This document shows positions 1 to 64,000 of a stretch of DNA of 64,000 nucleotides, one piece after another. This DNA is from Minisyncoccota bacterium (GTDB lineage Bacteria > Patescibacteriota > Minisyncoccia > Phycocordibacterales > VMEP01), in NCBI GenBank assembly GCA_041661305.1, contig JBAZUR010000001.1, positions 234,101 to 298,100 of the forward strand, given 5' to 3'. The notes beneath the pieces are model-generated. The model saw only the letters and a list, made by a program, of their open reading frames with translations, did no database searches and was not told the DNA's origin. Numbering within the stretch: the first letter of the stretch is position 1; each line of letters opens with the position of its first letter. The position numbers and the translations under genes were made by a program.

Positions 1-429
1 ATCTACTTGGGAAACGTAAATATCTTCAGGGCGTGTTCCACTCTTAAGCTCATCGAGTCTTGCTTGCTCAACCCTCACTGTCGCCTTGGCGCCTTCTAGT
101 TGGGCAGAAATATCAGCACTACTAACAGCAGCGATTGGTTCTCCTGCGTAAACGTGTTCGCCAACATCACGGTAGACCGCAATAACTCTCCCCCCTTTTT
201 CAAAAGAAAGATTTACGTCTTCGGCTGGCTTAACTTTGCCGGTAACAGAAACGATTTGAGATACCGTCCCCTTTTCCACGGTCGCATAATTTACAACTGG
301 GACCTCGGTCACGTTTTTGTATACAGAATAACCAACAAAAAGAGTGACGATGACGATGATAGCGGTCACCCAAGGTCGCCTAACTGAGAACGTTTTTATT
401 AAATTAAAATAGCGTAGAAAAAATGACAT
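1..429 (-). CDS. Efflux/secretion periplasmic adaptor (HlyD/MFP-like) protein, N-terminal part. The CDS runs off the window edge.
   Basis: Reverse-strand translation from the ATG at 429 gives MSFFLRYFNLIKTFSVRRPWVTAIIVIVTLFVGYSVYK... with a single N-terminal TM segment followed by a biotin-lipoyl-like beta region (EGAKATVRVEQARLDELK). This is typical of membrane fusion proteins. The ORF is open to position 1. Confidence 0.5.
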   Translation of the reverse strand, partial: MSFFLRYFNLIKTFSVRRPWVTAIIVIVTLFVGYSVYKNVTEVPVVNYATVEKGTVSQIVSVTGKVKPAEDVNLSFEKGGRVIAVYRDVGEHVYAGEPIAAVSSADISAQLEGAKATVRVEQARLDELKSGTRPEDIYVSQVD

Positions 430-519
430 TTCTTTGTTGAATTAGAAAAAACAAAGCGAATAATAGGTGAATTATATCATAAGTAGGAGTTTTGTTCACT
501 TCATTTTAGAATACATATT

Positions 520-1707
520 ATGCGTACTTCTTACTCAGCACTCGAAACATTCAAGACCTGCCCGCTGAAATACAAATATCAAGTTATTGAAAAACGCGGA
601 GCCCCAAAAAGAATTGAGGCAATTTTTGGAACCCTTGTTCATAGCGCCCTGAAGTTTATGTTTGAGCGCAACCCCCTATACCCCACACTAGATGAGGTTA
701 TTAATTTTTTTACAATAAAATTTAACGAAAAAGCTGATGGAGTTTTGTTTAATGATGAAAAAACCAAAGAAGCTGAAGAGAAAATGTACCTTGAAGAGGG
801 TGTGCGAATGTTGAAAAATTTCTATAAAAAAAATCAACCCTGGAATTTTAACGCACTCGAACTTGAAACGAGGTTTTCCTTGGATATAGAAGATGAAAAA
901 ACAAAACGCACCCACACGCTCGCCGGAATAATTGATCGCATCGACAAAAACGAGGAAAATGAGACGTACGAAATAATTGATTACAAAACCTCAAAAAAGA
1001 TGCCAGCGGAGTCAACGCTCGAAGAAAATTTACAGCTCAATTTGTATCATTTGGCGCTAACAAGGCGGTGGCCGTCAATAACATCTGGGAAAGTTAAGCT
1101 ATCACTCTATTTTTTGAAGCATAACGAAAAAATTTCATTAACCCCAAACCAAGCTGTAATCAAACGCGCGCAGGAAATGCTTCTTTCTACAATTCGTGAA
1201 GTAGAAGACAAAACAGAGAAAGACGATTTCCCACCTACACCAGGACCTTTGTGTAATTACTGTGGCTTCCGCCCTGTCTGTCCTATGTGGTCACACGAAT
1301 ACAAAGTCGAAAAAAATGAGCCTGACGAAAAAATGGTTTCTTCTGCAATTAGTGAATTCTTTGAACTAAAAGATAGTGAGGACAAAAATAAAGACAGACT
1401 CGGAGAGCTCAGAGAAATAATTATTGGTTATATGGATAAAGAAAAAGTAGAGCGTGTGTTTGGTGCTGACGGTTTTATCACGCGAACAAACCAAGAACGA
1501 GTCTCTTATGATTTAGAGAAGTTGCGCCCCACACTTGAAGCACATGGACATTGGCAAAAACTTCTTACGCCTGACGCAAAAAAGCTTGATGAAATTAACG
1601 CTGAACTTACCGAGGAGGAAATACTAGCCGTCAAAGAAGCACAAATTATAAAAAAGTTCGCAACCCTAAAATCAACAAAGAAAAAAGGGGCTGTTGAAGA
1701 AGAGTAA
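520..1707 (+). CDS. PD-(D/E)XK nuclease family protein (Cas4/RecB-exonuclease-like) with a C-terminal Cys cluster
   Basis: 395 aa. Motifs IIDRIDK...EIIDYKTSKK (D/E-x-K nuclease core) and C-terminal CNYCGFRPVCP, as in Cas4/AddB-type Fe-S nuclease domains. Confidence 0.65.
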   Translation: MRTSYSALETFKTCPLKYKYQVIEKRGAPKRIEAIFGTLVHSALKFMFERNPLYPTLDEVINFFTIKFNEKADGVLFNDEKTKEAEEKMYLEEGVRMLKNFYKKNQPWNFNALELETRFSLDIEDEKTKRTHTLAGIIDRIDKNEENETYEIIDYKTSKKMPAESTLEENLQLNLYHLALTRRWPSITSGKVKLSLYFLKHNEKISLTPNQAVIKRAQEMLLSTIREVEDKTEKDDFPPTPGPLCNYCGFRPVCPMWSHEYKVEKNEPDEKMVSSAISEFFELKDSEDKNKDRLGELREIIIGYMDKEKVERVFGADGFITRTNQERVSYDLEKLRPTLEAHGHWQKLLTPDAKKLDEINAELTEEEILAVKEAQIIKKFATLKSTKKKGAVEEE

Positions 1708-1714
1708 TTTTCTG

Positions 1715-2098
1715 TTAACTTGAAAGCCCTGGGCAATTTGCAGCAGGAGTATATCCAGCATTACGGGCCTCCTTTTCAGTTGAAAATGTTATCAAGTTTT
1801 GAGGGCTTATAGCAGAAGCGCCAGAGCACCACGGCAAAAAATACTTCTTACCGTTCTTTGAGGCAACAAAACCACTATCTACCTTTATCGAACTAATAGT
1901 GGCAGCTTTTTGCTCAAAACTGGCATTCTGTATTATTCTTACCGGCATTTTCAGCTCCTCAATTTTCGACAGCCTTCCCAAGCCAAACGACGCAAAAGCA
2001 ACCAAAATTATGGTAATTGCGGTAAATACTCCACGCTCCCCTAGCGTTCTAGCCAAATCCTTGATTTTTAGTAACAAATAATCTATAATCCGCATCAA
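1715..2098 (-). CDS. Hypothetical membrane-anchored protein with a C-terminal Cys-containing motif
   Basis: 127 aa. Has an N-terminal TM helix (FTAITIILVAFASFGLG) and a C-terminal KYFLPWCSGASAISPQNLITFSTEKEARNAGYTPAANCPG motif. Confidence 0.4.
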   Translation of the reverse strand: MMRIIDYLLLKIKDLARTLGERGVFTAITIILVAFASFGLGRLSKIEELKMPVRIIQNASFEQKAATISSIKVDSGFVASKNGKKYFLPWCSGASAISPQNLITFSTEKEARNAGYTPAANCPGLSS

Positions 2099-2154
2099 CG
2101 TAATCTTACCATAAGACCTTACGGGAAAAGGCTTTTTTAACTATTTAAAACAAT

Positions 2155-2427
2155 ATGGCAACACGAAAAGCTGGAGGTACAGCTAAAAACCTCAGAGATT
2201 CAAACGCAAAGTACTTAGGTACGAAGCTTCATGACGGCGAGACTGCAAAGTCTGGCTCTATTATTGTTCGTCAGCGCGGTACAAAAATCATGCCTGGAAA
2301 AAATGTTGGCCTCGGCAGTGATCATACTATTTTCGCCCTCAAAGACGGAAAAGTTAAATTCACATCAAAGAGAAAGGTTGGTTTCGATGGCGTAACATCT
2401 GTCAAAAAAGTTGTAAGCGTTATCTAG
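2155..2427 (+). CDS. rpmA: 50S ribosomal protein L27
   Basis: 90 aa. [16 protein letters not shown]...[34 protein letters not shown] is a canonical L27 signature. Confidence 0.9.
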
Positions 2428-2444
2428 TAAAAATTTATACTTGC

Positions 2445-2477
2445 AACAAAAAAAGGGCGATTGCCCTTTTTTTGTTT
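2445..2477. terminator. Bidirectional rho-independent terminator between rpmA (+) and rplI (-)
   Basis: Sequence AAAAAAAGGGCGATTGCCCTTTTTTTG: a GC hairpin flanked by an A-run and a T-run. Confidence 0.7.
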
Positions 2478-2495
2478 TCTTTTTTATGTAAAAGA

Positions 2496-2942
2496 TTATG
2501 CGAGGGTCTCGATAGTTAGCAAAACTTTTGCTTTCTTGTCTTTGATTGCAACTTCGATTGAAAATTCTCCAGTTTGACGAATTGGCTCTTCAAGTAAGAT
2601 CATTTCTGGTTTAACAGAAAGACGTGTTGTTTCAGCAATAGCCTTAGCAATCTCTTCTTTGTGAACTCCCGCAAACAAATGGCCGAGTTCATTAGCCTTC
2701 TCTTTCATAACAACCGCTACCCCGTTTAAATCCTGAATATTCTTTTCCAAAAGATCTTCCTGAATTTTTCGCTCAGATACTTCTGCTTTTTTCATAAGTT
2801 CAAGGCGAGCCAGTGCCTTATCGGTCGCAACCTCAACCAACTTCCTTGGAAAAAGGAAATTCTTAACAAAACCATCGGAAACCTCTTTCACTTCGTATTT
2901 CTTCCCCTGTCTTGGAACATCGTGTAAAAATATGACTTTCAT
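2496..2942 (-). CDS. rplI: 50S ribosomal protein L9
   Basis: 148 aa. MKVIFLHDVPRQGKKYEVKEVSDGFVKNFLFPRKLV is the typical L9 N-terminus. Confidence 0.85.
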   Translation of the reverse strand: MKVIFLHDVPRQGKKYEVKEVSDGFVKNFLFPRKLVEVATDKALARLELMKKAEVSERKIQEDLLEKNIQDLNGVAVVMKEKANELGHLFAGVHKEEIAKAIAETTRLSVKPEMILLEEPIRQTGEFSIEVAIKDKKAKVLLTIETLA

Positions 2943-2969
2943 GTATTTTGAATTGATTAGAGCGACAGT

Positions 2970-4190
2970 CTAGCTTTTTTTCAAAAGAATTTCAACTGCC
3001 TTCTCCATTTGAACGTCTTTACCAGCAATTAAGTCCTTTTCTGACGTAGTCGCAACAAACGTAGGGGTAATTCCGCCTTCAGAAATTGAAAGTCCATTTG
3101 GCGTGAGCCATCTTGCAATAGTTACCTTAAGTGACGTTTCTGGGGTTATTTTGACCAACTCCTGAACCGAACCCTTGCCAAAACTACGCTCCCCCACCAC
3201 AACAGCCTTTCCGTGCTCAAGAAGCGCGCCGGTCAAAATTTCTGAAGCTGAAGCTGATCCACGGTTTATTAAAATAACCATTTTCAATTTATCGTTAAAG
3301 ATGTCGTACCCTCGACTTCGATAAACTTCCTCCTCTTGATTTTTACCCAAATCTTCGCGAACGATTATCTTGCCTGCTGGTAAAAACCAACTAGCCATAT
3401 CAACAGCCGCCTCGAGATATCCGCCTGGGTTACCGCGCAAATCCAAGACGAGCTTATCACTACCAGACACAATAAATTCTCGCAAAGCCTTTGCGAATAA
3501 ATTTGGAGAATTTTCTGAAAAACTATACAGGCTAATAACAAAAACTCCATCATCTCTCAATTTAGTGTCAATTGTTGGAATATTTATCGTGTCTCTAGTT
3601 ATAGAAATTTCGATGGGCTTTGAATCACCGTTGCGAACAATAGAAAGTTTTACTGCCGTTCCTTTTTCTCCGCGAATTAATTTAACAGCGGCGTCTACTG
3701 CCATATCGGTAGTAATCTTGTCGTCAATCTTAAAAATTCTGTCACCAGCCCTAATGCCAGCCTTCTCTGCGGGCGAACCCTTAAGTGGCGAAACGACAGT
3801 CAAAACCTCATCACGCAAACCAATCTCCATACCAACTCCGCCAAACTCACCTTTTATGTCTTCCGCAAAAGCTTTTGATTCAACTGGTGGGAAAAATACA
3901 GTGTACGGATCGTCAAAAGATTTAGTAAGCCCAGAAATTGCACCCCAAACTTTTTCTTGGTCTGTTGGAATTTTCTTTTTTGAAACAAATTTTTCGTTCA
4001 AAACTGTCCAAGTCTTCCAGAAAGCTTCGAAGTCGGTCTCTATTCCCGCTGGTGCTGTTTTGTTTAATAGGGCAACTTCGTCAATGGAAGGGGAAGATTT
4101 TTTACCGAAATAAAATCCGGAACCAAAAACAACGACGAAGACAGCAACGACTAACGCGTAGTAAAAAGATTTTCGATAGCGTGAGAACAT
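2970..4190 (-). CDS. ctpA: Carboxyl-terminal processing protease (S41 family) with a PDZ domain
   Basis: 406 aa. N-terminal TM segment, GGVGMEIG and PDZ motif, GNPGGYL, and ASASEI catalytic serine region. Confidence 0.85.
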   Translation of the reverse strand: MFSRYRKSFYYALVVAVFVVVFGSGFYFGKKSSPSIDEVALLNKTAPAGIETDFEAFWKTWTVLNEKFVSKKKIPTDQEKVWGAISGLTKSFDDPYTVFFPPVESKAFAEDIKGEFGGVGMEIGLRDEVLTVVSPLKGSPAEKAGIRAGDRIFKIDDKITTDMAVDAAVKLIRGEKGTAVKLSIVRNGDSKPIEISITRDTINIPTIDTKLRDDGVFVISLYSFSENSPNLFAKALREFIVSGSDKLVLDLRGNPGGYLEAAVDMASWFLPAGKIIVREDLGKNQEEEVYRSRGYDIFNDKLKMVILINRGSASASEILTGALLEHGKAVVVGERSFGKGSVQELVKITPETSLKVTIARWLTPNGLSISEGGITPTFVATTSEKDLIAGKDVQMEKAVEILLKKS

Positions 4191-4303
4191 TTGTGGATTA
4201 TCTCACACCGAAACACCTCAGGTCAATTTTTTATAAAATTCATATTTAATTCCTTTTCTTTCTTCATTAAAACATAGTAATCTTTTTGTATTTAAACACT
4301 CTC

Positions 4304-4393
4304 AAAATACCTCCTAAAAACATTGCGCAGTGCGACGGCACGAGCATAGTAAATTTTCAGCAGAAAATTATACGCGTTTTTGGGAGGTATTTT
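4304..4393 (+). repeat. Copy A of the dispersed structured repeat family (AGCA-loop element)
   Basis: Outer 18-bp inverted repeat AAAATACCTCCTAAAAAC / GTTTTTGGGAGGTATTTT. Core CATTGCGCAGTGCGACGGCACGAGCATAG. Inner hairpin AATTTTC-AGCA-GAAAATT followed by TATACGCG. Related copies lie at 22699-22788, 22090-22220, 47631-47717, 13700-13850 and 40760-40850. Confidence 0.7.
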
Positions 4394-4464
4394 AAAAACA
4401 ATAAATAGAAACTTATTAAATCACTTGGATTAAGCGTGCAAACCGTTATATAATATCAAGAATT

Positions 4465-5379
4465 ATGCGGACCATATACAAATACAACAATGTAACTTGG
4501 ATAGATTTGGAGTCTCCAAATAAAGAAGAAATCCGGGAACTAATCGAGGAATATCAAGTTCATCCATTAGTTGCTGAGGAATTATTGGTTCCAACAATTC
4601 GCCCAAAGGTTGATTTGTATGATGATTGTATTTATTTAATACTCCACTTCCCTTCCGTGGTTCATTCACATTCAAGACATAAATCAAACGAAATTGATTT
4701 TATTATCGGGAAAAACTATATCGTCACAAATCACTACGAATCGATTGATGCAATTCATCAATTTTCAAAAATATTTGAGGTAAATTCAATTCTGAACAAA
4801 AGCAATATGGGAGACCATAGTGGCTATCTACTTTTTTATCTTCTCCGTGAGCTTTATAAAAACTTAATGGAGCAACTTTTTGACCTTGACCACAATCTAA
4901 AAAGTATCGAGGAAAGAATTTTCCGTGGCGAAGAAAGAGCAATGGTTAAAACAATTTCCCATATCAACCGGAAGCTACTAACCTTTAAGCAGGCTATTCA
5001 ATATCACAAAGGAGTGCTTGAATCGTTTGAAACTGCTGGACGACGTTTTTTTGGAGAAAATTTTGATTATCACCTACGCTCAATGCTTTCTGAGTATCAT
5101 AAGGTTTCTAGTACTCTTGAGGGTCACCGCGATACCGTCAACGAACTCCGCGACACAAACGACTCACTTCTTTCAAGTAAAACCAACGAGATTATGAAAA
5201 CTCTCACCATTATGGCTTTCATAATTTTGCCTATGACCTTTGTTGGACAAGTTTTCGGGGTTAGCTTACAAAATATCCCATTCCAAAATTCCCCTAATGG
5301 ATTTTGGATTGTAATCGGATTAATGGCATTCGTCGGAGTATTTGGCTTTTCAATATTTAAATATAAAAAATGGCTATAA
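4465..5379 (+). CDS. corA: CorA-family magnesium/cobalt transporter
   Basis: 304 aa. Cytoplasmic N-domain, then two C-terminal TM helices with MTFVGQVFGVSL at the position of the CorA GMN-loop. Confidence 0.7.
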   Translation: MRTIYKYNNVTWIDLESPNKEEIRELIEEYQVHPLVAEELLVPTIRPKVDLYDDCIYLILHFPSVVHSHSRHKSNEIDFIIGKNYIVTNHYESIDAIHQFSKIFEVNSILNKSNMGDHSGYLLFYLLRELYKNLMEQLFDLDHNLKSIEERIFRGEERAMVKTISHINRKLLTFKQAIQYHKGVLESFETAGRRFFGENFDYHLRSMLSEYHKVSSTLEGHRDTVNELRDTNDSLLSSKTNEIMKTLTIMAFIILPMTFVGQVFGVSLQNIPFQNSPNGFWIVIGLMAFVGVFGFSIFKYKKWL

Positions 5380-6761
5380 GAATTTACAACACTCTCATTC
5401 GCGACAAAGCCTTCTTTGAGCCTATTCACGAAGGTGAGGTTTATATGTATCACTGTGGGCCAACGGTATACGACTATGCCCATATTGGAAATATGCGAGC
5501 TTATGTTTTTGCTGATATTTTGCGAAGGACTTTTGAGTGGAATAAATACAAGGTTAAACAAATTATCAATATCACGGACGTTGGACACCCTTCTTCAGAT
5601 GAAGATGACGGAGAAGATAAGATAGAAACAGCTTCACAGCGTGAGCATAAATCCGCAGAAGAAGTCGCAAAATTTTATACAGATATTTTTTTTAGTGACT
5701 TAAAAAAGCTAAACGTAAATACAACAGATACTATTTTCCCAAGAGCTTCAGAACATATTCCAGAACAAATTGAATTGGTGCGAATCCTTGAAGAAAAAGG
5801 TTTTGCCTATAAGACAAGTAAGGGTATTTATTTTGACACAATGAAGTTTCCGGATTATGGAAAATTGGCCCTTTTAGATATAAAAAATTTGCGCGAAGGT
5901 GCTCGAGTTGAAATTAATCCTGAAAAAAGAAATCCTACAGATTTTTCACTTTGGAAATTCTCGCCTACCCCCGGGGTTCGTCAGCAAGAATGGGACTCAC
6001 CTTGGGGTATCGGATTTCCTGGTTGGCATATTGAATGCTCAGCAATGTCGATGAAGTATCTTGGCAATCATTTCGATATTCATACCGGAGGGGTTGACCA
6101 TATTTCTGTTCACCACACAAACGAAATCGCGCAGTCCGAAGCTGCTACAGGTGAACACCTCGCCAACTATTGGATGCATTCCGCGTTTCTAAGTATCGAT
6201 GGACAAAAGATGTCGAAGTCTATTGGAAATTTCACCACATTAACCGATATTGAAAAAAGTGGTATTTCCCCTCTCGCCTTTCGTTATTTTCTTTTGGGAA
6301 CAAACTACCGCATGCCTTTGAACTTCACGTGGTCAGCGCTTTCTGGTGCTGAAAAAGCTCTTCTGGGAATCTATCGCGAAGCTTCTCTTTTTCCAAAAGG
6401 TGGCACAGTCGACGAAGACTTCTCTTCTAGGTTTAAGGATGTTATCAACAATGACTTCAACACCCCCCAAGCGCTTGCTCTTATTTTTGAGCTTTTGAGA
6501 TCCCCTCTTCCGCCAGAAACAAAGTTCGCAACCCTTCTTGAATTTGATAAAGTTTTGGGGCTTGATATTGAAAATAGCCAAGTAGTCACAACGATTCCAG
6601 ACGAAGAAGTACCCATTCCTGTTAAAAATCTTATAGACGAAAGAGAGATCGCTAGAGCAAAGAAAGATTTCGAGAGATCAGACCTTATTCGTACAGAAAT
6701 AGCCAAATTAGGCTATCTTGTTGATGATTCTGCTGAAGGCCCTAAAGTGACCAAAAAATAG
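5370..6761 (+). CDS. cysS: Cysteinyl-tRNA synthetase
   Basis: 463 aa. CGPTVYDYAHIGN (HIGH region), KMSKSIGN (KMSKS motif) and zinc-binding Cys/His pattern. Confidence 0.9.
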   Translation: MAIRIYNTLIRDKAFFEPIHEGEVYMYHCGPTVYDYAHIGNMRAYVFADILRRTFEWNKYKVKQIINITDVGHPSSDEDDGEDKIETASQREHKSAEEVAKFYTDIFFSDLKKLNVNTTDTIFPRASEHIPEQIELVRILEEKGFAYKTSKGIYFDTMKFPDYGKLALLDIKNLREGARVEINPEKRNPTDFSLWKFSPTPGVRQQEWDSPWGIGFPGWHIECSAMSMKYLGNHFDIHTGGVDHISVHHTNEIAQSEAATGEHLANYWMHSAFLSIDGQKMSKSIGNFTTLTDIEKSGISPLAFRYFLLGTNYRMPLNFTWSALSGAEKALLGIYREASLFPKGGTVDEDFSSRFKDVINNDFNTPQALALIFELLRSPLPPETKFATLLEFDKVLGLDIENSQVVTTIPDEEVPIPVKNLIDEREIARAKKDFERSDLIRTEIAKLGYLVDDSAEGPKVTKK

Positions 6762-6855
6762 CTAAATTGGCTATTTTTATCCCCCACATACACACAGCTT
6801 AGCCCCAAACGTGACTTAAACTACCTGGGCGACAATGTGCTAATATGGAGCAACT

Positions 6856-8226
6856 ATGGCACAACTAAAAGGAAGTTCTGTTCGTGTTCCCCCACAAAAT
6901 ATTGACTCCGAGAGAGCTCTTCTTGGTGCAATAATGGTTCGATCAGATGCAATCAACGAGATTGTTGATTCTATAGAACCGGAATCTTTTTACGCTGAAA
7001 AACACCGCATAATTTACAATGCAATTCGAGAACTTTTTGCCAGAAATGAACCAATCGACGTAATTACTGTTTCTTCCAGACTAAACGACAAGAATGACCT
7101 AGAACGTATTGGTGGTCGTGCATACCTTATTGAATTAATTAATACCGTCCCTTCAACGTCAAACGTTTTACACTATGCCAATCTTGTCGACAAGACGAGT
7201 ATCTTGCGCAGACTAATCGACGCCGCAGATCATATTTCTGATTTGGGCTTTACTGAATCAAAAGAACTTGATCAAGTTTTAGACGAAGCAGAGAAAAAAA
7301 TATTCGGCATCACCAATTCCCCAAAGGTTCACAAATTCGTTAATATCAAAGACACTTTGACTGAGGCGTGGGAAAGACTGGATCATCTAAATAAGTCTGG
7401 CGACGAAATTCGCGGTGTCCCAACTGGATTTCCAGACCTTGATGCAAAAACTGCTGGTTTCCAAAAGTCTGACCTAATCATTCTCGCGGCTCGCCCATCA
7501 ATGGGTAAAACTGCTTTAGCTCTCGATATCGCAAGACTCGCCTCTACTCGTCACAATATCCCGGTTGGAATTTTTTCTCTTGAAATGAGCGCACATCAAC
7601 TCACCGACCGTATGCTTGCCGCCGAATCCCGCGTTGACGCATGGAAACTACGCACCGGCAAAATTAGCGCCGATGAAGATTTTTCTCGTTTACGCGACGC
7701 AATGAGTGTTCTTTCAAAAGCCCCTATCTATATCGACGACCAAGCCGGTAACTCCATTCTTAAAATGCGTTCTGTTGCACGTAGATTAAAAAGCGAACAT
7801 GGTCTCGGCCTTATCATTGTCGACTACCTCCAACTCATGACCACCTCAAAAAATTACGATTCTATGGTCAACCAAGTGACTGAGATCTCTCGCTCCCTAA
7901 AGAGCCTCGCTCGCGAGCTAGATATTCCAGTCCTCGCACTTTCTCAGCTCTCACGTGCCGTTGAATCACGCGGCGGACGCCCTCGCCTTTCCGACCTCCG
8001 TGACTCCGGTTCTATTGAACAGGATGCTGACTTGGTTATGTTTATTCACCGCGAAGACAAGTACAAAGATGATTCCGAGCGACCAAATATTGCTGAAATT
8101 CTTATCGAAAAACATCGAAATGGTCCAACAGGTAAAATTGAATTGTATTTCGATGACAAAAAAACAACCTTCCTCCCTGTTGATAAGGGCGACTACGCAA
8201 CACTTAGTAAGGATGATGACTTTTAA
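6856..8226 (+). CDS. dnaB: Replicative DNA helicase DnaB
   Basis: 456 aa. N-terminal ERALLGAIM, Walker A ARPSMGKT, then RecA-like C-domain motifs. No intein. Confidence 0.9.
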   Translation: MAQLKGSSVRVPPQNIDSERALLGAIMVRSDAINEIVDSIEPESFYAEKHRIIYNAIRELFARNEPIDVITVSSRLNDKNDLERIGGRAYLIELINTVPSTSNVLHYANLVDKTSILRRLIDAADHISDLGFTESKELDQVLDEAEKKIFGITNSPKVHKFVNIKDTLTEAWERLDHLNKSGDEIRGVPTGFPDLDAKTAGFQKSDLIILAARPSMGKTALALDIARLASTRHNIPVGIFSLEMSAHQLTDRMLAAESRVDAWKLRTGKISADEDFSRLRDAMSVLSKAPIYIDDQAGNSILKMRSVARRLKSEHGLGLIIVDYLQLMTTSKNYDSMVNQVTEISRSLKSLARELDIPVLALSQLSRAVESRGGRPRLSDLRDSGSIEQDADLVMFIHREDKYKDDSERPNIAEILIEKHRNGPTGKIELYFDDKKTTFLPVDKGDYATLSKDDDF

Positions 8227-8232
8227 TTATCT

Positions 8233-8847
8233 ATGGATGCTCGAGAAAAACTAGAACGTCTTTTTGCAATGTTCCCCGGCATAGGTCCACGTCAGGCTAA
8301 GAGATTTGTATATTTTCTTCTAACTCGAAATAGTAATTTTATCTCGGAACTTTCTTTAGCCCTCGCAGATGTAAAGAAAAATGTTTCTCAGTGCGCTTCT
8401 TGCTATAGATTTTTCCCTAGCGACACGAATACAATGTGTCAGATATGTCGTGGTGCAAACACCGACCAGAGCACTGTCCTTGTTGTTGAAAAAGATGTTG
8501 ATTTTGAAAACGTAAATAAAAGTGGTTTCTATAATGGTCGTTTCTTTATCCTCGGCGGACTACTCCCAATCCTCGAAGAAGAGCCTGCTAAAAAAATCCG
8601 AGCTCGCGAGCTAGTTGCAGAAATTGAGCGCCAAGCAAAACTCGGAGCTCTTAAAGAAATAATTATCGCCCTTTCGCTAAATCCCGAAGGTGAAAATACC
8701 TATCAATATGTTAAGCGCATTCTCGAACCAGTCACACAAAAATATTCTATTAGTTTAAGTACTCTTGGGCGCGGTCTTTCCACTGGTTCCGAACTCGAAT
8801 ACTCAGACGGAGAAACACTTAAATACGCAATCGAAAATAGAAAATAA
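8233..8847 (+). CDS. recR: Recombination protein RecR
   Basis: 204 aa. HhH N-terminus, C4 zinc finger (CASCYRF...CQIC) and Toprim domain. Confidence 0.9.
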   Translation: MDAREKLERLFAMFPGIGPRQAKRFVYFLLTRNSNFISELSLALADVKKNVSQCASCYRFFPSDTNTMCQICRGANTDQSTVLVVEKDVDFENVNKSGFYNGRFFILGGLLPILEEEPAKKIRARELVAEIERQAKLGALKEIIIALSLNPEGENTYQYVKRILEPVTQKYSISLSTLGRGLSTGSELEYSDGETLKYAIENRK

Positions 8848-8878
8848 AAAAAATCCGCCATCAGCGGATTTTTTTTTA
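8846..8878. terminator. Bidirectional rho-independent terminator between recR (+) and rplU (-)
   Basis: Sequence AAAAAAATCCGCCATCAGCGGATTTTTTTTT. Confidence 0.75.
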
Positions 8879-9235
8879 TTTTATCTTCTCTATAGCAACC
8901 TTGAAAAATGGCTGGCGATGTCCTCTAATCTTCAAATAGCGACTCTTGGCCTTGTATTTCATCACCTCTACTTTCTTTGCCTTTCCAATTTCTTTCAATA
9001 CTCCGGTCACTTTTGCTTCTTTTATATATGGAGTTCCGATGGTTGTATCTTTGCCGTCATCAACGAGCAAAACCTTATCAAAGACGATAGCCTCGCCCTC
9101 TTTGTGCTCACCATCCATTATTTCAATAGTAACAACATCGCCAACCGCAACGCGATATTGCTTTCCACCAGTCTTTATTACGGCAAATTCACTTGATTCT
9201 GCCTTCTTTCCTGCGGTTTTCTTGGTTACAGCCAT
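8876..9235 (-). CDS. rplU: 50S ribosomal protein L21
   Basis: The ATG at 9235 gives MAVTKK...FAVIKTGGKQYRVAVGDVV, the L21 signature. The longer GTG-initiated ORF to 9289 is rejected. A TTGCGT-16-TAAAAT promoter-like element lies just upstream on the minus strand. Confidence 0.85.
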   Translation of the reverse strand: MAVTKKTAGKKAESSEFAVIKTGGKQYRVAVGDVVTIEIMDGEHKEGEAIVFDKVLLVDDGKDTTIGTPYIKEAKVTGVLKEIGKAKKVEVMKYKAKSRYLKIRGHRQPFFKVAIEKIK

Positions 9236-9282
9236 GACAGAGTATTTTACATAAAACGAGTAAAAACGCAAGATTACCGTTG

Positions 9283-9452
9283 TTGACACTATATATATAG
9301 AATGCTACAGTCTTTTAGGAAACGAGCTAATCGCTCTTTATCGAAATAACAGCTTTCCTGACCGCACCTCCCTTCCGCTCCATGGCTTGATGGGGCGACC
9401 GCGGTCAGCCCCCGCGCCTACCTCCCCCTTCCCTTTGGCGCGGGGTTTTTTT
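9283..9452 (+). ncRNA. Candidate small structured RNA with its own promoter-like element and intrinsic terminator. Its function is unknown.
   Basis: TTGACA at 9283-9288 followed about 17 nt later by a weak -10 (TACAGT). Then comes a roughly 130-nt noncoding GC-rich segment (about 65% GC in an AT-rich genome) with nested stems: CTGACCGC...GCGGTCAG, and CGCTCCAT-GGCTTG-ATGGGGCG. It ends in the hairpin CCCGCGCC..GGCGCGGGG plus a T7 run. There is no ORF. Confidence 0.4.
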
Positions 9453-9600
9453 ATTGTTTTGTCTAATGTAATCAGTAGCAACAAAACAATAATCCCGTAC
9501 CAAAAACATCTTTGTGGACCAAAAAAGAATAGCGGAACAAAAGGTTAAAAATAATCCTCTACCTAAATGTTCGTTTTTGGTATCGAGATATTTTTTCTTC

Positions 9601-10656
9601 CTATTCGTCTTCTCGGTCGGGTCCTTCCAATATTGGAATTTCGAGTCCTGGGCTCATTCCAGTAATACGTAAAACATCCTTGTCTACCTTCTTCAATTCC
9701 CTTCCAGAAGAATTGTAATGATTGGTCACTGTTTTCAATGAATTCCCAAGCTTGCTGTGATATTCTTCGTACCCTTTTAAATGCTTTCCAAGCTCCTCCA
9801 CCCTCCTTACAATATCTTTTGCGGTCTCTTCAATCTGCATTGCTTTAAGCCCCTGAAGGACTGTTTGTAAGTATGCGAGGAATGATGTTGGAGAAACAAT
9901 AATGACGTGATACTTCCCTGCCGCGCGTTGTATCAAATTCTCTTCGTTCTCTTTTATTGAACCAACCTTATTCACCAAAAGATCATAATAAATCGCTTCG
10001 TGTGGGATAAACATAAAAGCGAAGTCCATCGTTCCCTCGTTCGGGCGAATATATTTTGCCGTTTCAGAAATACGTAATTTCAAATCGTTTAAGAACAGCT
10101 TTGCTAGACGCTCACGCTCCGCTGGATTTTTTTCGTCAATAACACGATTATAATTTTCAAGAGAAAACTTCGAGTCAACAGGAATTATTTTATCTTTTAC
10201 AAAAACAACTGCGTCAACAATTTCTCCGTCTCCAAATGCGTACTGCATTTGATAATCATTAGGAGCCATTACGTTCTTGAGTAATGTTTCCAAATAGTAT
10301 TCCCCCAAAACACCTCTTTGTTTTGGATTCTTCAAAATATCCTGCAATCCTTGAAGCTGATCTGTGACGGAAATAACCTGCTTGTTCGTTTCATCAAGAC
10401 GAGTCAACTTCTCGGTAATATCGCGAATTAAACTCTGCGATTCCACAAATTGATGCCTAACAGCTTCCTGCATATCTTTATTAGACGCGCCAAGCTTGTC
10501 ATCCATCGTCTTCGCCAAAGTCGCGAGTTGGTTTTGAATAAGTAAAAGACTATCAGTTTCAACTGCTGGTTTCCCCTGTTTTGCTGTGATTATCCAAACA
10601 ACAAAAGCTCCGATAAAAACACCAATGACTACAAAAATAATAGTTCCAACTTCCAT
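9601..10656 (-). CDS. rmuC: DNA recombination protein RmuC
   Basis: 351 aa. N-terminal TM helix, long coiled coil, and a conserved C-terminal RmuC nuclease-like region (DFAFMFIPHEAIYYDL). Confidence 0.8.
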   Translation of the reverse strand: MEVGTIIFVVIGVFIGAFVVWIITAKQGKPAVETDSLLLIQNQLATLAKTMDDKLGASNKDMQEAVRHQFVESQSLIRDITEKLTRLDETNKQVISVTDQLQGLQDILKNPKQRGVLGEYYLETLLKNVMAPNDYQMQYAFGDGEIVDAVVFVKDKIIPVDSKFSLENYNRVIDEKNPAERERLAKLFLNDLKLRISETAKYIRPNEGTMDFAFMFIPHEAIYYDLLVNKVGSIKENEENLIQRAAGKYHVIIVSPTSFLAYLQTVLQGLKAMQIEETAKDIVRRVEELGKHLKGYEEYHSKLGNSLKTVTNHYNSSGRELKKVDKDVLRITGMSPGLEIPILEGPDREDE

Positions 10657-10666
10657 GAGAAATATT

Positions 10667-11452
10667 TTACCACAACGAAGCTGTTCCCCCTCCTTTTTTC
10701 TTTGGCATCACTTCGGAAACGGCTTCACGATACAAGCAATAATCACAATCTTCAGATTCTTTTGGTGGTTCATCAAGAAGTAAACATTTCTTCGCCCCAA
10801 TTAGAGCTTCCTCAATCCACTCATCCGAACCTTTGTAAGGAATGACTTTCACATTAAATTCAAGCTTGGCGTCAAAAGCTTCTTTATCTGAGATGCCGTT
10901 GCAGTAGACGAAATACCCCACGTTTGAAACAATATGATCATTTTGGCGTAGAAGCCACTGATACACCTCCATTTGTCGCTTATATCCATCTTGCCATTCA
11001 GCATCAAGAGACACTTCCCCTTCTTTACTTGTCGCTTTGTAGTCAACAACCATTATCTCGCCGGACGGCGCTTCCCAAATATCATCCACCGCACCAGTCA
11101 CGACGAAATTTGTTTTCTTGTGTAAATATCGCACCCCGACAAAGTTGTTTCGCCAATCCTCTAAATTATCGTGCTTGAAAGGGACAGCGTCGATTTTGTA
11201 ATTTGTCATCAAAGGATGAGCTATTCCTTTGGCGCGATAAATATCAAACTCTTTTTTAAGAAGCTTATCTACGGCAGAGTTTAGAGAAAAAGGAAAACCT
11301 GGTGGCCTCCCTACCCCGAGTCTTCGGTCTAAATAAAAGCATCTTGGACACTCTAAAAATAAATCAATTTTTGAACGCGAGAGCGCAAATGGTTCGGCGC
11401 TATCAGGACTAAATTTATTCTTGGTTCGGCGCGGATTGTAATATTGGGACAT
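10667..11452 (-). CDS. PD-(D/E)XK nuclease family protein (Cas4-like), second copy
   Basis: 261 aa. LECPRCFYL N-terminal Cys pair, VVDYKATSKEGE (D-x-K core), and C-terminal CDYCLYREAV Cys cluster. Confidence 0.65.
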   Translation of the reverse strand: MSQYYNPRRTKNKFSPDSAEPFALSRSKIDLFLECPRCFYLDRRLGVGRPPGFPFSLNSAVDKLLKKEFDIYRAKGIAHPLMTNYKIDAVPFKHDNLEDWRNNFVGVRYLHKKTNFVVTGAVDDIWEAPSGEIMVVDYKATSKEGEVSLDAEWQDGYKRQMEVYQWLLRQNDHIVSNVGYFVYCNGISDKEAFDAKLEFNVKVIPYKGSDEWIEEALIGAKKCLLLDEPPKESEDCDYCLYREAVSEVMPKKKGGGTASLW

Positions 11453-11504
11453 ATCTGTGGTTTTTAATTTCTACTATTGTATACTTAAATCCACTTATAC
11501 AAAA

Positions 11505-11963
11505 ATGACACTTTACGAACAACTCAAAGGAGAACTAATAACAGCAATGAAGGCGAAGGATGAGGTCGCGCTAAACACTGTCCGCGGAATACTTTCTGCT
11601 TGCACAAACGAACTCGTTGCAACAAAGCGTACCCCACACGACACTTTAACCGACGAAGAAATTACGGCTGTTATAAAACGCGCCGTTAAGCAACGAAAGG
11701 ACTCTGTCGAGCAATACATGAAAGGCAACCGCGCTGATCTTGCTCAAGTTGAAGTAGCAGAGATTTCTCTTCTTGAAAAATACCTCCCAGAAACAATGGG
11801 TCGTGATGATATTGCTCGTGTTGTTAAAGCAAAGATTGCTGACCTTGGCGGTATCGTCGACAAATCTAAAAAAGGAATGCTAATGGGAATGGTGATGAAC
11901 GAACTAAAAGGTGTTGCTGATGGAAACGATGTTAAGGATGTAATTGACGAGCTTCTAGTCTAG
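11505..11963 (+). CDS. GatB/YqeY domain-containing protein
   Basis: Starts at the internal ATG (MTLYEQLKGELITAMKAKDEVALNTVRGIL...), matching the YqeY family N-terminus. An upstream in-frame extension is unlikely. Confidence 0.75.
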   Translation: MTLYEQLKGELITAMKAKDEVALNTVRGILSACTNELVATKRTPHDTLTDEEITAVIKRAVKQRKDSVEQYMKGNRADLAQVEVAEISLLEKYLPETMGRDDIARVVKAKIADLGGIVDKSKKGMLMGMVMNELKGVADGNDVKDVIDELLV

Positions 11964-12078
11964 TTTTCTTTTTGTTTCTAGTGTTGCCTGCCCCGTACTA
12001 AGCTTTGCTCTAGTACGGGCTTGACATATCCCTCTTTTCTGGTATGATATCAGGAGGTTACTTCATGGAGGATTTGTC

Positions 12079-12342
12079 ATGGCGACCGAGCCGTTTCACC
12101 AGAAGCTTGCCGAGCAAATTTTTTCGAAAATGACTGCGGATCACGTAACGTCGTTTGACGAAAACGTCTTCTACAAAGACCTTTACCGTCTTTTGCAACG
12201 AAACAACGCATTCGACGGAAAGGGTTACCACGGGCGAAAAATCAAACCGCTCGTGATGAAGATGTACGAAGGATACAAGGTTCCTCTCAAAGCGCCGACT
12301 GAAGCGCCCGTGCAAGAGAGCCTCGACCTCTTCGCTACGTAA
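12079..12342 (+). CDS. Hypothetical protein (87 aa) in a GC-rich island
   Basis: GGAGGA Shine-Dalgarno 6 nt upstream of the ATG. The ORF is about 50% GC versus about 38% in flanking DNA. It is followed by terminator GCGCCCCATCATGGGGCGCTATTTTTTT. Confidence 0.5.
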   Translation: MATEPFHQKLAEQIFSKMTADHVTSFDENVFYKDLYRLLQRNNAFDGKGYHGRKIKPLVMKMYEGYKVPLKAPTEAPVQESLDLFAT

Positions 12343-12360
12343 TTCCGCTCGCGTAGCAAA

Positions 12361-12392
12361 CCGCGCCCCATCATGGGGCGCTATTTTTTTGC
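12361..12392 (+). terminator. Rho-independent terminator after the 12079 gene
   Basis: Sequence CCGCGCCCCATCATGGGGCGC followed by TATTTTTTT. Confidence 0.7.
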
Positions 12393-12414
12393 CTAATATA
12401 TTTAAGAACATAAT

Positions 12415-12464
12415 CAACACATACACTATAATCTTGCTATAGCAAGATTATAGTGTATGTGTTG
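12415..12464. repeat. Perfect 50-bp palindrome (23-bp arms, TATA centre)
   Basis: CAACACATACACTATAATCTTGC-TATA-GCAAGATTATAGTGTATGTGTTG has exact reverse-complement arms. Confidence 0.9.
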
Positions 12465-12539
12465 AACCAAGTTTTTTGCCTAAATATTAAAAACAAGGCC
12501 ACCCGATATGGGTGGCAAATTCAAAACGTTGTTCGTGAT

Positions 12540-12695
12540 CTATTTCCAGCTCTCAAAGGAGTCGGTTTCGACCATCATGGGTACTTGATCCGGCTCAACT
12601 TCGGTCAGAGCCAGCGTGTCTTCTTCGAGAAGGTCGGCGATGAACTCCTCAACTGCCTGGGCAAAATTACCCCAGAGATTCTTCAAAAACTTCAT
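12540..12695 (-). CDS. Small acidic hypothetical protein (51 aa)
   Basis: MKFLKNLWGNFAQAVEEFIADLLEEDTLALTEVEPDQVPMMVETDSFESWK. GGGGGAGG Shine-Dalgarno 6-8 nt upstream. A TTCCCA-17-TATTAT promoter-like element lies upstream. A downstream hairpin GCCACCCATATCGGGTGGC plus T-run follows on the minus strand. GC-rich. Confidence 0.4.
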   Translation of the reverse strand: MKFLKNLWGNFAQAVEEFIADLLEEDTLALTEVEPDQVPMMVETDSFESWK

Positions 12696-12825
12696 GGCTG
12701 TTTCCTCCCCCGATAAGTTGAACAAAACTACCTCATTTATAATACCACGAGAGTTGAGGGATGGGAAGAGTGGAAAAATGCGCATCAAACCCCAACACCC
12801 CAAAGCTCTATGATATAATTTTTTT

Positions 12826-13245
12826 ATGTTACAAGACGACATTTTAAGTATTAAGTGGGCAAAACGTGGAGTAGTTGGTTCCATCATGCTAACTCTCATT
12901 ATTACCGCCCTAGAGTTTCCCCCACCAATTGGGTTTGAAACAAGACCTCAAGATAACGTCTCTCTTCTTTGGTTAGCGTATTTTTTTATAATTTTAATTG
13001 CTGAAATATCTGCGATACCTCTAATTTACAAAAGACCAATGCTTGGTGCGTATCTTGCAATAACCTCAGCAGTTTTAAATATTCTTTTTGTAATCGCCGA
13101 CCAGCTTCATCTACTACAGCCGGAAGTAGCAACTCCGCTCTATTCAATAATCGAGGGTGTTGGCGCGATTGTTTCAATGGCTCTTATATATTTTGCGTGG
13201 AAAGTACTTCAATTCAATTCCGAAGTTAATAATTTAATCAAATAA
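12826..13245 (+). CDS. Hypothetical integral membrane protein (139 aa, about 4 TM)
   Basis: Hydrophobic segments throughout. No recognisable domain. Confidence 0.5.
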   Translation: MLQDDILSIKWAKRGVVGSIMLTLIITALEFPPPIGFETRPQDNVSLLWLAYFFIILIAEISAIPLIYKRPMLGAYLAITSAVLNILFVIADQLHLLQPEVATPLYSIIEGVGAIVSMALIYFAWKVLQFNSEVNNLIK

Positions 13246-13249
13246 TATT

Positions 13250-13618
13250 ATGGAAATTACAATATTTTTAGCAAAATTCTGGGGTAGTCTTTTTATGGTT
13301 CTTGGTGGATTATCTATTGGAGCAAAGTTTTTAGGAAGAGTCATTGAATATACCGAGGATAAATCTGTAACAATATCTACTGGGTATATTACTTTTTTAC
13401 TTGGCTTAGCTACTGTTGTTGCACATAGCGTCTGGGTTAATGATTGGAGGCTCGTCATTACTCTTTTGGGTTGGACTACCCTACTTAAAGGAGTTATGAA
13501 AATCGGATTTCCGGAACATATCAATAAAAAAGCTCAGATGTTTAGGGGCCAGTCAGCCCTCTGGGGTGCTGTTATATTTATTTTTGGAACTTGGCTGTTT
13601 TGGATGGGGGTTAATTAA
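13250..13618 (+). CDS. Hypothetical integral membrane protein (122 aa, about 4 TM)
   Basis: Tandem with the preceding membrane ORF. Hydrophobic throughout. Confidence 0.5.
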   Translation: MEITIFLAKFWGSLFMVLGGLSIGAKFLGRVIEYTEDKSVTISTGYITFLLGLATVVAHSVWVNDWRLVITLLGWTTLLKGVMKIGFPEHINKKAQMFRGQSALWGAVIFIFGTWLFWMGVN

Positions 13619-13699
13619 GAGAAGTGGTCACGCATAATTTTCTAAGGCTTTGCAAATTTTAATGGTCACAAGTCACTAAGTTTTTTGTAGCTAACCACT

Positions 13700-13850
13700 A
13701 CAGAGAACCGCGAGTACGCTTCGGTCACGGATAAATTTTTGCTAAAATTTTCCGCTACCCCGACTCGCGCCGTCACGCTCCGTCTTTCGATTCTCTGACG
13801 CGAGTAAAGTGATTTACTCGCTTAGGGTCGCAAAAATTGGGCTTTGCTAA
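13700..13850 (-). repeat. tRNA-Glu-proximal copy of the AGCA-loop repeat family, with an additional partial fragment at 13621-13665
   Basis: In minus orientation: CAGAGAATCGAAAGACGGAGCGTGACGGCGCGAGTCGGGGTAGCGG, then the hairpin AAAATTTT-AGCA-AAAATTT, then TATCCGTGACC...CGGTTCTCTG. The outer stem CAGAGAA/TTCTCTG resembles the tRNA-Glu T-stem. This copy is close to the one at 40760-40850. Confidence 0.6.
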
Positions 13851-13856
13851 TTTTTG

Positions 13857-13928
13857 CGACCCTACAGAGAATCGAACTCTGATTCCCGCCTTGAGAAGGC
13901 GGTGTCCTAACCGTTAGACGATAGGGCC
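13857..13928 (-). tRNA. tRNA-Glu (anticodon CUC)
   Basis: GGCCCUAUCGUCUAACGGUUAGGACACCGCCUUCUCAAGGCGGGAAUCAGAGUUCGAUUCUCUGUAGGGUCG folds as a cloverleaf with a 7-bp acceptor, D-arm, anticodon loop UUCUCAA and T-loop UUCGAUU. It resembles E. coli tRNA-Glu. CCA is not encoded. Confidence 0.8.
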
Positions 13929-14034
13929 TCTTTAAAACAAAATACCAAAAAATCATAGCAATTTAAGAGGAAATTTACAATTCAAAAATGATGAAGCCCG
14001 CATTCCTGCGGGCTTTGGTCTGAGGTGAGTTGGC

Positions 14035-14232
14035 CTAGCGGGGAAAGATGATTTCCCAGATATCCCTGTAGGTTGTGGCAATCTTTTCGTTGATCCCCAG
14101 CAGATCGCCATAAATACAGGCAATTGCTATGACCACGATGATCGCGACAATGACCAGCGTTATTTCACCACTCCTGACATCCTGAAAGCGCTTGACGGCT
14201 TCCTCTCCAGGATACAAGTCATTTCCTCCCAT
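14035..14232 (-). CDS. Small single-TM hypothetical protein (65 aa)
   Basis: AAGGAGGAA Shine-Dalgarno 4 nt before the internal ATG (MGGNDLYPGEEAVKRF...). Hydrophobic core LVIVAIIVVIAIACIYG. Followed on the minus strand by terminator AAAGCCCGCAGGAATGCGGGCTT plus T-run. Confidence 0.4.
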   Translation of the reverse strand: MGGNDLYPGEEAVKRFQDVRSGEITLVIVAIIVVIAIACIYGDLLGINEKIATTYRDIWEIIFPR

Positions 14233-14357
14233 GATTCCTCCTTCGATGTCGTTATATCCACCACCTAGGCCCATCCCAAGTAGCTATGTACCATTTGCTT
14301 CCGCTACTCTACGACATTAAATACATGATTGTCAACGCTTTCAAATGAGGGCTACTT

Positions 14358-15668
14358 TTAACGGAAGCTCCACTCCTCCTCCTGTCTCACAAGAAGTTCT
14401 TTTCTTTTCTCAGGCTCCGCCATCACTTCAAGCACCGCTTTTTCCATTCGCACTCCTTGTGAACCTTTAACGAGCGCTATATCCCCTGCTTTAATTTTTT
14501 GTTCCAAAAATTTACCCGCTTCCACTGAATTCTCAAATTGAAAAATCTTTTTCTCAGAGAGCCCCGCAATGAGAGCTCCTTCGGCGATATGTCTTGCACG
14601 AATACCGACAGTAATGACCATGTTGCAAATTTTACCCGCAATTTCACCCATTCGACGATGTTCATCACTAGCGTGTTTACCAAGCTCAAGCATTTCCCCG
14701 AGCACTGCAATTTTTCGTCCGTCGCACTTCATTTTTGAAAGCGTGTCGAGAGCAGACTCCATTGCGACCGGAGAAGCGTTATATGTGTCATCGATGATAA
14801 TACTTTCCTTCACCCCTTTAATTAATTTCATTCGTCCTGGCGCCATTTCATACGTATGAAGCGCTTCTGCTGCGCGAACCATATTGAGTTCACACACATC
14901 AGCGACGGCAAGTGCGGCGAGTGCTGCATAGATATGATTCATTCCAAATCCGCCAGCCAAGTGCACGGGGATACTTGCTCGTTTTGAGTCGACACGGAAA
15001 GTTATGCCCAAGGGATATTTATCGCCATCATCTTTTTGGTATTCAATATTTTCATACGAAGCAACGAGTGTGGCATCTTTGTTAAATCCATAGCTTTCAG
15101 TTCGAGCTTTTGTTTTTTCCTTGAGAGACATTACGTCTTCATCATCTCCGTTTAAAATAAGAGTCCCGCCTGGCGATACTTCTTGAGCAAGCTCTCCTTT
15201 TTCTGCCTTTATTGCTTCTGGCGACTCAAAAAACTCCACATGAGCCGGAACTTTGCTTAAGCGCGTGATGATAGCGATATCTGGCTTAATCCATGATGCT
15301 GTTTTTTTAATATCACCTGGTCTATCGGCGCCAACCTCAAGAACAAGCCACTCAGGGTATGGCTTCCTTTGAATCAAAAGAGAAAGTCCATCAAGAAAAT
15401 TTTTTAGCCACATAAGTGGGTTGTTCCACGCATTAGGGCAACCAATAACAGTGAGTGGTACTCCGATTTCGCTATTAAAACTTTTCTCACTTTTTCGTGT
15501 TGTATAAAAATGCGACAACACGGCATAAATAGCATCCTTCGCAGAAGTTTTGCCGACAGTGCCTGTAATAGCCACAACTTTCGGTTTGTATTTCTTTAAA
15601 ATAAGTCGCGCTTCTAATGTAAGAATCGCGACTATTATTTTTTTTAGGATTGTTTTTAGAAACTGCAT
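14358..15668 (-). CDS. murF: UDP-N-acetylmuramoyl-tripeptide--D-alanyl-D-alanine ligase
   Basis: 436 aa. Mur ligase P-loop AITGTVGKTS. Last gene of the dcw cluster. Confidence 0.85.
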   Translation of the reverse strand: MQFLKTILKKIIVAILTLEARLILKKYKPKVVAITGTVGKTSAKDAIYAVLSHFYTTRKSEKSFNSEIGVPLTVIGCPNAWNNPLMWLKNFLDGLSLLIQRKPYPEWLVLEVGADRPGDIKKTASWIKPDIAIITRLSKVPAHVEFFESPEAIKAEKGELAQEVSPGGTLILNGDDEDVMSLKEKTKARTESYGFNKDATLVASYENIEYQKDDGDKYPLGITFRVDSKRASIPVHLAGGFGMNHIYAALAALAVADVCELNMVRAAEALHTYEMAPGRMKLIKGVKESIIIDDTYNASPVAMESALDTLSKMKCDGRKIAVLGEMLELGKHASDEHRRMGEIAGKICNMVITVGIRARHIAEGALIAGLSEKKIFQFENSVEAGKFLEQKIKAGDIALVKGSQGVRMEKAVLEVMAEPEKRKELLVRQEEEWSFR

Positions 15669-15683
15669 AAAGTATGTATTTTC

Positions 15684-17405
15684 CTACCTATCGGGAGGAA
15701 CTTCATAATAACTCAGTAAAAACTTGGTAATATCTATAAATGGGTAGGTTAAGGTATGTGATGCGTACTTCTCCCCTTTCGGAAATTTCGTATAAATAAA
15801 TATCAAAAACTTTGGGTTATACGCCGGGAAATATCCAAAAAACGAATGTAGATACCTATCCTCATAGTAACCTTTGCCGTTCGGGAGTGCAATTTGTGCC
15901 GTACCTGTTTTTGCAGCGATACTATAATGTTGCATTTTTACAGCCCCACCCAAGAGAGCTTTGTCGACAACCTCAACCAGCATTCTAGTTATTTCTTCTG
16001 ATGTCTCTTTTTTAAGAACTTGAGCTCCTTTTGGAGTTTCAATCACCTTGTTTAATCCTCCTTTGTAATCAATTTCGGAAACTAAATGCGGAGTAATAAT
16101 AAAACCCCCATTTCCCAAAACTGCGAGAGCTCGCACCATGCTAATTGGGGTCAGAGCAATTCCTTGCCCATACGAAGCATTCACAAACTCAATATCACGA
16201 TTGGTATTTAGGTTTGAAATAAGATTTCTTCCTTCGTTTGGTAAATCGATTCCCGTTCTCTCTGCTAAGCCAAAAGCTAAGAAATATTTTTTGAAATCTT
16301 CTTTTCCAACCTTTTGCATTGCATAGGCCGCGCCAGTATTGAGTGATTCATCAAGCACATTTTGCATCGTGGTAACACCTCGTCCGCGCTTGTCATAATT
16401 GTAAATCGTGTAGCCATTGAACGTGAGAGAGCCTGTGTCGTTGTATGTTGTTTTGGCTGTGACAACGCCCTTATCAAGAGCTACCGCCATCGTAAGAGGC
16501 TTTACTATCGAACCCATTTCGTAGACGTTTTCCACTAAAGGGTTAGAAAATATTCCCGCATTTTCCACGTCTTGGAATTTATTTAAATCAAAACTAGGGG
16601 TTATAACAATTGCATAGATACTGCCGTCATTTGGATTGATAACAATCGCCCCTGTTTCTTCTGAATCATACTTTTTGTTAATTTCCTTAGCAACTTTTTC
16701 TACATAGCTTTGTACAGAAGGGTCCATTGTTAAAACCAAATCACCTTCTTTGTCTAAAACATCGCTAGACAAATTACTCCTCAAGCTTGAAAAAACTTCT
16801 GCAAAAAAATTAACATAAAGACCATTTTTACCCCGTTCAAGAATGCCGTCATATTGTCGTTCAAGCCCATAGCGACCACCAATAACATCCCCTTTGTAAG
16901 CGGTAAAACCGATTGTCTGAGCTGCCATTTCTCCAGCTGGGTAAAACCTCCACTTTTCTTTATAAGCAGAAACTCCGGGGGCTTTTAGCGCTGTTATTGC
17001 GTCGACACTTTCTCTTGAAACCCTATGTGCTATTTCCTCATACGGGTCTTTTTCTTTTGTCGCCTTTTTAATAAAAGTATCGTGCTCTAGCTCTGGTATA
17101 TATTTTTTTAAATTCAAATATAACTCCTCTGCATTTGTTATTTTTTGAGGATTAACTGCAACGATATACCCAGATTTTAGTCCAGCAGCAGAAATTAATT
17201 TTCCATCAATCTCCTTAAAAAAAATCGAGCCACGATCAAAAATCGAGCCACGTGGTGTTGCATATTGGCGGTCTGCTATCTCGCTATAATAAGAACCGTT
17301 AACAACCTGAACAAAGAAAAGCCTGAGGATGATGAATCCCACGGCAAAGACTAAAAGGGATGAAATTAACCTAATTCTACTAGTGTGATTAATATGATGA
17401 GCCAT
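15684..17405 (-). CDS. ftsI: Peptidoglycan D,D-transpeptidase FtsI (PBP3)
   Basis: 573 aa. N-terminal TM, SIVKP (SxxK), SxN and KTGTA motifs. dcw cluster context. Confidence 0.85.
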   Translation of the reverse strand: MAHHINHTSRIRLISSLLVFAVGFIILRLFFVQVVNGSYYSEIADRQYATPRGSIFDRGSIFFKEIDGKLISAAGLKSGYIVAVNPQKITNAEELYLNLKKYIPELEHDTFIKKATKEKDPYEEIAHRVSRESVDAITALKAPGVSAYKEKWRFYPAGEMAAQTIGFTAYKGDVIGGRYGLERQYDGILERGKNGLYVNFFAEVFSSLRSNLSSDVLDKEGDLVLTMDPSVQSYVEKVAKEINKKYDSEETGAIVINPNDGSIYAIVITPSFDLNKFQDVENAGIFSNPLVENVYEMGSIVKPLTMAVALDKGVVTAKTTYNDTGSLTFNGYTIYNYDKRGRGVTTMQNVLDESLNTGAAYAMQKVGKEDFKKYFLAFGLAERTGIDLPNEGRNLISNLNTNRDIEFVNASYGQGIALTPISMVRALAVLGNGGFIITPHLVSEIDYKGGLNKVIETPKGAQVLKKETSEEITRMLVEVVDKALLGGAVKMQHYSIAAKTGTAQIALPNGKGYYEDRYLHSFFGYFPAYNPKFLIFIYTKFPKGEKYASHTLTYPFIDITKFLLSYYEVPPDR

Positions 17406-17742
17406 CTCTCAATGTTAGACCCTTTGCAACAGTGTTTTCTGAGACGAAAACAGCATTATTTGCTTCTTGGTAGCCCAAGGAGCGTGCTAAATCAAGAGAA
17501 ATAGAGTTGCCTGATGCAAGGTATTCAAGCTCAATCTCACTTAAAGATGATTTAACTATTCTAAGTTCGTTTTCCACATTTGCTCTTCCTGCAACATTAA
17601 AAATTGTACTAGCAACTAAGTAGAAATAAAATGCCATCGTAATACCCAAGACACCGAGAGCTATGTGCATTGTTGCGCCTGAAACCTCGCCCCAAGCTAT
17701 TACCGAACTTCTTGTATTTAATTTTGAAATATTTTTTTTCAT
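17389..17742 (-). CDS. ftsL: Cell division protein FtsL-like
   Basis: 117 aa single-TM protein with a coiled-coil, positioned between rsmH and ftsI as in canonical dcw clusters. Confidence 0.55.
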   Translation of the reverse strand: MKKNISKLNTRSSVIAWGEVSGATMHIALGVLGITMAFYFYLVASTIFNVAGRANVENELRIVKSSLSEIELEYLASGNSISLDLARSLGYQEANNAVFVSENTVAKGLTLRDGSSY

Positions 17743-17758
17743 AAAGAACTTTTTGAAC

Positions 17759-18727
17759 TTAAATTTTTTCGAGGATTCTCAATTTGGCACTGCGGGCTCT
17801 TGGATTTTCTTTTGTCTCTTCGTCAGTCGCAATCAATGGTCTTTTTGTAATAATTTTTGCGACACCTTCTTTTGCTTTCTCTTGAAAATATCTCTTCACG
17901 ATTCTGTCTTCGATACTATGAAATGAGATGACGGCCATTCTTCCACTTGCGTTGAGAGCCTCAAATGCCTTTGGTAGCGCATCGTTTAAGGCTCCTACCT
18001 CATCATTCACCGCCATTCGAATTCCCTGAAAAGTACGTGTTGCCGGATGAATCTTTTGTTTCTTTCTTGCGCCGTAAGGAATCGCTTGCTCAATGATTGT
18101 GGAAAGTTCGGTAGTGCTTGTGATTGGACGTGCTTCCCTGTTTTCGATAATCGCTTTGGCAATTCGTCTGGCAAATTTTTCTTCACCGTATGACGAGATG
18201 ATTAGCGTTAGTGTCTCTTCACTCCAACTATTCACTACATCAAGCGCCGTAACCTCTTCTGGTTTTGGCTCTTCGGCAAATGTCATCACTAGTGGTTCAT
18301 CTTGCCTAAAACTGAATCCTCTTCCCGATATTTCTATCTGAGGAGAACTTAGCCCAAGATCAAACAACACTGCATCGATTTTTTCCACGTTCGCATCTTT
18401 CAGTACTAAGTCGAGATTTCGAAAGTTTGTATTAAAAAATTTTATCTCGCCCTTAAAACCAAAATCAGAAAGTGTTGCTTTTGCGCGCGTGATTGCGGCA
18501 CTATCAGCATCAATGCCAATTAGTGTGCCCTTTGCTCCAATCTTTTCTGCAATTGCTTTCGTGTGACCACCAACACCAAGTGTTGCGTCAAGTGCGACAG
18601 CTCCTGCTTTTAGACTGAGACCTTCTATTGCTTCTTGTAAAAGAACTGATACATGTGAGCCCTTAGCTTCGCCCTCTTTTAGCTTATTAGGTTCAGATGG
18701 AGCACCTTTTAATATTTTCTTTTCCAT
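17759..18727 (-). CDS. rsmH: 16S rRNA (cytosine1402-N4)-methyltransferase RsmH (MraW)
   Basis: 322 aa. DATLGVGGHT SAM-binding motif and the FSFRQDEPL family signature. Confidence 0.9.
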   Translation of the reverse strand: MEKKILKGAPSEPNKLKEGEAKGSHVSVLLQEAIEGLSLKAGAVALDATLGVGGHTKAIAEKIGAKGTLIGIDADSAAITRAKATLSDFGFKGEIKFFNTNFRNLDLVLKDANVEKIDAVLFDLGLSSPQIEISGRGFSFRQDEPLVMTFAEEPKPEEVTALDVVNSWSEETLTLIISSYGEEKFARRIAKAIIENREARPITSTTELSTIIEQAIPYGARKKQKIHPATRTFQGIRMAVNDEVGALNDALPKAFEALNASGRMAVISFHSIEDRIVKRYFQEKAKEGVAKIITKRPLIATDEETKENPRARSAKLRILEKI

Positions 18728-18766
18728 GTTTTCCTAATCAGCTAACAGCTAGTTCCTAACAAGCTG

Positions 18767-19222
18767 TTATATTGCCCCTATCTCACCTAACTTCTCTGCC
18801 ATCAAATCTGCCTGCTTACCGATATTTGCTTTGTATTCACCCCAAAGCTTTTCGTTCCAAATCTCGATGCGTCCATAAACGCCCGCGATGACGACCTTGC
18901 TCTTGAGCTCTGCGAAATCTTTTAATGCATCGGGAATCAAAACTCTTCCCAATGAATCAACGTCTGTCTCAAACGCGCTCGAAAGCATAAAACGAGAGAA
19001 GCCACGCATATCTCCTCGTCCTAGTGGTAGCTCGGAAAGTTTATCCGCAAGCTTTTCCCACTGAGGCATGGTGTACACGAAAAGACACTTATCCAGTCCG
19101 TTCGTTATTACCACTTTCTTCCCCACCTCTTTTCTGAACTTGGCGGGCAAAGAAACTCTTTTTTTATCATCCAACGTGTGGACGTATTCCCCTATAAGCA
19201 TGGCTTTTAATTTCGTACCCAT
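18767..19222 (-). CDS. mraZ: Transcriptional regulator MraZ
   Basis: 151 aa. Duplicated MraZ halves (LDDKKRVSLPAKFR and LDSLGRVLIP). Confidence 0.85.
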   Translation of the reverse strand: MGTKLKAMLIGEYVHTLDDKKRVSLPAKFRKEVGKKVVITNGLDKCLFVYTMPQWEKLADKLSELPLGRGDMRGFSRFMLSSAFETDVDSLGRVLIPDALKDFAELKSKVVIAGVYGRIEIWNEKLWGEYKANIGKQADLMAEKLGEIGAI

Positions 19223-19295
19223 CGTTTCCGTTAAATGGCTAAAAACAGAAGCGATGTGGATAAAGTGGGCTAGCTAAAAATTTTCCACTTCATAC

Positions 19296-19312
19296 CACTG
19301 CATACCATTATA
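19296..19312 (-). promoter_or_regulatory. Putative mraZ (dcw) promoter -10 element
   Basis: Minus-strand GGGGTATAATGG, with TATAAT at 19305-19310, about 80 nt upstream of the mraZ ATG. Confidence 0.4.
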
Positions 19313-19416
19313 CCCCACCAGCTACCACTACATAGCAAAGTTATCCACAAAATTACACCAGGAAATAACTTCCATTAAAAGGCAATGGCGCTTCGTTTTT
19401 ATCCTTATGTACAAAC

Positions 19417-19466
19417 AAAAAACCACCCTAGCATTTACGCCAAGGTGGTTTTTTGTTGATAATATA
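19417..19466. terminator. Bidirectional rho-independent terminator
   Basis: AAAAAACCACCCTAGCATTTACGCCAAGGTGGTTTTTTG, with an A-run before and a T-run after. Confidence 0.7.
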
Positions 19467-19786
19467 TTTCCCTAAAATCGCCGGTCTTAAAAGATGAGTG
19501 ATCTTGGGGAAATTATTTGATTTACGCTAAATCAACAGCCTCTGTGGTTTCTTCTGTTGAAGAAGCTTCAGCAACTGTACCTTCGTCTGCAACAACGACA
19601 GTTTCTGTCGTCTCTTCTGTTCCTTCGTTTAAAATAACATCCATAGTAGTTTTTCTAAAAGGTTATCCTGACAATAAAATCCCGATTCGACTGCGTTATA
19701 TTAACACGAAAAAATAAAACACGCAAGTAGGTATTTAGAGGCTTCGCCTCCAAGTGGTTATTTTCTTTTCTAATTAACTAAAATCT

Positions 19787-20446
19787 CTATTTATCGAGCG
19801 TCCAATAATCACCCCTTCCAACAATTTCTAACCTAGAGCCATCTATTTTAATTGCTGTCTCATCGTCGGTGGCATACACTAAAACATTAAACCTTGTTTT
19901 CTCTATATTATTTAAAAATTCTTTTCTTACGTGTTTAAACCACTCAGAATTAAGGTGTGGTATAAAAGCAAAATCATACAATCCCATTGGAGTTCCCTCT
20001 TCGCCACCATAGTCCTCTTCTGGAAATATTTCACTATTTAAATCTTCTGACAAAAAGTGCCCAGCAACCATGCTCCCTGCGCTTATTCCCATGTACACTT
20101 TTGTATTAAGTAACGGTAAAAGAAATTCTCTTATTTTATTTTCTTTAATTATTCTCGATAGATATTTTTCATTTCCTCCACCAAAGCAAATTATGTCTGC
20201 CGCCAAAAAGTGAGGTTCCCAAACCCCTGCCGGTAAAGCAACGTCGATGATGTCAATTGATTTAAAACTATATTTCTGAAAATCTTTTAAATTTTCTATA
20301 ACCCAACCCTTATCATCTATTCCAGGGTTTGCTGCTGTTGGGACAAAAAGAATAGATACTTCTGCTAGTGGTTTACCAACAAGCTCTTCGAGAGCTTTTG
20401 CTATGTGCTCATTTTTTAACCCACTAGAGGTAAGTAATAATCTCAT
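19787..20446 (-). CDS. Peptidase E-like S51 family peptidase
   Basis: 219 aa. Class I glutamine amidotransferase-like fold signature with catalytic Ser in GISAGSMV. Confidence 0.7.
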   Translation of the reverse strand: MRLLLTSSGLKNEHIAKALEELVGKPLAEVSILFVPTAANPGIDDKGWVIENLKDFQKYSFKSIDIIDVALPAGVWEPHFLAADIICFGGGNEKYLSRIIKENKIREFLLPLLNTKVYMGISAGSMVAGHFLSEDLNSEIFPEEDYGGEEGTPMGLYDFAFIPHLNSEWFKHVRKEFLNNIEKTRFNVLVYATDDETAIKIDGSRLEIVGRGDYWTLDK

Positions 20447-20454
20447 TTATTGTT

Positions 20455-21924
20455 TTATTCTCTCGGTCGCATCGTTGGGAACAAAATAACCTCTTTAATA
20501 TTTTTCGTATTTGTCAGAATCATTACTAGTCTATCAATTCCAATTCCAACTCCAGCAGCTGGTGGCATTCCGTATTCCATTGACTCAAGGTAGCTCTCGT
20601 CCGATGGAGAAACTTCCCCTTCTCCAGCACGCTTCTTTTTGTCTTGTTCAACATATCTTTCACGCTGGTCACTTGGATCGTTGAGCTCAGAAAAAGCATT
20701 AACAACTTCAAATCCTCCGACAACAAGTTGGAATCTATCAATAAAATTCTGATTGTCTTCTTTTCGTTTTGCGAAAGGAGAAAATTCTACAGGATAATCA
20801 ACAATGAATGTTGGTTGAATTAGTTTTGGTCGACAGGTTTTTTTATAAATATTGTCGATAATTTTTTCTTTTGCGTCCGAAGGAGCAACATCAATACCAA
20901 GTTGTTTTGCTTTTAAGGATAATTCATCTTTTGTTGCCACTATCAAATCAGGGATAAGGGCGTGTCGCTTTAGCAAATCAGAATAAGAAATAACACTGAA
21001 TGGTTTTCCGAAATCAATTATTTCTTCCCCGTGTTCTACTTGCCCTTTCTTCACAACTTTCTTTGCAACGCGTCTTACAAGCGCTTCAACAAACTTCATC
21101 GCCTTCTTGGCATCACTATATGCCTCATAAAATTCAAGCATCGTAAACTCGGGGTTATGAGTGACATCAATCCCCTCGTTTCTAAAATTACGCCCAAGTT
21201 CAAAAACTTTTCTGAACCCTCCAACCAAAAGTTGTTTCAAATATAGTTCTGGCGCGATACGCAAAAACAAATCAATATCTAGCGCATTGTGGTGAGTTGA
21301 AAAAGGCTCGGCGGTTGCTCCGCCTGCAAGTGGTTGGAGAAGTGGTGTTTCTACCTCAAGAAATCCATTCTCATTAAGCGCTAGACGAATTTCACTTATA
21401 ACCGTTGAGCGAACAATAAAACGATCACGAATTTCTGGTGCCATTAATGTGTCGAGATAACGACGACGGAATCTTTCCTCAACATCCTGTAATCCATGCC
21501 ACTTGTCAGGAAGCGGACGTAAACTCTTTGAAAGCATTCTCCAGTTGGTGACAAGAATTGTTTTTTCTTTTCGTTTCGTTACAAATAAATTTCCAGATAC
21601 TTCGACAAAATCTCCTATATCAACAGTATCTCTAAAAAGCTCAAAGACTGCGTCTTCTATTTCTCCCTTTTTAAGAAGCCCCTGAAACACTCCTGTGCCG
21701 TCGTTTAAATCAAAAAATATTAGCGCACCCTGTCCCCGCACAGACATAATACGCCCAACCAAAGACAATGGTTTCTTGCGCTTGGATAATTTAGAAAATT
21801 GAGTAACCGCCTCAAGAAGTGTGGCATCTACGTTTGAAACGATTGGGTAAGGCAAAACGCCCATCTCCTTCAAGACCGCGAGCTTTTTTAACCTTTCGTT
21901 TCGAATCTCTTCAAGTGAAGCCAT
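20455..21924 (-). CDS. lysS: Lysyl-tRNA synthetase (class II)
   Basis: 489 aa. OB-fold anticodon-binding N-domain, class II motifs 1-3 (FRNEG, GGxxxGxGIDR). Confidence 0.9.
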   Translation of the reverse strand: MASLEEIRNERLKKLAVLKEMGVLPYPIVSNVDATLLEAVTQFSKLSKRKKPLSLVGRIMSVRGQGALIFFDLNDGTGVFQGLLKKGEIEDAVFELFRDTVDIGDFVEVSGNLFVTKRKEKTILVTNWRMLSKSLRPLPDKWHGLQDVEERFRRRYLDTLMAPEIRDRFIVRSTVISEIRLALNENGFLEVETPLLQPLAGGATAEPFSTHHNALDIDLFLRIAPELYLKQLLVGGFRKVFELGRNFRNEGIDVTHNPEFTMLEFYEAYSDAKKAMKFVEALVRRVAKKVVKKGQVEHGEEIIDFGKPFSVISYSDLLKRHALIPDLIVATKDELSLKAKQLGIDVAPSDAKEKIIDNIYKKTCRPKLIQPTFIVDYPVEFSPFAKRKEDNQNFIDRFQLVVGGFEVVNAFSELNDPSDQRERYVEQDKKKRAGEGEVSPSDESYLESMEYGMPPAAGVGIGIDRLVMILTNTKNIKEVILFPTMRPRE

Positions 21925-22089
21925 AATTGGCCAATTATACCGTTTTTAATAAAAAAACGAAAATCATAATGATTTTTTTATAATTATTTATTATTAAGCT
22001 TTTGCATTAAAAAACACACATGTCCGCCCCTGCTGTAAAAGTCGCGCGTCAATGGACGGTCGTGCGACATGATTTCGCCTAAATCATAT

Positions 22090-22220
22090 TCTCGTGCCAC
22101 GCATAATTTCTTGCTAGAAATTAGCTCGGCCCCGACTCGCCTCGTCAGGCTCCGTCTCTCAATTGCTTCACATATCGCAATTGAGCGTCGCACTGCGCAA
22201 TGTTTTTTGAGGGGTATTTT
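22090..22220 (-). repeat. Copy C of the AGCA-loop repeat family (a longer variant)
   Basis: In minus orientation: AAAATACCCCTCAAAAAACATTGCGCAGTGCGACG, then an inserted hairpin CTCAATTGC..GCAATTGAG, then GACGGAGCCTGACGAGGCGAGTCGGGGCCGAGC, then the hairpin TAATTTCT-AGCA-AGAAATTA, then TATGCGTGGCACGAG. Confidence 0.6.
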
Positions 22221-22294
22221 GGTGATATTGAATTCAAAAATACAACTCGCTTGGATTTTAGGAAAACACAGATGAGCCTGCTACAATTTAATAT

Positions 22295-22633
22295 ATGTCA
22301 GAAAAATTCAACCCACAACCAAATGAAAATGAGGTGAAAAATCCCTCAGAAAGGATAGCTGATTTGTCTATACTATTTAGCGAAGCCGAGTCTATTCTCT
22401 CTTCCGAGGGACGAGAGAGCGCAAAGTTATTAACACCTAAAATTTACAATGAATTAATCTCTTTAAACAAAAGGGATAAAGGAGAATATTTAACTTTATG
22501 GGTTTGGAACCCAGATGGAGATTTGAGTGAGGAGGAATTTAACGCCTTAAATCTTAAAAGAAAGTTACTGTCCAACGCCATTGGTATTATGACCGCATCT
22601 GGTGAAGTTAGGCACGACTTAAACGAGATTTAA
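22295..22633 (+). CDS. Hypothetical protein (112 aa)
   Basis: ORF with typical AT-rich codon usage. No recognisable domain. Confidence 0.45.
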   Translation: MSEKFNPQPNENEVKNPSERIADLSILFSEAESILSSEGRESAKLLTPKIYNELISLNKRDKGEYLTLWVWNPDGDLSEEEFNALNLKRKLLSNAIGIMTASGEVRHDLNEI

Positions 22634-22698
22634 ATACAAGTAACACTTTCAGTGGTATCTCGAAAAAAACCAAAGTCTATTGTATTCCTGATACCCCA

Positions 22699-22788
22699 GA
22701 GATACTATAGAAAGACATTGCGCAGTGCGACGGCACGAGCATAGCAAAAACTTAGCAAAGTTTTATGTGTGTCTTTCGATAGTATCTC
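22699..22788 (+). repeat. Copy B of the AGCA-loop repeat family
   Basis: Outer stem GAGATACTATAGAAAGACA / TGTGTCTTTCGATAGTATCTC. Core CATTGCGCAGTGCGACGGCACGAGCATAG identical to copy A. Inner hairpin AAAACTT-AGCA-AAGTTTT, which is compensatory relative to copy A. It is flanked by the direct repeats GTATCTCGAAAAAAA at 22663-22677 and 22779-22793. Confidence 0.7.
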
Positions 22789-22798
22789 GAAAAAAATC

Positions 22799-23257
22799 TT
22801 ATTCTATATCTACGATTTCGTATTGAGTGACTCCTCCTGGAGTTTTGAACTTAACAACTTCTCCTTTTTTCTTACCAAAAAGCGCTATTCCGAGAGGAGA
22901 CATATTTGAAATCTTACCAACAGACATATCTGCTTCCTCAGAACCAACAACCTCAAATTTTTGAGTTACAGAACTTCCTGATTTTTTAACGTGAACAGTT
23001 GAACCAACTTCCACCATATTGCTGTGGTGTTTTTCAATAACAACAGCTGACTTTAGTATTTCCTCAATCTGAGCTATGCGCTCTTCTGTTTTGGCCTGAT
23101 CTTCGCGGGCTTGAAGGTATTCTGCATTTTCCGAAAGGTCTCCAAGAGACTTTGCATATTCAAGTTGTTCCGCAATTTCTTTGCGTTTTGTCCCTTTCAA
23201 GAACAAGACCTCAGCCGATAATTCCTCAATTTTTTGTTTACTTAATTGATATTCCAT
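22799..23257 (-). CDS. greA: Transcription elongation factor GreA
   Basis: 152 aa. N-terminal coiled coil and a C-terminal FKBP-like domain (SPLGIALFGKKKGEVV). Confidence 0.9.
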   Translation of the reverse strand: MEYQLSKQKIEELSAEVLFLKGTKRKEIAEQLEYAKSLGDLSENAEYLQAREDQAKTEERIAQIEEILKSAVVIEKHHSNMVEVGSTVHVKKSGSSVTQKFEVVGSEEADMSVGKISNMSPLGIALFGKKKGEVVKFKTPGGVTQYEIVDIE

Positions 23258-23389
23258 AATTTAATAGTTGCGGTATTGTAGCGAAAAAGTGACCCGAAAG
23301 CAACAAACAGTAAAACTACAAAAGAAATAGCTAGATTAGTAAAATTAGTTCATTTAAACACAATAGAAACTATCCACTAACCAAATTCC

Positions 23390-25075
23390 CTATTTAAAAT
23401 ACTCCGGAGTATTAACTGTCATCCACTCAAGAACCTGACGCATAACATAAAGCCCTCCGATTGTATTTTCATGAGGCCCTCTCTCCATCACCACAACAAA
23501 AGCATAGCGTGGATTTTCGTATGGGAAAAATCCAGTAATCCAAGAGTTAACAAACTGTTTCTGTGCGCCGAGCTCTGCAGTACCGGTCTTTGCCCCAACA
23601 GAAACACCACCCATCTGAAGACCTTTTGCGGTACCCTCATCAACAGCCAACTTCATCCCCTCTCGTATAATCCTAAAATTATCAGCGGAAATAGAAACAA
23701 CTTTCGTTGGAAGATTCTGTTCTCCTGTTGTTATATGTGGGGTATAAAGTTTCCCCCCGTTTGCAACTGCAGCTATAGCGCGCACTAATTGAAGTGGCGA
23801 AACCTGAGAACCATATTGCCCAATCGAAGTATGATACGTGTCGCCTAAAAGCCATTTTGCACCATCGAAATTTTTTTCTTTCCACTCTGGGCTAGGAATG
23901 GTTCCTGCAACCTCTGTCGCAAAGTTAATACCAATTTTCTCGCCAAAGCCAAAAGCTCGCATTATGTTTCCAATCTCCACAACACCCAATCCTTTTTGGT
24001 CCGCATATCCACCGCCGATAGCATAAAAATAAACGTCACTCGAGACAGCGAGGGCTCGCCTTACATCTGTCCATCCATTTGCCCTCCAGTCCTTAAAAAT
24101 AGATGGTTTGTCTGGAAAATACGGATTTGGGATAGAGATGGAGCCAGAAGAATAAATCTGCTTGTTTGGGTCAATTATCTTTTTTTCTAGAGCACCTGCA
24201 GCAAGAAACGGTTTTACGGTTGACCCCGGAGTATACAACCCCGCTGTCACGCGGTTTAGAAATGGTTTATTTTTATTTGAAAGAAGCGCATTTATGATGC
24301 GAGTCTCATCTCCGTTTGAAAGTATTTGGGAGTTATATTCTGGATAACTAGTAAGTGCGAGTATCTCTCCATTATTAACATCTATGATAACCCCCGCCCC
24401 GCCCGTAAAACCAACCTGATTTGAAAGAGCCTCCATACTCTCGTAAAGCTTCGCAGAAACACGTGCGTCAACAGAAAGCGTCACGTTTCCTCCATCAACA
24501 GGAAGCCTCTGTGACACTTCTGATTTTAATTTTCCCGTCACATCTGACTCAACCAATCTGACCCCATTTTCGCCACGCAACATTTCATCAAATTCTCTTT
24601 CTGCACCCTGCTGGCCGGTTATTTCTGTTTGCCAAAAGTTACCACTGGAATCTAGTTTGGGATGACTTACGTAACCAACAAGATGAGCAAGACCGGGCGC
24701 AGTAGAATAGCTACGTTTTGGAAACAAATCATTTTCCCCAATCGTATTCCAAGCCAATTCAGTTTTATTTCGATCATAAATAACCCCCCTCACTGAAAAA
24801 ATCGGGATGTGTTTGAGGTGATTGCGCTCACTTGTTCGAGCGTATTCTTCCCCGAGAGCAACTTGGAACCACCAAACACGACCAACGAAAATCAAACCAA
24901 CCAACGCAAAAAACCCTCCAATCAAAAAAATACTCCCCCTAGAAATTGGCTTTTCAATTCTTCCTTCCATGTGATGAGTATCAAACCCGGGACGGTTCGC
25001 AGAATCTAGAAAAATCTCATCGGGGTCGAAGTTTTTTGAGATTATTGAATTTCTTTTATTTCTTCTAAATATCAT
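23390..25075 (-). CDS. mrdA: Peptidoglycan D,D-transpeptidase MrdA (PBP2)
   Basis: 561 aa. STVKPF (SxxK), SSD, KTGTAE. Lies downstream of mreBCD. Confidence 0.85.
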   Translation of the reverse strand: MIFRRNKRNSIISKNFDPDEIFLDSANRPGFDTHHMEGRIEKPISRGSIFLIGGFFALVGLIFVGRVWWFQVALGEEYARTSERNHLKHIPIFSVRGVIYDRNKTELAWNTIGENDLFPKRSYSTAPGLAHLVGYVSHPKLDSSGNFWQTEITGQQGAEREFDEMLRGENGVRLVESDVTGKLKSEVSQRLPVDGGNVTLSVDARVSAKLYESMEALSNQVGFTGGAGVIIDVNNGEILALTSYPEYNSQILSNGDETRIINALLSNKNKPFLNRVTAGLYTPGSTVKPFLAAGALEKKIIDPNKQIYSSGSISIPNPYFPDKPSIFKDWRANGWTDVRRALAVSSDVYFYAIGGGYADQKGLGVVEIGNIMRAFGFGEKIGINFATEVAGTIPSPEWKEKNFDGAKWLLGDTYHTSIGQYGSQVSPLQLVRAIAAVANGGKLYTPHITTGEQNLPTKVVSISADNFRIIREGMKLAVDEGTAKGLQMGGVSVGAKTGTAELGAQKQFVNSWITGFFPYENPRYAFVVVMERGPHENTIGGLYVMRQVLEWMTVNTPEYFK

Positions 25076-25085
25076 TCTTTTAATT

Positions 25086-25376
25086 TTAATAGAAAGAGAG
25101 ACGACGCTTAAGCCAAGAAATCACAAAGTAAAAAACAGTAGCAAAAAGAGTGGAGACCAAGGGGAAATTGTAAAACTTTTCCTCTGGTATGCCATAAAGA
25201 AGGTCAATTAATAATAATGCAAAAATTCCCTCGAAGTATTTTTCAAATAAAAATAATCCAGCAATGTATAAAACAAAACTACACCACCATGGCGCAAAAA
25301 ATATACTGGAAACAAGAATCGCAAAAAACAAGATTCGAACTCCTAAAATAAATGAAAAAGACTTTTCGTTATTCAT
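25086..25376 (-). CDS. mreD: Rod shape-determining protein MreD-like small membrane protein
   Basis: 96 aa polytopic membrane protein between mreC and mrdA. Confidence 0.5.
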   Translation of the reverse strand: MNNEKSFSFILGVRILFFAILVSSIFFAPWWCSFVLYIAGLFLFEKYFEGIFALLLIDLLYGIPEEKFYNFPLVSTLFATVFYFVISWLKRRLSFY

Positions 25377-25377
25377 T

Positions 25378-26169
25378 TCAATTGATTAGTACCTCAACAA
25401 GTTTTAATTCCTGCATATTAAACGGGGTCTTCAGCAAGATAACCTGAAAAGGGCTTCGTGGATCATTCACAACTGCACCAACCGTAGCAATCAAAAATGG
25501 GTTGAGTCCTAAAGAAACAACTTGTGCATCAACAGGAACATTAACATCCCTCGGAAGAGTAGCTTCAAAATTGCCGTTTCCTAAACCACGTAAAGAGACG
25601 CTTATATTGCCTTCAGATATTAGCCCTGCAGTTATCTTTCCTGGTGAAGAAAACATTTCAACTTTGGAAGTGGCGTCACCAACATTAAAAACTTCGCCAA
25701 CAACCGTACCTCCATATGTCAAAACCTGAGCTCCATTAACTATTCCACTATCAACCCCAACATCAAGGACCATGGTGTCATACGGAGAACGATTTGGTTT
25801 TGCAATTATTGCAGCGAGTACTGATCTTTTTTCAGATTTTCTCCCAAGAATATCCTTGAGTTCTGTGTTTTCCTGTGCCAATCTATCTCGCTCAAGAGAA
25901 AGAAGAGCAAAGCCAACATGTTCTGCTTTTAGGCGTGTATTTTCTTGAGAAAGTGAATTCTTAAACTGTATTGCTGACCAAAAACCAGAAAAGAAACTAG
26001 CAACACCGTCCTTTCCTTCAGAAACCAAAGCCAAAGAATTTTGAGTGCTATTTCCAAGCTGTGCAACAAACCCTTTCGCATAAACACCAGACACCACAAT
26101 GAGAGTGAGGGCAATCACAGGAACAAATACTTTAAAATAATTTTTCTTTTTATCTCGGTGGTAAATCAT
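25378..26169 (-). CDS. mreC: Rod shape-determining protein MreC
   Basis: N-terminal TM, coiled coil, and a C-terminal beta domain. Start placed at the internal ATG to avoid a long overlap with mreB. Confidence 0.8.
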   Translation of the reverse strand: MIYHRDKKKNYFKVFVPVIALTLIVVSGVYAKGFVAQLGNSTQNSLALVSEGKDGVASFFSGFWSAIQFKNSLSQENTRLKAEHVGFALLSLERDRLAQENTELKDILGRKSEKRSVLAAIIAKPNRSPYDTMVLDVGVDSGIVNGAQVLTYGGTVVGEVFNVGDATSKVEMFSSPGKITAGLISEGNISVSLRGLGNGNFEATLPRDVNVPVDAQVVSLGLNPFLIATVGAVVNDPRSPFQVILLKTPFNMQELKLVEVLIN

Positions 26170-27205
26170 CTTGTTTTTCAATAAGAATATCCTGATGGAA
26201 AACAAGGTCTTCCAAAATAATTCCAGTTCCTCTCGCTACAGCCGAAAGAGGATCGTCAGAAATATAAACTGGAATCTTCAAAACGCTATTGAGGTATGGG
26301 GCAAGTCCTTGAATAAGAGCTCCTCCTCCAACCAAGACGATACCACGATTCATAATATCGGATGTAACTTCGGGTGGTGTTCGTTCAAGCACCTCTTTAA
26401 CTGAATCCATCAAATTACCAATGGATGCGGAAATCGCTTCTCTAATGTCAGCGTCGGTGACTATAACTTCGCGAGGTAATCCTGTTATCAAGTCTCGTCC
26501 TTTTATTGATGACTCAATTGTCTCTCCTGTATCGAAAACAGAACCAATTGCAATCTTTACGCCTTCAGCTGTTTTCTCCCCTATCAATATTTTAAACTCA
26601 TCACGCAAATACGAAATAATATCTTCATTCAATCTATCTCCGGCAATTTTCAGATTTTTCGAAGCAACAATACCACCAAGAGAAATGACGGCAATGTCTG
26701 TTGTTCCACCACCAATATCAATAATCATTGAACCAACAGGATCTTTAACAGGAAGACGAATTCCAATCGCTGCAGCCATTGGTTCCTCAACAATGTGCAC
26801 TTCGCGAGCGCCAGCGTTCCTGGTTGCATCATAAACCGCGCGAATCTCCACGTTGGTAATACCGGAAGGCACACCCACAACAACGCGAGGGCGAATTGGT
26901 TTTTTTGCAATACGGTCAGCTTTGTTGATTAGATAAGCAATCATCTCCTCTGTCACTTCAAAGTCAGATATAACTCCATCAACCAATGGACGAATGGCCT
27001 TGATATGCCCTGGCGTACGTCCCAACATTTGCTTTGCTTCCATACCGACAGCAACAACTTGTCCCGTTTTTTGATTAACAGCGACAACAGACGGTTCGTT
27101 GATAACAATGCCGTGCCCTTTCAGATAAACAAGCGTATTTGCAGTACCAAGATCAATACCGATATCGTTTGAGAAAACTGAGTAAATTTTGTCGAATGGT
27201 TTCAT
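26150..27205 (-). CDS. mreB: Rod shape-determining protein MreB
   Basis: 351 aa actin-like ATPase (IGIDLGTANTLVY, DIGGGTTD). Confidence 0.9.
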   Translation of the reverse strand: MKPFDKIYSVFSNDIGIDLGTANTLVYLKGHGIVINEPSVVAVNQKTGQVVAVGMEAKQMLGRTPGHIKAIRPLVDGVISDFEVTEEMIAYLINKADRIAKKPIRPRVVVGVPSGITNVEIRAVYDATRNAGAREVHIVEEPMAAAIGIRLPVKDPVGSMIIDIGGGTTDIAVISLGGIVASKNLKIAGDRLNEDIISYLRDEFKILIGEKTAEGVKIAIGSVFDTGETIESSIKGRDLITGLPREVIVTDADIREAISASIGNLMDSVKEVLERTPPEVTSDIMNRGIVLVGGGALIQGLAPYLNSVLKIPVYISDDPLSAVARGTGIILEDLVFHQDILIEKQDDLPPR

Positions 27206-27213
27206 TTAATTAT

Positions 27214-28458
27214 TTAGGAAAGTTCTGCGATTATCTTATCGATTGCCACAATACTGGAATCTTTTTCTGTACGCTTTTTTACTTCAACTCCCCCAGCCTT
27301 CAAACTTTTTTCTGATACCAACACTCGATATGGGATTCCAATCAAATCCGCATCTGCAAATTTTTCTCCCGCAGTTTTATCTCCACGGTCATCATGAAGA
27401 GTTTCAATCCCTGCACTGTTCAACATTTCATAAACCTCCTTCGCTTTTTTAGAAACCTCTGCATCAGAACTAGCAAGCTCAAGTAGGTGCACTTTGAAAG
27501 GGGCAATCTCTTCTGGCCAAACCATTCCCTTATCGTCGGAAGTAACTTCAACCACGGTCCCCATTAATCTTCCTAGCCCAATACCATAACAACCCATGAT
27601 CACATCTTTGTCGCTACCATCTTCATCTTTGTATACAAGATTGAAAGGTTTGGAATATTTTGTCTTAAGTTCAAAAATGTTTCCAACTTCAATCGCCTTT
27701 TCTTTACGCAAATCAGATTCTCCACACTTGGGGCAAGTGCTCTGGTCGGCAATTATTTCCTCGTTAACAGCGATGCGGCAATTGTCGCAAATATGAATAG
27801 TATCTTCCCCCGCCACTGCGATTGTCTGAAATTCGTGGGAATATCTAGAAAAGCTACCACCCGAAGCAAAAGTAAAATATGTATTTTCGCCAATGCCTGC
27901 ACGCTTAAAGATATTTTCGTATGAAGTCTTCATAACTTCATAGTACTTTTTCAAATCTTCTTCGTCTTTGTGGAAGGAGTACAAATCTTTCATTATGAAT
28001 TCGCGCCCGCGCAAAATACCAGACTTCGCGCGCAACTCCATACGAAATTTATTTTGAATTTGATAAAGATAAACTGGAAGATCGCGATATGAAGAAACAA
28101 ATTTTTTCACCAACGGAACGACGACCTCTTCGTGCGTCGGACCGAGAGCATTCTCACGCCCAGAACTATCGGACACTTTATAAAGATCGTCCATTGTCTC
28201 CCAGCGACCAGTTGTCTCCCAATTTTCTTTCGGATGAAGCGATGGCATCAAAATTTCAACGCCTTCTGCCTTGTTCATTTCCTCGCGGATTATATTTTCA
28301 ATCTTTTTTAAAACACGTAAACCAAGTGGTAGGTATGTATAGACACCAGCTTGTAATTTATCGACAAAACCAGCTCTTATGAGAAGCTCCGCGTTTTTAG
28401 ACACCTCATCGGCAGGCGCTTCCTTTCGTGGTTTTGTAAAGAGTTTTGATTGCAACAT
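27214..28458 (-). CDS. proS: Prolyl-tRNA synthetase (short class II form lacking the editing insertion)
   Basis: 414 aa. MLQSKLFTKPRKEAP N-terminus, class II motifs, and a C-terminal Zn-binding CDNC...CPKCG. Confidence 0.85.
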   Translation of the reverse strand: MLQSKLFTKPRKEAPADEVSKNAELLIRAGFVDKLQAGVYTYLPLGLRVLKKIENIIREEMNKAEGVEILMPSLHPKENWETTGRWETMDDLYKVSDSSGRENALGPTHEEVVVPLVKKFVSSYRDLPVYLYQIQNKFRMELRAKSGILRGREFIMKDLYSFHKDEEDLKKYYEVMKTSYENIFKRAGIGENTYFTFASGGSFSRYSHEFQTIAVAGEDTIHICDNCRIAVNEEIIADQSTCPKCGESDLRKEKAIEVGNIFELKTKYSKPFNLVYKDEDGSDKDVIMGCYGIGLGRLMGTVVEVTSDDKGMVWPEEIAPFKVHLLELASSDAEVSKKAKEVYEMLNSAGIETLHDDRGDKTAGEKFADADLIGIPYRVLVSEKSLKAGGVEVKKRTEKDSSIVAIDKIIAELS

Positions 28459-28581
28459 AGTGCTATCTTACACTACTTTTTTAAGAAAAAGAAAAAATTG
28501 ACAAAACGAGGTAAATGACGTAAAGTTCGAAACAGAAATAATCTAGCTGGTTCTGTCACAAAACTGAATAAGGAGAATATC

Positions 28582-29037
28582 TTGACCAAACTTGACTTTA
28601 AGATACTGGCAATACTAACCACCATCGCTCTGTTTATTGGTGCGATGATTGCAACCGCCACCGAAAGCAAAACGCTTTTGTTTCTGGTAATAACCGCTTT
28701 CGTCACCTTTTGGGTAGGCGTAGCGTGGGCGTCTTTTCTGACCGAGCGTGGAATGCGGGAAAAATTCAGCCACCCACTCCCGCTCATCGACGAAGACGGG
28801 AACCTTCATCTTTTCATGAAGGTCGGGGGCTACTACAAAGTTCTCGCGTGTCTGAACTCTCACCGTGAAGCCGGAGAACATCTGTACGTACTTCGTGCAA
28901 CAAGTGGCGGTGAGGACGGCAAGGTTTTACTCGCATGGGCAGAAGAACGTCTCAATCTACCAACCAATTTCCAGGTCGTCAAAATGACCGAACAGCGTGG
29001 GGAGAGAATACGGATAACGTCCTTCGTCTTCGAGTAA
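28582..29037 (+). CDS. Hypothetical protein with an N-terminal 2-TM anchor and a cytoplasmic domain, in a GC-rich island
   Basis: AGGAGA Shine-Dalgarno 5 nt upstream of a TTG start. About 50% GC. Followed by terminator AATCGCCCGCTATATGCGGGCGATTTTT at 29053-29086. Confidence 0.5.
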   Translation: MTKLDFKILAILTTIALFIGAMIATATESKTLLFLVITAFVTFWVGVAWASFLTERGMREKFSHPLPLIDEDGNLHLFMKVGGYYKVLACLNSHREAGEHLYVLRATSGGEDGKVLLAWAEERLNLPTNFQVVKMTEQRGERIRITSFVFE

Positions 29038-29084
29038 GTTCCGCCAGTTTTTCAATCGCCCGCTATATGCGGGCGATTTTTCAT

Positions 29085-30188
29085 TTACCCAATCAATCTT
29101 GCAATATCGTGATACGTCACAACGAGCATCAAAATAATCAAAATTGCAAAACCGATAAGATTAACAGTATTGGCTACTATCGGTTTTATTGGCGAACCCT
29201 TAATCCATTCGATAATCACAAAAAAGAATCGTCCGCCGTCTAACGCTGGAAATGGAAGAAGGTTCAAGATTGCAAGGTTAACAGAAATCAAAGCGGTAAA
29301 AGAAAGCAAGTAAGCAAAACCAAACTTACTTGCCTCCCCTACCATCCCAACAATTCCAACCGGACCAGTGAGTGACGATATTTCAGATTTACCATTAAAC
29401 ATTCCACCAACCAAATCCCCGAGCGATGCGATAGTAAGATACGAAAGTGAACCTGTCGTCTTGAGCCCTTGCCAAATAGCTTCAGTTGGCGAGAGTTTTA
29501 TAATTCCAATTTCATCAATAACAACACCAACAGCATAAGTGCCACCAGGAACACTAGCAGGAGTAACAGAAATGTCGTTTGTCACACCGGCACGAGAAAA
29601 ACTAATATCAATAGACTCGCCCTTATGCTCCTGAACAAACTTTCTAAAATTATCTGGTTTTAATTGTGCTAATTTTTCCGCCTCAACTTCAACAGATAAG
29701 ATTTGATCCCCTGCTTCCAGCCCTGCCACATTCGCAGGAGAACCTTTTGAAACATCGAGCACCACCAATTTTGTATCACGTAAGCCTTCGGCAAATACTG
29801 ACTGGGCGGATGTTGGCAACCCAACCATATAGCTTGTGGAAAAAAGTACCCACGCCAAAAGGGCGTTAAAAAATATACCGGCAAGCAAAACTCCGCTTTG
29901 AACCCACTTTGGCTGAGCACCAAAACTTCGTGACAAGTCCTCCTTACTTTCTTTCACCTCGTCTTCAAATTCTGCCGGATTCTCACCAAAAATTTTAACG
30001 AAACCTCCAAACGGCAAAAGATTTAGGCTGTATTGTGTTTCTCCTCTCTTCCACGAAAAAATCTTTGGAGGAAAACCAATAGCAAATTCATCAACGCGAA
30101 TTTTTGCCCATTTTGCTGTTATAAAATGCCCAAACTCATGCACCAAAATGAGGACGAAAAGAATTATAAGAAAAAGAATAATTGACAT
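29085..30188 (-). CDS. rseP: RIP metalloprotease RseP (site-2 protease, M50)
   Basis: 367 aa. HEFGHF zinc motif, PDZ domain, LDGG motif. Confidence 0.85.
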   Translation of the reverse strand: MSIILFLIILFVLILVHEFGHFITAKWAKIRVDEFAIGFPPKIFSWKRGETQYSLNLLPFGGFVKIFGENPAEFEDEVKESKEDLSRSFGAQPKWVQSGVLLAGIFFNALLAWVLFSTSYMVGLPTSAQSVFAEGLRDTKLVVLDVSKGSPANVAGLEAGDQILSVEVEAEKLAQLKPDNFRKFVQEHKGESIDISFSRAGVTNDISVTPASVPGGTYAVGVVIDEIGIIKLSPTEAIWQGLKTTGSLSYLTIASLGDLVGGMFNGKSEISSLTGPVGIVGMVGEASKFGFAYLLSFTALISVNLAILNLLPFPALDGGRFFFVIIEWIKGSPIKPIVANTVNLIGFAILIILMLVVTYHDIARLIG

Positions 30189-30191
30189 GTA

Positions 30192-30743
30192 TTAACTTAA
30201 GATATCTTTCTCTTTGCGTTGTGTAAATTCTTCAAGTCTAGAATTAGCCTCATCTACAAACTTTTGAAGCTCATCTTTGTATCTAAATTTTTCATCCTCT
30301 GTTATTAAGCCGTCACGTTCTTGAGCTTGAATATCGGACCAAACTTTCTCTCTTTCTGTTCGCACAGAAATACGAGCTTCTTCTAGTTTGCTCTTTGATA
30401 ATTTTATTAACATCTCGCGACGCTCAGAAGAAAGTTGAGGGAAAGAAACCCTAAGACCTTCGTCGTCTGTTGAAACAGAGAGTCCAAGATTTGCCGAGGA
30501 GATAGCACGTTCTATTTCTTTAACATGAGCTTTGTCCCATGGCGCAATACGTAAAGTACGTGGGTCTTCAATCGAAACTGTTGCCAAGTGAACTATCGGG
30601 GTACGAGCGCCATAAGCCTCAACCAAGACACCGTCTAAAATAGCTGGGGCTGCTCGACCAGTATGAAGCGAAGTAAATTCGTGGAGTAACCACTCGTCTA
30701 CTTTCTTAAGTTCATCTTTAAATTGCTGAAAACTGTAAGCCAT
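30192..30743 (-). CDS. frr: Ribosome recycling factor
   Basis: 183 aa, full-length RRF signature. Confidence 0.9.
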   Translation of the reverse strand: MAYSFQQFKDELKKVDEWLLHEFTSLHTGRAAPAILDGVLVEAYGARTPIVHLATVSIEDPRTLRIAPWDKAHVKEIERAISSANLGLSVSTDDEGLRVSFPQLSSERREMLIKLSKSKLEEARISVRTEREKVWSDIQAQERDGLITEDEKFRYKDELQKFVDEANSRLEEFTQRKEKDILS

Positions 30744-30792
30744 ATTGATGTGTAGTATATGGTATTTTTTAATGAATTCAAACTTTTAAGCG

Positions 30793-31482
30793 CTAGAGCG
30801 TAATTGCCAAATATTCCACAATCATTTTTATTGATGGCGAGCGGTCTCGCAAATAACCGCGGAATTTTATTACCGTCTCAAGGGTTGCCACTTCTTCTGG
30901 TGTTGTCTTTCCATTAATTTTTTTACTTAAAACCTCTTGAAGTGCGTCCATAAAAAGAGAAGTGCGCTCTCGGTCTTTGTCTGCTATAAGTTTTTTTATG
31001 AACGGCATTTGGAGCCTCTCTGTTGGTTCCTTCTTTAAAAACTCATTGGCAATCTCCTGTATTTCACCCGCCTCGTCTAATGTTTCCCCTCCCAAAACCA
31101 CAACCATTCGTGAACGTAGCGTTGGAAGTATTGCCCGCGCATCTTTAAGAACAATAAAAAAATGAGTTCCTGCTGTTGGTTCTTCAAAAACTTTAAGGAG
31201 AGAATTTTGAGCCTCACGAGTAAAGCTCAAAGCCGAAACTACAAAAATTTTATAATCACCGCCAAGTGATTTTTCGGACTGCTTGCGCTTAAGTTCTCGC
31301 CCTTCGTCTATTCCAAGCGTTTCGTAATGAGCAATAAAAAAATCAGGATTAGCCTGACTTACAAGTCCAAAGGCTTTTTCAATTTCTGAAACAAGTTCTG
31401 GCACCAAGGTGGTTTCTCCCTCAATCAAATAAGCGTGGTGTAAGTTACCACTACCTTTATATGTCTCAAAAATTGTTTTCAT
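30793..31482 (-). CDS. holB: DNA polymerase III delta-prime subunit-like AAA+ protein
   Basis: 229 aa. HHAYLIEG, FEEP, PTLRSR motifs. Confidence 0.7.
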   Translation of the reverse strand: MKTIFETYKGSGNLHHAYLIEGETTLVPELVSEIEKAFGLVSQANPDFFIAHYETLGIDEGRELKRKQSEKSLGGDYKIFVVSALSFTREAQNSLLKVFEEPTAGTHFFIVLKDARAILPTLRSRMVVVLGGETLDEAGEIQEIANEFLKKEPTERLQMPFIKKLIADKDRERTSLFMDALQEVLSKKINGKTTPEEVATLETVIKFRGYLRDRSPSIKMIVEYLAITL

Positions 31483-31512
31483 TTTAATTTACAAGATTAA
31501 GCCTTGTAAAAA

Positions 31513-32526
31513 CTATCGCTTCGCGATTATCGACTTTTTGTAAACATCGAGGTGCTCAAGTGCGATTCCAGTCCCCTTCGCCACACAATACAATGGGTCC
31601 TCGGCCATAGTCGCCTTAACTCCAGTGCGACGAAAAACAAGTTCTGGAAAATTACGAAGCATAGAGGTTCCTCCGGTCATGATTATTCCATTATCTATAA
31701 TATCCGCCGAGAGCTCTGGTGGAGTATCCTGAAGAACGTCTTTAATCGCTTTTATCATCTGTCTTAGTTCTTTATCTATCGCCTTAACGATTTCATTTGT
31801 TGAAATTTGTGCAGTACGTGGAAGTCCTGCGATGAAATCGCGACCTTTGATGGTCATCGTCAATTCTTCGTCCATTGGCGTTGCCGAACCAATCTGAATT
31901 TTTATATCTTCTGCTGTCTTGTCTCCGATAGCCAAGTTAAAAGTTTTTTTAATGTAATCCGTAATTGCAGCATCAATACGATTGCCTGCGCACTTCACAG
32001 AGTTTGATGCAACAATCCCACCGAGCGAAATAACAGCAACGTCTGTCGTACCACCACCAATATCAACAACCATATGCCCTCGAGGTTCATGAATTGGAAT
32101 ACCTGCGCCGATTGCCGCCAAAATTGGTTCCTTCACAACATAGGCGTTTTTTGCCCCAGCTTTAATTGCAGCCTCCACGACAGCACGACGTTCTGTTGAC
32201 GTTACCCCCGCAGGAACAGAAACCATCACCTCTGGTTTAAAAATACTAAACTTCCCCATCGCCTTACCAATATAATAACGAAGCATCGCTTCGGTCACGC
32301 GATAATCAGCAATCACACCATCTCTCATTGGTCGATAAGCAATAATGCTATCTGGAGTTTTACCAATCATATCTTTTGCTTCAATACCAACAGCCAAAAT
32401 TTTGTTTTCTTGTTCAGAAACAGCAACAACTGAAGGTTCGTTTAAAACAACTCCCTTTCCAGGAAGGTACACGAGGGTATTTGCTGTCCCTAAATCTATT
32501 CCAAGTTTTTTTGTAAAAAATGACAT
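31513..32526 (-). CDS. MreB-like actin homolog (second copy)
   Basis: 337 aa. LGIDLGTANTLVY, DIGGGTTD. Stand-alone, not next to mreCD. Confidence 0.85.
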   Translation of the reverse strand: MSFFTKKLGIDLGTANTLVYLPGKGVVLNEPSVVAVSEQENKILAVGIEAKDMIGKTPDSIIAYRPMRDGVIADYRVTEAMLRYYIGKAMGKFSIFKPEVMVSVPAGVTSTERRAVVEAAIKAGAKNAYVVKEPILAAIGAGIPIHEPRGHMVVDIGGGTTDVAVISLGGIVASNSVKCAGNRIDAAITDYIKKTFNLAIGDKTAEDIKIQIGSATPMDEELTMTIKGRDFIAGLPRTAQISTNEIVKAIDKELRQMIKAIKDVLQDTPPELSADIIDNGIIMTGGTSMLRNFPELVFRRTGVKATMAEDPLYCVAKGTGIALEHLDVYKKSIIAKR

Positions 32527-32538
32527 TTATTTCGTGTG

Positions 32539-33864
32539 TTAAGCCACCACCGAGTCCGCGACCGGCATCCTTTCAATTGAAACGCCGATTGCTCTTAGGC
32601 GCTCCTCAACTCTCTCATACCCTCTATCAATGTTATAGACATTATGGATAACAGATTCACCTTTGGCAACAATACCCGCAATAACAAAGGCTAGCCCCGC
32701 TCGAAGGTCTGGGCTTTCAAGCTCCTTAGAATTAAGGGGTGTTGGTCCAGAAATTTTTACACGATGAGGATCAAACATTGTTATTTCTGCCCCCATTCTG
32801 TTTAACCATTCAACATAATTTAAACGTCCCTCAAAAATTGTCTCGAAAACCAAACTGTCACCTTTTGCTTGTGTAAGAAAAACCACCATTGGCGCTTGGA
32901 TGTCAGTTGGGAATCCTGGGTATTCGTGTGTCTTTATATCAACAGCGTTGAGTTGAACTTTTTTCTTTCCAGAAACTTTTACCGTAATAGTATTTGTGCC
33001 GACCTTAATCGGAACTCCAGAATACGTAAGTACTTCAATCAAAGATTCTAAATGTTTTGGTTCGCAGTCTGTGATAGTGACATCCTCTCCGAGTAGCGCC
33101 GCGATAACAAGAAAACTACCAGCTTCAATTCTGTCAGGTGTCGTAATGTAAGCCTTACCTTTACTCTTTAATTTTGAAGTTCCAGTAATTGTGATTGTTG
33201 ATGTTCCTGCGCCAATAATCTTTGCCCCACAACTATTCAAATATTCCGCTAATGTCTCAATTTCAGGCTCAAGAGCAGCATTTTTAATGACTGTTTTACC
33301 CTCGGCTAAAACCGCTGCCATCATAAACGTTTCTGTTCCTGTAACGCTTTGGTTCCTGAAAAATATTTCTGCCCCCCGAAGTTTTCCGCCACGAGCAGAG
33401 ATGACGTAATAAGCTTTCCCTTTTTCCCCAGACACAGAAATCTTTGCCCCCATTTTTTTGAAACCTTCCAAGAATAAATCAATCGGTCGCGCACCAATAA
33501 CACATCCACCTGGATGTGGAAAATGGACTGTCCCAAAACGTGCAAGTAGTGGACCAGTAAGGACAATAGAAGCACGCAAGCGCTTGGCGATCTCAACTGA
33601 CATTTTCCCGTTACGCATTCCTGTAGTAGAAATTTCCAAGACCCCTTTATTCTTATACTGCACATCAGCTCCTAAGTCGGTGAGTAAATCCCCCATTCGA
33701 TTAACATCTTCAATCTCAGGAACATTCTTCATTGTGAGCTTGTCGTCAAAAAGAATAGAAGCAGCCATAACCTTTAGGGCTGCATTTTTTGCGCCACGTA
33801 CGGCAATTTTTCCACGCAATTTTCGCATGCCTGCCAACCCTTTGATTAGAAAAATCTCTTTCAT
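32539..33864 (-). CDS. murA: UDP-N-acetylglucosamine 1-carboxyvinyltransferase
   Basis: 441 aa EPSP-synthase fold with the catalytic Cys region (GGCVIGARPID). Confidence 0.9.
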   Translation of the reverse strand: MKEIFLIKGLAGMRKLRGKIAVRGAKNAALKVMAASILFDDKLTMKNVPEIEDVNRMGDLLTDLGADVQYKNKGVLEISTTGMRNGKMSVEIAKRLRASIVLTGPLLARFGTVHFPHPGGCVIGARPIDLFLEGFKKMGAKISVSGEKGKAYYVISARGGKLRGAEIFFRNQSVTGTETFMMAAVLAEGKTVIKNAALEPEIETLAEYLNSCGAKIIGAGTSTITITGTSKLKSKGKAYITTPDRIEAGSFLVIAALLGEDVTITDCEPKHLESLIEVLTYSGVPIKVGTNTITVKVSGKKKVQLNAVDIKTHEYPGFPTDIQAPMVVFLTQAKGDSLVFETIFEGRLNYVEWLNRMGAEITMFDPHRVKISGPTPLNSKELESPDLRAGLAFVIAGIVAKGESVIHNVYNIDRGYERVEERLRAIGVSIERMPVADSVVA

Positions 33865-33948
33865 TGCACCATCTTACTTGGTTTTTAGTGCATCTCCAAA
33901 TTCTACTTAAAAACTAGTTTGTGGAGCATTTTTGCTATACTGGAATTT

Positions 33949-35865
33949 ATGCAGATTAGCCTCGTGACCGTTATGCCAATCGGAAAAAGCGTCTTCAAAG
34001 AACGCTTGTCTTATTTTTCGGTTGAAAACTTACCACTTGGCTCGGTTGTTAATGTCCCCCTCCGAGGACGAAGTATTCCTGCACTCGTTGTTTTGGTTGA
34101 AAGTGCAGAGGATAGTAAGGCAAAAATACGAGCTGCTTCCTTTGCAATAAAGAAAATAGAAAACGGAAAACCACGTCAACTTTTCTCGTCTGCCTTTATC
34201 GCCGCGGCCGACGAAGCGGCAGAATATTTCGCGGCACCAGCTGGCGCAATCATTGAACTATTTTCACCAAAAGCAATTCTTGAAGAAAGCGCCACCGCCG
34301 GAGAAGTAATTTCTGTTCCAAGAAAAGAACGCCCAATAACAGCAGAACAATTTGTTTTTCAGTCTGACGAGGAAGAACGACTCGTTACTTATCGTAGTTT
34401 ATTTAGAGAAGAGTTCGCCCGAGGGTTTTCCCTTTTTCTTTGCCTTCCAACCATAGAAGACGTAGAACGTTATACAACTCTCTTAGCCAAAGGCATTGAA
34501 GGATATGTCGTCACCCTACACAGCGAACTCTCAAAAAAAGAAATGGTTAGTCGTTGGCAAAGAATTGCTTCCGATACTCATCCACTTTTAATAATTGGAA
34601 CTAGTACATTCCTATCAGTTCCTCGAAATGACATTTCGACGTTTATCGTCGAGAAAGAATCGAGCAATGCTTATCGTCGTATGGGGCGTCCACACGTTGA
34701 CGCCCGCACGTTTGCCGAATTTTTGGCTAAAAAAAGTGGGGCTAGACTTATTTTTGGAGACACAATTCTTCGCGCCGAAACCCTCTACCGCCATGATGAG
34801 CACGAGTTCCCAGAATGGCGCCCCGTAAAATTACGCCTTCGCGCGCAAGCTGAAACAGTTGTTATTGATATGAAAAAAGAGCTTGAAAAGGCGTCTCCCA
34901 AAAAAACATACCCAATAATAAGTGAGCGCCTTGTTAACGAAATAAGGGAAACGATAGAACGTAACGGAAATATTTTCGTTTTTGCTGGACGACGTGGACT
35001 TGCTCCAGTAACCGTCTGCGAAGACTGCGGGGAAACTCTTATGTGTGGGCACTGCACAAGTCCTATGGTTCTTCACGAAGAAGGATCTCTCCGTTTTTAT
35101 CTTTGTCATCAATGTGGAAAGAAAATAATTTTAGGAAAACAAACCGAAGACTTGTGTCGCAATTGCGGAAGCTGGCGAATGAAACCACTTGGTACCGGAA
35201 GTGGTCGTATTGAAAGCGAACTTGAAAAAAAGTTTCCACGCTTAAACATTGTTCGCCTCGATAGCGATGTCGCTAAAACCCGAAAATCAATCACTAAGGC
35301 TATTAAAGAATTCTACGGCTCGAAAGCAACTCTGCTTATCGGAACAGAACTTGCCCTTCCGTACCTCACAGAAGAAATTGACTGTGTTGCGGCCGTCGGT
35401 ATTGATTCTCTTTTTACAATTCCAGATTTTCGAATAGAAGAACGGGTATTCCAAACACTCTCATACTTAAAAACACGAGCACGAAGAATATTTATTATTC
35501 AAACAAGGGACAAAGACAGAGAACTATTAAGCGATGTTTCAAAAGGAGACCTAGTGGGCTTCTACAGACGTGAACTTGCTGAAAGAAAACAATTTGGCTA
35601 TCCGCCTTTCGCTAAGCTTCTCAAAATCACCTACCGTGGAAAACGCGACGAGGCCGAGCGCGAAATGGCGCGACTTCACAACTATCTTCGAGTTGATCAA
35701 TTCCCAATTTTCCCCGCTTTTATACCAGAAGTTAAAAAGGAGTACCGCCTACATGGCCTACTTTCTTTCGAACCAAAACAGTGGCCCCGCAAAGATCTTA
35801 TCGAAAAGCTAAAGAGTCTCCCACTTCAATTTGATATTGAAGTCGATCCTGAAACAATTTTATAA
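33949..35865 (+). CDS. priA: Primosomal protein N' (PriA)-like protein with degenerate Walker A and DExH motifs
   Basis: PriA architecture, including the C-terminal Cys4 zinc ribbons (CEDCGETLMCGHC, CHQCGKK, CRNCGS) and C-terminal domain. Where GVTGSGKTEVY is expected it reads QSDEEERLVTY, and where DEEHD is expected it reads VEKESSNAY. Confidence 0.8.
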   Translation: MQISLVTVMPIGKSVFKERLSYFSVENLPLGSVVNVPLRGRSIPALVVLVESAEDSKAKIRAASFAIKKIENGKPRQLFSSAFIAAADEAAEYFAAPAGAIIELFSPKAILEESATAGEVISVPRKERPITAEQFVFQSDEEERLVTYRSLFREEFARGFSLFLCLPTIEDVERYTTLLAKGIEGYVVTLHSELSKKEMVSRWQRIASDTHPLLIIGTSTFLSVPRNDISTFIVEKESSNAYRRMGRPHVDARTFAEFLAKKSGARLIFGDTILRAETLYRHDEHEFPEWRPVKLRLRAQAETVVIDMKKELEKASPKKTYPIISERLVNEIRETIERNGNIFVFAGRRGLAPVTVCEDCGETLMCGHCTSPMVLHEEGSLRFYLCHQCGKKIILGKQTEDLCRNCGSWRMKPLGTGSGRIESELEKKFPRLNIVRLDSDVAKTRKSITKAIKEFYGSKATLLIGTELALPYLTEEIDCVAAVGIDSLFTIPDFRIEERVFQTLSYLKTRARRIFIIQTRDKDRELLSDVSKGDLVGFYRRELAERKQFGYPPFAKLLKITYRGKRDEAEREMARLHNYLRVDQFPIFPAFIPEVKKEYRLHGLLSFEPKQWPRKDLIEKLKSLPLQFDIEVDPETIL

Positions 35866-35867
35866 AA

Positions 35868-35900
35868 AAATAAAGGGCCCATCTTGCGACGAGCCCTTTT
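35868..35900. terminator. Bidirectional terminator between priA-like (+) and the 35916 gene (-)
   Basis: AAAAAAATAAAGGGCCCATCTTGCGACGAGCCCTTTTG. Confidence 0.65.
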
Positions 35901-35915
35901 GAGCACCACGTGTTG

Positions 35916-36404
35916 TCAAGCGGTACAGATAACACTCATTTCCACCATCCGCCCAAGCGGAATGTCGTCCGATGAACACTCGGAAACGGGGTCAATGATT
36001 TCGACGAAACCTCGGCCGTCGTCAGGGTCACCTTCGTAGCCGGTAATTTTGAACGACACCTGAACTCCGTTGTTCAAAGTGAATTCACAACTGTCGTTGA
36101 GTTCGCCGCGGATAAAGCTCGGAATCTTCAGCGCCATCTGTAAACCGCGAATTTCCTTTTCCGCGATAATCTTTGCCGTGTCGTTGGTGAACCGGAGGTA
36201 CCCCAACTCGTCGCCCCTACAGTGAAACGCGAGTTGTTGTATTCCGTTCCCAATGGGCGCGTCGTCGGGAAAACTTTCCCAATGTGACACCTCTCGTGCT
36301 CCGATATCGCACAGATCCAAAAAGGTCTCGGTCAAGAGGGCGTGTTGGGTCAGGAAAACGTAGAAAAACAGGTGGTTGTTTCGCGCAAGCGCGTTTTTGT
36401 CCAT
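35916..36404 (-). CDS. Hypothetical protein (162 aa) in a GC-rich island
   Basis: AAGGAG Shine-Dalgarno 7 nt upstream. About 50% GC. Cys-containing acidic protein with no recognised domain. Bounded by the bidirectional terminator. Confidence 0.5.
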   Translation of the reverse strand: MDKNALARNNHLFFYVFLTQHALLTETFLDLCDIGAREVSHWESFPDDAPIGNGIQQLAFHCRGDELGYLRFTNDTAKIIAEKEIRGLQMALKIPSFIRGELNDSCEFTLNNGVQVSFKITGYEGDPDDGRGFVEIIDPVSECSSDDIPLGRMVEMSVICTA

Positions 36405-36551
36405 GTGTACACTCCTTATATAGTGGACGGTTTTAAACTACAGGAGAACTTTAGGCTGTTGCCACGCTACCACCCATAATCAAATACGTCAACGATACGC
36501 AATTTACCAGCACTACGTAGTGTTTTCAAAAATCATACGTATAATTAACAA

Positions 36552-37112
36552 ATGCCTAAAAAGATAGTCCAAAACGGTGAGCCGGTCCTTCGTTCACTGG
36601 CTAAGGTCGTTCCACCCGCCGAAATTGACTCTAAAAAAATAAAGCGGGTAATAGCAGACATGAAAGTGGCTTTATCTAAGGAGCCTGACGGCGTTGCTAT
36701 AGCTGCCCCTCAAATTGGAGAATCCTTTCGTATTTTCGTCGTTGCTGGGCGCGTTTTTGCTCTTCGCACCAACGAAGAAGACCCCGAGAAAATTATGGAT
36801 CAAAAACTTTACCCCGATAAAGCCTTCATCAACCCACAAATAATTAAGCGTTCAAAAAAAGAGCGTGAGCTTCTAGAGGGATGTCTCTCTGTGCGTCACA
36901 TCTACGGCAAAATAAAGCGTAGCGAAAAAGCGACAGTGAAGGCACAGGATGAAGATGGAAAAGTTTTTACTCAAACAGGTAGTGGACTACTCGCCGAAAT
37001 ATTCCAACACGAAATTGACCATCTCGACGGAATTCTTTTTATAGACAAAGCAAAAGAACTAAGAGAGCTACATCCCGAAGACGAGGAGGGCTACAATGAA
37101 AACAATGAATAA
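36552..37112 (+). CDS. def: Peptide deformylase
   Basis: 186 aa. GVAIAAPQIG, EGCLS, HEIDHLDG motifs. Confidence 0.85.
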   Translation: MPKKIVQNGEPVLRSLAKVVPPAEIDSKKIKRVIADMKVALSKEPDGVAIAAPQIGESFRIFVVAGRVFALRTNEEDPEKIMDQKLYPDKAFINPQIIKRSKKERELLEGCLSVRHIYGKIKRSEKATVKAQDEDGKVFTQTGSGLLAEIFQHEIDHLDGILFIDKAKELRELHPEDEEGYNENNE

Positions 37113-37965
37113 TATTCCGTTTGTATTTTTTGGAACACCAGAATTTGCGGTGTCCATTTTAGAAGAACTCAAAAACGCCAAAATTGTGCCTTCTCTTATT
37201 GTCACGGCCCCCGACAAACCAAAAGGCCGTGGACTTATCCTCACCCCACCACCTGTAAAGATTTGGGCACAAGCGCACAACATCCCAGCTGTACAACCAG
37301 CAAAACTCGACAATGACTTTACTAATAAACTAAAAAATAGTTCCTACAATCTGTTCGTCGTTGCCGCTTATGGGAAAATAATTCCTAAAACAATTTTGGA
37401 TATTCCAACTAATGGAACACTCAACGTCCATCCATCACTCCTACCAAAATATAGAGGTGCCTCCCCTATTCAATCCCAAATACTTGCTGATGAAAAAGAA
37501 GTTGGGATCACAATCATGCTCATCGACGAAGAAATGGATCACGGCCCAATATTAGATATTAAAAAAATAGGAACTGAAGAAAGCACAACAGCTCCAGAAC
37601 TAGAAAATCTTTTAGCTCACGAGGGAGGGAAACTTCTTTCTGTTGTTATTCCAAAATGGATTGCAGGGGAAATAAAACCAAAGGAACAAAACCACAACGA
37701 AGCAACCTTCACAAAAAAAATAACAAAAGAAAATGGTTTAATTGTTTTGTCTGACGACCAACACAAAAATTATTTAAAATACAGAGCTTTAACACCGTGG
37801 CCGGGCGCTTATTTTTTTGCAACAAAAAATGGAAAAAAATTAAGGGTATCTATTAAAAAAGCTGAACTAATTGAAGGTAAACTAGTAGTAAAACAAGTTG
37901 TTCCAGAAGGTGGAAAAGTAATGAACTTTGATGATTTCTTGCGCGGAGACGTTGTGATAGAATAG
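37096..37965 (+). CDS. fmt: Methionyl-tRNA formyltransferase
   Basis: 289 aa. N-terminal formyltransferase domain (SLLPKYRGASPIQ) and C-terminal domain. Overlaps the def stop, as in def-fmt operons. Confidence 0.9.
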   Translation: MKTMNNIPFVFFGTPEFAVSILEELKNAKIVPSLIVTAPDKPKGRGLILTPPPVKIWAQAHNIPAVQPAKLDNDFTNKLKNSSYNLFVVAAYGKIIPKTILDIPTNGTLNVHPSLLPKYRGASPIQSQILADEKEVGITIMLIDEEMDHGPILDIKKIGTEESTTAPELENLLAHEGGKLLSVVIPKWIAGEIKPKEQNHNEATFTKKITKENGLIVLSDDQHKNYLKYRALTPWPGAYFFATKNGKKLRVSIKKAELIEGKLVVKQVVPEGGKVMNFDDFLRGDVVIE

Positions 37966-38012
37966 AAATTGGCAAGGCAGTTCCTATCAACAAAACAGCA
38001 GGAGATTAAAAA

Positions 38013-38603
38013 ATGAAAGCGACCGGAGCCGGGGTAAGACCGGGCCAAGGCAGTGCTCAAGCACCACTCGAGGTAGCGCCAACGCGGAAAGGACCGCGCC
38101 CGCCACAAATCGTTGTGGTCGCAAGAGTTCCAGGTGAGCTGAAGTCAGAAGGTGTCCGTATGGTTGGAGCCTACCAACCACTCCTTCTCGATAACGCAAA
38201 CCAAGAGCATGGTGGCGACGCATTTCGTCTTTTTTGTACAAGTGCTTCCTATAAGGTTGAGGACGAGGTCGAAATCTCGGGACAAGTCCGGATCCTCACC
38301 GCAAACGGAAGCAACGGCACCGCAGCTGAGATTATTGGGATCCAGATTTCTGGCTTCCTCAAGACGCTCGGCAAAGCAGTGGCCAAAATGCCGGGAAAGG
38401 AAACTGACCTAGCGACAAACGGCGAGCCACTACCTGTTCCCCGGGGGATTTTACCGGGAGAGTTGATTGCACTAATTCACGAAATGAACGCAGTCGTCGT
38501 CGGCAAAAAAGAATCCGAACTACTTTTGGCTCTTGCGAAAAGCGACCTGGGGAAAACCCGCCTGGACATACGGAAGGATGTCCTCGAATATCCCCCGCAA
38601 TAG
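38013..38603 (+). CDS. Hypothetical protein (196 aa) in a GC-rich island
   Basis: AGGAG Shine-Dalgarno 8 nt upstream. About 55% GC. Followed by terminator GAAGCCCGCGTTCACGCGGGCTTTTC at 38626-38652. No recognisable domain. Confidence 0.5.
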   Translation: MKATGAGVRPGQGSAQAPLEVAPTRKGPRPPQIVVVARVPGELKSEGVRMVGAYQPLLLDNANQEHGGDAFRLFCTSASYKVEDEVEISGQVRILTANGSNGTAAEIIGIQISGFLKTLGKAVAKMPGKETDLATNGEPLPVPRGILPGELIALIHEMNAVVVGKKESELLLALAKSDLGKTRLDIRKDVLEYPPQ

Positions 38604-38669
38604 CCGGTTCCCTTCAAGGAAACCAGAAGCCCGCGTTCACGCGGGCTTTTCTAATGGGTCAGATTTTTA

Positions 38670-39347
38670 TTATCGAATTTCTATCGACTGAATAATCACT
38701 GGCTCAACTGGTCTATCGCTCGTCTCGGTCTTAACGCTTTCAATCTTTAGAGCTACTTCAATTCCAGAAGTAACGTGACCAAAGACAGCATAGCTAGGTG
38801 GAAGTGGTGCCTCTGGTTGCGCCGTCACGATAAAAAACTGACTACCGTTTGTATTTGGGCCGGCATTGGCCATTGCAACAGTCCCTGTTGGATATTTTTC
38901 TTGACCAGTAAGTTCATCGTTGAATTTGTAACCAGGGCCACCGGTTCCCCATCTTTCTTTAATACTATCGTCTTTAGAAAACGGATCTCCAGTCTGAATC
39001 ATAAACCCTTTAATAACGCGATGAAACTTAATTCCATCATAGAATTTTTCTAGTGCCAATTTTGTAAAATTTGCCACCGTGTTTGGTGCTTGGTAATCAA
39101 ACTCAAATGCTATTGAACCGTAGTTCGTGTTAATTATTGCCTGTGTTGCCTTAGTATTGTCCATATTATTTTCCGTAGAATTATTGATAACCTGGTTTGT
39201 GGAGCCCGGCACGGGAATTTGTGTTTCTGTGGTGTTTGTTTTTTCGCTAGAAACAGTACTCTTTATCGATCCATAATAAACAGCTGTGCCAATGCCAGCT
39301 ATTAAAACAAGCAAACCACCCCAAACAGCAAGAGTCTCTTTATCCAT
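38670..39347 (-). CDS. ppiB: Peptidyl-prolyl cis-trans isomerase (cyclophilin type) with an N-terminal TM anchor
   Basis: FHRVIKGFMIQTGDP cyclophilin signature. Start chosen at the internal ATG to avoid overlap with hpf. Confidence 0.8.
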   Translation of the reverse strand: MDKETLAVWGGLLVLIAGIGTAVYYGSIKSTVSSEKTNTTETQIPVPGSTNQVINNSTENNMDNTKATQAIINTNYGSIAFEFDYQAPNTVANFTKLALEKFYDGIKFHRVIKGFMIQTGDPFSKDDSIKERWGTGGPGYKFNDELTGQEKYPTGTVAMANAGPNTNGSQFFIVTAQPEAPLPPSYAVFGHVTSGIEVALKIESVKTETSDRPVEPVIIQSIEIR

Positions 39348-39357
39348 ATTTAAATAA

Positions 39358-39756
39358 TTATTTTCTAAATCTTTTAATTTTCCCGAATTGCTCCCCAAAA
39401 CCACGCATCACGTCTTTCACTAACGCCTGCCCTCGACGAAGTAGCTTCCTTCTTCGGCTACGGTGTGAGTTCACTTCACTAATAATTTCGTCCTTCACCG
39501 CGTCGATTGCTGAATACAAATCAGACTCCTCAGCAACAGCGTAAAAATCCCCACCGGCAATATGCAAATTTATTTCCGCAAAGAAAATATCTCCTTGCTG
39601 ATGGTGTTTTGTTTTTACACCCACCTCAATAGACACCACGGCGCTTTCATCATTTTTATCAACAACTTTTTCTAAACTAGAAAGCTTCTTCTGCACATAC
39701 TCCGCGATGGCAGGAGTTAAGTCTGTGTTTGTAGCTTTAATTGTGTTTATTTTCAT
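39358..39756 (-). CDS. hpf: Ribosome hibernation promoting factor / RaiA family
   Basis: 132 aa. The beta-alpha-beta-beta-beta-alpha fold sequence pattern typical of YfiA/HPF. Confidence 0.8.
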   Translation of the reverse strand: MKINTIKATNTDLTPAIAEYVQKKLSSLEKVVDKNDESAVVSIEVGVKTKHHQQGDIFFAEINLHIAGGDFYAVAEESDLYSAIDAVKDEIISEVNSHRSRRRKLLRRGQALVKDVMRGFGEQFGKIKRFRK

Positions 39757-39814
39757 GTGATTAAAAATGATTAATTATTCACTTATTATAACAAAATAAC
39801 CCAACTACTAAAAA

Positions 39815-40036
39815 CTAGATATCAACCCTAAATATTTTACTGGGGCTTCTATGGCCTGAAACAAGGCGAACCTTGCCTTTAGCTACTTCAAAATGATACG
39901 CCACGAGCTCCAAAACTCGATTGTTGGCTAAATTGCGCTCAGCTGGTTCACGCACAGAAGCGTTGAAGTGGTCTTCGCTTTTTTTTACAAAAGATTCCTT
40001 TTTGGCACCTGGAATTACTTTGACTTTACAGTACAT
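39815..40036 (-). CDS. DUF167 (YggU-like) family protein
   Basis: 73 aa. MYCKVKVIPGAKKESF...KGKVRLVSGHRSPSK matches the UPF0235 pattern. Confidence 0.6.
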   Translation of the reverse strand: MYCKVKVIPGAKKESFVKKSEDHFNASVREPAERNLANNRVLELVAYHFEVAKGKVRLVSGHRSPSKIFRVDI

Positions 40037-40044
40037 TAATTAAA

Positions 40045-40470
40045 TTAAAGCACAGCTGAAATTTCCCTAAGAACGTCCTCAATCTCAGAATCGGACATAA
40101 CTGCTCTTTCGTTGCCATTGTGGTCTAGATCGCCAATTCTCACTTCTGGAATAACATGATTGTGAAGGTGTGGAATTGATTTAGATGTATTGTCTCCTTC
40201 CCTCTCTAAAACGGACATATTTTTATATCCAAGTTTTTTAAAAATCTTAAGCGCTTCTTCCTGTAAAAAATCCATATCTAAAATCTCCTTTTCAGAGAGA
40301 CCAAGAATTATTTCTTCGTGCCTAAATGGCACAACCAATAAATGGTGTTTATGATATGGCGCCAGCGCATAGGTTAAGTAAGCGGTTTCTGTTTTTAAAA
40401 TGTGACGCCCATTCCCGTTGTCGCAAAATGGACATTTGTCTAAATTCTGAAGAAAATCTTTGTATAACAT
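40045..40470 (-). CDS. HIT family (histidine triad) hydrolase
   Basis: 141 aa. CPFC zinc motif and HLHNHVIP histidine triad. Confidence 0.75.
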   Translation of the reverse strand: MLYKDFLQNLDKCPFCDNGNGRHILKTETAYLTYALAPYHKHHLLVVPFRHEEIILGLSEKEILDMDFLQEEALKIFKKLGYKNMSVLEREGDNTSKSIPHLHNHVIPEVRIGDLDHNGNERAVMSDSEIEDVLREISAVL

Positions 40471-40603
40471 GAAAAATAGTATACCTCACGAAAGATAATG
40501 AATAAACTTTTCATTTTTCTATTTTTTTGATAGCATACTAGCCACATTCCGGAGTAGTTGAAATGCGAATAAATAGAGCATTTCTACCACTCCGCATAAT
40601 ATA

Positions 40604-40675
40604 TTCCGGAGTAGCTCAGCGGTAGAGCGGTCGCCTGTTAAGCGATTGGTCACAGGTTCGAATCCTGTCTCCGGA
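40604..40675 (+). tRNA. tRNA-Asn (anticodon GUU)
   Basis: UCCGGAGUAGCUCAGCGGUAGAGCGGUCGCCUGUUAAGCGAUUGGUCACAGGUUCGAAUCCUGUCUCCGGAG has a 7-bp acceptor, D-arm GCUC/GAGC, anticodon loop CUGUUAA and T-loop UUCGAAU. CCA is not encoded. Confidence 0.85.
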
Positions 40676-40687
40676 GTTGCCAAAAGT

Positions 40688-40715
40688 AAGACGCCCCAAA
40701 AGGGCGTTTTTACTT
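40688..40715 (+). terminator. Rho-independent terminator after tRNA-Asn
   Basis: GACGCCCCAAAAGGGCGTTTTTACTTTTG. Confidence 0.6.
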
Positions 40716-40759
40716 TTGTTGCAACTCCGAGAGAGCAAGTGGCTTAAGCCACTTGCGTG

Positions 40760-40850
40760 CAGGATTCGAAAGCCGGAGCGCGACGGCGCGAGGCGGGGTC
40801 GCAGAATTTTTCAGCAGAAAAATATCTGTGACCGGACTGTCTCCGGAGCA
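40760..40850 (+). repeat. tRNA-Asn-proximal copy of the AGCA-loop repeat family
   Basis: GGATTCGAAAGCCGGAGCGCGACGGCGCGAGGCGGGGTCGCAG, then the hairpin AATTTTTC-AGCA-GAAAAAT, then ATCTGTGACCGGACTGTCTCCGGAG. The outer stem CCGGAG/CTCCGG reuses the tRNA-Asn acceptor sequence and ends with an exact 12-nt copy of the tRNA 3' end. Confidence 0.6.
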
Positions 40851-41109
40851 TTAAAAACAAAGCCGCCCTTCGTGGGCGTTTTTTGTTTTTAACTACTTGG
40901 TGCGGGATTCAAACCGAAGGCGCCTAAAAATAAGGAGTGGAACGACTATATTTTTAGTGCGTTTCGAGGCTTTGCGAGAGGCGAATCCCGTCTTATTTAT
41001 CCGTGGCCGAATCCAGTTCTCCGGAAATATTCTAAATCTTTGCTTTAGGTAGCCAACTTTTTTAACCTAAATATGGTCCCAAATTTTGGTATACTTCATA
41101 TAAGAATCT

Positions 41110-41610
41110 ATGAATAAATATTTAATAGCAGTCCTCAGTATTTTCCTTCTTGTTATAACAACTTGGTACTTTTTCGCATCACGTCCTTCGACCCCCTCTA
41201 TCTCGATAGAGTCTGGCAAATCCATTAAGCTATATTTTTATAACCCAACTCTAGACCAGGGTCCTGGTGGCGTACAATGCAGTAAAAACGGACTCGTAGC
41301 TGTTCAGCGGGTCATTCCGGAAACAACGACTCCCCTCGCGGACACAATAAAGCTTCTTCTCCGTGGTGAAATTTCCGATAAGGAGCGGGCATCGGGAATT
41401 GAAAGTGAGTTCCCGCTTCCAGATGTCACACTTAAAAGTGCAACTATTACCAATGGAGTTGCCACACTCGTATTCGACGACCCGCAAAACAAAACAGGCG
41501 GTGGTTCTTGTCGGGTTGCCATTTTGTGGGCACAAATTGAGGCAACGACAAAACAATTTCCAACAGTTAACAACGTTCGCTTCATACCCGAAGAATTGTT
41601 TCAACCATAA
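41110..41610 (+). CDS. GerMN domain-containing (sporulation/germination-like) secreted protein
   Basis: 166 aa. N-terminal signal/TM, then YFYNPTLDQGPGGVQCSKNGLVAVQRV...GGGSCRVAILWAQIEATTKQFPTVNNVRF, matching the GerMN domain pattern. Confidence 0.55.
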   Translation: MNKYLIAVLSIFLLVITTWYFFASRPSTPSISIESGKSIKLYFYNPTLDQGPGGVQCSKNGLVAVQRVIPETTTPLADTIKLLLRGEISDKERASGIESEFPLPDVTLKSATITNGVATLVFDDPQNKTGGGSCRVAILWAQIEATTKQFPTVNNVRFIPEELFQP

Positions 41611-41679
41611 AACTGTCTATCCTGTCTCAGCATCAACCCCTCTTAACTAATCGGAAGTAATTACGGTATTATTCTTATC

Positions 41680-41847
41680 ATGAATAAAATTAAAGTAATG
41701 TATTCTACTCTCGCAATATTATTTGGTGCATTTATGTTTGTTTTTGGCGAAATCGATGATAGCCCAGGCGCACAACTACTCGGGGTCATATTATTTGTAG
41801 CTGGTATCTTAATTGCCGTAAAAAATAGGAGAAAAAATTCTAACTAG
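41680..41847 (+). CDS. Small membrane protein (55 aa)
   Basis: MNKIKVMYSTLAILFGAFMFVFGEIDDSPGAQLLGVILFVAGILIAVKNRRKNSN has two hydrophobic helices. It is not in the supplied ORF track because it is under 60 aa. Confidence 0.3.
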   Translation: MNKIKVMYSTLAILFGAFMFVFGEIDDSPGAQLLGVILFVAGILIAVKNRRKNSN

Positions 41848-41984
41848 CCTACATAATACAAAATATAAATATCCCTTTATGGGGATTTTCATATTAATCG
41901 ACAATGGTTTTACTTCGTGATATAAAAACAACCAGTAAGCACTCTGTCCCAGCACATTCCACCACAAATTAGGAGGATCTCGCG

Positions 41985-42485
41985 ATGCGTTTTACACAAG
42001 GGTGTACGCGCTTGGTCATCCTCACGGAGACCATCGCGATCAAAATTGCTTTGCCATTTCGGCCATTTATTCCTTTTATAATCGTCATCCAGGCAATTTT
42101 AAGAGGTGACCTCAAGAGAAAACTGGAAAAACATAACGGAAACCTGCTTAAGGTACTGGTTCGCTGTATGACCATTGCTGGTATTGACGCAAATCGTCGT
42201 GAGATGCGGATTTCCACAATGTACCCAGAATACCCAATTGCTCGCGTACTTCGCTCTTATCTTTGGGGTTTTGTAATCGTTATGACCAAAGGAGAGCAGA
42301 TTGCGGAATCTCTTGAGCCTTGGGTTATCAACCAACTGTCGCTTCCCGACCATCTCCAGAAATCTGATCTGTTCAAGAATGACAACACTTGTTGTATCGA
42401 CGGGAGGTTCCACTTCGTTGATTACGGCGATCCATCCGCTGACGAAGTCCTACCTTTACTCTTCGGCACCCGGAGCACCAACTAG
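41985..42485 (+). CDS. Hypothetical protein (166 aa) in a GC-rich segment
   Basis: Higher-GC ORF followed by the hairpin AGCCATTTCGCGCAAGCAAGTGGCT plus a T8 run at about 42486-42520. No recognisable domain. Confidence 0.4.
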   Translation: MRFTQGCTRLVILTETIAIKIALPFRPFIPFIIVIQAILRGDLKRKLEKHNGNLLKVLVRCMTIAGIDANRREMRISTMYPEYPIARVLRSYLWGFVIVMTKGEQIAESLEPWVINQLSLPDHLQKSDLFKNDNTCCIDGRFHFVDYGDPSADEVLPLLFGTRSTN

Positions 42486-42567
42486 AGCCATTTCGCGCAA
42501 GCAAGTGGCTCTGTTTTTTTTCATTTTTATCCGCACTAAAACTGACTATGATATAGTTATCAAAATT

Positions 42568-43218
42568 ATGATTAAAAAACTAGAAAAAGACTTGAGTGTT
42601 AAACAACTGGAGGCAGAGATAGCCAGACTGAAAAATCTTGTCTATCGTGACGAGCTTACCGGAATGTTGAATAGACGTGGTTTCAACGAAGAAGCTGGTA
42701 AGGTTTTCAAATACATGTATTCAAAACATGGACTAAGTCTAAATCGACAAGGTGACACACTCCCCTTCAGTATTGTTTTTATAGACATAGATGATTTTAA
42801 GAAAGTAAACGATAAGTATGGGCACGATGAGGGAGACAAGGTTCTAAAACACACAGCAAAGATAATGGGTCGTGTTTTGAGAGAAAATGACATCTATGCA
42901 CGATGGGGTGGCGAAGAATTTGTTGTTGCATTACCTCAAGCAAACAAAAAAACAGCAGTTAAGGTTGCCGAAAAATTATGTAATGCGTTTGCAGATTCAA
43001 AAATAAAACTCGGCGGGAAGCCTGTACAAGTAACAATGAGTGTTGGCATTGTTATGCATAGCAACGAAATAAACCTTCACCAAATGATAGAGAAAGCAGA
43101 CCAGGCTATGTACAAAGCTAAAAAAAGAGGAAAAAATCAAGTTGTTACTTTCACCCACGGAGAGGAGGAAGGTAATTATTTCTTAAAATTATTACACCTA
43201 GTTAAGGGTCGAGGTTAA
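42568..43218 (+). CDS. Stand-alone GGDEF-domain diguanylate cyclase with an N-terminal coiled-coil
   Basis: Starts at the internal ATG (MIKKLEKDLSVKQLEAEIARLK...). Contains RDELTGMLNRRGF, DIDDFKKVNDKYGH, the intact GGEEF active-site motif, and KADQAMYKAKKRGKNQV. Confidence 0.8.
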   Translation: MIKKLEKDLSVKQLEAEIARLKNLVYRDELTGMLNRRGFNEEAGKVFKYMYSKHGLSLNRQGDTLPFSIVFIDIDDFKKVNDKYGHDEGDKVLKHTAKIMGRVLRENDIYARWGGEEFVVALPQANKKTAVKVAEKLCNAFADSKIKLGGKPVQVTMSVGIVMHSNEINLHQMIEKADQAMYKAKKRGKNQVVTFTHGEEEGNYFLKLLHLVKGRG

Positions 43219-43956
43219 ACCCTGTATCTCCCACTCACCAACCTTCGTTCTTTTAATTGAGTACGCCAAAGCTGGTACGCCCAATTTTTTACCTAAATCA
43301 TGGGCAAATTGCCTAACATAAAAACCAGAAGAAACTTTTAACTCCACTTCAAATAACTTAAAATCTATTTCTCCACTATTGAGTGACATCTCCCATCTTT
43401 CTTTAATTTCCTTTTGTCTAAAATCGCCTAGAACCAAATCAGCCAAAAAAAGAGCGTTTTCTAAAACATCTTTCCCTGTAATTTTCTTATGGGATATTAT
43501 TTCTGCACCACATAACGAAACTTCGTGCTCTGGGATTTCCACAATCTCTCCTTTTCTGCTTAGTTCGTGTAGCTGAACACCACCCACTGTCTTTGACGAA
43601 AACGCTGGATATTTCTGAGTAAACTTACCAACAAAATAACTCACTGACTCGGTAAATTTTTTCAGAGTAATTTCTTTTGCCCCAACTTCTGTGACCAAGC
43701 CGAGTAAATCGTGCGTATCGGTTGAAGCGCCACATAATATTTCTACTGTGTATGTTTTATCTAAACCTAGATATTTTTCTCTATTTTTATTTTCTTCGCC
43801 AATAAGCACCAACATCAATCCTTCTGCAAGCGGGTCAAGCCTTCCCGCATAAGAAAGAGTTTCGTTTGCAAGCTCTGACTTCTCTTCACGTAAACGACTT
43901 AAAGCTTGAAGAGGTGTCTCCCCTCTCTTTTTATAAATAGCCAGAACTGAATCCAT
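43198..43956 (-). CDS. truB: tRNA pseudouridine(55) synthase TruB
   Basis: 252 aa. GRLDPLAEGLMLVLIGE with the catalytic Asp, and the YTVEILCGASTDTHD motif. Confidence 0.85.
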   Translation of the reverse strand: MDSVLAIYKKRGETPLQALSRLREEKSELANETLSYAGRLDPLAEGLMLVLIGEENKNREKYLGLDKTYTVEILCGASTDTHDLLGLVTEVGAKEITLKKFTESVSYFVGKFTQKYPAFSSKTVGGVQLHELSRKGEIVEIPEHEVSLCGAEIISHKKITGKDVLENALFLADLVLGDFRQKEIKERWEMSLNSGEIDFKLFEVELKVSSGFYVRQFAHDLGKKLGVPALAYSIKRTKVGEWEIQGLTSTLN

Positions 43957-43960
43957 TTTT

Positions 43961-44371
43961 TTATTTGTGGCACTTTATACACTTACACCCTCTAGGTTTT
44001 ATGTATGCATCAAAATACTCAGTGTCATAATCATAGTTTAATTCTTCTCCAGCCTTAATATTCTTTTTAGCCAAAATATACGCACCACCTCTCCATATTT
44101 CTAATTCACAATTTGGACGACAAGAATGATTTATATAACGAGCTGTATTTGTTTTCGCGCTACCGTCAATAGTTATTTTAGAATTTATCTCAAGTAAATA
44201 TTTTCCCCGACTATAGATCTTTTCTCTTTCGGAAATCTCTCGGCCAACATATTGAATAATACACGCTCCTTTTTTTATCGGATCAAGAGTAAAAAGCCCA
44301 ATTCCCGTCTTTGAGCGCTTGGTTATGAGATTATATTCACCAGGTGTAAATTTTCCTTTTCTCACAGGCAT
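43961..44371 (-). CDS. SET-domain protein (putative protein lysine methyltransferase)
   Basis: 136 aa. NHSCRPNC, EELNYDY, and a post-SET Cys cluster CKCIKC. Confidence 0.7.
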   Translation of the reverse strand: MPVRKGKFTPGEYNLITKRSKTGIGLFTLDPIKKGACIIQYVGREISEREKIYSRGKYLLEINSKITIDGSAKTNTARYINHSCRPNCELEIWRGGAYILAKKNIKAGEELNYDYDTEYFDAYIKPRGCKCIKCHK

Positions 44372-44438
44372 ATGTATAACACGTAAATTACAATTTTCAA
44401 AAAAATTAATGGTTTTATAGTATAATTACAAAACAAAA

Positions 44439-44801
44439 ATGAATCATAAATTAGCAAAAAGTTTTACTTACGCAATAAACGGACTGAGAACCTGTTGGAA
44501 TGATGAGGCTAATTTTAAAATTGAAGTTTTCTTGGGGCTTCTTTCTATAATCACTGCGTTTTTTCTCCAAATTAAAACAATTGAGTTTGCGGTAGTTTTT
44601 ATTACTATCACCATAGTCTTAGCTGTCGAAATATTAAACACGGCTTTTGAGGAGCTCTGCGATAAATTGCGTCCAGAAAACGACCCTTATGTAGCGAAGA
44701 TAAAAGACCTCGCGGCAGCGGCGGTGCTCATTTCCTCAATGGGAGCTGTCGCAATTGGAATATTTATTTTTGGACCATACATTCTTGGCTTAAATCTTTA
44801 G
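44439..44801 (+). CDS. dgkA: Diacylglycerol kinase / undecaprenol kinase family (DgkA)
   Basis: 120 aa. Three TM helices, EELCDKL and NTAFEE motifs. Confidence 0.8.
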   Translation: MNHKLAKSFTYAINGLRTCWNDEANFKIEVFLGLLSIITAFFLQIKTIEFAVVFITITIVLAVEILNTAFEELCDKLRPENDPYVAKIKDLAAAAVLISSMGAVAIGIFIFGPYILGLNL

Positions 44802-44848
44802 TCCTAGCGGAGACCGTGCTGTTCTGATAGAAATACCAGTGAATATAC

Positions 44849-45589
44849 ATGATTACTAAAAAGTACTACAAAAAGAAGGCAAAAAAGCCACTCCCTAAGT
44901 CGGTAAAAAACCCCGACCTTATTCGTATTAATAAGTACATAAGAGACAAGGGGCTAGCCTCTCGAAAAGAAGCCGACAAGCTGATAGAAAAAGGTTTTGT
45001 CTTGGTCAATGGTAAACGAGCCGAAATGGGTATGCTAGTTGGAGCAAAAGACAAAGTAACCCTCAAGGAAAGCGGAGCGCAGAAAAAAACCTGCCTTGCC
45101 TATTACAAACCACGTGGACTGGCGACACAAACATCAACCGACGCCCCTTCGGTTATCGATGAGTGGCAAAAGAAAGGGCTATTTCCCGTCGGTCGCCTTG
45201 ATAAAGAATCAGAAGGCTTACTCCTCCTAACAGACGACGGGCGTATCACAACCTCAATTCTTGGAGCTGACTCAAAGCTAGACAAAGAATACACTGTTAA
45301 GGTTCGCGAAAAATTACGCCCGGGAATAATTGCTATTTTTGCAAAAGGAATGGAAACCAAAACATTTGGAAAACTCCTTCCCGCAAAAGCGAGAATCTTG
45401 GACGAACACGTTCTTTCAATCACAATCCACGAAGGAAAGCGTCACCAAATTAGAATCATGCTCGACGAGTTAAATTACACAGTCACATCCCTAAAGCGTA
45501 TTCGTATCGGTAAAATTTCTCTTGGAGCCTTGCGTCCCAACAACACTCGAGCATTGCGTGATTCTGAAATTGAAGAACTCCTAAAATAG
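44849..45589 (+). CDS. rRNA pseudouridine synthase (RsuA/RluB family) with an S4 domain
   Basis: 246 aa. S4 RNA-binding motif (RINKYIRDKGLASRKEADKLIEKGFVLVNGK) and catalytic VGRLDKESEGLLLLTDDG. Confidence 0.8.
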   Translation: MITKKYYKKKAKKPLPKSVKNPDLIRINKYIRDKGLASRKEADKLIEKGFVLVNGKRAEMGMLVGAKDKVTLKESGAQKKTCLAYYKPRGLATQTSTDAPSVIDEWQKKGLFPVGRLDKESEGLLLLTDDGRITTSILGADSKLDKEYTVKVREKLRPGIIAIFAKGMETKTFGKLLPAKARILDEHVLSITIHEGKRHQIRIMLDELNYTVTSLKRIRIGKISLGALRPNNTRALRDSEIEELLK

Positions 45590-46690
45590 ATGGTCTTCAA
45601 CAATTTTACTTTCTAGTTTTTCCGCTCGCACTCCAAGTAGCCTTATTTTCTTTTTTTGCGGATTTTCCTGCCTATCAAGAAAAGGAATCACTAGAGCAAG
45701 AATTGTTTGTTCAAGCTCTCTTGCTGTCTTAAAGATTTTCTTCGAAGTGAAAGAGCGTGTCTTTGTTTCAAAATCAGCAAACCTCACAGTCAGTACAACG
45801 GTACGGAAACCAACAAACCCCTCTAATTTAATTTTCTCAAACACATCAACACAAAGTGTGTTGATTTTTTTCATAACAAATTTCAAATCGAGTGTATCAA
45901 TCTCGAATGTCTCTTGCTCACCGCACGACTTCGCAATATCTGGCTCAGAAACAACATCGGAGTCGTCAACGCCGAGTAATTTCTGAAAAAGGTCGCTCCC
46001 CCATTTGCCGAACATTGAAACTAGCTTATCTTCCGAGAGTAAACGAGCCTCTTTGATGGTTTTAATTTTATTCGCACTAAAAACATCTAACGTTTTTGGA
46101 CCAACTCCAGAAATTACTGAAACTGATTTGCTAGCCAAAAAATCTGCAGACTGCTCTGGCAAAACCACGGTTAAGCCGTCGGGCTTCTCTTCTTGTGCAG
46201 CAATCTTAGAGAGCATCTTATTTGAAGCAATGCCAACAGAACAGGTAAGCCCCTCCTCTCTCTTTATCTCATCTTTTATTTTTTGAACAATTTTCTCAGC
46301 CTTCTTAAAACTACCGGCCATTGAAATATCAAAATATGCCTCGTCAATGCTTGCCTCTTCCACTAATGGCGTATATTTTCTCAAAATCGCCATAACTCTA
46401 TGAGAACTTTCAACATACTTATGAAATGCTGGTGTGATAAACACCACCCCCTGGTCCCCTCTTTTTTTTGCTTCTTCGGAAAATCGCCATGCTTTTGATA
46501 TTGGCAAAGCTGAATGAATTCCATATCTCCTCGCTTCATAGCTTGCTGTTGAAACAACACCTCGTCCGCTTCCACCTTTTGGGTCAGCACCAATAACAAT
46601 CGGCATTCCTTTCAAATATGGTTTATCGCGCACTTCAACAGAAGCGAAGAAGGCATCCATATCAAGGTGGGCAATAATACGCTCGTTCAT
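45581..46690 (-). CDS. dinB: DNA polymerase IV (Y-family)
   Basis: 369 aa. HLDMDAFFASVE, SIDEAYFD, and the little-finger domain. Confidence 0.9.
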   Translation of the reverse strand: MNERIIAHLDMDAFFASVEVRDKPYLKGMPIVIGADPKGGSGRGVVSTASYEARRYGIHSALPISKAWRFSEEAKKRGDQGVVFITPAFHKYVESSHRVMAILRKYTPLVEEASIDEAYFDISMAGSFKKAEKIVQKIKDEIKREEGLTCSVGIASNKMLSKIAAQEEKPDGLTVVLPEQSADFLASKSVSVISGVGPKTLDVFSANKIKTIKEARLLSEDKLVSMFGKWGSDLFQKLLGVDDSDVVSEPDIAKSCGEQETFEIDTLDLKFVMKKINTLCVDVFEKIKLEGFVGFRTVVLTVRFADFETKTRSFTSKKIFKTARELEQTILALVIPFLDRQENPQKKKIRLLGVRAEKLESKIVEDHLF

Positions 46691-46767
46691 TTGGATATAG
46701 ATTTTAGCACTACTAAAACAAAAACAACCGCTTGTGCGGTTGTTTTTGCAATACCGCGCGGTATTGC

Positions 46768-46980
46768 CTACATTCCCATTCCGTCTCCTTCGCTACACAT
46801 TTTGCAGTTACCACGGTGTGTGACCAATTCATACACAGCGGCCAAACCGACCAAAATGTAAACAACTTGAGCTACTGTCGAACCAAGCAATTCCACAACA
46901 TTATAACCAAACGCTACAAGCAACCAATTCAAACCTCCCACGACGAGAAGGATGAAGGAAGCCATGTGGAGCCATTTCAT
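46768..46980 (-). CDS. DUF378 family small membrane protein
   Basis: 70 aa. VVGGLNWLLVAFGYN matches the DUF378 GxNWxLVG motif. Confidence 0.55.
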   Translation of the reverse strand: MKWLHMASFILLVVGGLNWLLVAFGYNVVELLGSTVAQVVYILVGLAAVYELVTHRGNCKMCSEGDGMGM

Positions 46981-47105
46981 ATGTATTTAGTTGTTACTTA
47001 AAACTTGTAATATCGACGCTTACTAATATTGTAGTACTCACACAAAAGCGCGCCAGCAAGTAATGCACAGGTAGTAAAATTGTCATAACCTGAAAACTAG
47101 TGGGG

Positions 47106-47134
47106 TTGACTTTTCGTCAGCATTCTGCTAGTAT
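47106..47134 (+). promoter_or_regulatory. Sigma-70-like promoter upstream of the RRM protein gene
   Basis: TTGACT-17 nt-TAGTAT. It lies about 115 nt upstream of the ATG, implying a long 5' UTR. Confidence 0.5.
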
Positions 47135-47250
47135 ATTTTCATTGTAGGTTTTCTCGTGCTGTCTCTCGCAAAAGAACGTTAGTTCGGAACCGAAGCTACT
47201 CGAGATCTAGTCGCCTCACAATTGTTATTAATTAGAGACTGGATAGTTTT

Positions 47251-47529
47251 ATGGCAAAGAAATTGTATGTCGGAGGTATTCCTTATACTTCTACAGCCGA
47301 TGCTTTGAAGAATTTCTTCCAAGCTGCTGGCCCGGTTGCATCGTCAACCATTATTACTGATAAGATGACCGGCCGCTCACGCGGATTTGGATTCGTCGAA
47401 ATGGAGAACGACGCTGACGCAGATCGCGCAGTTGAACAGTTCCATGGAAAAGAATTCGAAGGACGAACTCTTACAGTTAATGAGGCTAAGCCCCGCGAGG
47501 AAGGAGCCAATCGAGAGCGCCGCTTCTAA
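47251..47529 (+). CDS. RNA-binding protein with an RRM domain (glycine-poor)
   Basis: 92 aa. RNP-2 LYVGGI and RNP-1 RGFGFVEM. Confidence 0.8.
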   Translation: MAKKLYVGGIPYTSTADALKNFFQAAGPVASSTIITDKMTGRSRGFGFVEMENDADADRAVEQFHGKEFEGRTLTVNEAKPREEGANRERRF

Positions 47530-47544
47530 TACTTAAATGTATGC

Positions 47545-47574
47545 AAAAAACTCCGCATTATGCGGAGTTTTTTG
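47545..47574 (+). terminator. Rho-independent terminator after the RRM gene
   Basis: AAAAAACTCCGCATTATGCGGAGTTTTTTG. Confidence 0.75.
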
Positions 47575-47630
47575 TTGCTTAAAAATAAAACAAAATTCGT
47601 ATATTTAACAATAGTTTGTTTATTTTTTTA

Positions 47631-47717
47631 TTTTTCCCTTAAAAAACGCGCATATCCGCCTGCTGGCGGATTGCTATGCTCGTATCGCCATACTGCGCAA
47701 TGTTTTTTAAGGGAAAA
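47631..47717 (-). repeat. Copy D of the AGCA-loop repeat family
   Basis: In minus orientation: TTTTCCCTTAAAAAACATTGCGCAGTATGGCGATACGAGCATAG, then the hairpin ATCCGCC-AGCA-GGCGGAT (GC-rich stem, same AGCA loop), then ATGCGCG, then the outer stem partner TTTTTTAAGGGAAA. Confidence 0.7.
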
Positions 47718-47792
47718 ATCTAGAGTTTTTAAGAAAAAAATTATACGTGTTTTAAAAAAGCAAAAATAAAAAATTGTTGATATAATTCACCT

Positions 47793-48416
47793 ATGAATAA
47801 AAAGGTACTTACCGGAGCAGAAAAGAAAATATTTCAAAAATTAAATACCCCACAGAAGATTCAGGATTTTATAAACAAAATACCAAATAATTTTGAGACT
47901 GGGGGCGAAACCTGCCAATCGCCAAGACGCGTGCTAAAAAGCCGTCGGGCACATTGTATTGAAGGGGCACTACTTGCAGGCGCAATACTTAATTTTCATG
48001 GACGACCTGCACTCGTTGCCCATATGCACACAACCAGGGAAGACCAAGACCACGTCATAGCGATATTCAAAGAGGGCGACCGTTTTGGCGCAATAAGCAA
48101 ATCAAACCACCTTGTCCTGCGATATCGAGATCCTGTATACCTTAATATTCGCGAACTTATGATGTCCTATTTTCATGAGTACTGGGGATTAAAAACTGGG
48201 CGTAAAAACTTACGCTCATACACCGAACCAATTGATATTATAAAGAAGTTTGGCGAATCTTGGATTATAGAAGAGAAAGAACTTTGGAATATAAATGATT
48301 TTATCTTCCACACACCACACAAAGAGATGGTTCCTAAAAATATTCTAAGAAAATTACGAGATGCAGACAAATTTGAAACACAAAATATAAGTAAAACTAT
48401 AGAGTGGAAAAAATGA
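47793..48416 (+). CDS. Transglutaminase-like (papain-fold Cys-His-Asp) domain protein
   Basis: 207 aa. RRAHCIEGALLAGAIL (Cys), DHVIAI (His), and a downstream Asp. Preceded by an extended -10 TGATATAAT very close to the ATG. Confidence 0.4.
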   Translation: MNKKVLTGAEKKIFQKLNTPQKIQDFINKIPNNFETGGETCQSPRRVLKSRRAHCIEGALLAGAILNFHGRPALVAHMHTTREDQDHVIAIFKEGDRFGAISKSNHLVLRYRDPVYLNIRELMMSYFHEYWGLKTGRKNLRSYTEPIDIIKKFGESWIIEEKELWNINDFIFHTPHKEMVPKNILRKLRDADKFETQNISKTIEWKK

Positions 48417-48456
48417 TTGTGCTATGATGTATCTCAATTAGTAATTTTCAAAAAAA

Positions 48457-49170
48457 ATGGAACATAAAAAAGAAAAAATTGAGTTATCAATACCTGGTGC
48501 CATCGTCTTAGCTGGTGTCATAATTGCGGGGGCTATTATCTTTAGTAATTCCTACAAATCTTCAGCGAACGAAGGGGTTAATTTGGGTCAAAACGCAGTT
48601 AATCCTGGGGCTCAACTTAAAGCTGTTCCTCCGATAGATGGAGATCATGTAAAGGGTGATCTTTCAAAAGCAGAAATTGTGCTTATTGAATATTCCGACC
48701 TTGAGTGTCCATTTTGTAAGCGCTTCCAGCCAACAGCAACACAAATTGTTGAACAATACGGAGGTAAGGTTGCTTTGATTTATCGCCATTTCCCCTTAGA
48801 CGCTCTACACAAAAAAGCACGAAAAGAAGCTGAAGCTTCTGAGTGTGCAGCGGAGCAAGGTGGTGACGTTGCGTTTTTCAAATACATTGAGCGCTTATAT
48901 GAAATAACACCAGCAAATGATGGTTTGGATCAAGCAGAACTTCCTAAAATTGCTGAAACTATAGGTCTTGATGTTGCTAAATTTAATGCTTGTCTTTCAA
49001 GTGGTAAATTCGCCACACTGGTTGAGGAGCAATTCCAGAGTGGAGTAAAAGCTGGCGTCACTGGAACCCCAACATCTTTTGTTCTAAACAAAAAAGGAAT
49101 ACAGGAATCAATTGTTGGTGCACAACCGATAGAAACAATCAAACAAACAATCGACAGATTGCTTAAGTAA
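48457..49170 (+). CDS. DsbA-family thiol:disulfide oxidoreductase with an N-terminal TM anchor
   Basis: 237 aa. CPFC active site in a thioredoxin fold. Confidence 0.75.
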   Translation: MEHKKEKIELSIPGAIVLAGVIIAGAIIFSNSYKSSANEGVNLGQNAVNPGAQLKAVPPIDGDHVKGDLSKAEIVLIEYSDLECPFCKRFQPTATQIVEQYGGKVALIYRHFPLDALHKKARKEAEASECAAEQGGDVAFFKYIERLYEITPANDGLDQAELPKIAETIGLDVAKFNACLSSGKFATLVEEQFQSGVKAGVTGTPTSFVLNKKGIQESIVGAQPIETIKQTIDRLLK

Positions 49171-49183
49171 AAAAATTCAAACA

Positions 49184-49216
49184 ACAAAAAACCAAGGGCG
49201 TTCCTTGGTTTTTTTT
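49184..49216. terminator. Bidirectional terminator between the dsbA-like gene (+) and the DUF59 gene (-)
   Basis: AAAAAACCAAGGGCGTTCCTTGGTTTTTTTTG. Confidence 0.75.
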
Positions 49217-49218
49217 GT

Positions 49219-49512
49219 TTAGCTACTTAACCCCATCATTGTTTTCAATTCTTCAGATGGTTGCCATGCCGGCTCAAAAGTAATCTCCACGCGAGCTTCC
49301 CCGCTCTTTAGTGAATTAATCGCATTTTCTACAGACGCAATTAGCTCATCCGCAAAAGGACACATCGGTGATGTTAGTGTCATTAAAACCTCAACCGCCT
49401 CTTCGTCTATTTTTATTTCATAAATAAGTCCTAAGGTCCAAACATCAATTCCAAGCTCTGGATCTTTAACTGTCTTTAGTTTTTCGATAACCTGTTCTTT
49501 TGTAATTTGCAT
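49219..49512 (-). CDS. sufT: DUF59 (MIP18/SufT-like) Fe-S assembly protein
   Basis: Starts at the internal ATG (MQITKEQVIEKLKTVKDPELGIDVWTLGLIY...). Contains the TSPMCPF motif. Last gene of the suf cluster. Confidence 0.7.
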   Translation of the reverse strand: MQITKEQVIEKLKTVKDPELGIDVWTLGLIYEIKIDEEAVEVLMTLTSPMCPFADELIASVENAINSLKSGEARVEITFEPAWQPSEELKTMMGLSS

Positions 49513-49513
49513 A

Positions 49514-50245
49514 CTATTCAAATCCTTTCTCTTTAAGTTCTTTGATAATTTCAACTCCACCAGAGCGAACAATCTTCCCCTCCTTCATAACATAAACCAT
49601 GCTTGGTGTTATATATTCCAAAATATTTGGATGGTGAGTCACCAAAAGAAAACCTGTCCCTTTTTCGGCAAGTGTTTTTATCGCACTGAAAACTTTCTTC
49701 ATTGAGTCCATATCAACCCCTGAATCAATCTCATCAAGTAAGGCTATGCTTGGATTTAAAACAGCGAGCTGAAGCATTTCGCTTAATTTTTTTTCACCAC
49801 CAGAAAGACCTTTGTTTACCGAGCGTTTCAAAAATTCTTCAGGAACACCAATCTCTCGCGCAGTGTTCACCGCTTCTTTGTAAAAATCGAGGGTATTTTT
49901 TTCTTCACCAACTAAATCTTTTCTAGCTTGATAGAGAAAACTAGCCAACGGAACACCAGAGATTTCTGGCAAATGTTGCATTGAAAGAAACAAACCTTGT
50001 TTGGCTTTTTTCTCTGGGTTGAAGGCGGTTATATCCTCTCCGTTTAGGTTGATACTTCCAGCAGTTATTTCGTATTTAGGATGACCCATAACAGCATTGA
50101 GAACACTTGATTTACCGGAACCGTTCGGACCCATGAGTACTGCAATATCCCCTCCGCCAACTGAGATTGAGATGTCTGTTGCAACAACCTTGCCTTCCCT
50201 TGTCGCAACGCTTAGGTCTTTTATTTCTAGATTTTTACTTACCAT
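49514..50245 (-). CDS. sufC: Fe-S cluster assembly ATPase SufC
   Basis: Walker A GPNGSGKSS, ABC signature LSGGEKK, Walker B LLDEIDSG. Confidence 0.9.
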   Translation of the reverse strand: MVSKNLEIKDLSVATREGKVVATDISISVGGGDIAVLMGPNGSGKSSVLNAVMGHPKYEITAGSINLNGEDITAFNPEKKAKQGLFLSMQHLPEISGVPLASFLYQARKDLVGEEKNTLDFYKEAVNTAREIGVPEEFLKRSVNKGLSGGEKKLSEMLQLAVLNPSIALLDEIDSGVDMDSMKKVFSAIKTLAEKGTGFLLVTHHPNILEYITPSMVYVMKEGKIVRSGGVEIIKELKEKGFE

Positions 50246-50621
50246 ATTTTGTAATACCGTCTGATAATGCCTCATATGCCAAAAGAGCGCAACGAGTTCG
50301 CGTGTGACTTATCTGCACACCCAAAAGAGAGTACATAACGCCAGGGGCAAGAAGTTTTGCTTCGGAAAGTTTCATCCCCTTAAGCTTCTCTGTAAAAAGA
50401 GATGCGCCAGCCAAACTTATTGCACAACCGTCACCTTGGAACTTCACCTCTTCAATTGTTTCCCCGTCATCCCCTAAGCGAACAGAAAAAATAAGGTTAT
50501 CTCCGCAATTAGCATTTTTCCCAACACCTGCAAATGTAGCGTCAGAAAGAGCGCCACGATTATGTGGGTGGCGATAATGCTCCATTATATTTTCTCGGTA
50601 AAGTTCTTCTTCGAAGCTCAT
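50235..50621 (-). CDS. sufU: SUF system Fe-S scaffold SufU (NifU N-terminal domain)
   Basis: 128 aa. NANCGDN, GDGCAIS, and the conserved Cys in HTRTRCALL. Confidence 0.8.
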   Translation of the reverse strand: MSFEEELYRENIMEHYRHPHNRGALSDATFAGVGKNANCGDNLIFSVRLGDDGETIEEVKFQGDGCAISLAGASLFTEKLKGMKLSEAKLLAPGVMYSLLGVQISHTRTRCALLAYEALSDGITKYGK

Positions 50622-50622
50622 G

Positions 50623-51846
50623 TTATTTTTTGAAAAATTCCTGCGCTTTTTTAACGCTCGCTATTAAGGCGTCTATATCTTCCTTTGTATTATAAAGATA
50701 AATGCTCGCTCGCACAGTCGCAGGCACCCCGAGAGCTCGCACAAAAGGTAAAGCACAGTGATGCCCACCACGTACCGCAACGTTGTCTCTACTCAAAAAT
50801 TCAATTACGTCGTGTGGGTGAATATCCAAAAGAGTAAAAGAAACTGTCCCAACATTCTCCTTTACATTTCTCTCGGAAAAAATATTAACCCCAGAAATTT
50901 CTCCAAGTTTCTCAATTAAATAAGAAGTTAATTCTTCTGTATGTGTTTTTATATTCTCAACCCCAACTTCTGTTAAATACTTCACAGCCTCAGCCATACC
51001 AATAGCTCCAGAAATATTTGGTGTCCCCGCTTCAAACTTTTCAGGACTTGAGACGAATTGCGCCTCGCTCAAATTCACATCAGTGACAATTCCACCACCA
51101 AAAAATGACGGGGTTAACTTCTCCCCAAGTTCACTTTTTAGATAAAGGGCGCCAATTCCTGTTGGTCCGCACATTTTGTGTCCTGAGAAAAACAAAGCGT
51201 CACAATCAAGCTCTTTTACAGAAACGGGCATGTGCCCAACAGCTGCAGTAGCGTCAACAACAACCAATGCTCCAACTTTGTGGGCGATATCAGCGATGCG
51301 CCGAACGTCGTTCACGACACCAGTTATGTTGCTTGCTAGTGTAATTCCAACAATTTTTGTCTTCTCCGTAATAAGCGCTTCTGCCGATTTATAATCAAGC
51401 TTAAAATTCTCATTAATATTTATATATTTCAAATTAAGTTTCTGGCGCTTTGCAAGTTCTTGTAGCGGCAGAAGCATTGCGTGATGCTCCATAATAGAAA
51501 CAACAATCTCGTCGCCTTCTTTTAAGTCGAGAGATTGCTCGAGCGTGTACGCCAACATATTTGCTGACCCTGTTGCACCAGCGGTAAAAATAATTTCATT
51601 TTTATTGGCGCCAATAAACTTGGCAACAATTTCGCGCGCGCTTTCATATGACTCACTAGCCTTCTCGCTAAGAGCGTATGCGCCACGATGAACATTACTC
51701 CTAAAACCACGGTAGTATTCATCCATTGCAGAAATTACACACTCTGGAGTTTGTGAGGATGCGGCTGAGTCTAGATAGTGCAAAGTTGCCCCGTCCGGGG
51801 TTTCAAAAATTGGAAAATTCTCTTTTATTTTCTTCACATCAAACAT
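50623..51846 (-). CDS. sufS: Cysteine desulfurase SufS
   Basis: 407 aa. PLP-lysine region (SGHKMCGPTGIG) and catalytic Cys (RGGHHCA). Confidence 0.9.
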   Translation of the reverse strand: MFDVKKIKENFPIFETPDGATLHYLDSAASSQTPECVISAMDEYYRGFRSNVHRGAYALSEKASESYESAREIVAKFIGANKNEIIFTAGATGSANMLAYTLEQSLDLKEGDEIVVSIMEHHAMLLPLQELAKRQKLNLKYININENFKLDYKSAEALITEKTKIVGITLASNITGVVNDVRRIADIAHKVGALVVVDATAAVGHMPVSVKELDCDALFFSGHKMCGPTGIGALYLKSELGEKLTPSFFGGGIVTDVNLSEAQFVSSPEKFEAGTPNISGAIGMAEAVKYLTEVGVENIKTHTEELTSYLIEKLGEISGVNIFSERNVKENVGTVSFTLLDIHPHDVIEFLSRDNVAVRGGHHCALPFVRALGVPATVRASIYLYNTKEDIDALIASVKKAQEFFKK

Positions 51847-51956
51847 AAATATCGGGCAATTATGACATATTTTGTTGTTGTTGACAACTCACTCATATTG
51901 CGGTTAAATCAGTGAAGTTCGCTAGTCCTATCAACAAAACAGAGGAGTTCTCGTTA

Positions 51957-52175
51957 ATGGAAAAACATTTCGTCGCATACGTCATCAGCCGTCACGGCCA
52001 ACAGCCGTATGCAGTTAACAGGATGATCTATCGCAAATCGCGTATTGTCATCCAGTCGATGGCCGATGTCAAAAAACTGGAAAAAGAACTGTACGAATCC
52101 CACTTCAGGGGGCACAAGAAATACGCCGGCGACTGCTGTACTCTCGTCTCTATCCAGCCGATGCCAATCAAATAA
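51957..52175 (+). CDS. Hypothetical protein (72 aa), GC-rich, inserted antisense within the suf cluster
   Basis: GAGGAG Shine-Dalgarno 9 nt upstream of the ATG (MEKHFVAYVISRHGQQPYAV...). About 48% GC. Followed by terminator AAAGCCCCCAACTCGGGGGCTTTT at 52197-52224. Confidence 0.45.
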   Translation: MEKHFVAYVISRHGQQPYAVNRMIYRKSRIVIQSMADVKKLEKELYESHFRGHKKYAGDCCTLVSIQPMPIK

Positions 52176-52220
52176 CGGCCTTAACGGCCGACACACCAAA
52201 AGCCCCCAACTCGGGGGCTT

Positions 52221-52940
52221 TTATAATACTTCTAAAAATCCAGAGACTAAAAGTTCTTGCGCTTTGTTTTCTTCTAGCCCGCGAGACATCGGATAAAAAA
52301 GTTCATCACCTGAAATATCTTTTATTGAGAGTGAGTGTGAACATCGAACATCGTTACTTGCAATATCAAGGGATGGAATAGCGTCCACTCGCGCTTCGGG
52401 AGACAAGATTAAAAATGAAGCCGATTCTTCCCCCACCGCTTTCACTTCTTTTGCCATCGCAATATCACTCCTATATATGACGTGCGCTGTGTCTTTAAGC
52501 ACACCCTTCACTTCAATTTTTGAAACAGTTTCGGAAGCTTCGTGGTAAACCTTGTGATAGACATCAACTTCTGAATCGCCAGATAAATCATAACGGCTCG
52601 TTATCGAAGCGCTTGCGCCACGACCCGCCAAAATAATATGAATGTCATTTTTTCCTTTTGCTTTCCCTTCACACGATTCACGATATTCAAACGTTGCTCC
52701 TTCCTCTACGTGAACAACAATAAGTCTTGATTTAGACAAATCATTTTCCAAAACTTTTCTTTCTCCCTGAGCAACTTCAATCACCTCTCCACCTTTTTGA
52801 ACAATAGACAAAAATTCCTCCGAAAAAGAAGATGCGATTTTGAGTCCATATTTAAAAGCATTCGGACCGGCATAAGTATATAAAATTTCTTTAGTATTTT
52901 TCATATCTTTATCCAACACTACCTTCCATCTCAAGCTCAA
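52221..52940 (-). CDS. sufD: Fe-S cluster assembly protein SufD (short form)
   Basis: 239 aa. Beta-helix repeat region homologous to the SufB C-terminus (DVRCSHSLSIKDIS). Confidence 0.7.
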   Translation of the reverse strand: MSLRWKVVLDKDMKNTKEILYTYAGPNAFKYGLKIASSFSEEFLSIVQKGGEVIEVAQGERKVLENDLSKSRLIVVHVEEGATFEYRESCEGKAKGKNDIHIILAGRGASASITSRYDLSGDSEVDVYHKVYHEASETVSKIEVKGVLKDTAHVIYRSDIAMAKEVKAVGEESASFLILSPEARVDAIPSLDIASNDVRCSHSLSIKDISGDELFYPMSRGLEENKAQELLVSGFLEVL

Positions 52941-54258
52941 TCAACTTATTTAGTTCAATTGCGTATTCAAGTGGCATGGCTTTAACAATTGGCTCTAGAA
53001 ACCCACCAACAATAAGGCGCTCCGCTTCCCTTTCGGAAAATCCACGTGAGCGGAGATAAAAAACTTCATCATCACCAAGCCGTCCAACCTTTGCTTCGTG
53101 AGAAATATTAACCCTCTTGTTATCGTTCTTTGTAGACGGGTAAGTATTTGAAACTGATTTGTCGTCTAAAATTAAAGCATCGCAAACAACAGAAGAGACT
53201 GCTCCAGTTGCTCGCTTTCCTATTTGTACAAAACCGCGATAAGTAGAGATGCCACCATCTTTAGAAACTGATTTTGAGCGAATTGTAGAAACAGTATCCG
53301 GCGCCAAGTGTAGAGCTTTTGCTCCAGTGTCCTGATTCTGCCCTTCCCCCGCGAGAACTATCCCTAAACTATCGGCCTTGGCTCCACGCCCCAAAAGTAC
53401 TGACGATGGATAAAGCATAGTCACACAAGAACCCATATTGCCGTTGACCCACTGCATCTCACCATCTTCATAAACCATCGCCTTCTTTGTATTCAAGTTG
53501 TAGGTATTACGTGACCAATTTTCAATACTTAGATATTTTACTTTCGCTCCTTTCAGCACAAAAACCTCCACACAACCAGCATGAAGTGACGAGGATGTAT
53601 ATCGTGGCGCAGAACATCCTTCAATATATTCAATCTCCGAACCTTCATCAGCAATAATTAGAGTGTGTTCAAACTGCCCCGATGACGAGCGATTCATTCT
53701 AAAATAAGCTTGCAATGGCAATCCAACTTTTACCCCTTTAGGAACGTAAATAAAAGTGCCACCACTCCAAGCTGCGCCATGTAGCATTGTGAATTTGTGG
53801 TCAGAGGATGGAACGCAGTCGGTCATAAAATATTTTTCCACAAGCTCTGGATATTTTTGCACTGCCACATCCATGTTTTCAAAAATTACTCCTTTATCGG
53901 CGAGTGACTTTTGCAAATTGTGATAAACAATTCCTGAGTCGTATTGTGCACCCACTCCACCTAAATATTCTCTTTCTGCCTTTGGAATACCAAGTTTTTC
54001 GAAAGTATCCGTGATTTCTTTTGGAAGCTCTTTCCAGTCTGTTTTCTCTTCAACGGCTGGATCAACATAGTAGACCAAGTCGTCCAAATTGAGCTGAGAG
54101 AGCGACGGCCCCCAGTCTGGTATCTTTGTCTTCTCCCACAGAGAAAAGGCCTCCAAGCGCTTTTTTAGCATCCAGGCGGGTTCTTTTTTGCTCTCTGAAA
54201 TATGGCGCACCAAAGACTCAGAAAGACCCATATTTACTGTTTTCTCCTCTATTGACAT
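52909..54258 (-). CDS. sufB: Fe-S cluster assembly protein SufB
   Basis: 449 aa, canonical SufB including CSAP and the C-terminal GFLEP region. Confidence 0.9.
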   Translation of the reverse strand: MSIEEKTVNMGLSESLVRHISESKKEPAWMLKKRLEAFSLWEKTKIPDWGPSLSQLNLDDLVYYVDPAVEEKTDWKELPKEITDTFEKLGIPKAEREYLGGVGAQYDSGIVYHNLQKSLADKGVIFENMDVAVQKYPELVEKYFMTDCVPSSDHKFTMLHGAAWSGGTFIYVPKGVKVGLPLQAYFRMNRSSSGQFEHTLIIADEGSEIEYIEGCSAPRYTSSSLHAGCVEVFVLKGAKVKYLSIENWSRNTYNLNTKKAMVYEDGEMQWVNGNMGSCVTMLYPSSVLLGRGAKADSLGIVLAGEGQNQDTGAKALHLAPDTVSTIRSKSVSKDGGISTYRGFVQIGKRATGAVSSVVCDALILDDKSVSNTYPSTKNDNKRVNISHEAKVGRLGDDEVFYLRSRGFSEREAERLIVGGFLEPIVKAMPLEYAIELNKLIELEMEGSVG

Positions 54259-54332
54259 AGAGATGAATTATATTGTAATATCACGCCAGTTGCAAATCCA
54301 ATTAAATTTAAACAAAAAAGAGGAGGGTTGCC

Positions 54333-54575
54333 GTGAGTGCTGACTTCAACGCAAATGCCATACTGAAAGGCAACGAAGACTTCGTCGCTTTTCTCCATGA
54401 ACGTGCAAGGTGGGAAAACATCCCCGCAACCTGCGACAAGAAGTGGCTTGCAGGTTTTTGGCAAAATAACAGGGGTTTGCTTTCACACCTCTTCGTTATG
54501 GAAACCGGCAAGGTGCTCTTCGTTCCAAACGATACTGCTTTCTTCCAGCAAGCCGCCGAAGCCTATCAAGGCTAG
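54333..54575 (+). CDS. Hypothetical protein (80 aa), paralog 1 of a tandem pair
   Basis: AGGAGG Shine-Dalgarno 6 nt upstream of a GTG start. KGNEDFVAFLHERARWENIPATCDKKWLAGFWQNN...QQAAEAYQG. Followed by terminator CCCCGCATCACGCGGGG plus T-run at 54594-54622. Confidence 0.5.
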   Translation: MSADFNANAILKGNEDFVAFLHERARWENIPATCDKKWLAGFWQNNRGLLSHLFVMETGKVLFVPNDTAFFQQAAEAYQG

Positions 54576-54699
54576 CTCTCTTCCGTCCCAACCAAAAACC
54601 CCGCATCACGCGGGGCTTTTTAACATATTAACGTTTTCGAAAAACATGATAGTATCAACGCAGTTGCAACTTTAACTCAACCAATCACCGGAGGGCGAA

Positions 54700-54942
54700 A
54701 TGAACACCAGTGAAATCAAAAAGGACGCAATTAAGGGCAATGAAGAATTTGTTGCGTTCTTGCACCAACACGCGAAACAGGCGAAAATTCCCAGCAGTTG
54801 CGACAAGGCATGGCTGGCGAGTGTATGGCAACGAAACAAGGTTGTTTTCATGTTTCATTTCGCTGTACAAAAAGGGGAATCAGGCTCAACCCCGCCCACT
54901 GATGAATTTCTCAGGCAGGCCGCCGAAGCCTATCAAGGCTAG
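54700..54942 (+). CDS. Hypothetical protein (80 aa), paralog 2 of a tandem pair
   Basis: GGAGGG Shine-Dalgarno upstream of the ATG. KGNEEFVAFLHQHAKQAKIPSSCDKAWLASVWQRN...RQAAEAYQG. Followed by the near-identical terminator CCCCGCATCGCGCGGGG at 54960-54988. Confidence 0.5.
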   Translation: MNTSEIKKDAIKGNEEFVAFLHQHAKQAKIPSSCDKAWLASVWQRNKVVFMFHFAVQKGESGSTPPTDEFLRQAAEAYQG

Positions 54943-55027
54943 TTCTCTTCCGTCCCAACCAAAAACCCCGCATCGCGCGGGGCTTTTTAATTTTCTAAAA
55001 GCTATCTGCCTAAAAACTAAAAGCTTC

Positions 55028-56284
55028 TTAATAATTTCTTAACCTATCTGCCTTCTCGTGTTGGCGGATTTTTTCGTGTACTTTAGCTTCAATCTGGCGA
55101 ATACGTTCACGTGTCACACCGAACTCCTGTCCCACCTCTTCAAGTGTATGCATTACTCCATCAACAAGACCATGTCTCATTTCAAGAATTTTTCTTTCCT
55201 TTGGAGAAAGATCATTTAAAATTTCTTTAACCTGATCAGAAAGAATACGGCGCGAAGATTCCTGCGCTGGAGAAAGAATAGTCTCATCAGCAATAAATTC
55301 ACCGAGAGTTGATTTGTCTTCATCATCACCGATTGGTTTTTCAAGGGAGACTGTATCTTGATTGATATTTTCAATCATGTGGATTTTTTCTACATCGATT
55401 CCCATTTCAGTTGCAATCTCTTCTGGTAATGGGTCACGTCCCAAATCTTGAGACAAACGTCGTGATACTTGTTTGTATTTAGCGATTGTTTCCACCATGT
55501 GCACAGGAATACGAATTGTTCTTGATTGATCAGCAAGAGCGCGTGTAATAGCCTGGCGAATCCACCATGTTGCATAGGTTGAAAACTTAAATCCTTTGGT
55601 CCAATCGAACTTATCAACCGCTTTATGTAAACCAAGATTTCCTTCCTGAATAAGATCGAGGAGTGTTAAGTCTGAGCTACGTCCAACGAATTTCTTTGCA
55701 ATAGAAACAACGAGGCGAAGGTTGGCGCGCCAGAGCAAATCTCTCGCTTCTTTATCCCCTTTTTCAATACGGCGGGCATACTCCTTTTCCTCATTTGCAG
55801 AAAGAAGCGGGTATTGTCCAATCTCTCTAAGATACATTTGAATAGCGTCGTACGAAGATGATTCACGGCCATAACCTCTTTTCTCTAAAATCTCTTTGGC
55901 ATCAACATCAAGTAAATTTCCACCCTCAAGAACGTCTATGCCAGCACTACCAAAGCGTTCGTAAAGTTCATCCAAAAATAAAATATTATTTTCAACGTTT
56001 GGGAATTCTTTTAAAATTTCATCATAGGTGATGAAACCACGCTTTTTACCCTTAGCGATAAGGATATCTGCTTTATCAACCAACAAATCATGCTTTGTTT
56101 TCTTTACTGGTTTTGCTGGTTTAGCCGGCTTCTTAGCCTTCACAGGTTTTTTTACAGCCACTTTCTTTACCTTCTTTGCAGGTACTTTCTTTTTTGGAGC
56201 AACCTTTTTAGCCACCTTTTTCTTAGCTGGTTTCTTCACCTTTTTTGGTGCTACTTTTGTTTTTTTGGCTTTTGCTTTTGGCAT
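55028..56284 (-). CDS. rpoD: RNA polymerase sigma-70 factor RpoD with a lysine/alanine/proline-rich N-terminal extension
   Basis: 418 aa. Regions 1.2-4.2 conserved ([29 protein letters not shown], region 4 HTH). The first roughly 60 aa read [26 protein letters not shown]... Confidence 0.9.
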
Positions 56285-56307
56285 ATTTTTAAAATTATAA
56301 AATTAAA

Positions 56308-58032
56308 TTATTGGTGGCGACTATTTTTTAAACTGTTTATTTTTTGTGAAATTTCGTTGCATTTTTTTGTTAATTCGCTGATTTCGTTTTCTCTTTTTGC
56401 GTCTCCGGAACTTTCTGCTTCTTTTAATTTTCTTACCTCTTCCTTAAATCTTTCTTCCAGACAATCTAGTTCCAGATTAATAAAAAGTTCATCCACTTCG
56501 CGAAGCAGTTTCTTTTCCTCATTATAATTATTTTCGAAAACTAAAATCATTCGCTCTCGCTCCATATCTGGAACAAGATCTATCTCCATCAAACCATAGG
56601 TGCGAGCAAGAACATCATATCGTTCCCTTAATATTTTTGGGTCGATGAGTGGATTTTTTATCCCTTCTTGCCACGACGTAATGCCGGCTATAGTAGCACG
56701 TATTTTGTTTAAGCGCGATATAGTTGGCTTCTCGGCTGTCGCAACAGAATCCTCTACAATAGGCGTACTTGGTAATTTCTTAACTTCCTCCCAAACATGT
56801 TCTTCTGCAACCTTGAGTTCATTTGCAACTTTTCCCACAAAATGAGCTTGGTCAATTTTGTTTGATATTTCTGCAATATACGGAATTACACGCTTCCCTA
56901 CTTCTCTTCTAAACGCTGGTTCATCTAATTTTTTCTCGCGAATTCCATTTAAGACAAAATCAACAATATGATTGGCCTCCTTAATAACTTTATTCCATTC
57001 ATCTTTATCTTTCGCAATTAAATCAGCAGGATCAACATCTTTTGGTAGACGCGCGACTTTCACATCAATCCCTAGAGAAATTGCTAAGCGAAATGCGCGC
57101 TCCGAAGCGTTTAGTCCGGCATCGTCACCATCAAGTGCAACAATCAAACTATCAGCAAATCTCTTTATCATCTGAAGATGGTCTGCCGTAAGCGCTGTTC
57201 CAGACAATGCCACAGTGTTGAAAGTTCCCGCTTGATGAGCCAAGAGCAAGTCCATCTGGCCTTCAACCAAGATAGCTGTGTTGCTCTGAAGCATTGCGCG
57301 CTTCGCCTTATCGTATCCATATAAGACACTGGACTTGTGATAAAGCGGTGTCTCTGGAGTATTCACGTATTTTGCGGCCTCTCCTTTGCTCGGTGCATCA
57401 AACAATCTTCCAGAAAATCCAACAATACGACCAATCGTGTTTGAAAGAGGAAACATAATTCTTCCGCGGAAACGATCATAATAACCACGATTCCCCATTA
57501 TGCTTAAGCCTGCTTTTTCAATTTCTTGGTCGGTAAAACCTTTGCTTTTTAAAACATCGTAAAGTGTGGACCAATTGGTGTCAGCATAACCCAATCTCCA
57601 GTCGGCGATTGTGCCGACATTAAGTCCCCGCTTTGTTATATATTCTTTTGCCGAAGGATTGGCACCCAAACTATTTTCAAAGAAACGGGTCGCCTCTTCA
57701 AGTACGCTATATAGTCTTTCGTATTCGCTTTTTAGTTTTGGGTCAACTGCTCGCAATTCCACACCAGCCTTATCAGCCAATGTTTTTAGCGCCGAAGCAA
57801 AATCAACTCCTTCTATTTCCTCAACAAAGCTGAAAATGTCTCCACCTCGGTTACACCCAAAACAGTGGTAAGTTCCACGAGCTGGCGAGATAAAGAAGGA
57901 CGGAGTGCGTTCGTTATGGAACGGACATCGCGCTTTGTAATTACTACCGGCCTTTTCTAATTTGATATAGGAAGAAGTAACATCAACAATAGAGAGGCGT
58001 TCTTTTATTTGTTCAACTGGTGTTGTGGACAT
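56308..58032 (-). CDS. dnaG: DNA primase DnaG
   Basis: 574 aa. Zinc-binding CPFHNERTPSF...CFGC, Toprim domain (EGQMDLL, DGDDAG). Confidence 0.9.
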   Translation of the reverse strand: MSTTPVEQIKERLSIVDVTSSYIKLEKAGSNYKARCPFHNERTPSFFISPARGTYHCFGCNRGGDIFSFVEEIEGVDFASALKTLADKAGVELRAVDPKLKSEYERLYSVLEEATRFFENSLGANPSAKEYITKRGLNVGTIADWRLGYADTNWSTLYDVLKSKGFTDQEIEKAGLSIMGNRGYYDRFRGRIMFPLSNTIGRIVGFSGRLFDAPSKGEAAKYVNTPETPLYHKSSVLYGYDKAKRAMLQSNTAILVEGQMDLLLAHQAGTFNTVALSGTALTADHLQMIKRFADSLIVALDGDDAGLNASERAFRLAISLGIDVKVARLPKDVDPADLIAKDKDEWNKVIKEANHIVDFVLNGIREKKLDEPAFRREVGKRVIPYIAEISNKIDQAHFVGKVANELKVAEEHVWEEVKKLPSTPIVEDSVATAEKPTISRLNKIRATIAGITSWQEGIKNPLIDPKILRERYDVLARTYGLMEIDLVPDMERERMILVFENNYNEEKKLLREVDELFINLELDCLEERFKEEVRKLKEAESSGDAKRENEISELTKKCNEISQKINSLKNSRHQ

Positions 58033-58118
58033 GACATCTAGCTTCTTTAGCTTTCAGCTTCTTTAGCGTTAATGCTTCACCTAACCACCTAAAAGCTAAT
58101 GCCTAAAAGCTGACTAAA

Positions 58119-61100
58119 TTATTCTTCGTCCTCTTCTTCTACGACTTCTTTTCCGCCTTTTGCCTTGAATCCAGTTCCAGCAGGAATCAATCGCCCAACA
58201 ATTACGTTTTCTTTCAAGCCACGCAAATCGTCAATCTTTCCACGAACTGCTGAGTTGATAAGCACACGTGTGACATTTTGGAATGATGCTGATGAAAGCC
58301 AACTTTTTGTTGAAAGTGCAACCTCGGTAATACCAAGAATGACTGACTCTCCTTCAGCAACATCACCGCCAGCTTCTTTGGTGCGTGCATTCTCAAGTGC
58401 AAATTCCATATTTTCTACAAGCTCTCCGACAGTAAATGAAGTATCTGCACTCTCCTTGATACGTCTTCGTGAGAACATCTGACGAATAATGATTTCTATG
58501 TGCTTACGCGAAATAGAAGCTCCTTGTAGTTCGTAAATGTTATTAATTTCTTTAATAACATATTCTTCTGCAGCTTCACGTCCACCATACTTATAAAGTT
58601 CTGCCAAATCAGCTGAACCGTCAGTAATGATGTCTCCCTTCTTTATTTTACTTCCAACTTTAACAAGCGGACTTCGTCTGAACGGAGCAACAAACTCTAC
58701 TTCTCCAACCTTACCTTTCTTTACGTCTGTTTCATCAAGTAATACTTTGATGACTTTCTCGCGGCCAACTTCGTTTATTTCAATCACTTCTCCATTAACA
58801 CTTGAAACAACAGCTGGTGATTTTGGAATTCGACGTTCGAAAATTTCTTCAACACGTGGAAGACCCATCGTAATGTCGACACCCGCAACACCTCCAGCGT
58901 GGAACGTACGCATCGTCAACTGAGTACCTGGTTCACCGATAGCTTGTGCCGCGATAATACCGACAGCTTCACCTTTTTCAACCATTCTGTTTCTTGCAAG
59001 ATCAAGACCGTAACACATACGACAAATGCCGTGCAATGTTTTACAAGTAAGAGGTGTTCTAACAAACACTTCTGTTATTCCAGCGGCTTCAATCCTCATC
59101 GCGTCGCTCTTGAGAATAAGAAATCCTTTCTTGTACATTACTTCACCTTTCTCGTCTTTGATATCAGTTGCCAAAATACGTCCGCGAATACTCTTTGAAA
59201 TTGGCACTTCGATTCCAGAAAGAGTTTCTTTTGTGATTCTCTTTGTTTCCTTCGTACCACAGTCATCTTCTGTAATCACTGAATCTTGAGCAACGTCAAC
59301 AAGCTTTCTTGTGAGATATCCTGCCTTTGCCGTGTTGAGTGCCGTGTCGGCCAAACCTTTACGAGCACCGTGAGTAGTAGTGAAGTATTCAATTGGTGAA
59401 AGACCTTCTTTATATGATGGAATGATTGGGAAATCGATTGTTCGTCCAGCAGTGTTGATAATGAGACCTTTCATTCCAGACATCTGACTCAACTGAGTAA
59501 TAGAACCTCGAGCTCCAGAAGTAACCAAGTCGTGAGCTGAACCGTTTCTATCAAGTGTTTCTGGAACAAGCTTATCAAGCTCTCCTTTAACACCCTGCCA
59601 GACCTCGATTGTCTTTCTGTATCTTTCTTCTTCAGCCAACAAACCATCGTTAAACTGACTTAGAATTTCATCAACCTTCTTTCTTCCAACAGCAACAATT
59701 TCTTTCTTTCTTGGGTGAACCTTAACATCGTCCATTCCCCATGTTGTTCCAGAGACTGTGGCGTACTTATAACCAAAGGTTTTAATCTTATCCAAAACTG
59801 CAGGAGTTTTCTCAATACCATAACGAGCAATCAATTCATCAACTAAAGCAGCGAGCTTCTTAATGTTGACCTCTTCGTTCATGTAAGGAAAATCTTTTGG
59901 CAAAATTGAATTGAAAAGAAGACGACCAACAGATGTTTCAAAAACCTTACCTTCAAACTGGTTATACTTTGGACTGTCTGTTGGTAAAACTTTAATCTTT
60001 GAACGGAAAGCAACTATATCAAAGTCGTAGGACATAATTGCGTTGTTTGGACTTGGGAAGAATTTTCCTTCACCTTTTTCACCATCAACAACTTTTGTCA
60101 TCCAGTAACAACCAAGCACGATATCGAGCTTTGGGTTAACGATTGGATCACCGTTTCCTGGCTTCAAAAGATTTCTGTTTGCAGCCATTAAGCTACCAGC
60201 TTCTTCTTGGGCTTCTTTAGAAAGCGGAACGTGAACGGCCATCTGGTCTCCATCGAAGTCAGCGTTGAAAGCTGTACAAACTAGTGGGTGCACCTGGATT
60301 GCGTTTCCTTCAATTAGTACTGGGTGGAAAGCCTGAATACCTAAACGGTGAAGTGTTGGTGCGCGGTTTAGAAGAACGTATTTTCCCTTGATTACTTCTT
60401 CAAGAATTGCCCAAACCTCTGGCACACCTTCGTCGATTAAACGACCGGCGCCACGAATGTTGTAAGCAAGCTCTCTTTCAAGAATTTTAGAAATAACAAA
60501 TGGGCGGAAAAGTTCAAGCGCCATATGCTTTGGCAAACCACACTGGTCTAAGTGAAGCTGAGGTCCAACGACGATAACTGAACGTCCAGAATAATCTACA
60601 CGCTTACCCAAAAGGTTTTGACGGAAGAGACCCTGCTTTCCCTTCAAATTGTCTGAGAGTGATTTAAGTGAACGGCGCTGAGATTGATTCATTGCCATTG
60701 CCTCAGACTGTCGACGAATTGAATTGTCGATAAGTGAGTCAACAGCTTCCTGCAAAATACGCTTTTCGTTACGCAAGATAACATCTGGTGCGCCGATTTC
60801 GAGAAGCTTTCTCAAACGATTGTTTCGGTTGATAACACGACGATAAAGATCGTTCACGTCTGATGTTGCATGACGTCCACCTTCAAGGGCAACCATTGGA
60901 CGAAGTGCTGGAGGAATTACTGGAATAACAGTCAAGAACATCCAATCTGGACGAACGTTTGAATTGATCATTGCACGAATAAGCGATAAGCGCTTTTCGG
61001 TTTTTTCTCTTTCAATAGCAGTTGTCTTTTTTGTGTTGCTTGTAAGTTCGTTCTCGAGTTTTTTCAAATCTAGATTTTTGAAAAGATTGAAGATAGCTTC

Positions 61101-61745
61101 TGCTCCGATTGTTGCCTCAAAGACTGAACCGTATTTTAAGGCATAACGGTGATATGTTGCCTCATCAAGAACTTTTCCGGTAACAATTTCACCAACTTCT
61201 TTCTTTGCAGTTGAAAGCATTTCTTTGATTTTTTCACGAGATGCTTCATCGGTCATTGATTTAACCTTTGCTTTGTATTCTGATTCTAGATTTTTAATGA
61301 TTTTATCTTTTTCCTCATCATTTATTTTTGTGACGATATAGCCAGCAAAATAAATAACCTTTTCAAGATCTGTAACTGGTACGTTCATCAAAAGACTCAT
61401 TCTTGATGGAACTCCACGGAGAAACCAAATATGAGCAACTGGACTTGCGAGTTCAATGTGACCCATTCGTTCACGGCGAACAATAGAGCGAGTTACTTCA
61501 ACTCCACATTTCTCACAAACAATATCCTTATAACGAATACGACGATACTTTCCGCAGTAACACTCAAAGTCTTTCTCAGGACCAAAGATGCGCTCATCGA
61601 AAAGACCTCCGCGTTCTGAACGGCCAGTTCGATAATTAATTGTTTCTGGTTTTGTTACCTCACCATATGACCATTCTCTGATTTTGTCTGGAGACGCAAC
61701 CGAGAGTGAAATGGCATCGAAATCGCTTGTATCAAATGTTTTCAT
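58119..61745 (-). CDS. rpoC: DNA-directed RNA polymerase subunit beta-prime
   Basis: 1208 aa. Zn-binding CYCGKY...CEKCGVEV, catalytic NADFDGD, trigger loop and bridge helix regions. Confidence 0.95.
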
Positions 61746-61758
61746 ATGTTTATTTTAA

Positions 61759-64000
61759 TTAATTGCGTCTCTTTTTTCTAAGTTCGACATCAAGGGCCAA
61801 TCCGCGTAAGTAATTGAGCATAACCGTAAATGATGCAGGTGCGTTTGGCGTTCTCACATCTTCACCCTTAATAATGGAATCAAACGTCTGTGAACGACCG
61901 ACGATATCGTCTGACTTAACAGTGAGCATTTCACGGAGAGTATGGGCTGCGCCATATCCTTCGAGAGCCCACACTTCCATTTCACCGAAGCGCTGACCTC
62001 CACCTTGCGCCTTTCCACCAAGTGGTTGCTGAGTAATGAGCGAGTACGGTCCGATGGAGCGCATGTGAATCTTGTCTTCCACCATGTGGTGAAGCTTCAT
62101 GATATACATGTATCCAATGGCAATTTCTTGATTGAACGAATCACCAGTACGACCGTCGTAAAGTTTAACCTTACCTGTTTCCGCAAATCCGGCTTTCTTA
62201 AGTTCATCACGAATTTCCTGGTCAGTTGCTCCTTGGAAAGGAGGAACGATTGCTTGGTAATTCAAAGTGTTTGCCGCGAGACCCATGTGAAGCTCGAGAA
62301 TCTGTCCCAAGTTCATACGAGAAGGAACTCCAAGTGGCGTTAAAATAACATCGATTGGCGTACCGTCTTCCATGTATGGCATGTCTTGCTCAGGCAAAAT
62401 GAGGGAGATAACACCTTTGTTTCCGTGACGTCCTGCTAGTTTGTCTCCAACAGAAATGTTTCTAAGCTGAGCGACTTCGATATGGATTCTCTTAATGATT
62501 CCGCTATCAAGTGAGTCACCACTATCGCGAGAGAAAACCTTCACACCAACAATACGCCCACGCTTACCGTGTTCCATGCGAAGTGAAGTATCTTTAACAT
62601 CGCGAGCTTTCTCGCCGAAAATCGAACGAAGGAGTCTTTCTTCTGGTGTAAGCTCTGATTCGCCTTTTGGTGTAATTTTACCAACCAAAATATCGTTTGG
62701 ACGAACTTCGGCACCAATACGAACAATTCCATCAATGTCGAGATCTTTCAATTTTGTTTCTCCAACGTTTGGAATGTCGCAAGTTGTGACCTCGGGTCCA
62801 AGTTTTGTATCACGAACATTCACAACGAACTCTTCGATGTGAATACTTGTAAACTTACTATCCTTAACAAGTCTTTCTGAAAGGATGATGGCGTCTTCGT
62901 AGTTCGAACCGTCCCAAACCATAAAACCAACCAAGACGTTTTGTCCGAGTGCTACCTGTCCGTGGTCAGACGATGATGTGTCCGCCATAACCTCACCCTT
63001 TTTAACTTTTTGGCCAACTGAAACTATTGGGCGCTGGTGGAAAACGCTAAAGTCGTTTGTTCTAGAGTAATTAACTAAAGTATATTCTTTTTCTTTTCCT
63101 GACTTTGTTCCTTCAACTTTAATTTTCTTTGCATCAACATAGGTAACCGTTCCCTCTTCCTCTGAAAGAATTAGTCGTCCAGTAAAGTGAGCAACCGAGT
63201 GTTCCATTCCTGTCGCAACAAGTGGAGCTTCCGGGATGATACAAGGCGTTGCTTGCTTCTGCATGTTGGAACCCATGAGTGCGCGACCGGCGTCGTCGTG
63301 TTCCAAGAATGGAATGAGTGATGTTGCTACAGAGAAAGGCTGTGTTGTTGAAACGTCGATGTAATCAACTTCGTTTTTATCAACCAAACCTGGTTCTGTC
63401 TTAACGCGAGCTTCAACTTTCTTTTCTAAAATATTTCCTTCTTCATCATAAGGAATGCCAGCGTGGGCAATAATGCTTCCCTCTTCTTCAAGAGCGTTCA
63501 AGTAAACAATTTCTTTTGTGATTTTTCCGTTCTTAACCTTAACGTAAGGTGTTTCGATAATACCGAAATCATTGATACGAGCATGTGTCGAAAGGTGCAA
63601 AATAAGACCGATGTTCTGACCTTCTGGAGTGTGAATTGGACAAACGCGACCGTAGTGTGAAGTGTGCACGTCACGAACTTCAAGACCGGCTCTTTCACGG
63701 GTAAGACCGCCTGGTCCAAGTGCTGAAAGCGTTCGAAGGTGTTCAATTTCGTCCAAAACGTTACCCTGACTCATAAACTGAGAGAGTTGGTTTGTTGTAA
63801 AGAATTCTTTGATACGAGCTTGGAGTGGGCGTTGGTTAACTATCTGAATTGGGAGTGTTGTCTCAGCATCAATAGTAGACATTCTGTCTTGAATGTTTCT
63901 TTTCATCTGAGCCATACCAACACGGATTTTTGCTTGAAGCATTTCTCCAACGTATCTAACACGACGAAGACCCAAGTGGTCGATATCATCAGCTTCTGCT
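61759..64000 (-). CDS. rpoB: DNA-directed RNA polymerase subunit beta, C-terminal roughly 745 aa. The 5' end lies beyond the window.
   Basis: DHLGLRRVRYVGEML, the rifampicin region, and C-terminal GGQRFGEMEVWALE. The ORF is open to the window edge. The M in the track is an internal TTG. Confidence 0.95.
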   Translation of the reverse strand, partial: AEADDIDHLGLRRVRYVGEMLQAKIRVGMAQMKRNIQDRMSTIDAETTLPIQIVNQRPLQARIKEFFTTNQLSQFMSQGNVLDEIEHLRTLSALGPGGLTRERAGLEVRDVHTSHYGRVCPIHTPEGQNIGLILHLSTHARINDFGIIETPYVKVKNGKITKEIVYLNALEEEGSIIAHAGIPYDEEGNILEKKVEARVKTEPGLVDKNEVDYIDVSTTQPFSVATSLIPFLEHDDAGRALMGSNMQKQATPCIIPEAPLVATGMEHSVAHFTGRLILSEEEGTVTYVDAKKIKVEGTKSGKEKEYTLVNYSRTNDFSVFHQRPIVSVGQKVKKGEVMADTSSSDHGQVALGQNVLVGFMVWDGSNYEDAIILSERLVKDSKFTSIHIEEFVVNVRDTKLGPEVTTCDIPNVGETKLKDLDIDGIVRIGAEVRPNDILVGKITPKGESELTPEERLLRSIFGEKARDVKDTSLRMEHGKRGRIVGVKVFSRDSGDSLDSGIIKRIHIEVAQLRNISVGDKLAGRHGNKGVISLILPEQDMPYMEDGTPIDVILTPLGVPSRMNLGQILELHMGLAANTLNYQAIVPPFQGATDQEIRDELKKAGFAETGKVKLYDGRTGDSFNQEIAIGYMYIMKLHHMVEDKIHMRSIGPYSLITQQPLGGKAQGGGQRFGEMEVWALEGYGAAHTLREMLTVKSDDIVGRSQTFDSIIKGEDVRTPNAPASFTVMLNYLRGLALDVELRKKRRN

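Follow-up and report, generated by a model that had tools for sequence, protein, structure and literature searches.

What are the six similar hairpin-forming sequences that recur between genes in 64,000 nucleotides of a Minisyncoccota genome (hereafter the window)? The original prediction, made from the letters of the window, described them as one family of structured elements with an invariant AGCA-loop hairpin, and all six were found at the positions given for them (Table 1). We found that they are a real repeat family, composed not of one form but of two related forms. A, B and D are short forms, in which a three-way junction sits on a long AT-rich stem, and the other three are long forms, namely E after tRNA-Glu, F after tRNA-Asn and an 88-nt unit, N, nested in C. 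These sequences are best read as tiny (about 90-190 nt), gene-less mobile elements that are widespread in CPR/Patescibacteria, and the family is apparently undescribed so far.

In the conserved module, a folded three-way junction forms the tip of a hairpin whose base (P1) is variable. P2 consists of 3 bp and 4 bp with a G-N-A / G-A internal loop between them and a GAC(U)G loop at its end, and P3 is a stem that contains a bulged A and ends in an A-N-Y-A loop. A, B and D share the order outer stem, CATTGCGCAG, 4-bp hairpin, GAGCATAG, AGCA hairpin with a bulged A, and ATRYGYG. Their 4-bp hairpin reads GTGC-GACG-GCAC in A and B versus GTAT-GGCG-ATAC in D, the GTAT/ATAC stem of D being compensatory relative to A and B. 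The architecture proposed for all six copies holds for these three, but the others represent a distinct long sub-form, laid out as AAAGNCGGAG, a 4-bp stem with a GACG loop, GAGKCGGGG, a long P3 with an AGCA loop, and GTGAC. The long form contains neither CATTGCGCAG nor CATAG, and the consensus quoted for all copies mixed the two forms. The AGCA loop is present in every window copy, but family-wide the loop is A-N-Y-A. The short form is the long-form core carried on an AT-rich stem and found at other intergenic sites. The covariance model was built from 17 short forms that include A, B and D, whose own scores of 87-92 bits are partly by construction; long-form loci score only 20-22 bits with it, and no other window sequence exceeds 23 bits. 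The 24-nt core occurs exactly twice in the window versus 0 expected. About eight units fill roughly 1-2% of the window, as estimated from the feature list.

Table 1. Elements, arms and neighbouring tRNA genes in the window (bits refer to the short-form covariance model)
Feature	Coordinates	Strand	Sequence and structure	Support
Short-form element A	4304..4393	+	P1 AAAATACCTCCTAAAAAC / GTTTTTGGGAGGTATTTT; core about 4321-4376	91.6 bits
Element E, 3' arm	13695..13723	-	CGA, small extra hairpin remnant (AGCGTACTCGCGG), tRNA-Glu copy (TTCTCTGTAGTGG)	
Element E, 64-nt long-form core	13724..13787	-	AAAGACGGAG...CCGTGAC	19.7 bits
Element E, 5' arm	13788..13831	-	Reverse complement of tRNA-Glu acceptor 3' strand (GCGACCCTA)	
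tRNA-Glu(CTC), target or anchor of E	13856..13928	-		Rfam and ARAGORN
Outer C, 3' remainder	22007..22097	-	GCACGAG, rearranged hairpins, partial P3 and P1 3' arm	
Nested long-form unit N, 88 nt	22098..22185	-		21.8 bits
Outer C, 5' part of older decayed short form	22186..22220	-	AAAATACCCCTCAAAAAACATTGCGCAGTGCGACG	
15-nt direct repeat, upstream copy	22655..22669	+	GTATCTCGAAAAAAA; second copy 22782-22796 overlaps B 3' arm	
Short-form element B	22699..22788	+	P1 GAGATACTATAGAAAGACA / TGTCTTTCGATAGTATCTC	87.2 bits
tRNA-Asn(GTT), target or anchor of F	40604..40677	+		Rfam and ARAGORN
Terminator-like hairpin, spacer from tRNA-Asn to F	40688..40710	+		
Element F, 5' arm	40724..40768	+	Reverse complement of tRNA-Asn acceptor 3' strand (ACTCCGAGAG)	
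Element F, 64-nt long-form core	40769..40832	+	AAAGCCGGAGCGCGACGGCGCGAGGCGGGGTCGCAG..AGCA..CTGTGAC	
Element F, 3' arm	40833..40850	+	Direct repeat of tRNA-Asn 3' end (CTGTCTCCGGAG)	
Degenerate or variant third unit, tRNA-Asn array	40903..41025	+	Stem CGGGATTC.../...GAATCCCG, different interior	
Short-form element D	47631..47718	-	P1 TTTTTCCCTTAAAAAAC / GTTTTTTAAGGGAAAAA	90.1 bits

That the family is structured and carries compensatory substitutions was borne out by the alignments of both forms against shuffles. Among the 17 short forms, 96.8% of pair cells were paired (31-56% in slid registers), 19 of 28 pairs had changed on both sides, and changes were double in 95 cases versus single in 3. 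The covariation score was 0.573 versus 0.192 in shuffles, none of 500 shuffles reaching 0.573. Divergent copies added the P2a variants UGC/GCA, UUC/GAA, UAC/GUA, UUU/AAA, GCC/GGC and GAC/GUC. For the long form aligned with its flanks (n = 104), pairing was 99.7% in P2a, 99.5% in P2b and 96.2% in P3, and the score was 0.438 versus 0.163 in shuffles (0/500), with slid registers at 35-45%. Inspection against this covariation-supported pairing led us to reject kink-turn, hammerhead and attC core-site readings of the conserved bases.

The long-form core measured 64 nt in 102 of 105 sequences and contained near-invariant unpaired bases across copies. On the tRNA-sense strand, the 2,244 pair cells included 173 G·U versus 7 A·C, and pair 33-61 was G·U in 102/102 sequences, indicating that the long-form fold is selected on one strand. 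Such selection is compatible with single-stranded DNA and RNA alike. Typical RNA features are present, namely an invariant G·U, a tetraloop of the A-N-Y-A kind and internal loops of the G-A type, so RNA, not DNA, could be the selected strand. Stems of the short form are almost entirely Watson-Crick (247 Watson-Crick, 5 G·U and 2 A·C pairs) and thus carry no RNA-specific signal, and their G·U versus A·C counts gave no signal of strand asymmetry. Selection for RNA structure, as originally proposed, is matched by a one-strand fold in the long form but not by the short form. Sense-strand folds were slightly more stable than antisense folds.

Individual short forms differ in setting. Element A (MFE -37.4 kcal/mol, z -7.6) is located in a divergent intergenic region, 72 nt upstream of a gene of the CorA family (Pfam CorA). 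Its orthologue in L014 has two-sided changes in P1 and at the P3-loop closing pair, and the genes flanking A are about 78% identical in nucleotides between L014 and the window; that A was held at an orthologous site despite ~22% nucleotide divergence, with compensatory changes, suggests selection in place. Element D is antisense to both of its neighbouring genes. Element B lies between greA and a 112-aa ORF, which are convergent, and, judged from the sequence comparison, is a recent insertion. A block of roughly 155 nt holding B is missing at the empty sites of L028, L029 and L030. B is laid out as direct repeat, 29 nt, reverse complement of the repeat's first 7 nt, core and repeat, the same order as in the tRNA-linked long forms.

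Copy C, predicted as a single element, is in fact a long-form unit inside an older decayed short form. In unit N a hairpin, CTCAATTGC...GCAATTGAG, precedes the core AGACGGAGCCTGACGAGGCGAGTCGGGG..AGCA..TGCGTG, and the unit sits exactly in the P2 loop of the older copy, between GACG and GCAC of the host hairpin. L028 and L029 carry an intact GTGCGACGGCAC without the N insert. The outer element itself is filled in L028 and L029 and empty in L030. No target duplication was seen at the insertion of N, which therefore fits a simple hairpin-loop insertion better than the tRNA scheme described below. An insertion into an AGCA loop was detected in L080.

The two remaining window loci revealed what the long forms are built from. 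Outer stems had been thought arbitrary in sequence but always paired, whereas those of E and F consist of the neighbouring tRNA 3' end and its reverse complement. In E, the 5' arm continues with an inserted hairpin (AGCGAGTAAATCACTTTACTCGCGT) and then the reverse complement of the T-stem/T-loop (CAGAGAATCG), and TTCTCTGTAGTGG in the 3' arm duplicates, in direct orientation, the T-stem and acceptor 3' strand of tRNA-Glu. The small insert of this 3' arm recurs in many metagenomic copies. In F (MFE -62.4 kcal/mol, z -6.4), the 5' arm likewise continues with a hairpin (GCAAGTGGC-TTAA-GCCACTTGC) and the reverse complement of the T-stem/T-loop (CAGGATTCG), and CTGTCTCCGGAG in its 3' arm is identical to positions 40665-40676. 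E and F mimic the acceptor and T-stem without D or anticodon arms; no cloverleaf was found in the elements, the only tRNA calls made by ARAGORN and Rfam in the window being the two true tRNA genes. A second terminator-like hairpin lies 3' of F (40864-40878), and no promoter-like site was seen between the two hairpins around F, although promoters in CPR bacteria may differ from the consensus. In the degenerate unit that follows, the interior is followed by TATCCGTGGCCGAATCCAGTTCTCCGGA, which combines the long-form 3' end with another partial tRNA-Asn 3' end.

The same arrangement was observed far beyond the window. We detected the short form in about 17 CPR genomes by a scan that allowed a 12-base P2 hairpin (11 bases in the window copies), so these matches are sister variants, and the long form at more than 118 metagenome loci among the matches listed. 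Of 127 long forms, 94 lie downstream of a same-strand tRNA gene, mostly 45-68 nt away, and 26 anticodons are represented. Three more (L048, L074 and L107) are anchored at a tmRNA gene, as called by ARAGORN on full loci; the program missed these genes on 400-nt snippets. In addition, 87 further tRNA genes in these loci have no element. The original prediction had overlooked this tRNA/tmRNA link, along with the nesting and the two-form split.

In the long form, a gene ending in T is followed by a structured spacer hairpin and then by rc(T), the 64-nt core and a direct repeat of T, where T is the tRNA's or tmRNA's 3' end from C56 of the T-loop to the gene end, rc(T) its reverse complement, and P1 is formed by T and rc(T). 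The tRNA-linked units are about 130-190 nt long, with junctions between ...TCG and AAAG and between GTGAC and CGA. In 20 of 90 cases the direct repeat matched 19 nt exactly, counted from C56, and the reverse-complement arm reached up to 21 nt; the flanks covary through T-loop position 59. An upstream repeat was detectable in 39 copies, 35-146 nt upstream in 38 of them. The repeat includes CCA only if the gene encodes it, and copying from mature tRNA by a retro-mechanism was rejected on this ground. Spacers were strongly structured (median z -3.7; 67/85 below -2); the idea that the spacer is always a terminator was rejected, with only 19/90 meeting strict terminator criteria. Some loci carry arrays. 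L015 contains two units and L058 two units 135 nt apart, and in both the repeat runs on into the terminator. In L049 one tRNA 3' end occurs three times, and the last copy is preceded by about 1.1 kb that contains ORFs and two tRNA genes.

Variation between relatives, which had been proposed as a check for mobility, was indeed found. Close relatives have empty sites for B, for C's outer element (in one relative) and for N, indicating that the elements move, and the unit content after tRNA-Glu also differs between relatives. Contigs that encode the same flanking proteins matched the window at 99.6-100% identity and were thus uninformative on gain or loss. Neighbour clustering, a Pfam batch search and a motif scan found no recombinase in or beside any unit. 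A tyrosine-recombinase motif occurred in 2 of 769 ORFs, neither inside a unit. No transposase or HUH family was present among the 25 most frequent Pfam families of the 140 nearest ORFs, no reverse transcriptase was linked to units in the Pfam batch on nearest ORFs, and no intI integrase was adjacent among the nearest ORFs. The 1.1-kb unit of L049 contained no recombinase ORF recognisable by motif scan. A search of viral contigs for an autonomous partner was negative, its single match being due to chance. The neighbouring genes are housekeeping genes.

Rfam 15, whose families include hammerhead, twister, pistol, hatchet, HDV-like, SRP, 6S, tmRNA and Y RNA-like, identified only the two tRNAs in the whole window at the gathering threshold, and permissive scans of F and A gave weak generic-hairpin or terminator matches far below threshold, in agreement with the earlier statement that no known RNA family applies; literature searches, whether for the concept or for the sequence itself, returned nothing relevant. 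The elements are also not simple REPs, as had been argued: a REP or REPIN is a palindrome of 20-40 nt that carries a conserved 5' tetranucleotide (GTAG/CGTC), is often arranged in inverted pairs and depends on a RAYT gene, whereas these are three-way junctions of about 57-64 nt on a variable stem and have no GTAG-type tag. The suggested MITE alternative is right in spirit, given the empty sites, but a conserved tip on a variable base is not classical for a MITE. No terminal inverted repeats are conserved between copies; outer stems differ among A, B, D and genomes, with only core-adjacent positions semi-conserved. Short target-site duplications are not a feature: among short forms only B has a clear upstream repeat, and the other short-form repeats (10-13 nt, AT-rich) are probably chance. 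No common target word was seen at the insertions (N follows GACG, and the tRNA-linked junctions differ). A and D happen to carry an attC-like AAC...GTT, but B (GACA...TGTC) and most other copies are without it. The elements appear not to be an independently transcribed small-RNA family, many copies lying in 2-45-nt intergenic gaps that leave too little room for a promoter, and the orientation of short forms relative to co-directional neighbours is mixed (8 sense, 4 antisense). No T-runs follow the short forms A, B and D. The possibility that outer stems are pre-existing target hairpins or terminators was rejected for the short form because stems like those of A and D recur at non-orthologous loci and no T-run is present.

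Taken as a whole, our best explanation, to which we assign a probability of roughly one half, is that these are non-autonomous elements that integrate via a single-stranded, target-mimicking hairpin. A unit would exist transiently as a single-stranded circle with tRNA polarity, in which rc(T) would pair with T, so that the stem mimics the target-gene duplex and the core forms the tip. A putative recombinase supplied in trans would recognise the core and exchange one strand, with a presumed crossover within the T-loop sequence, and replication would resolve the strand-exchange product. Integration of integron attC cassettes and of the CTX-phi attP(+) hairpin is described in such terms. The element's copy of T would then complete the tRNA gene, leaving the original 3' end displaced to a position after the core. 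Tandem arrays would result from repeated integration events, and units would also land in the hairpin loops of older copies. Against this model, no excised circle or junction was seen, at least 26 tRNA-specific arm pairs on nearly identical cores need frequent re-tailoring of both arms, which the model leaves unexplained, and an extra hairpin interrupts the reverse-complement arm in both E and F. A more ambitious version, which we regard as doubtful, is that the 64-nt core is the recognition and catalytic scaffold of a new programmable, gene-less integration system that captures cassettes at tRNA genes in reduced CPR genomes, its target being set by pairing inside the element's hairpin, with the reverse-complement arm as guide to the T-loop and 3' end of any tRNA or tmRNA gene; a host enzyme might serve in this case, or the core might be a ribozyme acting between GTGAC and CGA, near the invariant G·U.

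Other explanations were weighed against the same observations. It is unlikely, albeit worth keeping in mind, that the elements are primarily functional structured RNAs whose mobility is secondary. The long form would be a tRNA-like minihelix, with the acceptor stem stacked on the T-stem and the T-loop replaced by a 64-nt three-way junction; it would arise by read-through of the tRNA gene and might act as a processing signal, decoy or protein-binding RNA. The short form would be the same module, carried within mRNAs or produced as a small RNA. The sense-strand G·U excess (173 vs 7) and invariant G·U, the fixed 64-nt length with near-invariant unpaired bases, the A-N-Y-A tetraloop and G-N-A / G-A loop, the slightly stabler sense folds, the constant co-orientation of long forms with the tRNA, and the preservation of A at its orthologous site with compensatory changes are all consistent with such RNAs. 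However, F has a terminator-like hairpin on either side and no promoter-like site in between, short forms are antisense to operons in 4/12 cases with gaps of 21-108 nt, and the 87 neighbouring tRNA genes without an element, the rapid gain and loss, the nesting and the decayed copies also argue against a primary RNA function. Two further features are DNA-level signatures for which an RNA role gives no explanation: the reverse-complement arm copies T-loop bases instead of the tRNA's own 5' strand, and the repeat runs into the terminator in L058 and L015. That structured, possibly catalytic RNA enters exposed RNA hairpin loops and is then fixed in DNA by reverse transcription and recombination appears very improbable. 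Insertions in hairpin loops (at P2, at AGCA in L080 and at the T-loop position), the RNA-like motifs and an invariant G·U beside the 3' junction would suit such a process, but the tRNA gene is intact and uninterrupted, neither a linked reverse transcriptase, among the nearest ORFs, nor a ribozyme-family match, in Rfam, was found, and a repeat that lacks CCA unless encoded and that extends into the terminator implies that DNA, not mature tRNA, was copied.

Two explanations at the DNA level were also considered. The units could be leftovers of integrase-borne islands, in which the repeat is attR and the core the attP arm region after gene deletion. Regeneration of the target, together with a displaced 3' fragment that begins in the T-loop, is the textbook island signature (PMC4383910), and the tandem arrays and the one unit with cargo fit as well. 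We nevertheless find this origin distinctly unlikely: almost every unit is tiny (in 38/39 copies with an upstream repeat, that repeat is 35-146 nt away), no integrase lies within or beside them, the core also occurs away from tRNAs (short form and nested unit), a reverse-complement tRNA end of up to 21 nt is foreign to a normal attR, and a double-stranded attP arm would give neither the 173:7 wobble asymmetry nor the covariation. Passive palindromes, with stems produced and kept perfect by template switching (quasi-palindrome correction) as in REP-like or terminator-like hairpins, so that the covariation would not reflect selection, would account for short-form stems with 247 Watson-Crick versus 5 G·U pairs and 95 double versus 3 single changes, and the reverse-complement arms of tRNA ends do resemble palindromisation. 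This origin is hardly credible, as it leaves unexplained why hundreds of loci share near-invariant unpaired bases and a length of exactly 64 nt, why one G·U is fixed while G·U, G-C and A-U alternate, and why there are tRNA/tmRNA specificity and precise insertions; moreover, no T-run follows the short forms.

CPR bacteria, with their tiny genomes, are considered poor in mobile elements. The elements described here mark fast-evolving hotspots beside tRNA and tmRNA genes. They also have practical consequences: they break assemblies (one contig ends inside copy A), and the tRNA 3'-end duplicates they create will be taken for att sites by island-finding tools. If the selected strand is RNA, they constitute a large structured RNA class of fixed 64-nt architecture that has no description in the libraries and literature searched. 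If the hairpin-mimic mechanism is true, a system of this inverted logic could, in principle, be redirected to any sequence and would be of interest for genome engineering.

Several known groups of small or structured elements can be compared with these units. Bacterial MITEs and palindromic repeats, often co-transcribed, are likewise short, non-coding, intergenic, multi-copy hairpins served by trans enzymes. However, REP/REPIN, Correia, RPE, ERIC and BOX elements have conserved ends, either terminal inverted repeats or a GTAG-tagged palindrome, and usually target-site duplications, whereas the CPR units have variable ends and a conserved, covarying tip, and some copies are strictly linked to tRNA or tmRNA genes. 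The GC clusters or double-hairpin elements of fungal mitochondria are tiny GC-rich mobile hairpins in AT-rich DNA that also occur as scattered structured hairpins with compensatory changes and nesting, but sequence and hosts are unrelated and tRNA-end mimicry is absent. Palindrome-associated elements of the IS200/IS605 group and IS110 elements with their bridge RNA move via a single strand or structured nucleic acid, and their sequence pairs with the target. The IS200/IS605 type inserts, without duplication, 3' of a constant tetra- or pentanucleotide and uses a TnpA (Y1 HUH). Like the CPR units, these groups have no conserved terminal inverted repeats, but no TnpA or DEDD gene lies near the CPR units, no constant tetranucleotide target was seen, and the target-complementary segment of the CPR units pairs with the adjacent target copy inside its own hairpin.

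The closest parallels are systems that exchange strands at folded or tRNA-located sites. The attP(+) site of CTX-phi is a forked hairpin of a single-stranded circle that integrates at dif via the host XerCD. A target-mimicking stem, a single strand exchange and a host enzyme are what we propose for the CPR units, and tandem arrays without an element-encoded recombinase are common to both. However, CTX-phi, a 7-kb phage, targets dif alone, and the CPR units are non-coding, 90-190 nt long and fitted to dozens of tRNA genes. Islands in tRNA and tmRNA genes regenerate their target, and the displaced fragment marks the island end (PMC4383910). They share with the CPR units the target class, the regenerated gene, the displaced fragment beginning in the T-loop and the arrays (Islander, PMC4383910), but they are kilobases long, carry a tyrosine integrase and lack the reverse-complement tRNA end and covarying core. 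Integron cassettes are similar in being small, arranged in same-orientation arrays at a fixed entry site, and either empty or loaded with cargo; they differ in that entry is at attI and not at a tRNA/tmRNA T-loop, and the CPR units are far smaller, with no adjacent intI-like gene. The attC sites of these cassettes recombine as folded single strands, one strand only, and, as in the CPR core, the one-strand hairpin fold outweighs sequence (PMC3458562). In attC the 3' arm beyond the crossover derives from the target, as it would in the CPR units. If true, the hairpin-mimic mechanism would be the third natural case of folded-single-strand recombination after attC and CTX-phi, with the arrangement of attC reversed: attC has a conserved base (R and L boxes, RYYYAAC/GTTRRRY) and a variable tip, whereas the CPR units have a conserved tip and a base that copies the target.

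The repeat family noticed in the original prediction was confirmed and extended. It had been described as six copies of one architecture, which holds for the short-form copies A, B and D; the other three window loci belong to a related but distinct long form, which scored 20-22 bits with a short-form covariance model, yet aligned with the same helices. In A, B and D, a long AT-rich outer stem (P1) is followed by CATTGCGCAG, a 4-bp hairpin, GAGCATAG, a longer AGCA-loop hairpin and ATRYGYG. The 24-nt core was the same in A and B (chance expectation, 0 matches), and the small hairpin was GTGC-GACG-GCAC in these copies versus GTAT-GGCG-ATAC in D. RNA folding revealed a three-way junction common to all three (z about -7 to -7.6), in which P1 is the variable outer stem, P2 contains UGC/GCA pairing around an internal loop (GCA opposite GA) and is capped by the 4-bp stem and GACG loop, and P3 has about 10 bp, a single bulged A and the AGCA loop.

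The model was based on 17 short forms, three from the window and 14 from other genomes; scores for A, D and B (87-92 bits) are high in part by construction. The covariation proposed originally was borne out: 96.8% of cells in the alignment were paired, both-side changes occurred at 19 of 28 pairs, and the covariation score was 0.573 versus 0.192 in shuffles, none of 500 being as high. Slid registers gave 31-56% pairing. More divergent copies, found by the model and outside search-pattern selection, had UGC/GCA, UUC/GAA, UAC/GUA, UUU/AAA, GCC/GGC or GAC/GUC at the P2 base, while unpaired bases, a GAC(U)G loop and an A-N-Y-A loop were nearly constant. The AGCA loop, previously thought to be invariant, was present in P3 of all window copies; across the family the loop is A-N-Y-A. 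Strand asymmetry was absent in the short form (247 Watson-Crick, 5 G·U and 2 A·C pairs). Outer stems like those of A and D recurred at non-orthologous loci in other genomes; P1, or at least its inner part, therefore moves together with the core. One short-form sub-family (flanks of L007, L008, L009, L010, L013, L001 and L003) had a longer outer stem in which an internal loop (…CTCGTYGCAGGYGTA… facing …TAYRCCAARAAAGAG…) was conserved, and three copies adjoined tRNA-Thr genes, in either orientation.

Elements and associated features in the window
Feature	Position	Strand	Remark
Short-form A	4304-4393	+	close match to the original prediction
Short-form B	22699-22788	+	close match to the original prediction
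Short-form D	47631-47718	-	close match to the original prediction
Nested long-form unit	22098-22185		88 nt; inserted exactly between GACG and GCAC of the older element's P2 hairpin
Terminator-like hairpins flanking F	40688-40710 and 40864-40878		
Degenerate unit beside F, tRNA-Asn locus	40903-41025		

In the long form, a 4-bp hairpin closed by a GACG loop lies between AAAGNCGGAG and GAGKCGGGG, and P3, which is longer and has an AGCA loop, lies between GAGKCGGGG and GTGAC. The long-form core was 64 nt long in 102 of 105 distinct sequences, and the core helices contained 2,010 Watson-Crick, 173 G·U and 7 A·C pairs. Pair 33-61 was G·U in 102/102 sequences, and G·U, G-C and A-U alternated at pair 35-59. 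With flanks included, pairing was 99.7% in P2a, 99.5% in P2b and 96.2% in P3, and the covariation score was 0.438 versus 0.163 when shuffled (0/500 reached 0.438). Because the asymmetry between G·U and A·C is impossible for a double-stranded palindrome, the long-form fold is selected on a single strand, that of tRNA polarity. This strand may be RNA; alternatively, it may be single-stranded DNA, in which G·T pairs would form. In a long-form variant (L028, 17270-17380), the place of the 4-bp P2 hairpin was taken by a longer one that also has an AGCA loop (GCG ATGTTTTGTC AGCA GACAAAAC CGC), which suggests that P2 and P3 exchange modules.

Both tRNA genes of the window (Glu and Asn) are followed by a long form. 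Among the matches listed, a same-strand tRNA was directly upstream in 94 of 127 copies, the motif was mostly 45-68 nt beyond the tRNA end, and 26 anticodons were represented; most copies without an upstream tRNA were at contig edges or after degraded tRNA ends. Four copies (L048, L074, L080 and L107) were preceded by a sequence resembling the tmRNA 3' end, and ARAGORN detected a tmRNA gene in all of these except L080. The layout was regular: gene; structured spacer; reverse complement of T-loop, T-stem and acceptor 3' strand (ending ...ATCG); core AAAG...GTGAC; and a direct copy from C56 to the gene 3' end. This direct copy was an exact 19 nt in 20/90 cases (maximum, 21 nt). It contained CCA only where gene-encoded and ran into the downstream terminator in L058 and L015, which rules out mature tRNA as the source and implies that genomic DNA was copied. 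The 5' arm is truly reverse-complementary to the 3' strand (AATCGAA versus the tRNA's own TTCGATT) and does not reproduce the 5' half of the tRNA; the arms covaried through T-loop position 59 (A/T, T/A, C/G and G/C in 104 copies). Spacers were strongly structured (median z -3.7; 67/85 below -2), and 19/90 passed strict terminator criteria versus 3/90 shuffled spacers. No promoter-like site was seen between the two terminator-like hairpins around F, the long form after tRNA-Asn. Two further observations were made at tRNA loci. An A(A)AGYGTACTCRCGG-like insert recurred between GTGACCGA and the copied T-stem (window 13708-13720 and many loci of the copy alignment, e.g., L034, L045, L074, L087, L094, L110, L125 and L142) and looks like a mini-hairpin module or a remnant of one. 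At L075 (1016-1091, minus strand), ARAGORN reported a 'tRNA-Stop' with anticodon TTA; this may be a suppressor tRNA or may indicate that a codon has been reassigned in the CPR contig concerned.

Presence of copies, proposed originally as a check for mobility, did vary. Contigs of three relatives with GreA about 90% identical (L028, L029 and L030) align through the B/C region. A block of roughly 155 nt holding copy B was absent in 3/3, the stop codons of greA and a 112-aa ORF almost abutting at the empty site. 'Copy C', described as a single copy, is in fact two nested elements: the 88-nt unit lies within the P2 hairpin loop of the older one. The outer element was absent in L030 and present in L028 and L029, and L028 had an intact GTGCGACGGCAC at the site of the nested unit, for which no target duplication was visible. 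Further nested cases were found in L020 (an insert of about 85 nt in P3) and L080 (a GC-rich palindrome in the AGCA loop). After tRNA-Glu, L028 holds a jumble of units unlike the window's, and 87 other tRNA genes in the same loci carry no element; occupancy is thus facultative, with quick turnover. Copy A did not follow this pattern: it was present at the orthologous position in L014 (about 78% nucleotide identity; flanking proteins 81-96% identical), the two copies differing by both-side changes in P1 and at the closing pair of the P3 loop. The L026 contig, assembled independently from the same population, is broken within copy A (start at window 4352), as expected if repeats fragment short-read assemblies.

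Tandem arrays were observed in L015 (two units), in L058 (two units, separated by 135 nt) and at the window's tRNA-Asn locus, where F is accompanied by the degenerate unit. The 3' end of tRNA-Arg(TCT) was found three times in L049; the last repeat follows a canonical core, upstream of which lie about 1.1 kb containing ORFs and two tRNA genes, and the middle unit has a different core type. Different, longer cores were present in units of L049 (1600-1737) and L015 (4400-4520, minus strand) and in the degenerate unit beside F, but the flanks were still derived from the tRNA, with the T-arm's reverse complement to the left and a direct repeat to the right (end ...GTGA); several core families thus seem to share the integration architecture. 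Just downstream of E, the long form after tRNA-Glu, a fragment resembling the 3' half of P3 (…GAAAATTATGCGTGACC; 13620-13700, minus strand) is presumably the remnant of a further unit in that array.

Protein families recurring near the elements look housekeeping, reflecting synteny around tRNAs; Pfam families in the 140 nearest ORFs included MiaA-type IPP transferase, pseudouridine synthase, ParB, SmpB, EF-Ts and similar. No integrase or transposase was among the 25 most frequent Pfam families of these ORFs, and a tyrosine-recombinase motif occurred in 2/769 ORFs, neither inside a unit.

When one genome per species was scanned for the short-form core, 24 loci were obtained, about 17 of which were in Candidate Phyla Radiation genomes (labeled Paceibacterota/Parcubacteria, Nomurabacteria or Saccharibacteria), all with full architecture. 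The remainder were chance matches in other, mostly GC-rich phyla and had no hairpins. The closest named homologues of the window's GreA were from Paceibacterota. Several loci had two or three copies within 8 kb. All copies were intergenic, many filling gaps of 2-45 nt, with mixed orientation relative to co-directional neighbors (8 sense, 4 antisense). The long-form core matched more than 118 metagenomic loci, a lower bound; neither form was present in viral contigs, the single match there being due to chance. The view that the family corresponds to no known RNA was upheld: Rfam 15 at the gathering threshold detected two tRNAs and no other matches in the whole window, permissive thresholds over copies A and F gave nothing meaningful, and no description was found in the literature, including by searches with the sequence strings themselves.

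Other hairpin regions were seen in the window. At 9330-9455 (plus strand), AT-rich intergenic DNA is interrupted by about 120 nt of GC-rich sequence, which ends in a strong terminator-like hairpin (CCCCGCGCC...GGCGCGGGG, then T7) and could be an unannotated structured RNA; a permissive Rfam scan gave weak matches only, far below threshold. The near-perfect 52-nt palindrome TCAACACATACACTATAATCTTGCTATAGCAAGATTATAGTGTATGTGTTGA (12414-12465) scored weakly with the short-form model (22.7 bits, both strands), lacks P2 and is probably unrelated. At 9497-9583 (plus strand), a hairpin base (GTACCAAAAAC...GTTTTTGGTA) resembles P1 of copy A and the interior differs; this may belong to a separate family of elements or be a copy that has decayed.

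Direct results of this analysis are the family and its fold, single-strand selection of that fold in the long form, linkage to tRNA and tmRNA genes with the flank layout, gain and loss among relatives, nesting in hairpin loops, and the lack of a linked enzyme. The mechanism we infer involves a circle, a crossover point and an enzyme. A small single-stranded circle would fold so that the reverse complement of the gene 3' end (T) pairs with T, the paired stem mimicking the tRNA gene duplex with the core at its tip. Integration would proceed through one strand exchange inside the T-loop sequence, with the element supplying the T that completes the gene and the original 3' end being moved to a position immediately past the core. 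The order of T, spacer, reverse complement of T, core and T is what such an exchange is expected to leave, and the model accounts for strict orientation, arrays, the strand-specific fold, DNA-level repeats and occasional cargo. The recent insertion B has the same layout (15-nt repeat, 29 nt, reverse complement of the repeat's first 7 nt, core, repeat). Left unexplained are the tailoring of both arms to 26 or more tRNAs, insertion of the nested unit without duplication, and the fact that copy A has stayed at its site while gaining compensatory changes.

In the main competing reading, the selected strand would be an RNA serving a cellular function, e.g., a tRNA-like minihelix with the junction replacing the T-loop; the invariant G·U, A-N-Y-A loop and G-A internal loop are consistent with this. 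However, the lack of promoters, antisense copies in tiny gaps, facultative occupancy and DNA-level signatures argue against such a role as the whole story. Both readings could be valid if an RNA copy takes part in mobility. The original interpretation, a structured small RNA family or a MITE, is partly supported: structure and mobile-element-like behavior stand, but a classical MITE is rejected and the elements are not evidently a set of small RNA genes. The family is absent from the libraries and literature searched.

Folded single-strand recombination has precedents: the attP(+) hairpin of CTX-phi behaves at dif in the same way as the attC sites of integrons. The attC sites are recombined in folded, single-stranded form, and on one strand only (PMC3458562). 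Islands in tRNA and tmRNA genes carry a signature of regenerated target plus displaced fragment (PMC4383910), which is matched by the layout of our elements. The family appears to relate to elements of two known kinds, hairpin-site cassettes and tRNA-integrating elements; there is a real chance that it is something more unusual.

Follow-up and report, generated by a model that had tools for sequence, protein, structure and literature searches.

The window analyzed here, a stretch of 64,000 nt of DNA, belongs to an uncultivated member of the Paceibacteria/Parcubacteria group of the Patescibacteria (CPR). Its RmuC is identical to a protein listed by NCBI under 'Candidatus Paceibacterota', and among GTDB species genomes the closest rplU genes, those of Parcubacteria/Nomurabacteria, are 60–69% identical to the one in the window. 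The gene order at the locus is recR (+), rplU (-, 8876-9235), a spacer of 365 nt, rmuC (-, 9601-10656), a gene for a PDDEXK nuclease (-) and yqeY (+). A prior reading of the letters alone, here called the sequence-only reading, had observed that no plus-strand gene lies downstream of the segment at 9283-9452, and this is correct, with rmuC and the PDDEXK gene both on the minus strand. The spacer holds the following features.

9236-9271, minus strand: promoter of the neighboring gene rplU, outside the small RNA gene (TTGCGT 9271-9266, 16-nt spacer, TAAAAT 9249-9244)
9283-9311, plus strand: sigma-70-type promoter of the small RNA (-35 TTGACA 9283-9288, 17-nt spacer, TG 9303-9304, -10 TACAGT 9306-9311)
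9318-9452, plus strand: predicted small RNA transcript of about 135 nt, 59% GC, 49 C versus 31 G, its ends placed from the promoter and terminator
9324-9336, plus strand: small 5′ hairpin GAGC-UAAUC-GCUC of the MFE fold
9358-9408, plus strand: long hairpin P1 (outer stem 9358-9365/9401-9408, inner stem 9376-9383/9390-9397)
9410-9452, plus strand: intrinsic terminator (9-bp G+C stem, 18-nt loop, U7 at 9446-9452)

The promoters of rplU and of the small RNA face away from each other, 11 bp separating their -35 boxes, and the small RNA gene is divergent from the rplU promoter, convergent with rmuC and antisense to both genes. The rplU promoter ends 8 nt upstream of the rplU ATG (9235), and the arrangement TTGC-N-about 17-TAnAAT immediately before rplU was seen in many related loci; because rplU has this conserved promoter of its own so close to its start codon, the GC-rich element falls outside any rplU leader. 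An L21 leader was also rejected because the element has no Rfam match and lies upstream of the rplU transcription start, and because the strand that carries its promoter, U-run and G.U pairs is not the rplU strand. No terminator-like site was found on the minus strand between the rmuC stop (9601) and rplU.

Predicted promoter, fold and terminator

The promoter previously read at 9283 is present, with TTGACA, a spacer of 17 nt and TACAGT; it matches the consensus at 10 of 12 positions and predicts a transcription start at about 9317-9319. Promoter-like matches numbered 4 in 1.2 kb against 2.6 expected, and a single match is not significant, so the weight given to this promoter comes from conservation of TTGACA in relatives rather than from the match alone. 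The GC-rich core was likewise recovered (0.68 at 9350-9449 versus 0.41 for the whole window, where about 65% and 38% had been estimated). Both of the nested stems described as perfect exist, the inner one with an imperfection: the P1 outer stem pairs CTGACCGC (9358-9365) with GCGGTCAG (9401-9408), and the inner stem pairs CGCTCCAT (9376-9383) with ATGGGGCG (9390-9397) around a GGCTTG loop and contains one U.G pair, equivalent to an A.C mismatch on the opposite strand. The terminator stem, CCCCGCGCC (9410-9418) with GGCGCGGGG (9437-9445), forms a hairpin at 9410-9445 with a dG of -19.8 kcal/mol and is followed by T7 (9446-9452), confirming the intrinsic terminator already proposed. The accompanying statement that the segment has no ORF was slightly overstated, since two ORFs, one of 48 aa (-) and one of 53 aa (+), overlap it, neither of them conserved in relatives. 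Coding potential was rejected on both strands of 9338-9600, where substitutions were mostly non-synonymous and were explained by stem covariation. A type I toxin-antitoxin was also rejected: minus-strand frames across 9338-9600 have no conserved start, and a hydrophobic-looking minus-strand frame is interrupted by stops in one relative (L086).

What had been overlooked is that the RNA would display two accessible copies of ACCUCCC, the complement of a Shine-Dalgarno-type GGGAGGU. The first is carried by the 10-nt internal loop of P1, ACCUCCCUUC (9366-9375), with P(unpaired) 0.94, and the second by the terminator loop, UACCUCCCCCUUCCCUUU (9419-9436), 18 nt long and all pyrimidine but for one A, with P(unpaired) 1.00. 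Among about 55 terminator-like hairpins of the window this 18-nt pyrimidine loop is unique, and the credible terminators have loops of 3–6 nt.

The MFE and centroid folds of the plus strand both contain two independent hairpins, preceded by a small one at the 5′ end, and both lack a closing stem, and in the MFE fold an A/U-rich single-stranded stretch (9337-9357) follows the small 5′ hairpin, which is itself not conserved in relatives. The folding energy was -51.8 kcal/mol on the plus strand (z -3.3 to -3.75 in two runs, with 0 of 200 dinucleotide shuffles matching it) and -52.1 kcal/mol on the minus strand (z about -1.7). Across the window RNA and nine analogous RNAs from relatives, described below, z-scores ranged from -2.3 to -5.3 and were more negative in the small RNA orientation than in the opposite one in 9 of 10, and a promoter and U-run were found in that orientation in every member where they were readable. 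U.G pairs, equivalent to A.C if read on the opposite strand, are present in the window inner stem, in L173, in L138, and at nine consensus cells of the sister pair L086/L171, in the latter on the small RNA strand only. Covariation proper was examined in this one alignable pair, with the window's own hairpin outside that comparison: the hairpin displaying UUUCUCCUCCUUU or UUUCCCCUCCUUU stays paired through two compensatory changes and one wobble change, and the terminator through one of each. Promoter and U-run, z-scores, U.G pairs and L086/L171 covariation together favor the plus orientation as the functional strand, as judged from sequence and modeled folds. The segment at 9283-9452 is most likely a self-contained plus-strand gene for a small RNA of about 135 nt with its own predicted promoter and terminator.

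Analogous genes in relatives and known RNA families

Relatives came from three sources: homologues of RmuC with the contigs that carry them, a set of 80 metagenome loci for which RmuC served as the anchor, and homologues of rplU. Seven are close relatives (L082, L174, L173, L083, L086, L171, L176), with RmuC 78–84% identical or rplU 74–87% identical, and L138 is more distant (RmuC 64%). In these eight Paceibacteria loci we found nine analogous RNA genes in the equivalent position, the rmuC-rplU spacer, all antisense to both neighbors and all ending in a hairpin and U-run, with two of the genes in tandem in L176; each has a GC-rich structured body, and lengths run from 60 to 256 nt. In L082, L174, L173, L086 and L171 the TTGACA was intact and followed after 17–18 nt by a -10-like hexamer (TATTTT, CATTGT, TACTTT, TATTGT or TACTAT), and L176 and L083 had variants (TTGACC-17-TATAAT, TTGCAA-17-TATTCT, TTGCTA-16-TATTAT). 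A promoter was sought in L138 and none was convincing, making it the only member without a recognizable promoter of the TTGACA type. Recurrence of promoter, terminator, position and orientation in eight related loci supports the earlier proposal of an independent plus-strand small RNA that is neither a leader nor a riboswitch.

The order rmuC to rplU is common, with spacers of 12 nt to more than 1 kb whose contents differ by lineage. The predicted gene appears to be confined to a narrow clade and gained or lost quickly, because it is absent at the locus in L170, in spite of an RmuC identity of 83%, and in nearly all loci at or below 71% RmuC identity. Searching with nhmmer and blastn against 81 rplU-anchored loci from GTDB species genomes returned the identical contig L081 only, the lack of a match in GTDB species representatives being explained by their distance (rplU at most 69% identical). 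With MAFFT, whole spacers and whole RNAs were unalignable outside the terminator and an AT-rich block, with the sister pair L086/L171 as the exception. The sequence-only reading had suggested a look at conservation and covariation in relatives: the design and the L086/L171 pairing are kept, and the sequences are largely unalignable. The AT-rich block itself lies at 9453-9590, past the small RNA terminator and short of the rmuC stop. It is conserved among the window, L082 and L086 and missing from L174, L083 and L171; it contains a covarying hairpin and a long-range helix, and one wobble pair favors each strand.

The C-rich motifs recur in every member. In addition to the two copies of ACCUCCC in the window, there are CACCUCCC and CCCUCCUCCCC in L082, AUCCCCU and AUCCUCCCCU in L174, AUCCUCCC and UUCCCCCUU in L173, AUCCUCCC, UACCUCCU and ACUCCCCUUU in L083, CUCCUCCUUU and CCCCUCCUUU in L086 and L171, CUCCUC, UCCUCC and CCUCCCAA in one of the L176 genes (L176b), and CCCUCCU and UCCCCCUUU in L138. 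Partition-function folding of the 10 RNAs gave a mean P(unpaired) of 0.81 at CCUCC/UCCCC motifs versus 0.38 at other positions, and each RNA had at least one motif of this type with P(unpaired) of at least 0.98. C exceeds G in all ten, and most spacers have 2–4 of the C-motifs versus 0 reverse complements. Terminator loops of six lineages (window, L082, L174, L173, L138, L083) align on YCCCC(C)UU. Position, orientation and the putative seed motif persist while the remaining sequence turns over, and part of the likeness between lineages could be convergence rather than homology, given how simple the features in question are (GC-rich hairpins, C-rich loops).

The comparison with Rfam that the sequence-only reading had proposed (SRP, 6S and all bacterial families) was run, and no family matches the element. 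Across the whole window, cmscan with all 4227 Rfam families at the gathering score found two tRNAs only; at E<=10 over 9150-9650 the hits were at chance level (int-alpA, anti-hemB and Hrs1, aligning to the terminator or a C-rich loop), and the homologous spacers gave no match in 13 related loci at the gathering score or in eight loci at E<=1. A tmRNA or RNase P is not supported, having no Rfam match. The idea that the element might be a divergent 4.5S- or 6S-like RNA did not hold, as there was no SRP or 6S match at E<=10 (9150-9650) or at E<=1 in eight relatives, and the fold is unlike both. SRP RNA is universal, one being present in every genome, and its domain IV has symmetric and asymmetric loops and an apical loop of the GNRA type; the predicted fold here has neither the domain-IV motifs nor that loop arrangement. 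6S RNA is a rod of about 180 nt whose 5′ and 3′ termini meet in a closing stem and whose center opens into a large bubble, and the fold has neither that stem nor that bubble. Approximate size is in favor of a 4.5S RNA, as is the fact that CPR RNAs are often divergent, but the absence of any SRP or 6S match, the missing structural hallmarks and a length that varies from 60 to 256 nt among members make a divergent universal RNA scarcely credible, and since the element is missing at the rmuC-rplU locus from L170 and most of the clade it is impossible that a universal RNA resides at this fixed locus.

Candidate targets and competing readings

A Shine-Dalgarno (SD) core at -18 to -4 was found at 9 of 63 gene starts in the window, mainly ahead of operon-internal genes, and a -10-like hexamer ending 4–12 nt before the start codon was found at 23 of 63, with a peak at 6–7 nt. 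The position of these -10 boxes suggests leaderless mRNAs, and the host genome seems to use SD sequences rarely. With few SD-led genes, the pool of classical targets would be small. Complementarity to the loops was no stronger at start regions of the window than in the background (mean -5.9 versus -7.3 kcal/mol), and the search had little power, covering 64 kb where the genome measures at least about 0.5 Mb. The sole notable candidate in the window is fmt (start at 37096, second gene of def-fmt), whose SD GAGGAGGG scored -16.7 kcal/mol, inside the 5% tail of the background and outside the 1% tail. RNAduplex on both strands of the window gave no convincing trans target, the best duplexes falling inside coding regions (e.g. 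46440-46470) or at the 3′ end of the gene that precedes rmuC, which encodes the PDDEXK nuclease.

One further site, GGGAGGT at 4382, was rejected as a target because it belongs to the outer stem of a different, multicopy element. That element is about 100 nt long and folds into a three-way junction, in which a variable outer stem joins two hairpins, one with the loop GACG and the other with the loop YAGCAR; six copies occur in the window.

4295-4395 (+), 13727-13783 (-), 22099-22155 (-), 22690-22790 (+), 40748-40847 (+), 47628-47728 (-): copies of the multicopy element

A covariance model from four of these copies detects the element in eight other Paceibacteria loci. Over 15 sequences there are compensatory changes at 34 of 34 pairs, and 91.7% of cells are paired versus at most 54% with the partners slid. 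It matches no Rfam family and is, by these alignments, a putative structured RNA so far undescribed, with very strong covariation.

The reading that we prefer for 9283-9452, at a probability of roughly one half, is a lineage-restricted, fast-evolving gene for a trans-acting small RNA that would pair with G-rich ribosome-binding sites, a view drawn from sequence, modeled folds and analogy. The RNA would be transcribed from its own sigma-70-type promoter and stopped at its own intrinsic terminator, and this G-poor RNA would present two unpaired copies of ACCUCCC, in the internal loop of the long hairpin and in the large pyrimidine loop of the terminator. One or both loops would pair with G-rich ribosome-binding sites on a limited number of mRNAs, and the pairing would block binding of the 30S subunit and possibly trigger decay. 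We infer transcription, action in trans by base-pairing and the choice of mRNA targets alike; the mechanism is proposed because the design, i.e. a G-poor RNA with redundant accessible CCUCC/UCCC and drifting stems, matches that of characterized anti-SD small RNAs.

A different possibility is that the gene acts in cis, as an antisense or insulator in which the small RNA or convergent transcription meets, by pairing or collision, transcripts that read through from rmuC across the gene into rplU, and uncouples rplU from rmuC. The absence of any minus-strand terminator-like site between the rmuC stop (9601) and rplU is consistent with this, as are the L174 small RNA terminator, which abuts the rmuC stop codon, and the exact position and orientation kept across lineages despite sequence turnover. 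We consider it unlikely as the explanation, since it does not account for accessible CCUCC/UCCCC loops being the one feature kept, and since many relatives have no such gene and rmuC-rplU spacers of 12–100 nt; such a role may coexist with one in trans. The segment could instead have no dedicated function, being a fast-evolving GC-rich spacer with a terminator in which the promoter-like site and C-rich loops are incidental. Patchy distribution, rapid sequence turnover and a lone promoter-like match not above chance are in line with such an account, but promoter, terminator and accessible C-rich loops recur jointly in nine further instances and on one strand only, the fold z-scores are -2.3 to -5.3, and the 18-nt pyrimidine loop is atypical of a mere terminator, and we regard this account as unlikely. 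Function on the minus strand, as an rmuC 3′ UTR or an rplU upstream leader whose GGAGG/GGA motifs form an SD-like standby site or a CsrA-type sponge, gains something from the similar free energies of the two strands and from the fact that GGA-rich loops resemble CsrA-binding small RNAs. It is nevertheless highly improbable given the worse minus-strand z-scores in 9 of 10 members, U.G pairs found on the plus orientation only (window, L086/L171, L173, L138), a U-run 3′ of the hairpin on the plus orientation only in all members, the conserved TTGACA promoter on that same strand, an rplU promoter that lies downstream of the element at 8 nt from the ATG, and the lack of any start codon at ribosome-binding-site distance after the GGAGG motifs.

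The remaining alternatives concern the 16S rRNA, whose canonical 3′ tail reads ...CACCUCCUUUCU. The motifs may be decoys that copy this tail and titrate a factor that recognizes it, or that bind a protein with affinity for C-rich loops (e.g. a KH-domain protein). Agreement with the tail does extend beyond CCUCC, with CACCUCC in the window and L082, ACCUCCUU in L083, CCUCCUUUC in L086 and CCUCCUUU in L171, in a comparison that used the canonical tail, the host's own 16S lying outside the window, and with so few SD-led genes the classical target model loses force. In other members the motifs are UCCCC/CUCCC variants, which do not resemble the 16S tail, and we know of no such protein or ribosomal partner, which leaves a decoy decidedly unlikely. 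A related and very unlikely proposal, made because the mRNAs appear mostly leaderless or SD-less and the loops carry CACCUCC, ACCUCCUU or CCUCCUUUC, is that the RNA, whose divergently transcribed neighbor encodes a ribosomal protein, mimics the 16S tail, competing with ribosomes for the few SD-bearing cistrons or titrating an anti-SD-tail factor, and so would govern how translation in a CPR bacterium is divided between SD-led and leaderless mRNAs.

The trans-acting reading has several implications. Our literature search found no trans-acting regulatory small RNA described in CPR/Patescibacteria and nothing specific on leaderless translation in CPR. If expressed, the RNAs described here would be a first candidate class of regulatory small RNA for these uncultivated organisms with tiny genomes, and a design that sets C-rich loops against ribosome-binding sites would have arisen in a lineage with few SD-led genes. 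This scarcity would leave a handful of operon-internal cistrons as the likely regulon, a number small enough to test. Small RNAs that keep position, orientation and seed while their sequence drifts would escape homology-based searches. Finally, as the RNA does not appear to be a divergent universal RNA, it has no bearing on missing SRP and 6S RNAs in CPR genomes.

Relation to known small RNAs

The accessible anti-SD-like loops place the predicted RNA in a known functional class and outside any known sequence family: it has a predicted promoter and terminator of its own outside any mRNA, and SD-complementary C/U-rich motifs in its loops. SRP (4.5S) and 6S RNAs are likewise small, GC-rich, stand-alone and structured, but the window RNA differs from them in having no match to their models and none of their motifs or shapes, and in not being universal among close relatives. 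Experimentally characterized anti-SD small RNAs include LhrC, RsaE/RoxS, RNAIII and alpha-r14/NfeR1 (PMC4132741, PMC2790875, PMC10746234), and a UCCC motif, as in RsaE, RNAIII and SprD, is characteristic of SD-blocking small RNAs in low-GC bacteria (PMC2790875, PMC4132741). By descent these are not the same RNAs, as the LhrC, RsaE and alpha-r14 families were absent both from the matches at E<=10 and from those of the relatives.

The three-site layout of LhrC from Listeria monocytogenes (PMC4132741) is reproduced exactly by the 60-nt L176b, while the sites of the window RNA number two, the terminator loop holding the second. LhrC belongs to a different phylum, shows no sequence or covariance-model similarity to the window RNA, and exists in five copies, in contrast to a single copy at a fixed locus here, known from its sequence and with its first site in an internal loop. 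RsaE/RoxS and the C-rich hairpins of RNAIII (Staphylococcus, Bacillus) have UCCC or C-rich loop motifs like those of the window RNA, theirs binding SD sequences, and they act independently of Hfq (PMC2790875, PMC4132741). RsaE is highly conserved across Firmicutes, whereas the window RNA is barely alignable within one family-level clade and matches no model. In alpha-r14/NfeR1 of the alpha-rhizobia an identical CCUCCUCCC anti-SD motif occurs in three loops while the stems diverge (PMC10746234). That RNA is alpha-proteobacterial, with three hairpins in a fixed layout and an ultraconserved 9-mer, whereas the motif here is looser (CCUCC[CU], UCCCC) and there is no Rfam match. The evolutionary pattern is nonetheless the same, with anti-SD motifs unpaired in several hairpins and divergent stems, and L082 even has CCCUCCUCCCC. 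Judged on these predicted structures, the resemblance to LhrC, RsaE and alpha-r14 is one of design, not of descent.

Spacer between rmuC and rplU

Judged from the spacers of related Paceibacteria loci L091-L177, the interval between rmuC and rplU is a hot spot whose content varies among relatives; it measures as little as 12 nt in some and over 1 kb in others. Its contents include:

L112:3581-3892, tRNA-like fragment
L093:3545-4055, GC-rich structured stretch
L176:2583-3000, two C-rich sRNA genes in tandem

In the window, an AT-rich block (9453-9590) sits between the terminator of the predicted sRNA and the rmuC stop; it is kept in L082 and L086 and missing from L174, L083, and L171. It comprises two paired features:

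9453-9462/9481-9490, hairpin ATTGTTTTGT/ACAAAACAAT
9492-9507/9573-9589, long-range helix

The hairpin shows a compensatory change from G-C to A-T. The helix shows a change from ACC/GGT to ATC/GAT and encloses a variable insert of 48-115 nt. Fold z was about -4, alike on both strands, and wobble pairs were split between the strands, one for each. A coding function was considered and rejected. The block may be an inserted element or a 3′ structure of rmuC.

Gene starts and terminators

Most genes in the window lack a Shine-Dalgarno (SD) sequence, the core preceding only 9 of 63, mainly operon-internal genes such as fmt (37096) and those at 38013 and 51957. A TAnnnT -10 box ends 4-12 nt upstream of the start codon in 23/63 genes, with a peak at 6-7 nt, suggesting that leaderless mRNAs are widespread in the window. 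Examples are rplU (promoter at 9236-9271, minus) and rmuC (start 10656, minus), with further starts at 4465(+), 21924(-), 28458(-), 36552(+), and 47793(+).

Bidirectional terminators in the window include:

8846-8876, perfect, A8-TCCGCC-ATCA-GCGGA-T8
54598-54616, hairpin CCCCGCATCACGCGGGG
54965-54983, hairpin CCCCGCATCGCGCGGGG

The first is common to convergent recR(+) and rplU(-); rplU is monocistronic here and lacks rpmA downstream. The other two, near-identical, spaced 367 nt apart and with A/T runs on either side, flank a small gene starting at 54740 and have the appearance of a terminator module that is repeated or was duplicated locally.

A multicopy structured element

A previously undescribed multicopy element of about 100 nt forms a three-way junction. 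Copies were located as follows, those with L handles being in related loci:

4295-4395, plus
13727-13783, minus
22099-22155, minus
22690-22790, plus
40748-40847, plus
47628-47728, minus
L003:6476-6577
L152:4721-4822
L152:1287-1389
L094:1396-1497
L118:4339-4442
L156:4416-4519
L142:4082-4189
L147:1784-1841
L140:3537-3671

All six window copies (64 kb) are intergenic; two copies lie directly downstream of tRNA genes, and both lack the outer stem. This stem is long and variable; the other parts are a 4-bp hairpin whose GACG loop is conserved, a junction carrying GAG..AG, and another hairpin with the conserved loop (C/U)AGCA(G/A). Compensatory changes occur in all 34 of 34 pairs (n=15 sequences), and pairing holds in 91.7% of cells, versus 39-54% with slid partners; none of 500 shuffles matched the observed values. 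The element may be an sRNA family, a mobile repeat, or a ribozyme. It had no match in Rfam, and its novelty may exceed that of the sRNA.

Follow-up and report, generated by a model that had tools for sequence, protein, structure and literature searches.

A family of small structured non-coding elements with tRNA-derived arms downstream of tRNA genes in Patescibacteria

The 3′ flank of a tRNA-Glu gene in a Minisyncoccota genome contains stretches that resemble the tRNA itself, which raises the question of what kind of element resides there and how it came to match its neighbour. Patescibacteria account for a large share of bacterial diversity, have tiny genomes, and are thought to harbour few mobile elements. 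We analysed a stretch of 64,000 nt (contig JBAZUR010000001.1, assembly GCA_041661305.1, positions 234,101-298,100, forward strand), which is called the window throughout. A preliminary description had noticed a hairpin 3′ of tRNA-Glu that reuses the tRNA 3′ end, and next to it a copy of a repeat with an AGCA loop, the outer stem of which resembles the T-arm. All three observations were borne out, i.e. the hairpin contains the acceptor 3′ strand, the copy is a full one, and the resemblance to the T-arm is true homology. The parts of the locus are as follows.

13952-13980, minus strand: sigma-70-like promoter match upstream of tRNA-Glu (TTGTAA-17-TATGAT with TG), a consensus match only.
13856-13928, minus strand: tRNA-Glu(CUC), identified by ARAGORN and the Rfam tRNA model (59.9 bits).
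13689-13857, minus strand: whole swappable unit, from the alignment of the window with strain L143.
13825-13862, minus strand: hairpin 1, a perfect 14-bp inverted repeat of GGGTCGCAAAAATT (13862-13849) and AATTTTTGCGACCC (13838-13825).
13823-13831, minus strand: GCGACCCTA, reverse complement of the tRNA-Glu acceptor 3′ strand, the discriminator and one further position.
13798-13822, minus strand: hairpin 2, AG-CGAGTAAATCACTTTACTCG-CGT, inserted in the inverted copy precisely where acceptor and T-stem meet.
13786-13797, minus strand: 5′ arm CAGAGAATCGAA, a 12-nt run that is the exact reverse complement of the T-loop and the T-stem 3′ strand of tRNA-Glu (U54-G65).
13723-13790, minus strand: 68-nt core (83.1 bits, E 1e-20, with a covariance model of 113 copies).
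13711-13722, minus strand: linker GAAGCGTACTCG between core and 3′ arm.
13695-13710, minus strand: 3′ arm CGGTTCTCTGTAGTGG, a degenerate 16-nt direct copy of the tRNA 3′ half (CGATTCTCTGTAGGGT in the tRNA).
13662-13688, minus strand: ACAAAAAACTTAGTGACTTGTGACCAT, common to the window and strain L143 and similar to two P4 3′ ends (..CTTGTGACC), probably the remnant of an older element.
13626-13636, minus strand: TATGCGTGACC, exact consensus 3′ end of helix P4, possibly the remnant of a still older copy.

The host gene is that of tRNA-Glu, which does not encode CCA; the arms of the element contain copies of its 3′ half. The unit begins with hairpin 1 and continues with the inverted tRNA arms, hairpin 2, the core, the linker, and the direct tRNA copy. 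The 5′ strand of hairpin 1 is formed by the acceptor 3′ strand and the trailer. Because CAGAGAATCGAA and GCGACCCTA are both reverse complements of this tRNA, the whole flank is the tRNA 3′ half in inverted form, with interruptions. Homologues of hairpin 2 are found at the equivalent place at the tRNA-Asn locus of the window and at four related loci (L026, L084, L012, and L098), and the linker site bears a small extra hairpin at five others (L013, L017, L032, e.g. GTGACCGAAAGTGTACTCACG, L065, and L089). The 3′ and 5′ arms pair over 10 bp including one G·U, and this outer stem (CAGAGAATCG, 13797-13788, with CGGTTCTCTG, 13710-13701) is recovered by RNAfold (z −3.8). When the trailer alone is folded, RNAfold predicts an acceptor-like stem, in which GCGACCCTA pairs with TAGTGGTT, a hairpin, and a T-like arm (z −3.8 for Glu and −7.5 for Asn). 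A further partial fragment had been proposed at 13621-13665. It does contain an exact TATGCGTGACC, but two matches to this 11-mer at ≤1 mismatch arise in 5 of 100 shuffles, which makes it non-significant, and the proposed hairpin is not supported (z −0.9); a decayed older copy is no more than plausible.

In the Glu core, helix P3 comprises 3 bp and is followed by the internal loop GGA/GA, P2 comprises 4 bp with a GACG loop, and P4 comprises 16 bp with a bulged A, a conserved G·U, and the AGCA loop. The GGA/GA loop between P3 and P2 could form tandem G·A pairs with a 1-nt bulge, and the GUGAC in the core is paired within P4. The alignment of 113 copies shows that 97.3% of the cells are paired, compared to 31-48% with slid partners. 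Double changes occur in 15 of the 23 core pairs, and the number of compensatory cells is 400 versus 97 in shuffles. RNAalifold independently recovers P3, P2, and the upper part of P4. The strands differ strongly, with 77 G·U versus 9 A·C, and, on top of this asymmetry, one G·U is kept in 111 of the 113 cores. The core behaves as a structured RNA, with compensatory changes and with G·U tolerated on one strand only; folding of single-stranded DNA of this strand is a possible alternative.

The core motif has three matches in the window and none in 100 shuffles. It was found at 120 or more genome loci, nearly all of them in metagenome-assembled genomes of Patescibacteria by record title, including Saccharibacteria, Paceibacterota, Nomura-, Kaiser-, Zambryski-, Campbell-, Taylor-, and Levyibacteriota; the family appears to be restricted to Patescibacteria (CPR). 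The statistics given here rest on these at least 120 listed loci, with 113 copies in the covariance model, 124 exact-motif matches, and 159 nhmmer matches. The core is conserved nearly nucleotide for nucleotide across lineages that otherwise have no blastn-detectable DNA in common with the window (870 kb sampled). Of the 113 cores, 109 are distinct, and the three full-length cores of the window are 66-82% alike. The identity of about 85% that had been noted between the Glu and Asn copies applies to a 33-mer (28 of 33 positions), and the value for the whole 68-nt core is 82% (56 of 68). Grouping of cores by tRNA type made no difference, with a core likeness of 0.769 within types and 0.766 between types (permutation p 0.4).

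The element is previously undescribed, and a full-text search found no description of it in the literature. For the window and 23 related loci, Rfam 15 gave no match over the element at gathering or permissive thresholds (E up to 10), the only matches being tRNA, rRNA, tmRNA, and group I intron. On inspection we rejected hammerhead, twister, pistol, hatchet, HDV, group II domain V, RNase P, SRP, and box C/D RNAs; for box C/D (K-turn) guide RNAs, the C box RUGAUGA and the D box CUGA are absent from the core alignment. The published accounts of group I introns in CPR tRNAs and of TIGR-Tas concern unrelated elements. A phage origin was rejected, as the core had 0 matches in the 2.9 million viral contigs of IMG/VR. 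According to a preprint on the TM7x transcriptome, no small RNA had been validated (10.1101/2022.03.25.485537).

The preliminary description had suggested that the family is physically linked to tRNA 3′ ends, and the linkage is indeed strong. Among the 159 nhmmer matches listed, 84 lie ≤300 nt downstream of a tRNA or tmRNA gene on the same strand, while about 1-3% would be expected by chance. Similarly, for 64 of the 124 exact-motif matches listed a same-strand tRNA or tmRNA ends ≤400 nt upstream. The host tRNAs of the listed copies belong to 18 amino-acid types, with none at Gln or Met, and four of five tmRNAs are hosts. A survey of tRNA genes agreed with this. Both tRNAs of the window carry the core, as do at least 22 of 120 “bystander” tRNAs of related loci, and in at least about 16 bystanders the scaffold contains a variant cargo.

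The link is specific at the level of sequence too, i.e. every copy has arms derived from the tRNA next to it. The 5′ arm has the reverse-complement sequence of the T-loop and T-stem, a length of up to 24 nt, and a constant end at U54. The 3′ arm repeats the tRNA directly from C56 to the tRNA 3′ end, exactly over 19 nt in at least 17 loci, and it includes CCA where the tRNA gene encodes CCA; at many loci the direct repeat has degenerated next to an intact core. The match of the inverted arm to the tRNA is longer than that to the direct copy at 18 loci, equal at 26, and shorter at 7. At two loci, L011 and L028, complementarity extends past the mature 3′ end into the trailer or terminator; at L011, where it reaches the trailer, the match is 24 nt long. 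That the inverted arm pre-exists at cargo-free tRNAs was considered and rejected: such cases are rare, 16 of 96 core-less tRNAs having an inverted match of ≥8 nt, and most of these 16 carry variant cargos.

An arm complementary to the tRNA 3′ region, inverted arms that enclose structured hairpins, and a conserved AG after the 5′ arm are features that might be expected of a tRNA-primed retroelement or a retron-like RNA. The inverted arm would then be the primer-binding site, or the arms would be the a1/a2 repeats and the AG before the core would contain the branching G. This possibility, raised in the preliminary description as retro-mobility, is largely refuted, and we assign it only a minute probability. 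The complementary stretch has its start at U54 instead of the 3′ terminus and continues past the mature 3′ end, no reverse transcriptase ORF is enriched near the copies, Rfam gave no retron match, and the element has dozens of copies per genome, in contrast to the single copy of retrons. Group II introns, with which most bacterial reverse transcriptases are usually associated, were not detected in Patescibacteria (PMC13011429). Dual guides of the TIGR-Tas or IS110 bridge-RNA type were also rejected, since both arms address one segment and pair with each other; moreover, there are no variable internal loops and there is no linked gene.

The distance from the tRNA to the direct repeat is 110-190 bp, without an ORF in between, at dozens of independent loci. 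At 50 loci, a terminator-like site was found before the element in 16 cases, after it in 11, and at neither position in 26, so that 34 of the 50 lack one before the element. Terminator placement is an indecisive gauge of co-transcription. No such site is present on the strand of the element between tRNA-Glu and the element, and co-transcription as a 3′ trailer, which had been suggested earlier, is compatible with this arrangement. The second host tRNA of the window, tRNA-Asn, differs in this respect. Its locus is composed as follows.

40604-40677, plus strand: tRNA-Asn(GUU), identified by ARAGORN and Rfam.
40678-40848, plus strand: Asn-linked element (core 94.6 bits with the covariance model; fold z −7.5).
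40688-40710, plus strand: terminator-like hairpin, contained in hairpin 1 and situated between tRNA and element.
40735-40756, plus strand: hairpin 2.
40760-40770, plus strand: 5′ arm CAGGATTCGAA, reverse complement of the Asn T-loop/T-stem.
40766-40833, plus strand: core.
40837-40848, plus strand: direct copy CTGTCTCCGGAG, exact over 12 nt.
40900-41028, plus strand: second, degenerate tandem element, recognised from its sequence (weak nhmmer match at 40995-41036).

In the Asn element, ACTCCGAGAG is the inverted acceptor strand. The second element extends from GCGGGATTCAAA to ATCCGTGGCC; beyond it, the tRNA-Asn 3′ end is present in a third, decayed copy (GAATCCAGTTCTCCGGAAAT).

The features of the family could, less probably than not, be read as those of a host-functional trailer RNA, a stable small RNA that would be co-transcribed with the tRNA and released by RNase Z or RNase P, because the closing helix imitates an acceptor/T minihelix. 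The core with its tandem-GA loop and its GACG and AGCA loops would bind a CPR-specific protein or RNA, the spread to many tRNAs would be ancient, and selection or gene conversion would keep the arms matched. Precedents are the dicistronic tRNA-snoRNA genes of plants, which are processed by RNase Z, mascRNA, and the rtT RNA of Escherichia coli. This reading is favoured by the extreme conservation of the core across phylum-level lineages together with its compensatory changes and G·U asymmetry, by the distinctness of nearly all copies, with no sign of a burst, and by direct repeats that stop precisely where the tRNA does. The predicted tRNA-like fold of the trailer, the inverted arm that tracks the tRNA at least as well as the downstream copy, and the majority of loci without a preceding terminator-like site also agree with it.

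However, about half of the listed copies are situated away from tRNAs and have non-tRNA arms or a local hairpin, and their orientation is random. Upstream genes are co-oriented in 13 cases and anti-oriented in 16, and downstream genes in 17 and 16 cases, respectively. There is also no bias relative to GC skew (22:22, and 17:17 where |skew| exceeds 0.03), but the skew was taken over ≤8 kb and the test is weak. Neither read-through transcription nor a lagging-strand ssDNA route is therefore supported for the non-tRNA copies. Further points against a host-functional trailer RNA are that distal copies decay, that many direct repeats are degenerate beside an intact core, and that orthologous tRNAs lack the unit or have a different one.

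The latter point is illustrated by tRNA-Glu genes. The gene of the window and those at L026 and L084 have a common scaffold with different cargo, and, in general, orthologous tRNA-Glu genes carry type-1 cargo, type-2 cargo, or none. Other cargo in the scaffold is found at five further loci (L100, L098, L012, L007, and L027). A sister core type reads AAGGUU...ACCUGUACUG...GUAA, and UGAG/CAAG modules also occur. Sister cargos contain GNRA-type loops. Units can also be repeated. Locus L066 has two tandem 116-nt units, each ending in CAAGTCTCCCCCTCGGCAC, arrays are present at L133, L048, and L058, and nested cores at L012, L019, and L097. Proximal units are intact and distal ones decayed.

The clearest case of exchange is strain L143, which was found by a metagenome scan with MurE; exact-protein look-ups had yielded only 100% identical contigs. 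The strain is 99.2% identical to the window over 753 nt, including the tRNA up to its position 72, and then has an unrelated 170-nt variant element in place of the 169-nt slot 13689-13857. From 13688 the two are identical again in the shared older remnant, before they diverge into different gene islets, i.e. two small ORFs in the window and a KAP/STAND-like NTPase in L143. The breakpoints are the tRNA end, after position 72, and the positions directly after GTGACC motifs; the islets lie outside the tRNA/repeat pair and not between its members. Assemblies from other samples break inside the tRNA and inside the core. A non-homologous unit in a near-identical strain is hard to reconcile with an essential cis function. 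Arrays, presence or absence at orthologous tRNAs, and the strain-level swap fit the tRNA-targeted insertion that had been proposed initially.

We prefer, with a probability of roughly one half, to read the unit as a structured cassette that is mobile on an evolutionary scale, settles at tRNA 3′ ends, and is carried along on the trailer in a tRNA-like fold; it would belong to a family of small non-coding structured cassettes. The conserved 68-nt three-helix junction sits at the tip of a hairpin with arms from the neighbouring tRNA. The 5′ arm corresponds to the reverse complement from U54 outward, through T-loop, T-stem 3′ strand, and acceptor 3′ strand, with the conserved hairpin interrupting it at the acceptor/T junction. 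Colonisation would preferentially concern the 3′ ends of tRNA and tmRNA genes, and each insertion would bring or regenerate a copy of the tRNA 3′ half at the distal edge; as the copy is thereby renewed, further units could stack and older ones would decay distally. Between strains, whole units would be swapped, with the tRNA and the older remnants as fixed borders. Since the fold is selected on the tRNA-sense strand, the relevant form would be single-stranded, either RNA or possibly ssDNA. Where no terminator intervenes, as at tRNA-Glu, the unit would be carried on the tRNA 3′ trailer, which would fold in a tRNA-like, three-way fashion, with the cargo on a T-like stem next to a hairpin and an acceptor-like stem. 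The structure, its confinement to the lineage, the linkage to tRNAs and the arms derived from them, the different cargos of one scaffold, the arrays and nested copies, and the swap between strains follow from the data, whereas we infer insertion as the origin, a single strand as the active form, and co-transcription.

Several results argue against a mobile cassette. Around the copies at 120 loci, genes for transposases, integrases, or reverse transcriptases are not enriched; when the ORFs of these loci were clustered in a search for a linked protein, the largest family was present at 8 of the 120. A serine recombinase lies within 1-3 kb of the core at only four loci, and the 8-kb loci showed neither a RAYT nor an IS200-like gene. 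The distinct cores, without a recent burst, also fit an old host-functional RNA, and the swap in L143 could be ordinary homologous recombination between conserved flanks. No simple known mechanism gives both an inverted and a direct copy of a target. Integration of a small circle A-spacer-A′-core reproduces the layout but leaves the matching of the arms to each new tRNA unexplained. In addition, the non-tRNA copies have no orientation bias, and at tRNA-Asn the terminator-like hairpin precedes the element.

The layout leads to a further alternative, which we consider rather unlikely, namely a DNA recombination site similar to integron attC or CTX-phage attP. The folded strand would be acted on by a tyrosine or HUH recombinase with its gene elsewhere in the genome, the inverted and direct stem would reconstitute a double-stranded image of the T-arm target, and tRNA 3′ ends would be the primary sites for the exchange of cassettes and small gene islets. 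The arrangement tRNA(A)-spacer-A′-core-A is the product that would be expected if a circle or hairpin A-spacer-A′-core recombined within A. Direct repeats from the T-loop to the 3′ end, as for T-loop-targeting integrases, the use of tmRNA, the decay of distal units, and the strain breakpoints with different islets beyond them point in the same direction, as does P4, in which structure is conserved beyond sequence and a base is bulged, as in attC. With attC and CTX attP (IMEX) the element shares a strand-specific hairpin, a structure conserved beyond the stem sequence, the gathering of cassettes at a fixed primary site, and a stem that can mimic a double-stranded target. In contrast to attC, integron-type R′/R″ boxes were not found on inspection, neither IntI nor Xer is linked to the copies, the cassettes have no ORF, and the primary site is a tRNA gene. 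The balanced GC-skew orientation in the weak test, the RNA-like appearance of tandem-GA loops, the conserved G·U and the GNRA-type sister loops, and the unexplained re-making of the arms for each tRNA also speak against a recombination site.

Tyrosine integrases that target tRNA and tmRNA genes, with att duplications sublocated to the T-loop, were reportedly described by Williams in 2002. Their att duplications are similar to the element in the tRNA 3′ repeat from the T-loop, the use of tmRNA, the proximal position of the intact gene and the distal one of the displaced or duplicated copy, and the possibility of arrays. The T-loop-to-3′-end repeat typical of integrative elements in tRNA genes is present (exact at ≥17 loci, 16 nt and degenerate at Glu, 12 nt at Asn), whereas integrase and cargo genes between the repeats are absent, the “island” of about 110-190 bp being without an ORF. 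The element furthermore has an inverted tRNA copy, RNA-type covariation, and one cargo with matched arms at 18 or more amino-acid tRNA types. It is very improbable that the unit is the scar of an integrase island or prophage, with the direct repeat as attR of a larger deleted element and the core as an attP arm. The T-loop start of the direct repeat, the variable gene islets downstream of tRNA-Glu, and the four nearby serine recombinases would agree with a scar. The short ORF-free distance at dozens of independent loci, the core that abuts the repeat at a fixed nucleotide, the lack of matches in viral contigs, and the position of the islets outside the tRNA/repeat pair do not, and each of the at least 18 tRNA types would require a matching integrase.

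The mobile-cassette reading can be extended to a hitherto unrecognised CPR cassette system, which as a joint claim we regard as doubtful. Modules of several core types would insert at tRNA and tmRNA 3′ ends, each templating its own closing helix, i.e. an inverted and a direct copy, from the target, which would be regenerated at each insertion and would lead to integron-like arrays. Such sites would serve as breakpoints for the exchange of non-coding cassettes and small gene islets, and insertion would proceed by a new, target-templated mechanism that has the folded single strand (RNA or ssDNA) as its active intermediate.

Among known repeats, the 178-bp repeats of E. coli tyrT and their rtT RNA, reportedly described by Egan and Landy in 1978 and by Bosl and Kersten in 1991, are similar in that they lie downstream of a tRNA and each end in about 19 nt of the tRNA 3′ end. 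Tandem units of this type are present at L066 and at the Asn locus of the window (two units), an analogy of architecture without homology, and the RtT family of Rfam does not match the element. The tyrT repeats are part of the tRNA transcript, and a small RNA is processed from them. They are confined to a single enterobacterial operon, with no inverted arm, no portable core, and no spread to other tRNAs. REP/REPIN sequences, MITEs, ERIC, Correia, and RPE are likewise short, non-coding, hairpin-forming, intergenic, and multi-copy per genome; one-strand structure conservation and assembly breaks are also shared. In contrast to REPINs and MITEs, in which the terminal repeats are conserved, the arms of the element are locus-specific and copied from the target, and the cargo in the loop is conserved. 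The element lacks the pattern of MITEs, in which conserved terminal inverted repeats are accompanied by a short target-site duplication of fixed length: its arms differ at each locus and match the local tRNA or local sequence, and its conserved part is internal. The strong preference for tRNAs and the phylum-wide rather than species-level conservation also set the element apart. Dicistronic tRNA-snoRNA genes and tRNA scaffolds likewise have a structured RNA after or inside a tRNA-like frame, the ends of which could be defined by tRNA-processing enzymes that could also stabilise the RNA. These are eukaryotic or engineered, whereas the frame of the element is a partial inverted and direct copy with the cargo at the T-loop position.

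In a phylum with scarce validated non-coding RNAs, the element accompanies a large fraction of the tRNA and tmRNA genes sampled. If it acts as RNA, it would be a new, widespread class of structured RNA with an unusual tRNA-derived frame, and a naturally occurring equivalent of the engineered “tRNA scaffold”. Should it serve as a recombination substrate, it would point to an unknown route of tRNA-gene targeting and DNA shuffling, and as a mobile cassette it would mark tRNA ends as sites of cassette insertion and swapping. Because the swaps between strains occur at fixed borders, the mechanism is accessible to experiments. In practice, the units break metagenomic assemblies at tRNA genes and create pseudo-tRNA fragments, a possible source of misannotation.

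The element is multi-copy, with several copies per 64 kb. The window contains six family copies, and those without a host tRNA are the following.

22095-22162, minus strand: third full-length core (73.9 bits).
4318-4373, plus strand: short-type relative without lower P4 (37.4 bits, E 3e-8).
22713-22768, plus strand: short-type relative, from repeat analysis and the covariance model.
47650-47705, minus strand: short-type relative with the P4 ATCCGCC-AGCA-GGCGGAT.

The core at 22095-22162 has no adjoining tRNA and a local 5′ hairpin in place of tRNA arms, and the outer stem of the copy at 4318-4373 is locus-specific (AAAATACCTCCTAAAAAC with GTTTTTGGGAGGTATTTT). The 3′ arm and flank of the copy at 22713-22768 recur upstream as a direct repeat (22646-22669), showing that the layout A-spacer-A′-core-A is not confined to tRNAs. 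In the copy at 47650-47705, the sequence of P4 is fully different and the pairing is kept.

Two tRNAs were detected in the window, and every item that the preliminary description had listed downstream of tRNA-Glu is present when the minus strand is read.

Features of the tRNA loci and family copies in the window (tRNAs by ARAGORN and Rfam; parts of the Glu flank from the sequence; family copies by covariance model)
13856-13928, minus strand: tRNA-Glu(CUC)
13862-13825, minus strand: hairpin 1 of the Glu 3′ flank, GGGTCGCAAAAATT / AATTTTTGCGACCC
13822-13798, minus strand: hairpin 2 of the Glu flank, preceded by TA
13797-13786, minus strand: CAGAGAATCGAA, Glu flank
13790-13723, minus strand: conserved 68-nt core, Glu flank
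between the core and CGGTTCTCTGTAGTGG, minus strand: 12-nt linker, Glu flank
13710-13695, minus strand: CGGTTCTCTGTAGTGG, Glu flank
40604-40677, plus strand: tRNA-Asn(GUU)
Glu flank, Asn flank and 22095-22162: the three full-length family copies
4318-4373, plus strand: short relative without lower P4
22713-22768, plus strand: short relative without lower P4
47650-47705, minus strand: short relative without lower P4

The 5′ strand of hairpin 1 is the acceptor 3′ strand of tRNA-Glu itself. The outer-stem likeness to the T-arm proposed earlier is more than a resemblance: CAGAGAATCGAA is the exact reverse complement of the T-loop and the T-stem 3′ strand. GCGACCCTA is the reverse complement of the acceptor 3′ strand plus discriminator, and past the core the 3′ half of the tRNA is repeated directly, with slight decay. 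The equivalent positions at the Asn locus hold Asn-specific sequence: the reverse complement of the T-loop/T-stem (CAGGATTCGAA), the inverted acceptor strand (ACTCCGAGAG) and an exact direct copy of tRNA-Asn sequence (CTGTCTCCGGAG). The arms are inverted and direct copies of the host tRNA. The two flanks are homologous across ~190 nt, beyond the core alone; the full cores share 56 of 68 nt, and the core similarity reported previously was recovered as 28 identical positions in a 33-mer. Of the distal “fragment” described at 13621-13665, the exact TATGCGTGACC is present, but neither this match nor the hairpin is statistically supported.

A motif scan of one genome per species with a CGGAGCNNGACGNNGCGAGNCGGGGG-type pattern (CGGAGCNNGACGNNGCGAGNCGGGG) yielded at least 120 loci, and 113 copies were aligned. 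Covariation is seen at the four N positions of helix P2 and at the N/N′ pair of P3, though the search pattern left them unconstrained. The 16-bp helix P4 has a bulged A and is capped by an AGCA loop; its sequence varies freely while pairing is kept. Paired cells amount to 97.3% compared with 31-48% in slid controls, 15 of the 23 pairs show double changes, and compensatory cells number 400 versus 97 ± 8 in shuffles; P3, P2 and upper P4 were found independently by RNAalifold. G·U pairs (77) greatly outnumber A·C (9), in addition to a G·U fixed in 111/113 copies, showing that it is on the tRNA-sense strand that the fold matters, whether as RNA or as single-stranded DNA. The GGA/GA loop between P3 and P2 is invariant and could form tandem G·A pairs. 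The module is CPR-wide, strand-specific and backed by covariation, and its active form would be single-stranded.

The covariance model finds six family copies in the window. The three short relatives carry ATTGCGCAGTGCGACGGCACGAGCATAG and the AGCA hairpin, each closed by a perfect, locus-specific outer stem of 16-18 bp. The non-tRNA copy at 22713-22768, whose 3′ arm is repeated upstream at 22646-22669, also has the layout A – spacer – A′ – core – A, with unrelated sequence.

By record title, nearly all loci are from Patescibacteria MAGs of many class-level groups (among at least 120 loci). The flanks around the element are nearly identical in L101, a locus in an “Ignavibacteria” MAG, and L086 (Levyibacteriota), and the former assignment is probably a binning contaminant. 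A Microbacterium match, lacking P4, was rejected as a chance match in GC-rich DNA. The element had no match in Rfam, even at E up to 10, or in 2.9 million viral contigs (IMG/VR); no description of it was found in full-text literature searches, and the window shares no other blastn-detectable DNA with 870 kb of related loci.

The proposed link to tRNA 3′ ends holds across the family, with 84 of 159 nhmmer matches located on the same strand as a tRNA or tmRNA and ≤300 nt 3′ of it (chance ~1-3%), 15 more upstream on the same strand and eight on the opposite strand. This strong preference extends over 18 amino-acid tRNA types (all but Gln and Met) and four of the five tmRNAs that ARAGORN detected. 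Some copies are within rRNA operons, between 16S and tRNA-Ile or antisense after 5S. Elements following tmRNA were seen at the related loci L122, L048, L113, L013, L022, L096 and L112; their arms derive from the T-arm and the acceptor end of the tmRNA (...GGGGGTTCGATTCCCCCCATCTCCAC).

In the commonest class of closing helix, the intact direct repeat spans 19 nt from C56, which doubles as the last C of core GUGACC, to the tRNA gene 3′ end, including CCA where gene-encoded. The inverted arm invariably ends in the complement of U54-U55-C56 (...GAA); AG and then the core come next, and in the outward direction the arm reaches 8 to 24 nt. At one locus (L011) it runs 3 nt beyond the tRNA end into the trailer, so what is copied is the gene or the precursor rather than mature tRNA; an origin as tRNA-primed retroelements is unlikely. 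The arm matches the tRNA better than it matches the direct copy at 18 loci, equally at 26 and less well at seven, i.e. it tracks the tRNA at least as well as the downstream copy. In several lineages, hairpin 2 interrupts the inverted copy precisely where acceptor and T-stem meet.

In another class, the 5′ strand pairs with the last tRNA nucleotides together with a terminator-like hairpin, and a direct repeat is absent (...GTGCGAGC-core). A further class has a local hairpin with UGAG/CAAG flanks ahead of the core, and the element can then sit within a partial 5′ tRNA copy, a short way ahead of the intact gene (L012, L107, L038, L067). Such copies were seen at L012 1040-1240, L107 1160-1300 (minus strand), L038, L035, L119 and L067, e.g. 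as positions 1-24, the element and positions 27-38, with the intact tRNA a few dozen nt downstream; at L012 the upstream flank is duplicated as well. Across all copies, downstream sequence contributes to the closing helix in 25 and a 5′ hairpin makes it up in 50; 17 are unclear. A module of ~47 nt, AAUGAUYNGCAAG-hairpin-CGAG...AUCAUU, was observed directly 3′ of Ser, Tyr, Trp and Val tRNAs, ahead of the inverted arm (L004, L010, L045, L051, L084, L099, L109, L032, L074); its CAAG/CGAG flanks suggest a GA-type internal loop.

tRNA-Glu has a promoter-like site upstream and no terminator ahead of the element, and its trailer folded alone is predicted to form an acceptor-like stem, a hairpin and a T-like stem bearing the core. 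At tRNA-Glu at least, the unit may be carried on the trailer and fold into a tRNA-like frame. That the element is a host-functional trailer RNA and nothing else is a serious, if tentative, rival. tRNA-Asn has a terminator-like hairpin within hairpin 1; such hairpins lie ahead of the element at 16/50 loci and after it at 11/50. Non-tRNA copies show no preferred orientation with respect to neighbouring genes or to GC skew (taken over ≤8 kb). The cores are almost all different from one another and do not cluster by tRNA type. These patterns do not discriminate between the readings.

Many tRNAs without the 68-nt core bear the same scaffold with other conserved cores. An AAGGUU...ACCUGUACUG-(GUAA hairpin)-AGA cargo occurs at tRNAs for Glu (L026, L084), Arg (L100), His (L098) and Asn (L012), further types at Glu (L007) and Ile (L027), and long-P2 relatives at Cys, Lys, Ala and Ser tRNAs. 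The Glu loci of the window and L026 have hairpin 1, GYGACCCTA, hairpin 2 and CAGAGARTCGAA in common and differ in cargo. Inverted arms are rare at tRNAs without cargo, and arms and cargo therefore form a single unit. One frame holds alternative cargos. Arrays occur as well, with distal decay: L066 has two exact tandem 116-nt units, tandem units also occur at the window Asn locus (the second decayed), L133, L048 and L058, and cores are nested at L012, L019 and L097. The second Asn element (40900-41028, plus strand) is degenerate and terminates in ATCCGTGGCC; next comes GAATCCAGTTCTCCGGAAAT, in which the tRNA-Asn 3′ end is copied for the third time, in decayed form. The arrangement suggests that older units are pushed outward as new ones insert. 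The second cargo type reads AAGGUU...variable hairpin...AACCUGUACUG-CYCC-UGUAA-GGRG-AGA in tRNA 3′ flanks (L026 6178-6400, L084, L100, L098, L012) and has no Rfam match; it was also seen fused to type-1 (68-nt) cores (CAAGACCUUGAA...GGUGUACAG...CUGUAAGG).

A metagenome scan with the neighbouring MurE retrieved contig L143, which is 99.2% identical to the window across 753 nt, including the whole tRNA-Glu to position 72. Past this position the contig has a 170-nt unit without homology to that of the window; it is of the “acceptor” class, its P2 is long and its P4 differs. Whole units are thus replaced between near-identical strains. Identity then resumes for 27 nt (ACAAAAAACTTAGTGACTTGTGACCAT), a stretch resembling the terminal part of an older element, before the two diverge into different gene islets until homology returns at window position 12771. 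The islet of L143 (957-2342) encodes a 415-aa KAP/AAA_16/STAND-like NTPase, that of the window (12772-13656) two small ORFs without Pfam match. The region is a variable hotspot, with an element remnant ending GTGACCAT as its border. Elsewhere, orthologues of tRNA-Glu carry cargo of type 1 or of type 2, or none. Of the more distant tRNA-Glu genes linked to MurE, L133 has a T-loop-class unit plus a second unit, and L137 and L140 only a pseudo 3′ half. The latter (L137 4700-4770, L140 4530-4600) is free-standing after tRNA-Glu, different in sequence (CCGGGGTTCAAATCCCCGTGGCGGTAC) and without recognisable cargo. Independent same-strain contigs from three samples end within tRNA-Glu, at 13887 (L125) and 13899 (L002/L003), or within the Asn core, at 40805 (L127/L128); these ends look like repeat-induced assembly breaks.

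The L143 swap could reflect plain homologous recombination, and an element that is solely a DNA-level recombination site is a serious rival as well, albeit a less probable one. The layout is what would result if a circle or hairpin of small size, composed of A – spacer – A′ – core, recombined with the tRNA within A; this accounts for the layout, but not for arms that match each new tRNA. The reading we favour is that the units arise through insertion and are swapped as cassettes; the probability that they form a new target-templated cassette system is roughly one in four.

The element belongs to a known kind, interspersed structured non-coding elements or tRNA-linked repeats, and is a member of none of the compared systems. 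Its repeat boundaries are those of the T-loop att duplications of tRNA-targeting integrases, but it lacks an integrase and differs further in its inverted arm and in its core, which is structured and portable; island scars are an unlikely explanation. The tyrT/rtT repeats of E. coli likewise end in 19 nt of tRNA, without homology to the element. In REPINs and MITEs the arms are conserved and the interior varies, the reverse of the situation here. attC and folded-attP hairpins are among the closest known systems.

No protein family is enriched near the element (ORFs of at least 120 loci). A full-length or fragmentary serine recombinase ORF lies 1-3 kb away at L096, L017, L057 and L055, i.e. at 4 of 120 listed loci, two of them at tRNA/tmRNA, too few for an association. 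Unrelated to the element family is a 76-nt direct repeat (54548-54623 and 54915-54990, 96% identity) with a terminator-like hairpin at its end (CCCCGCATCACGCGGGG TTTTT).
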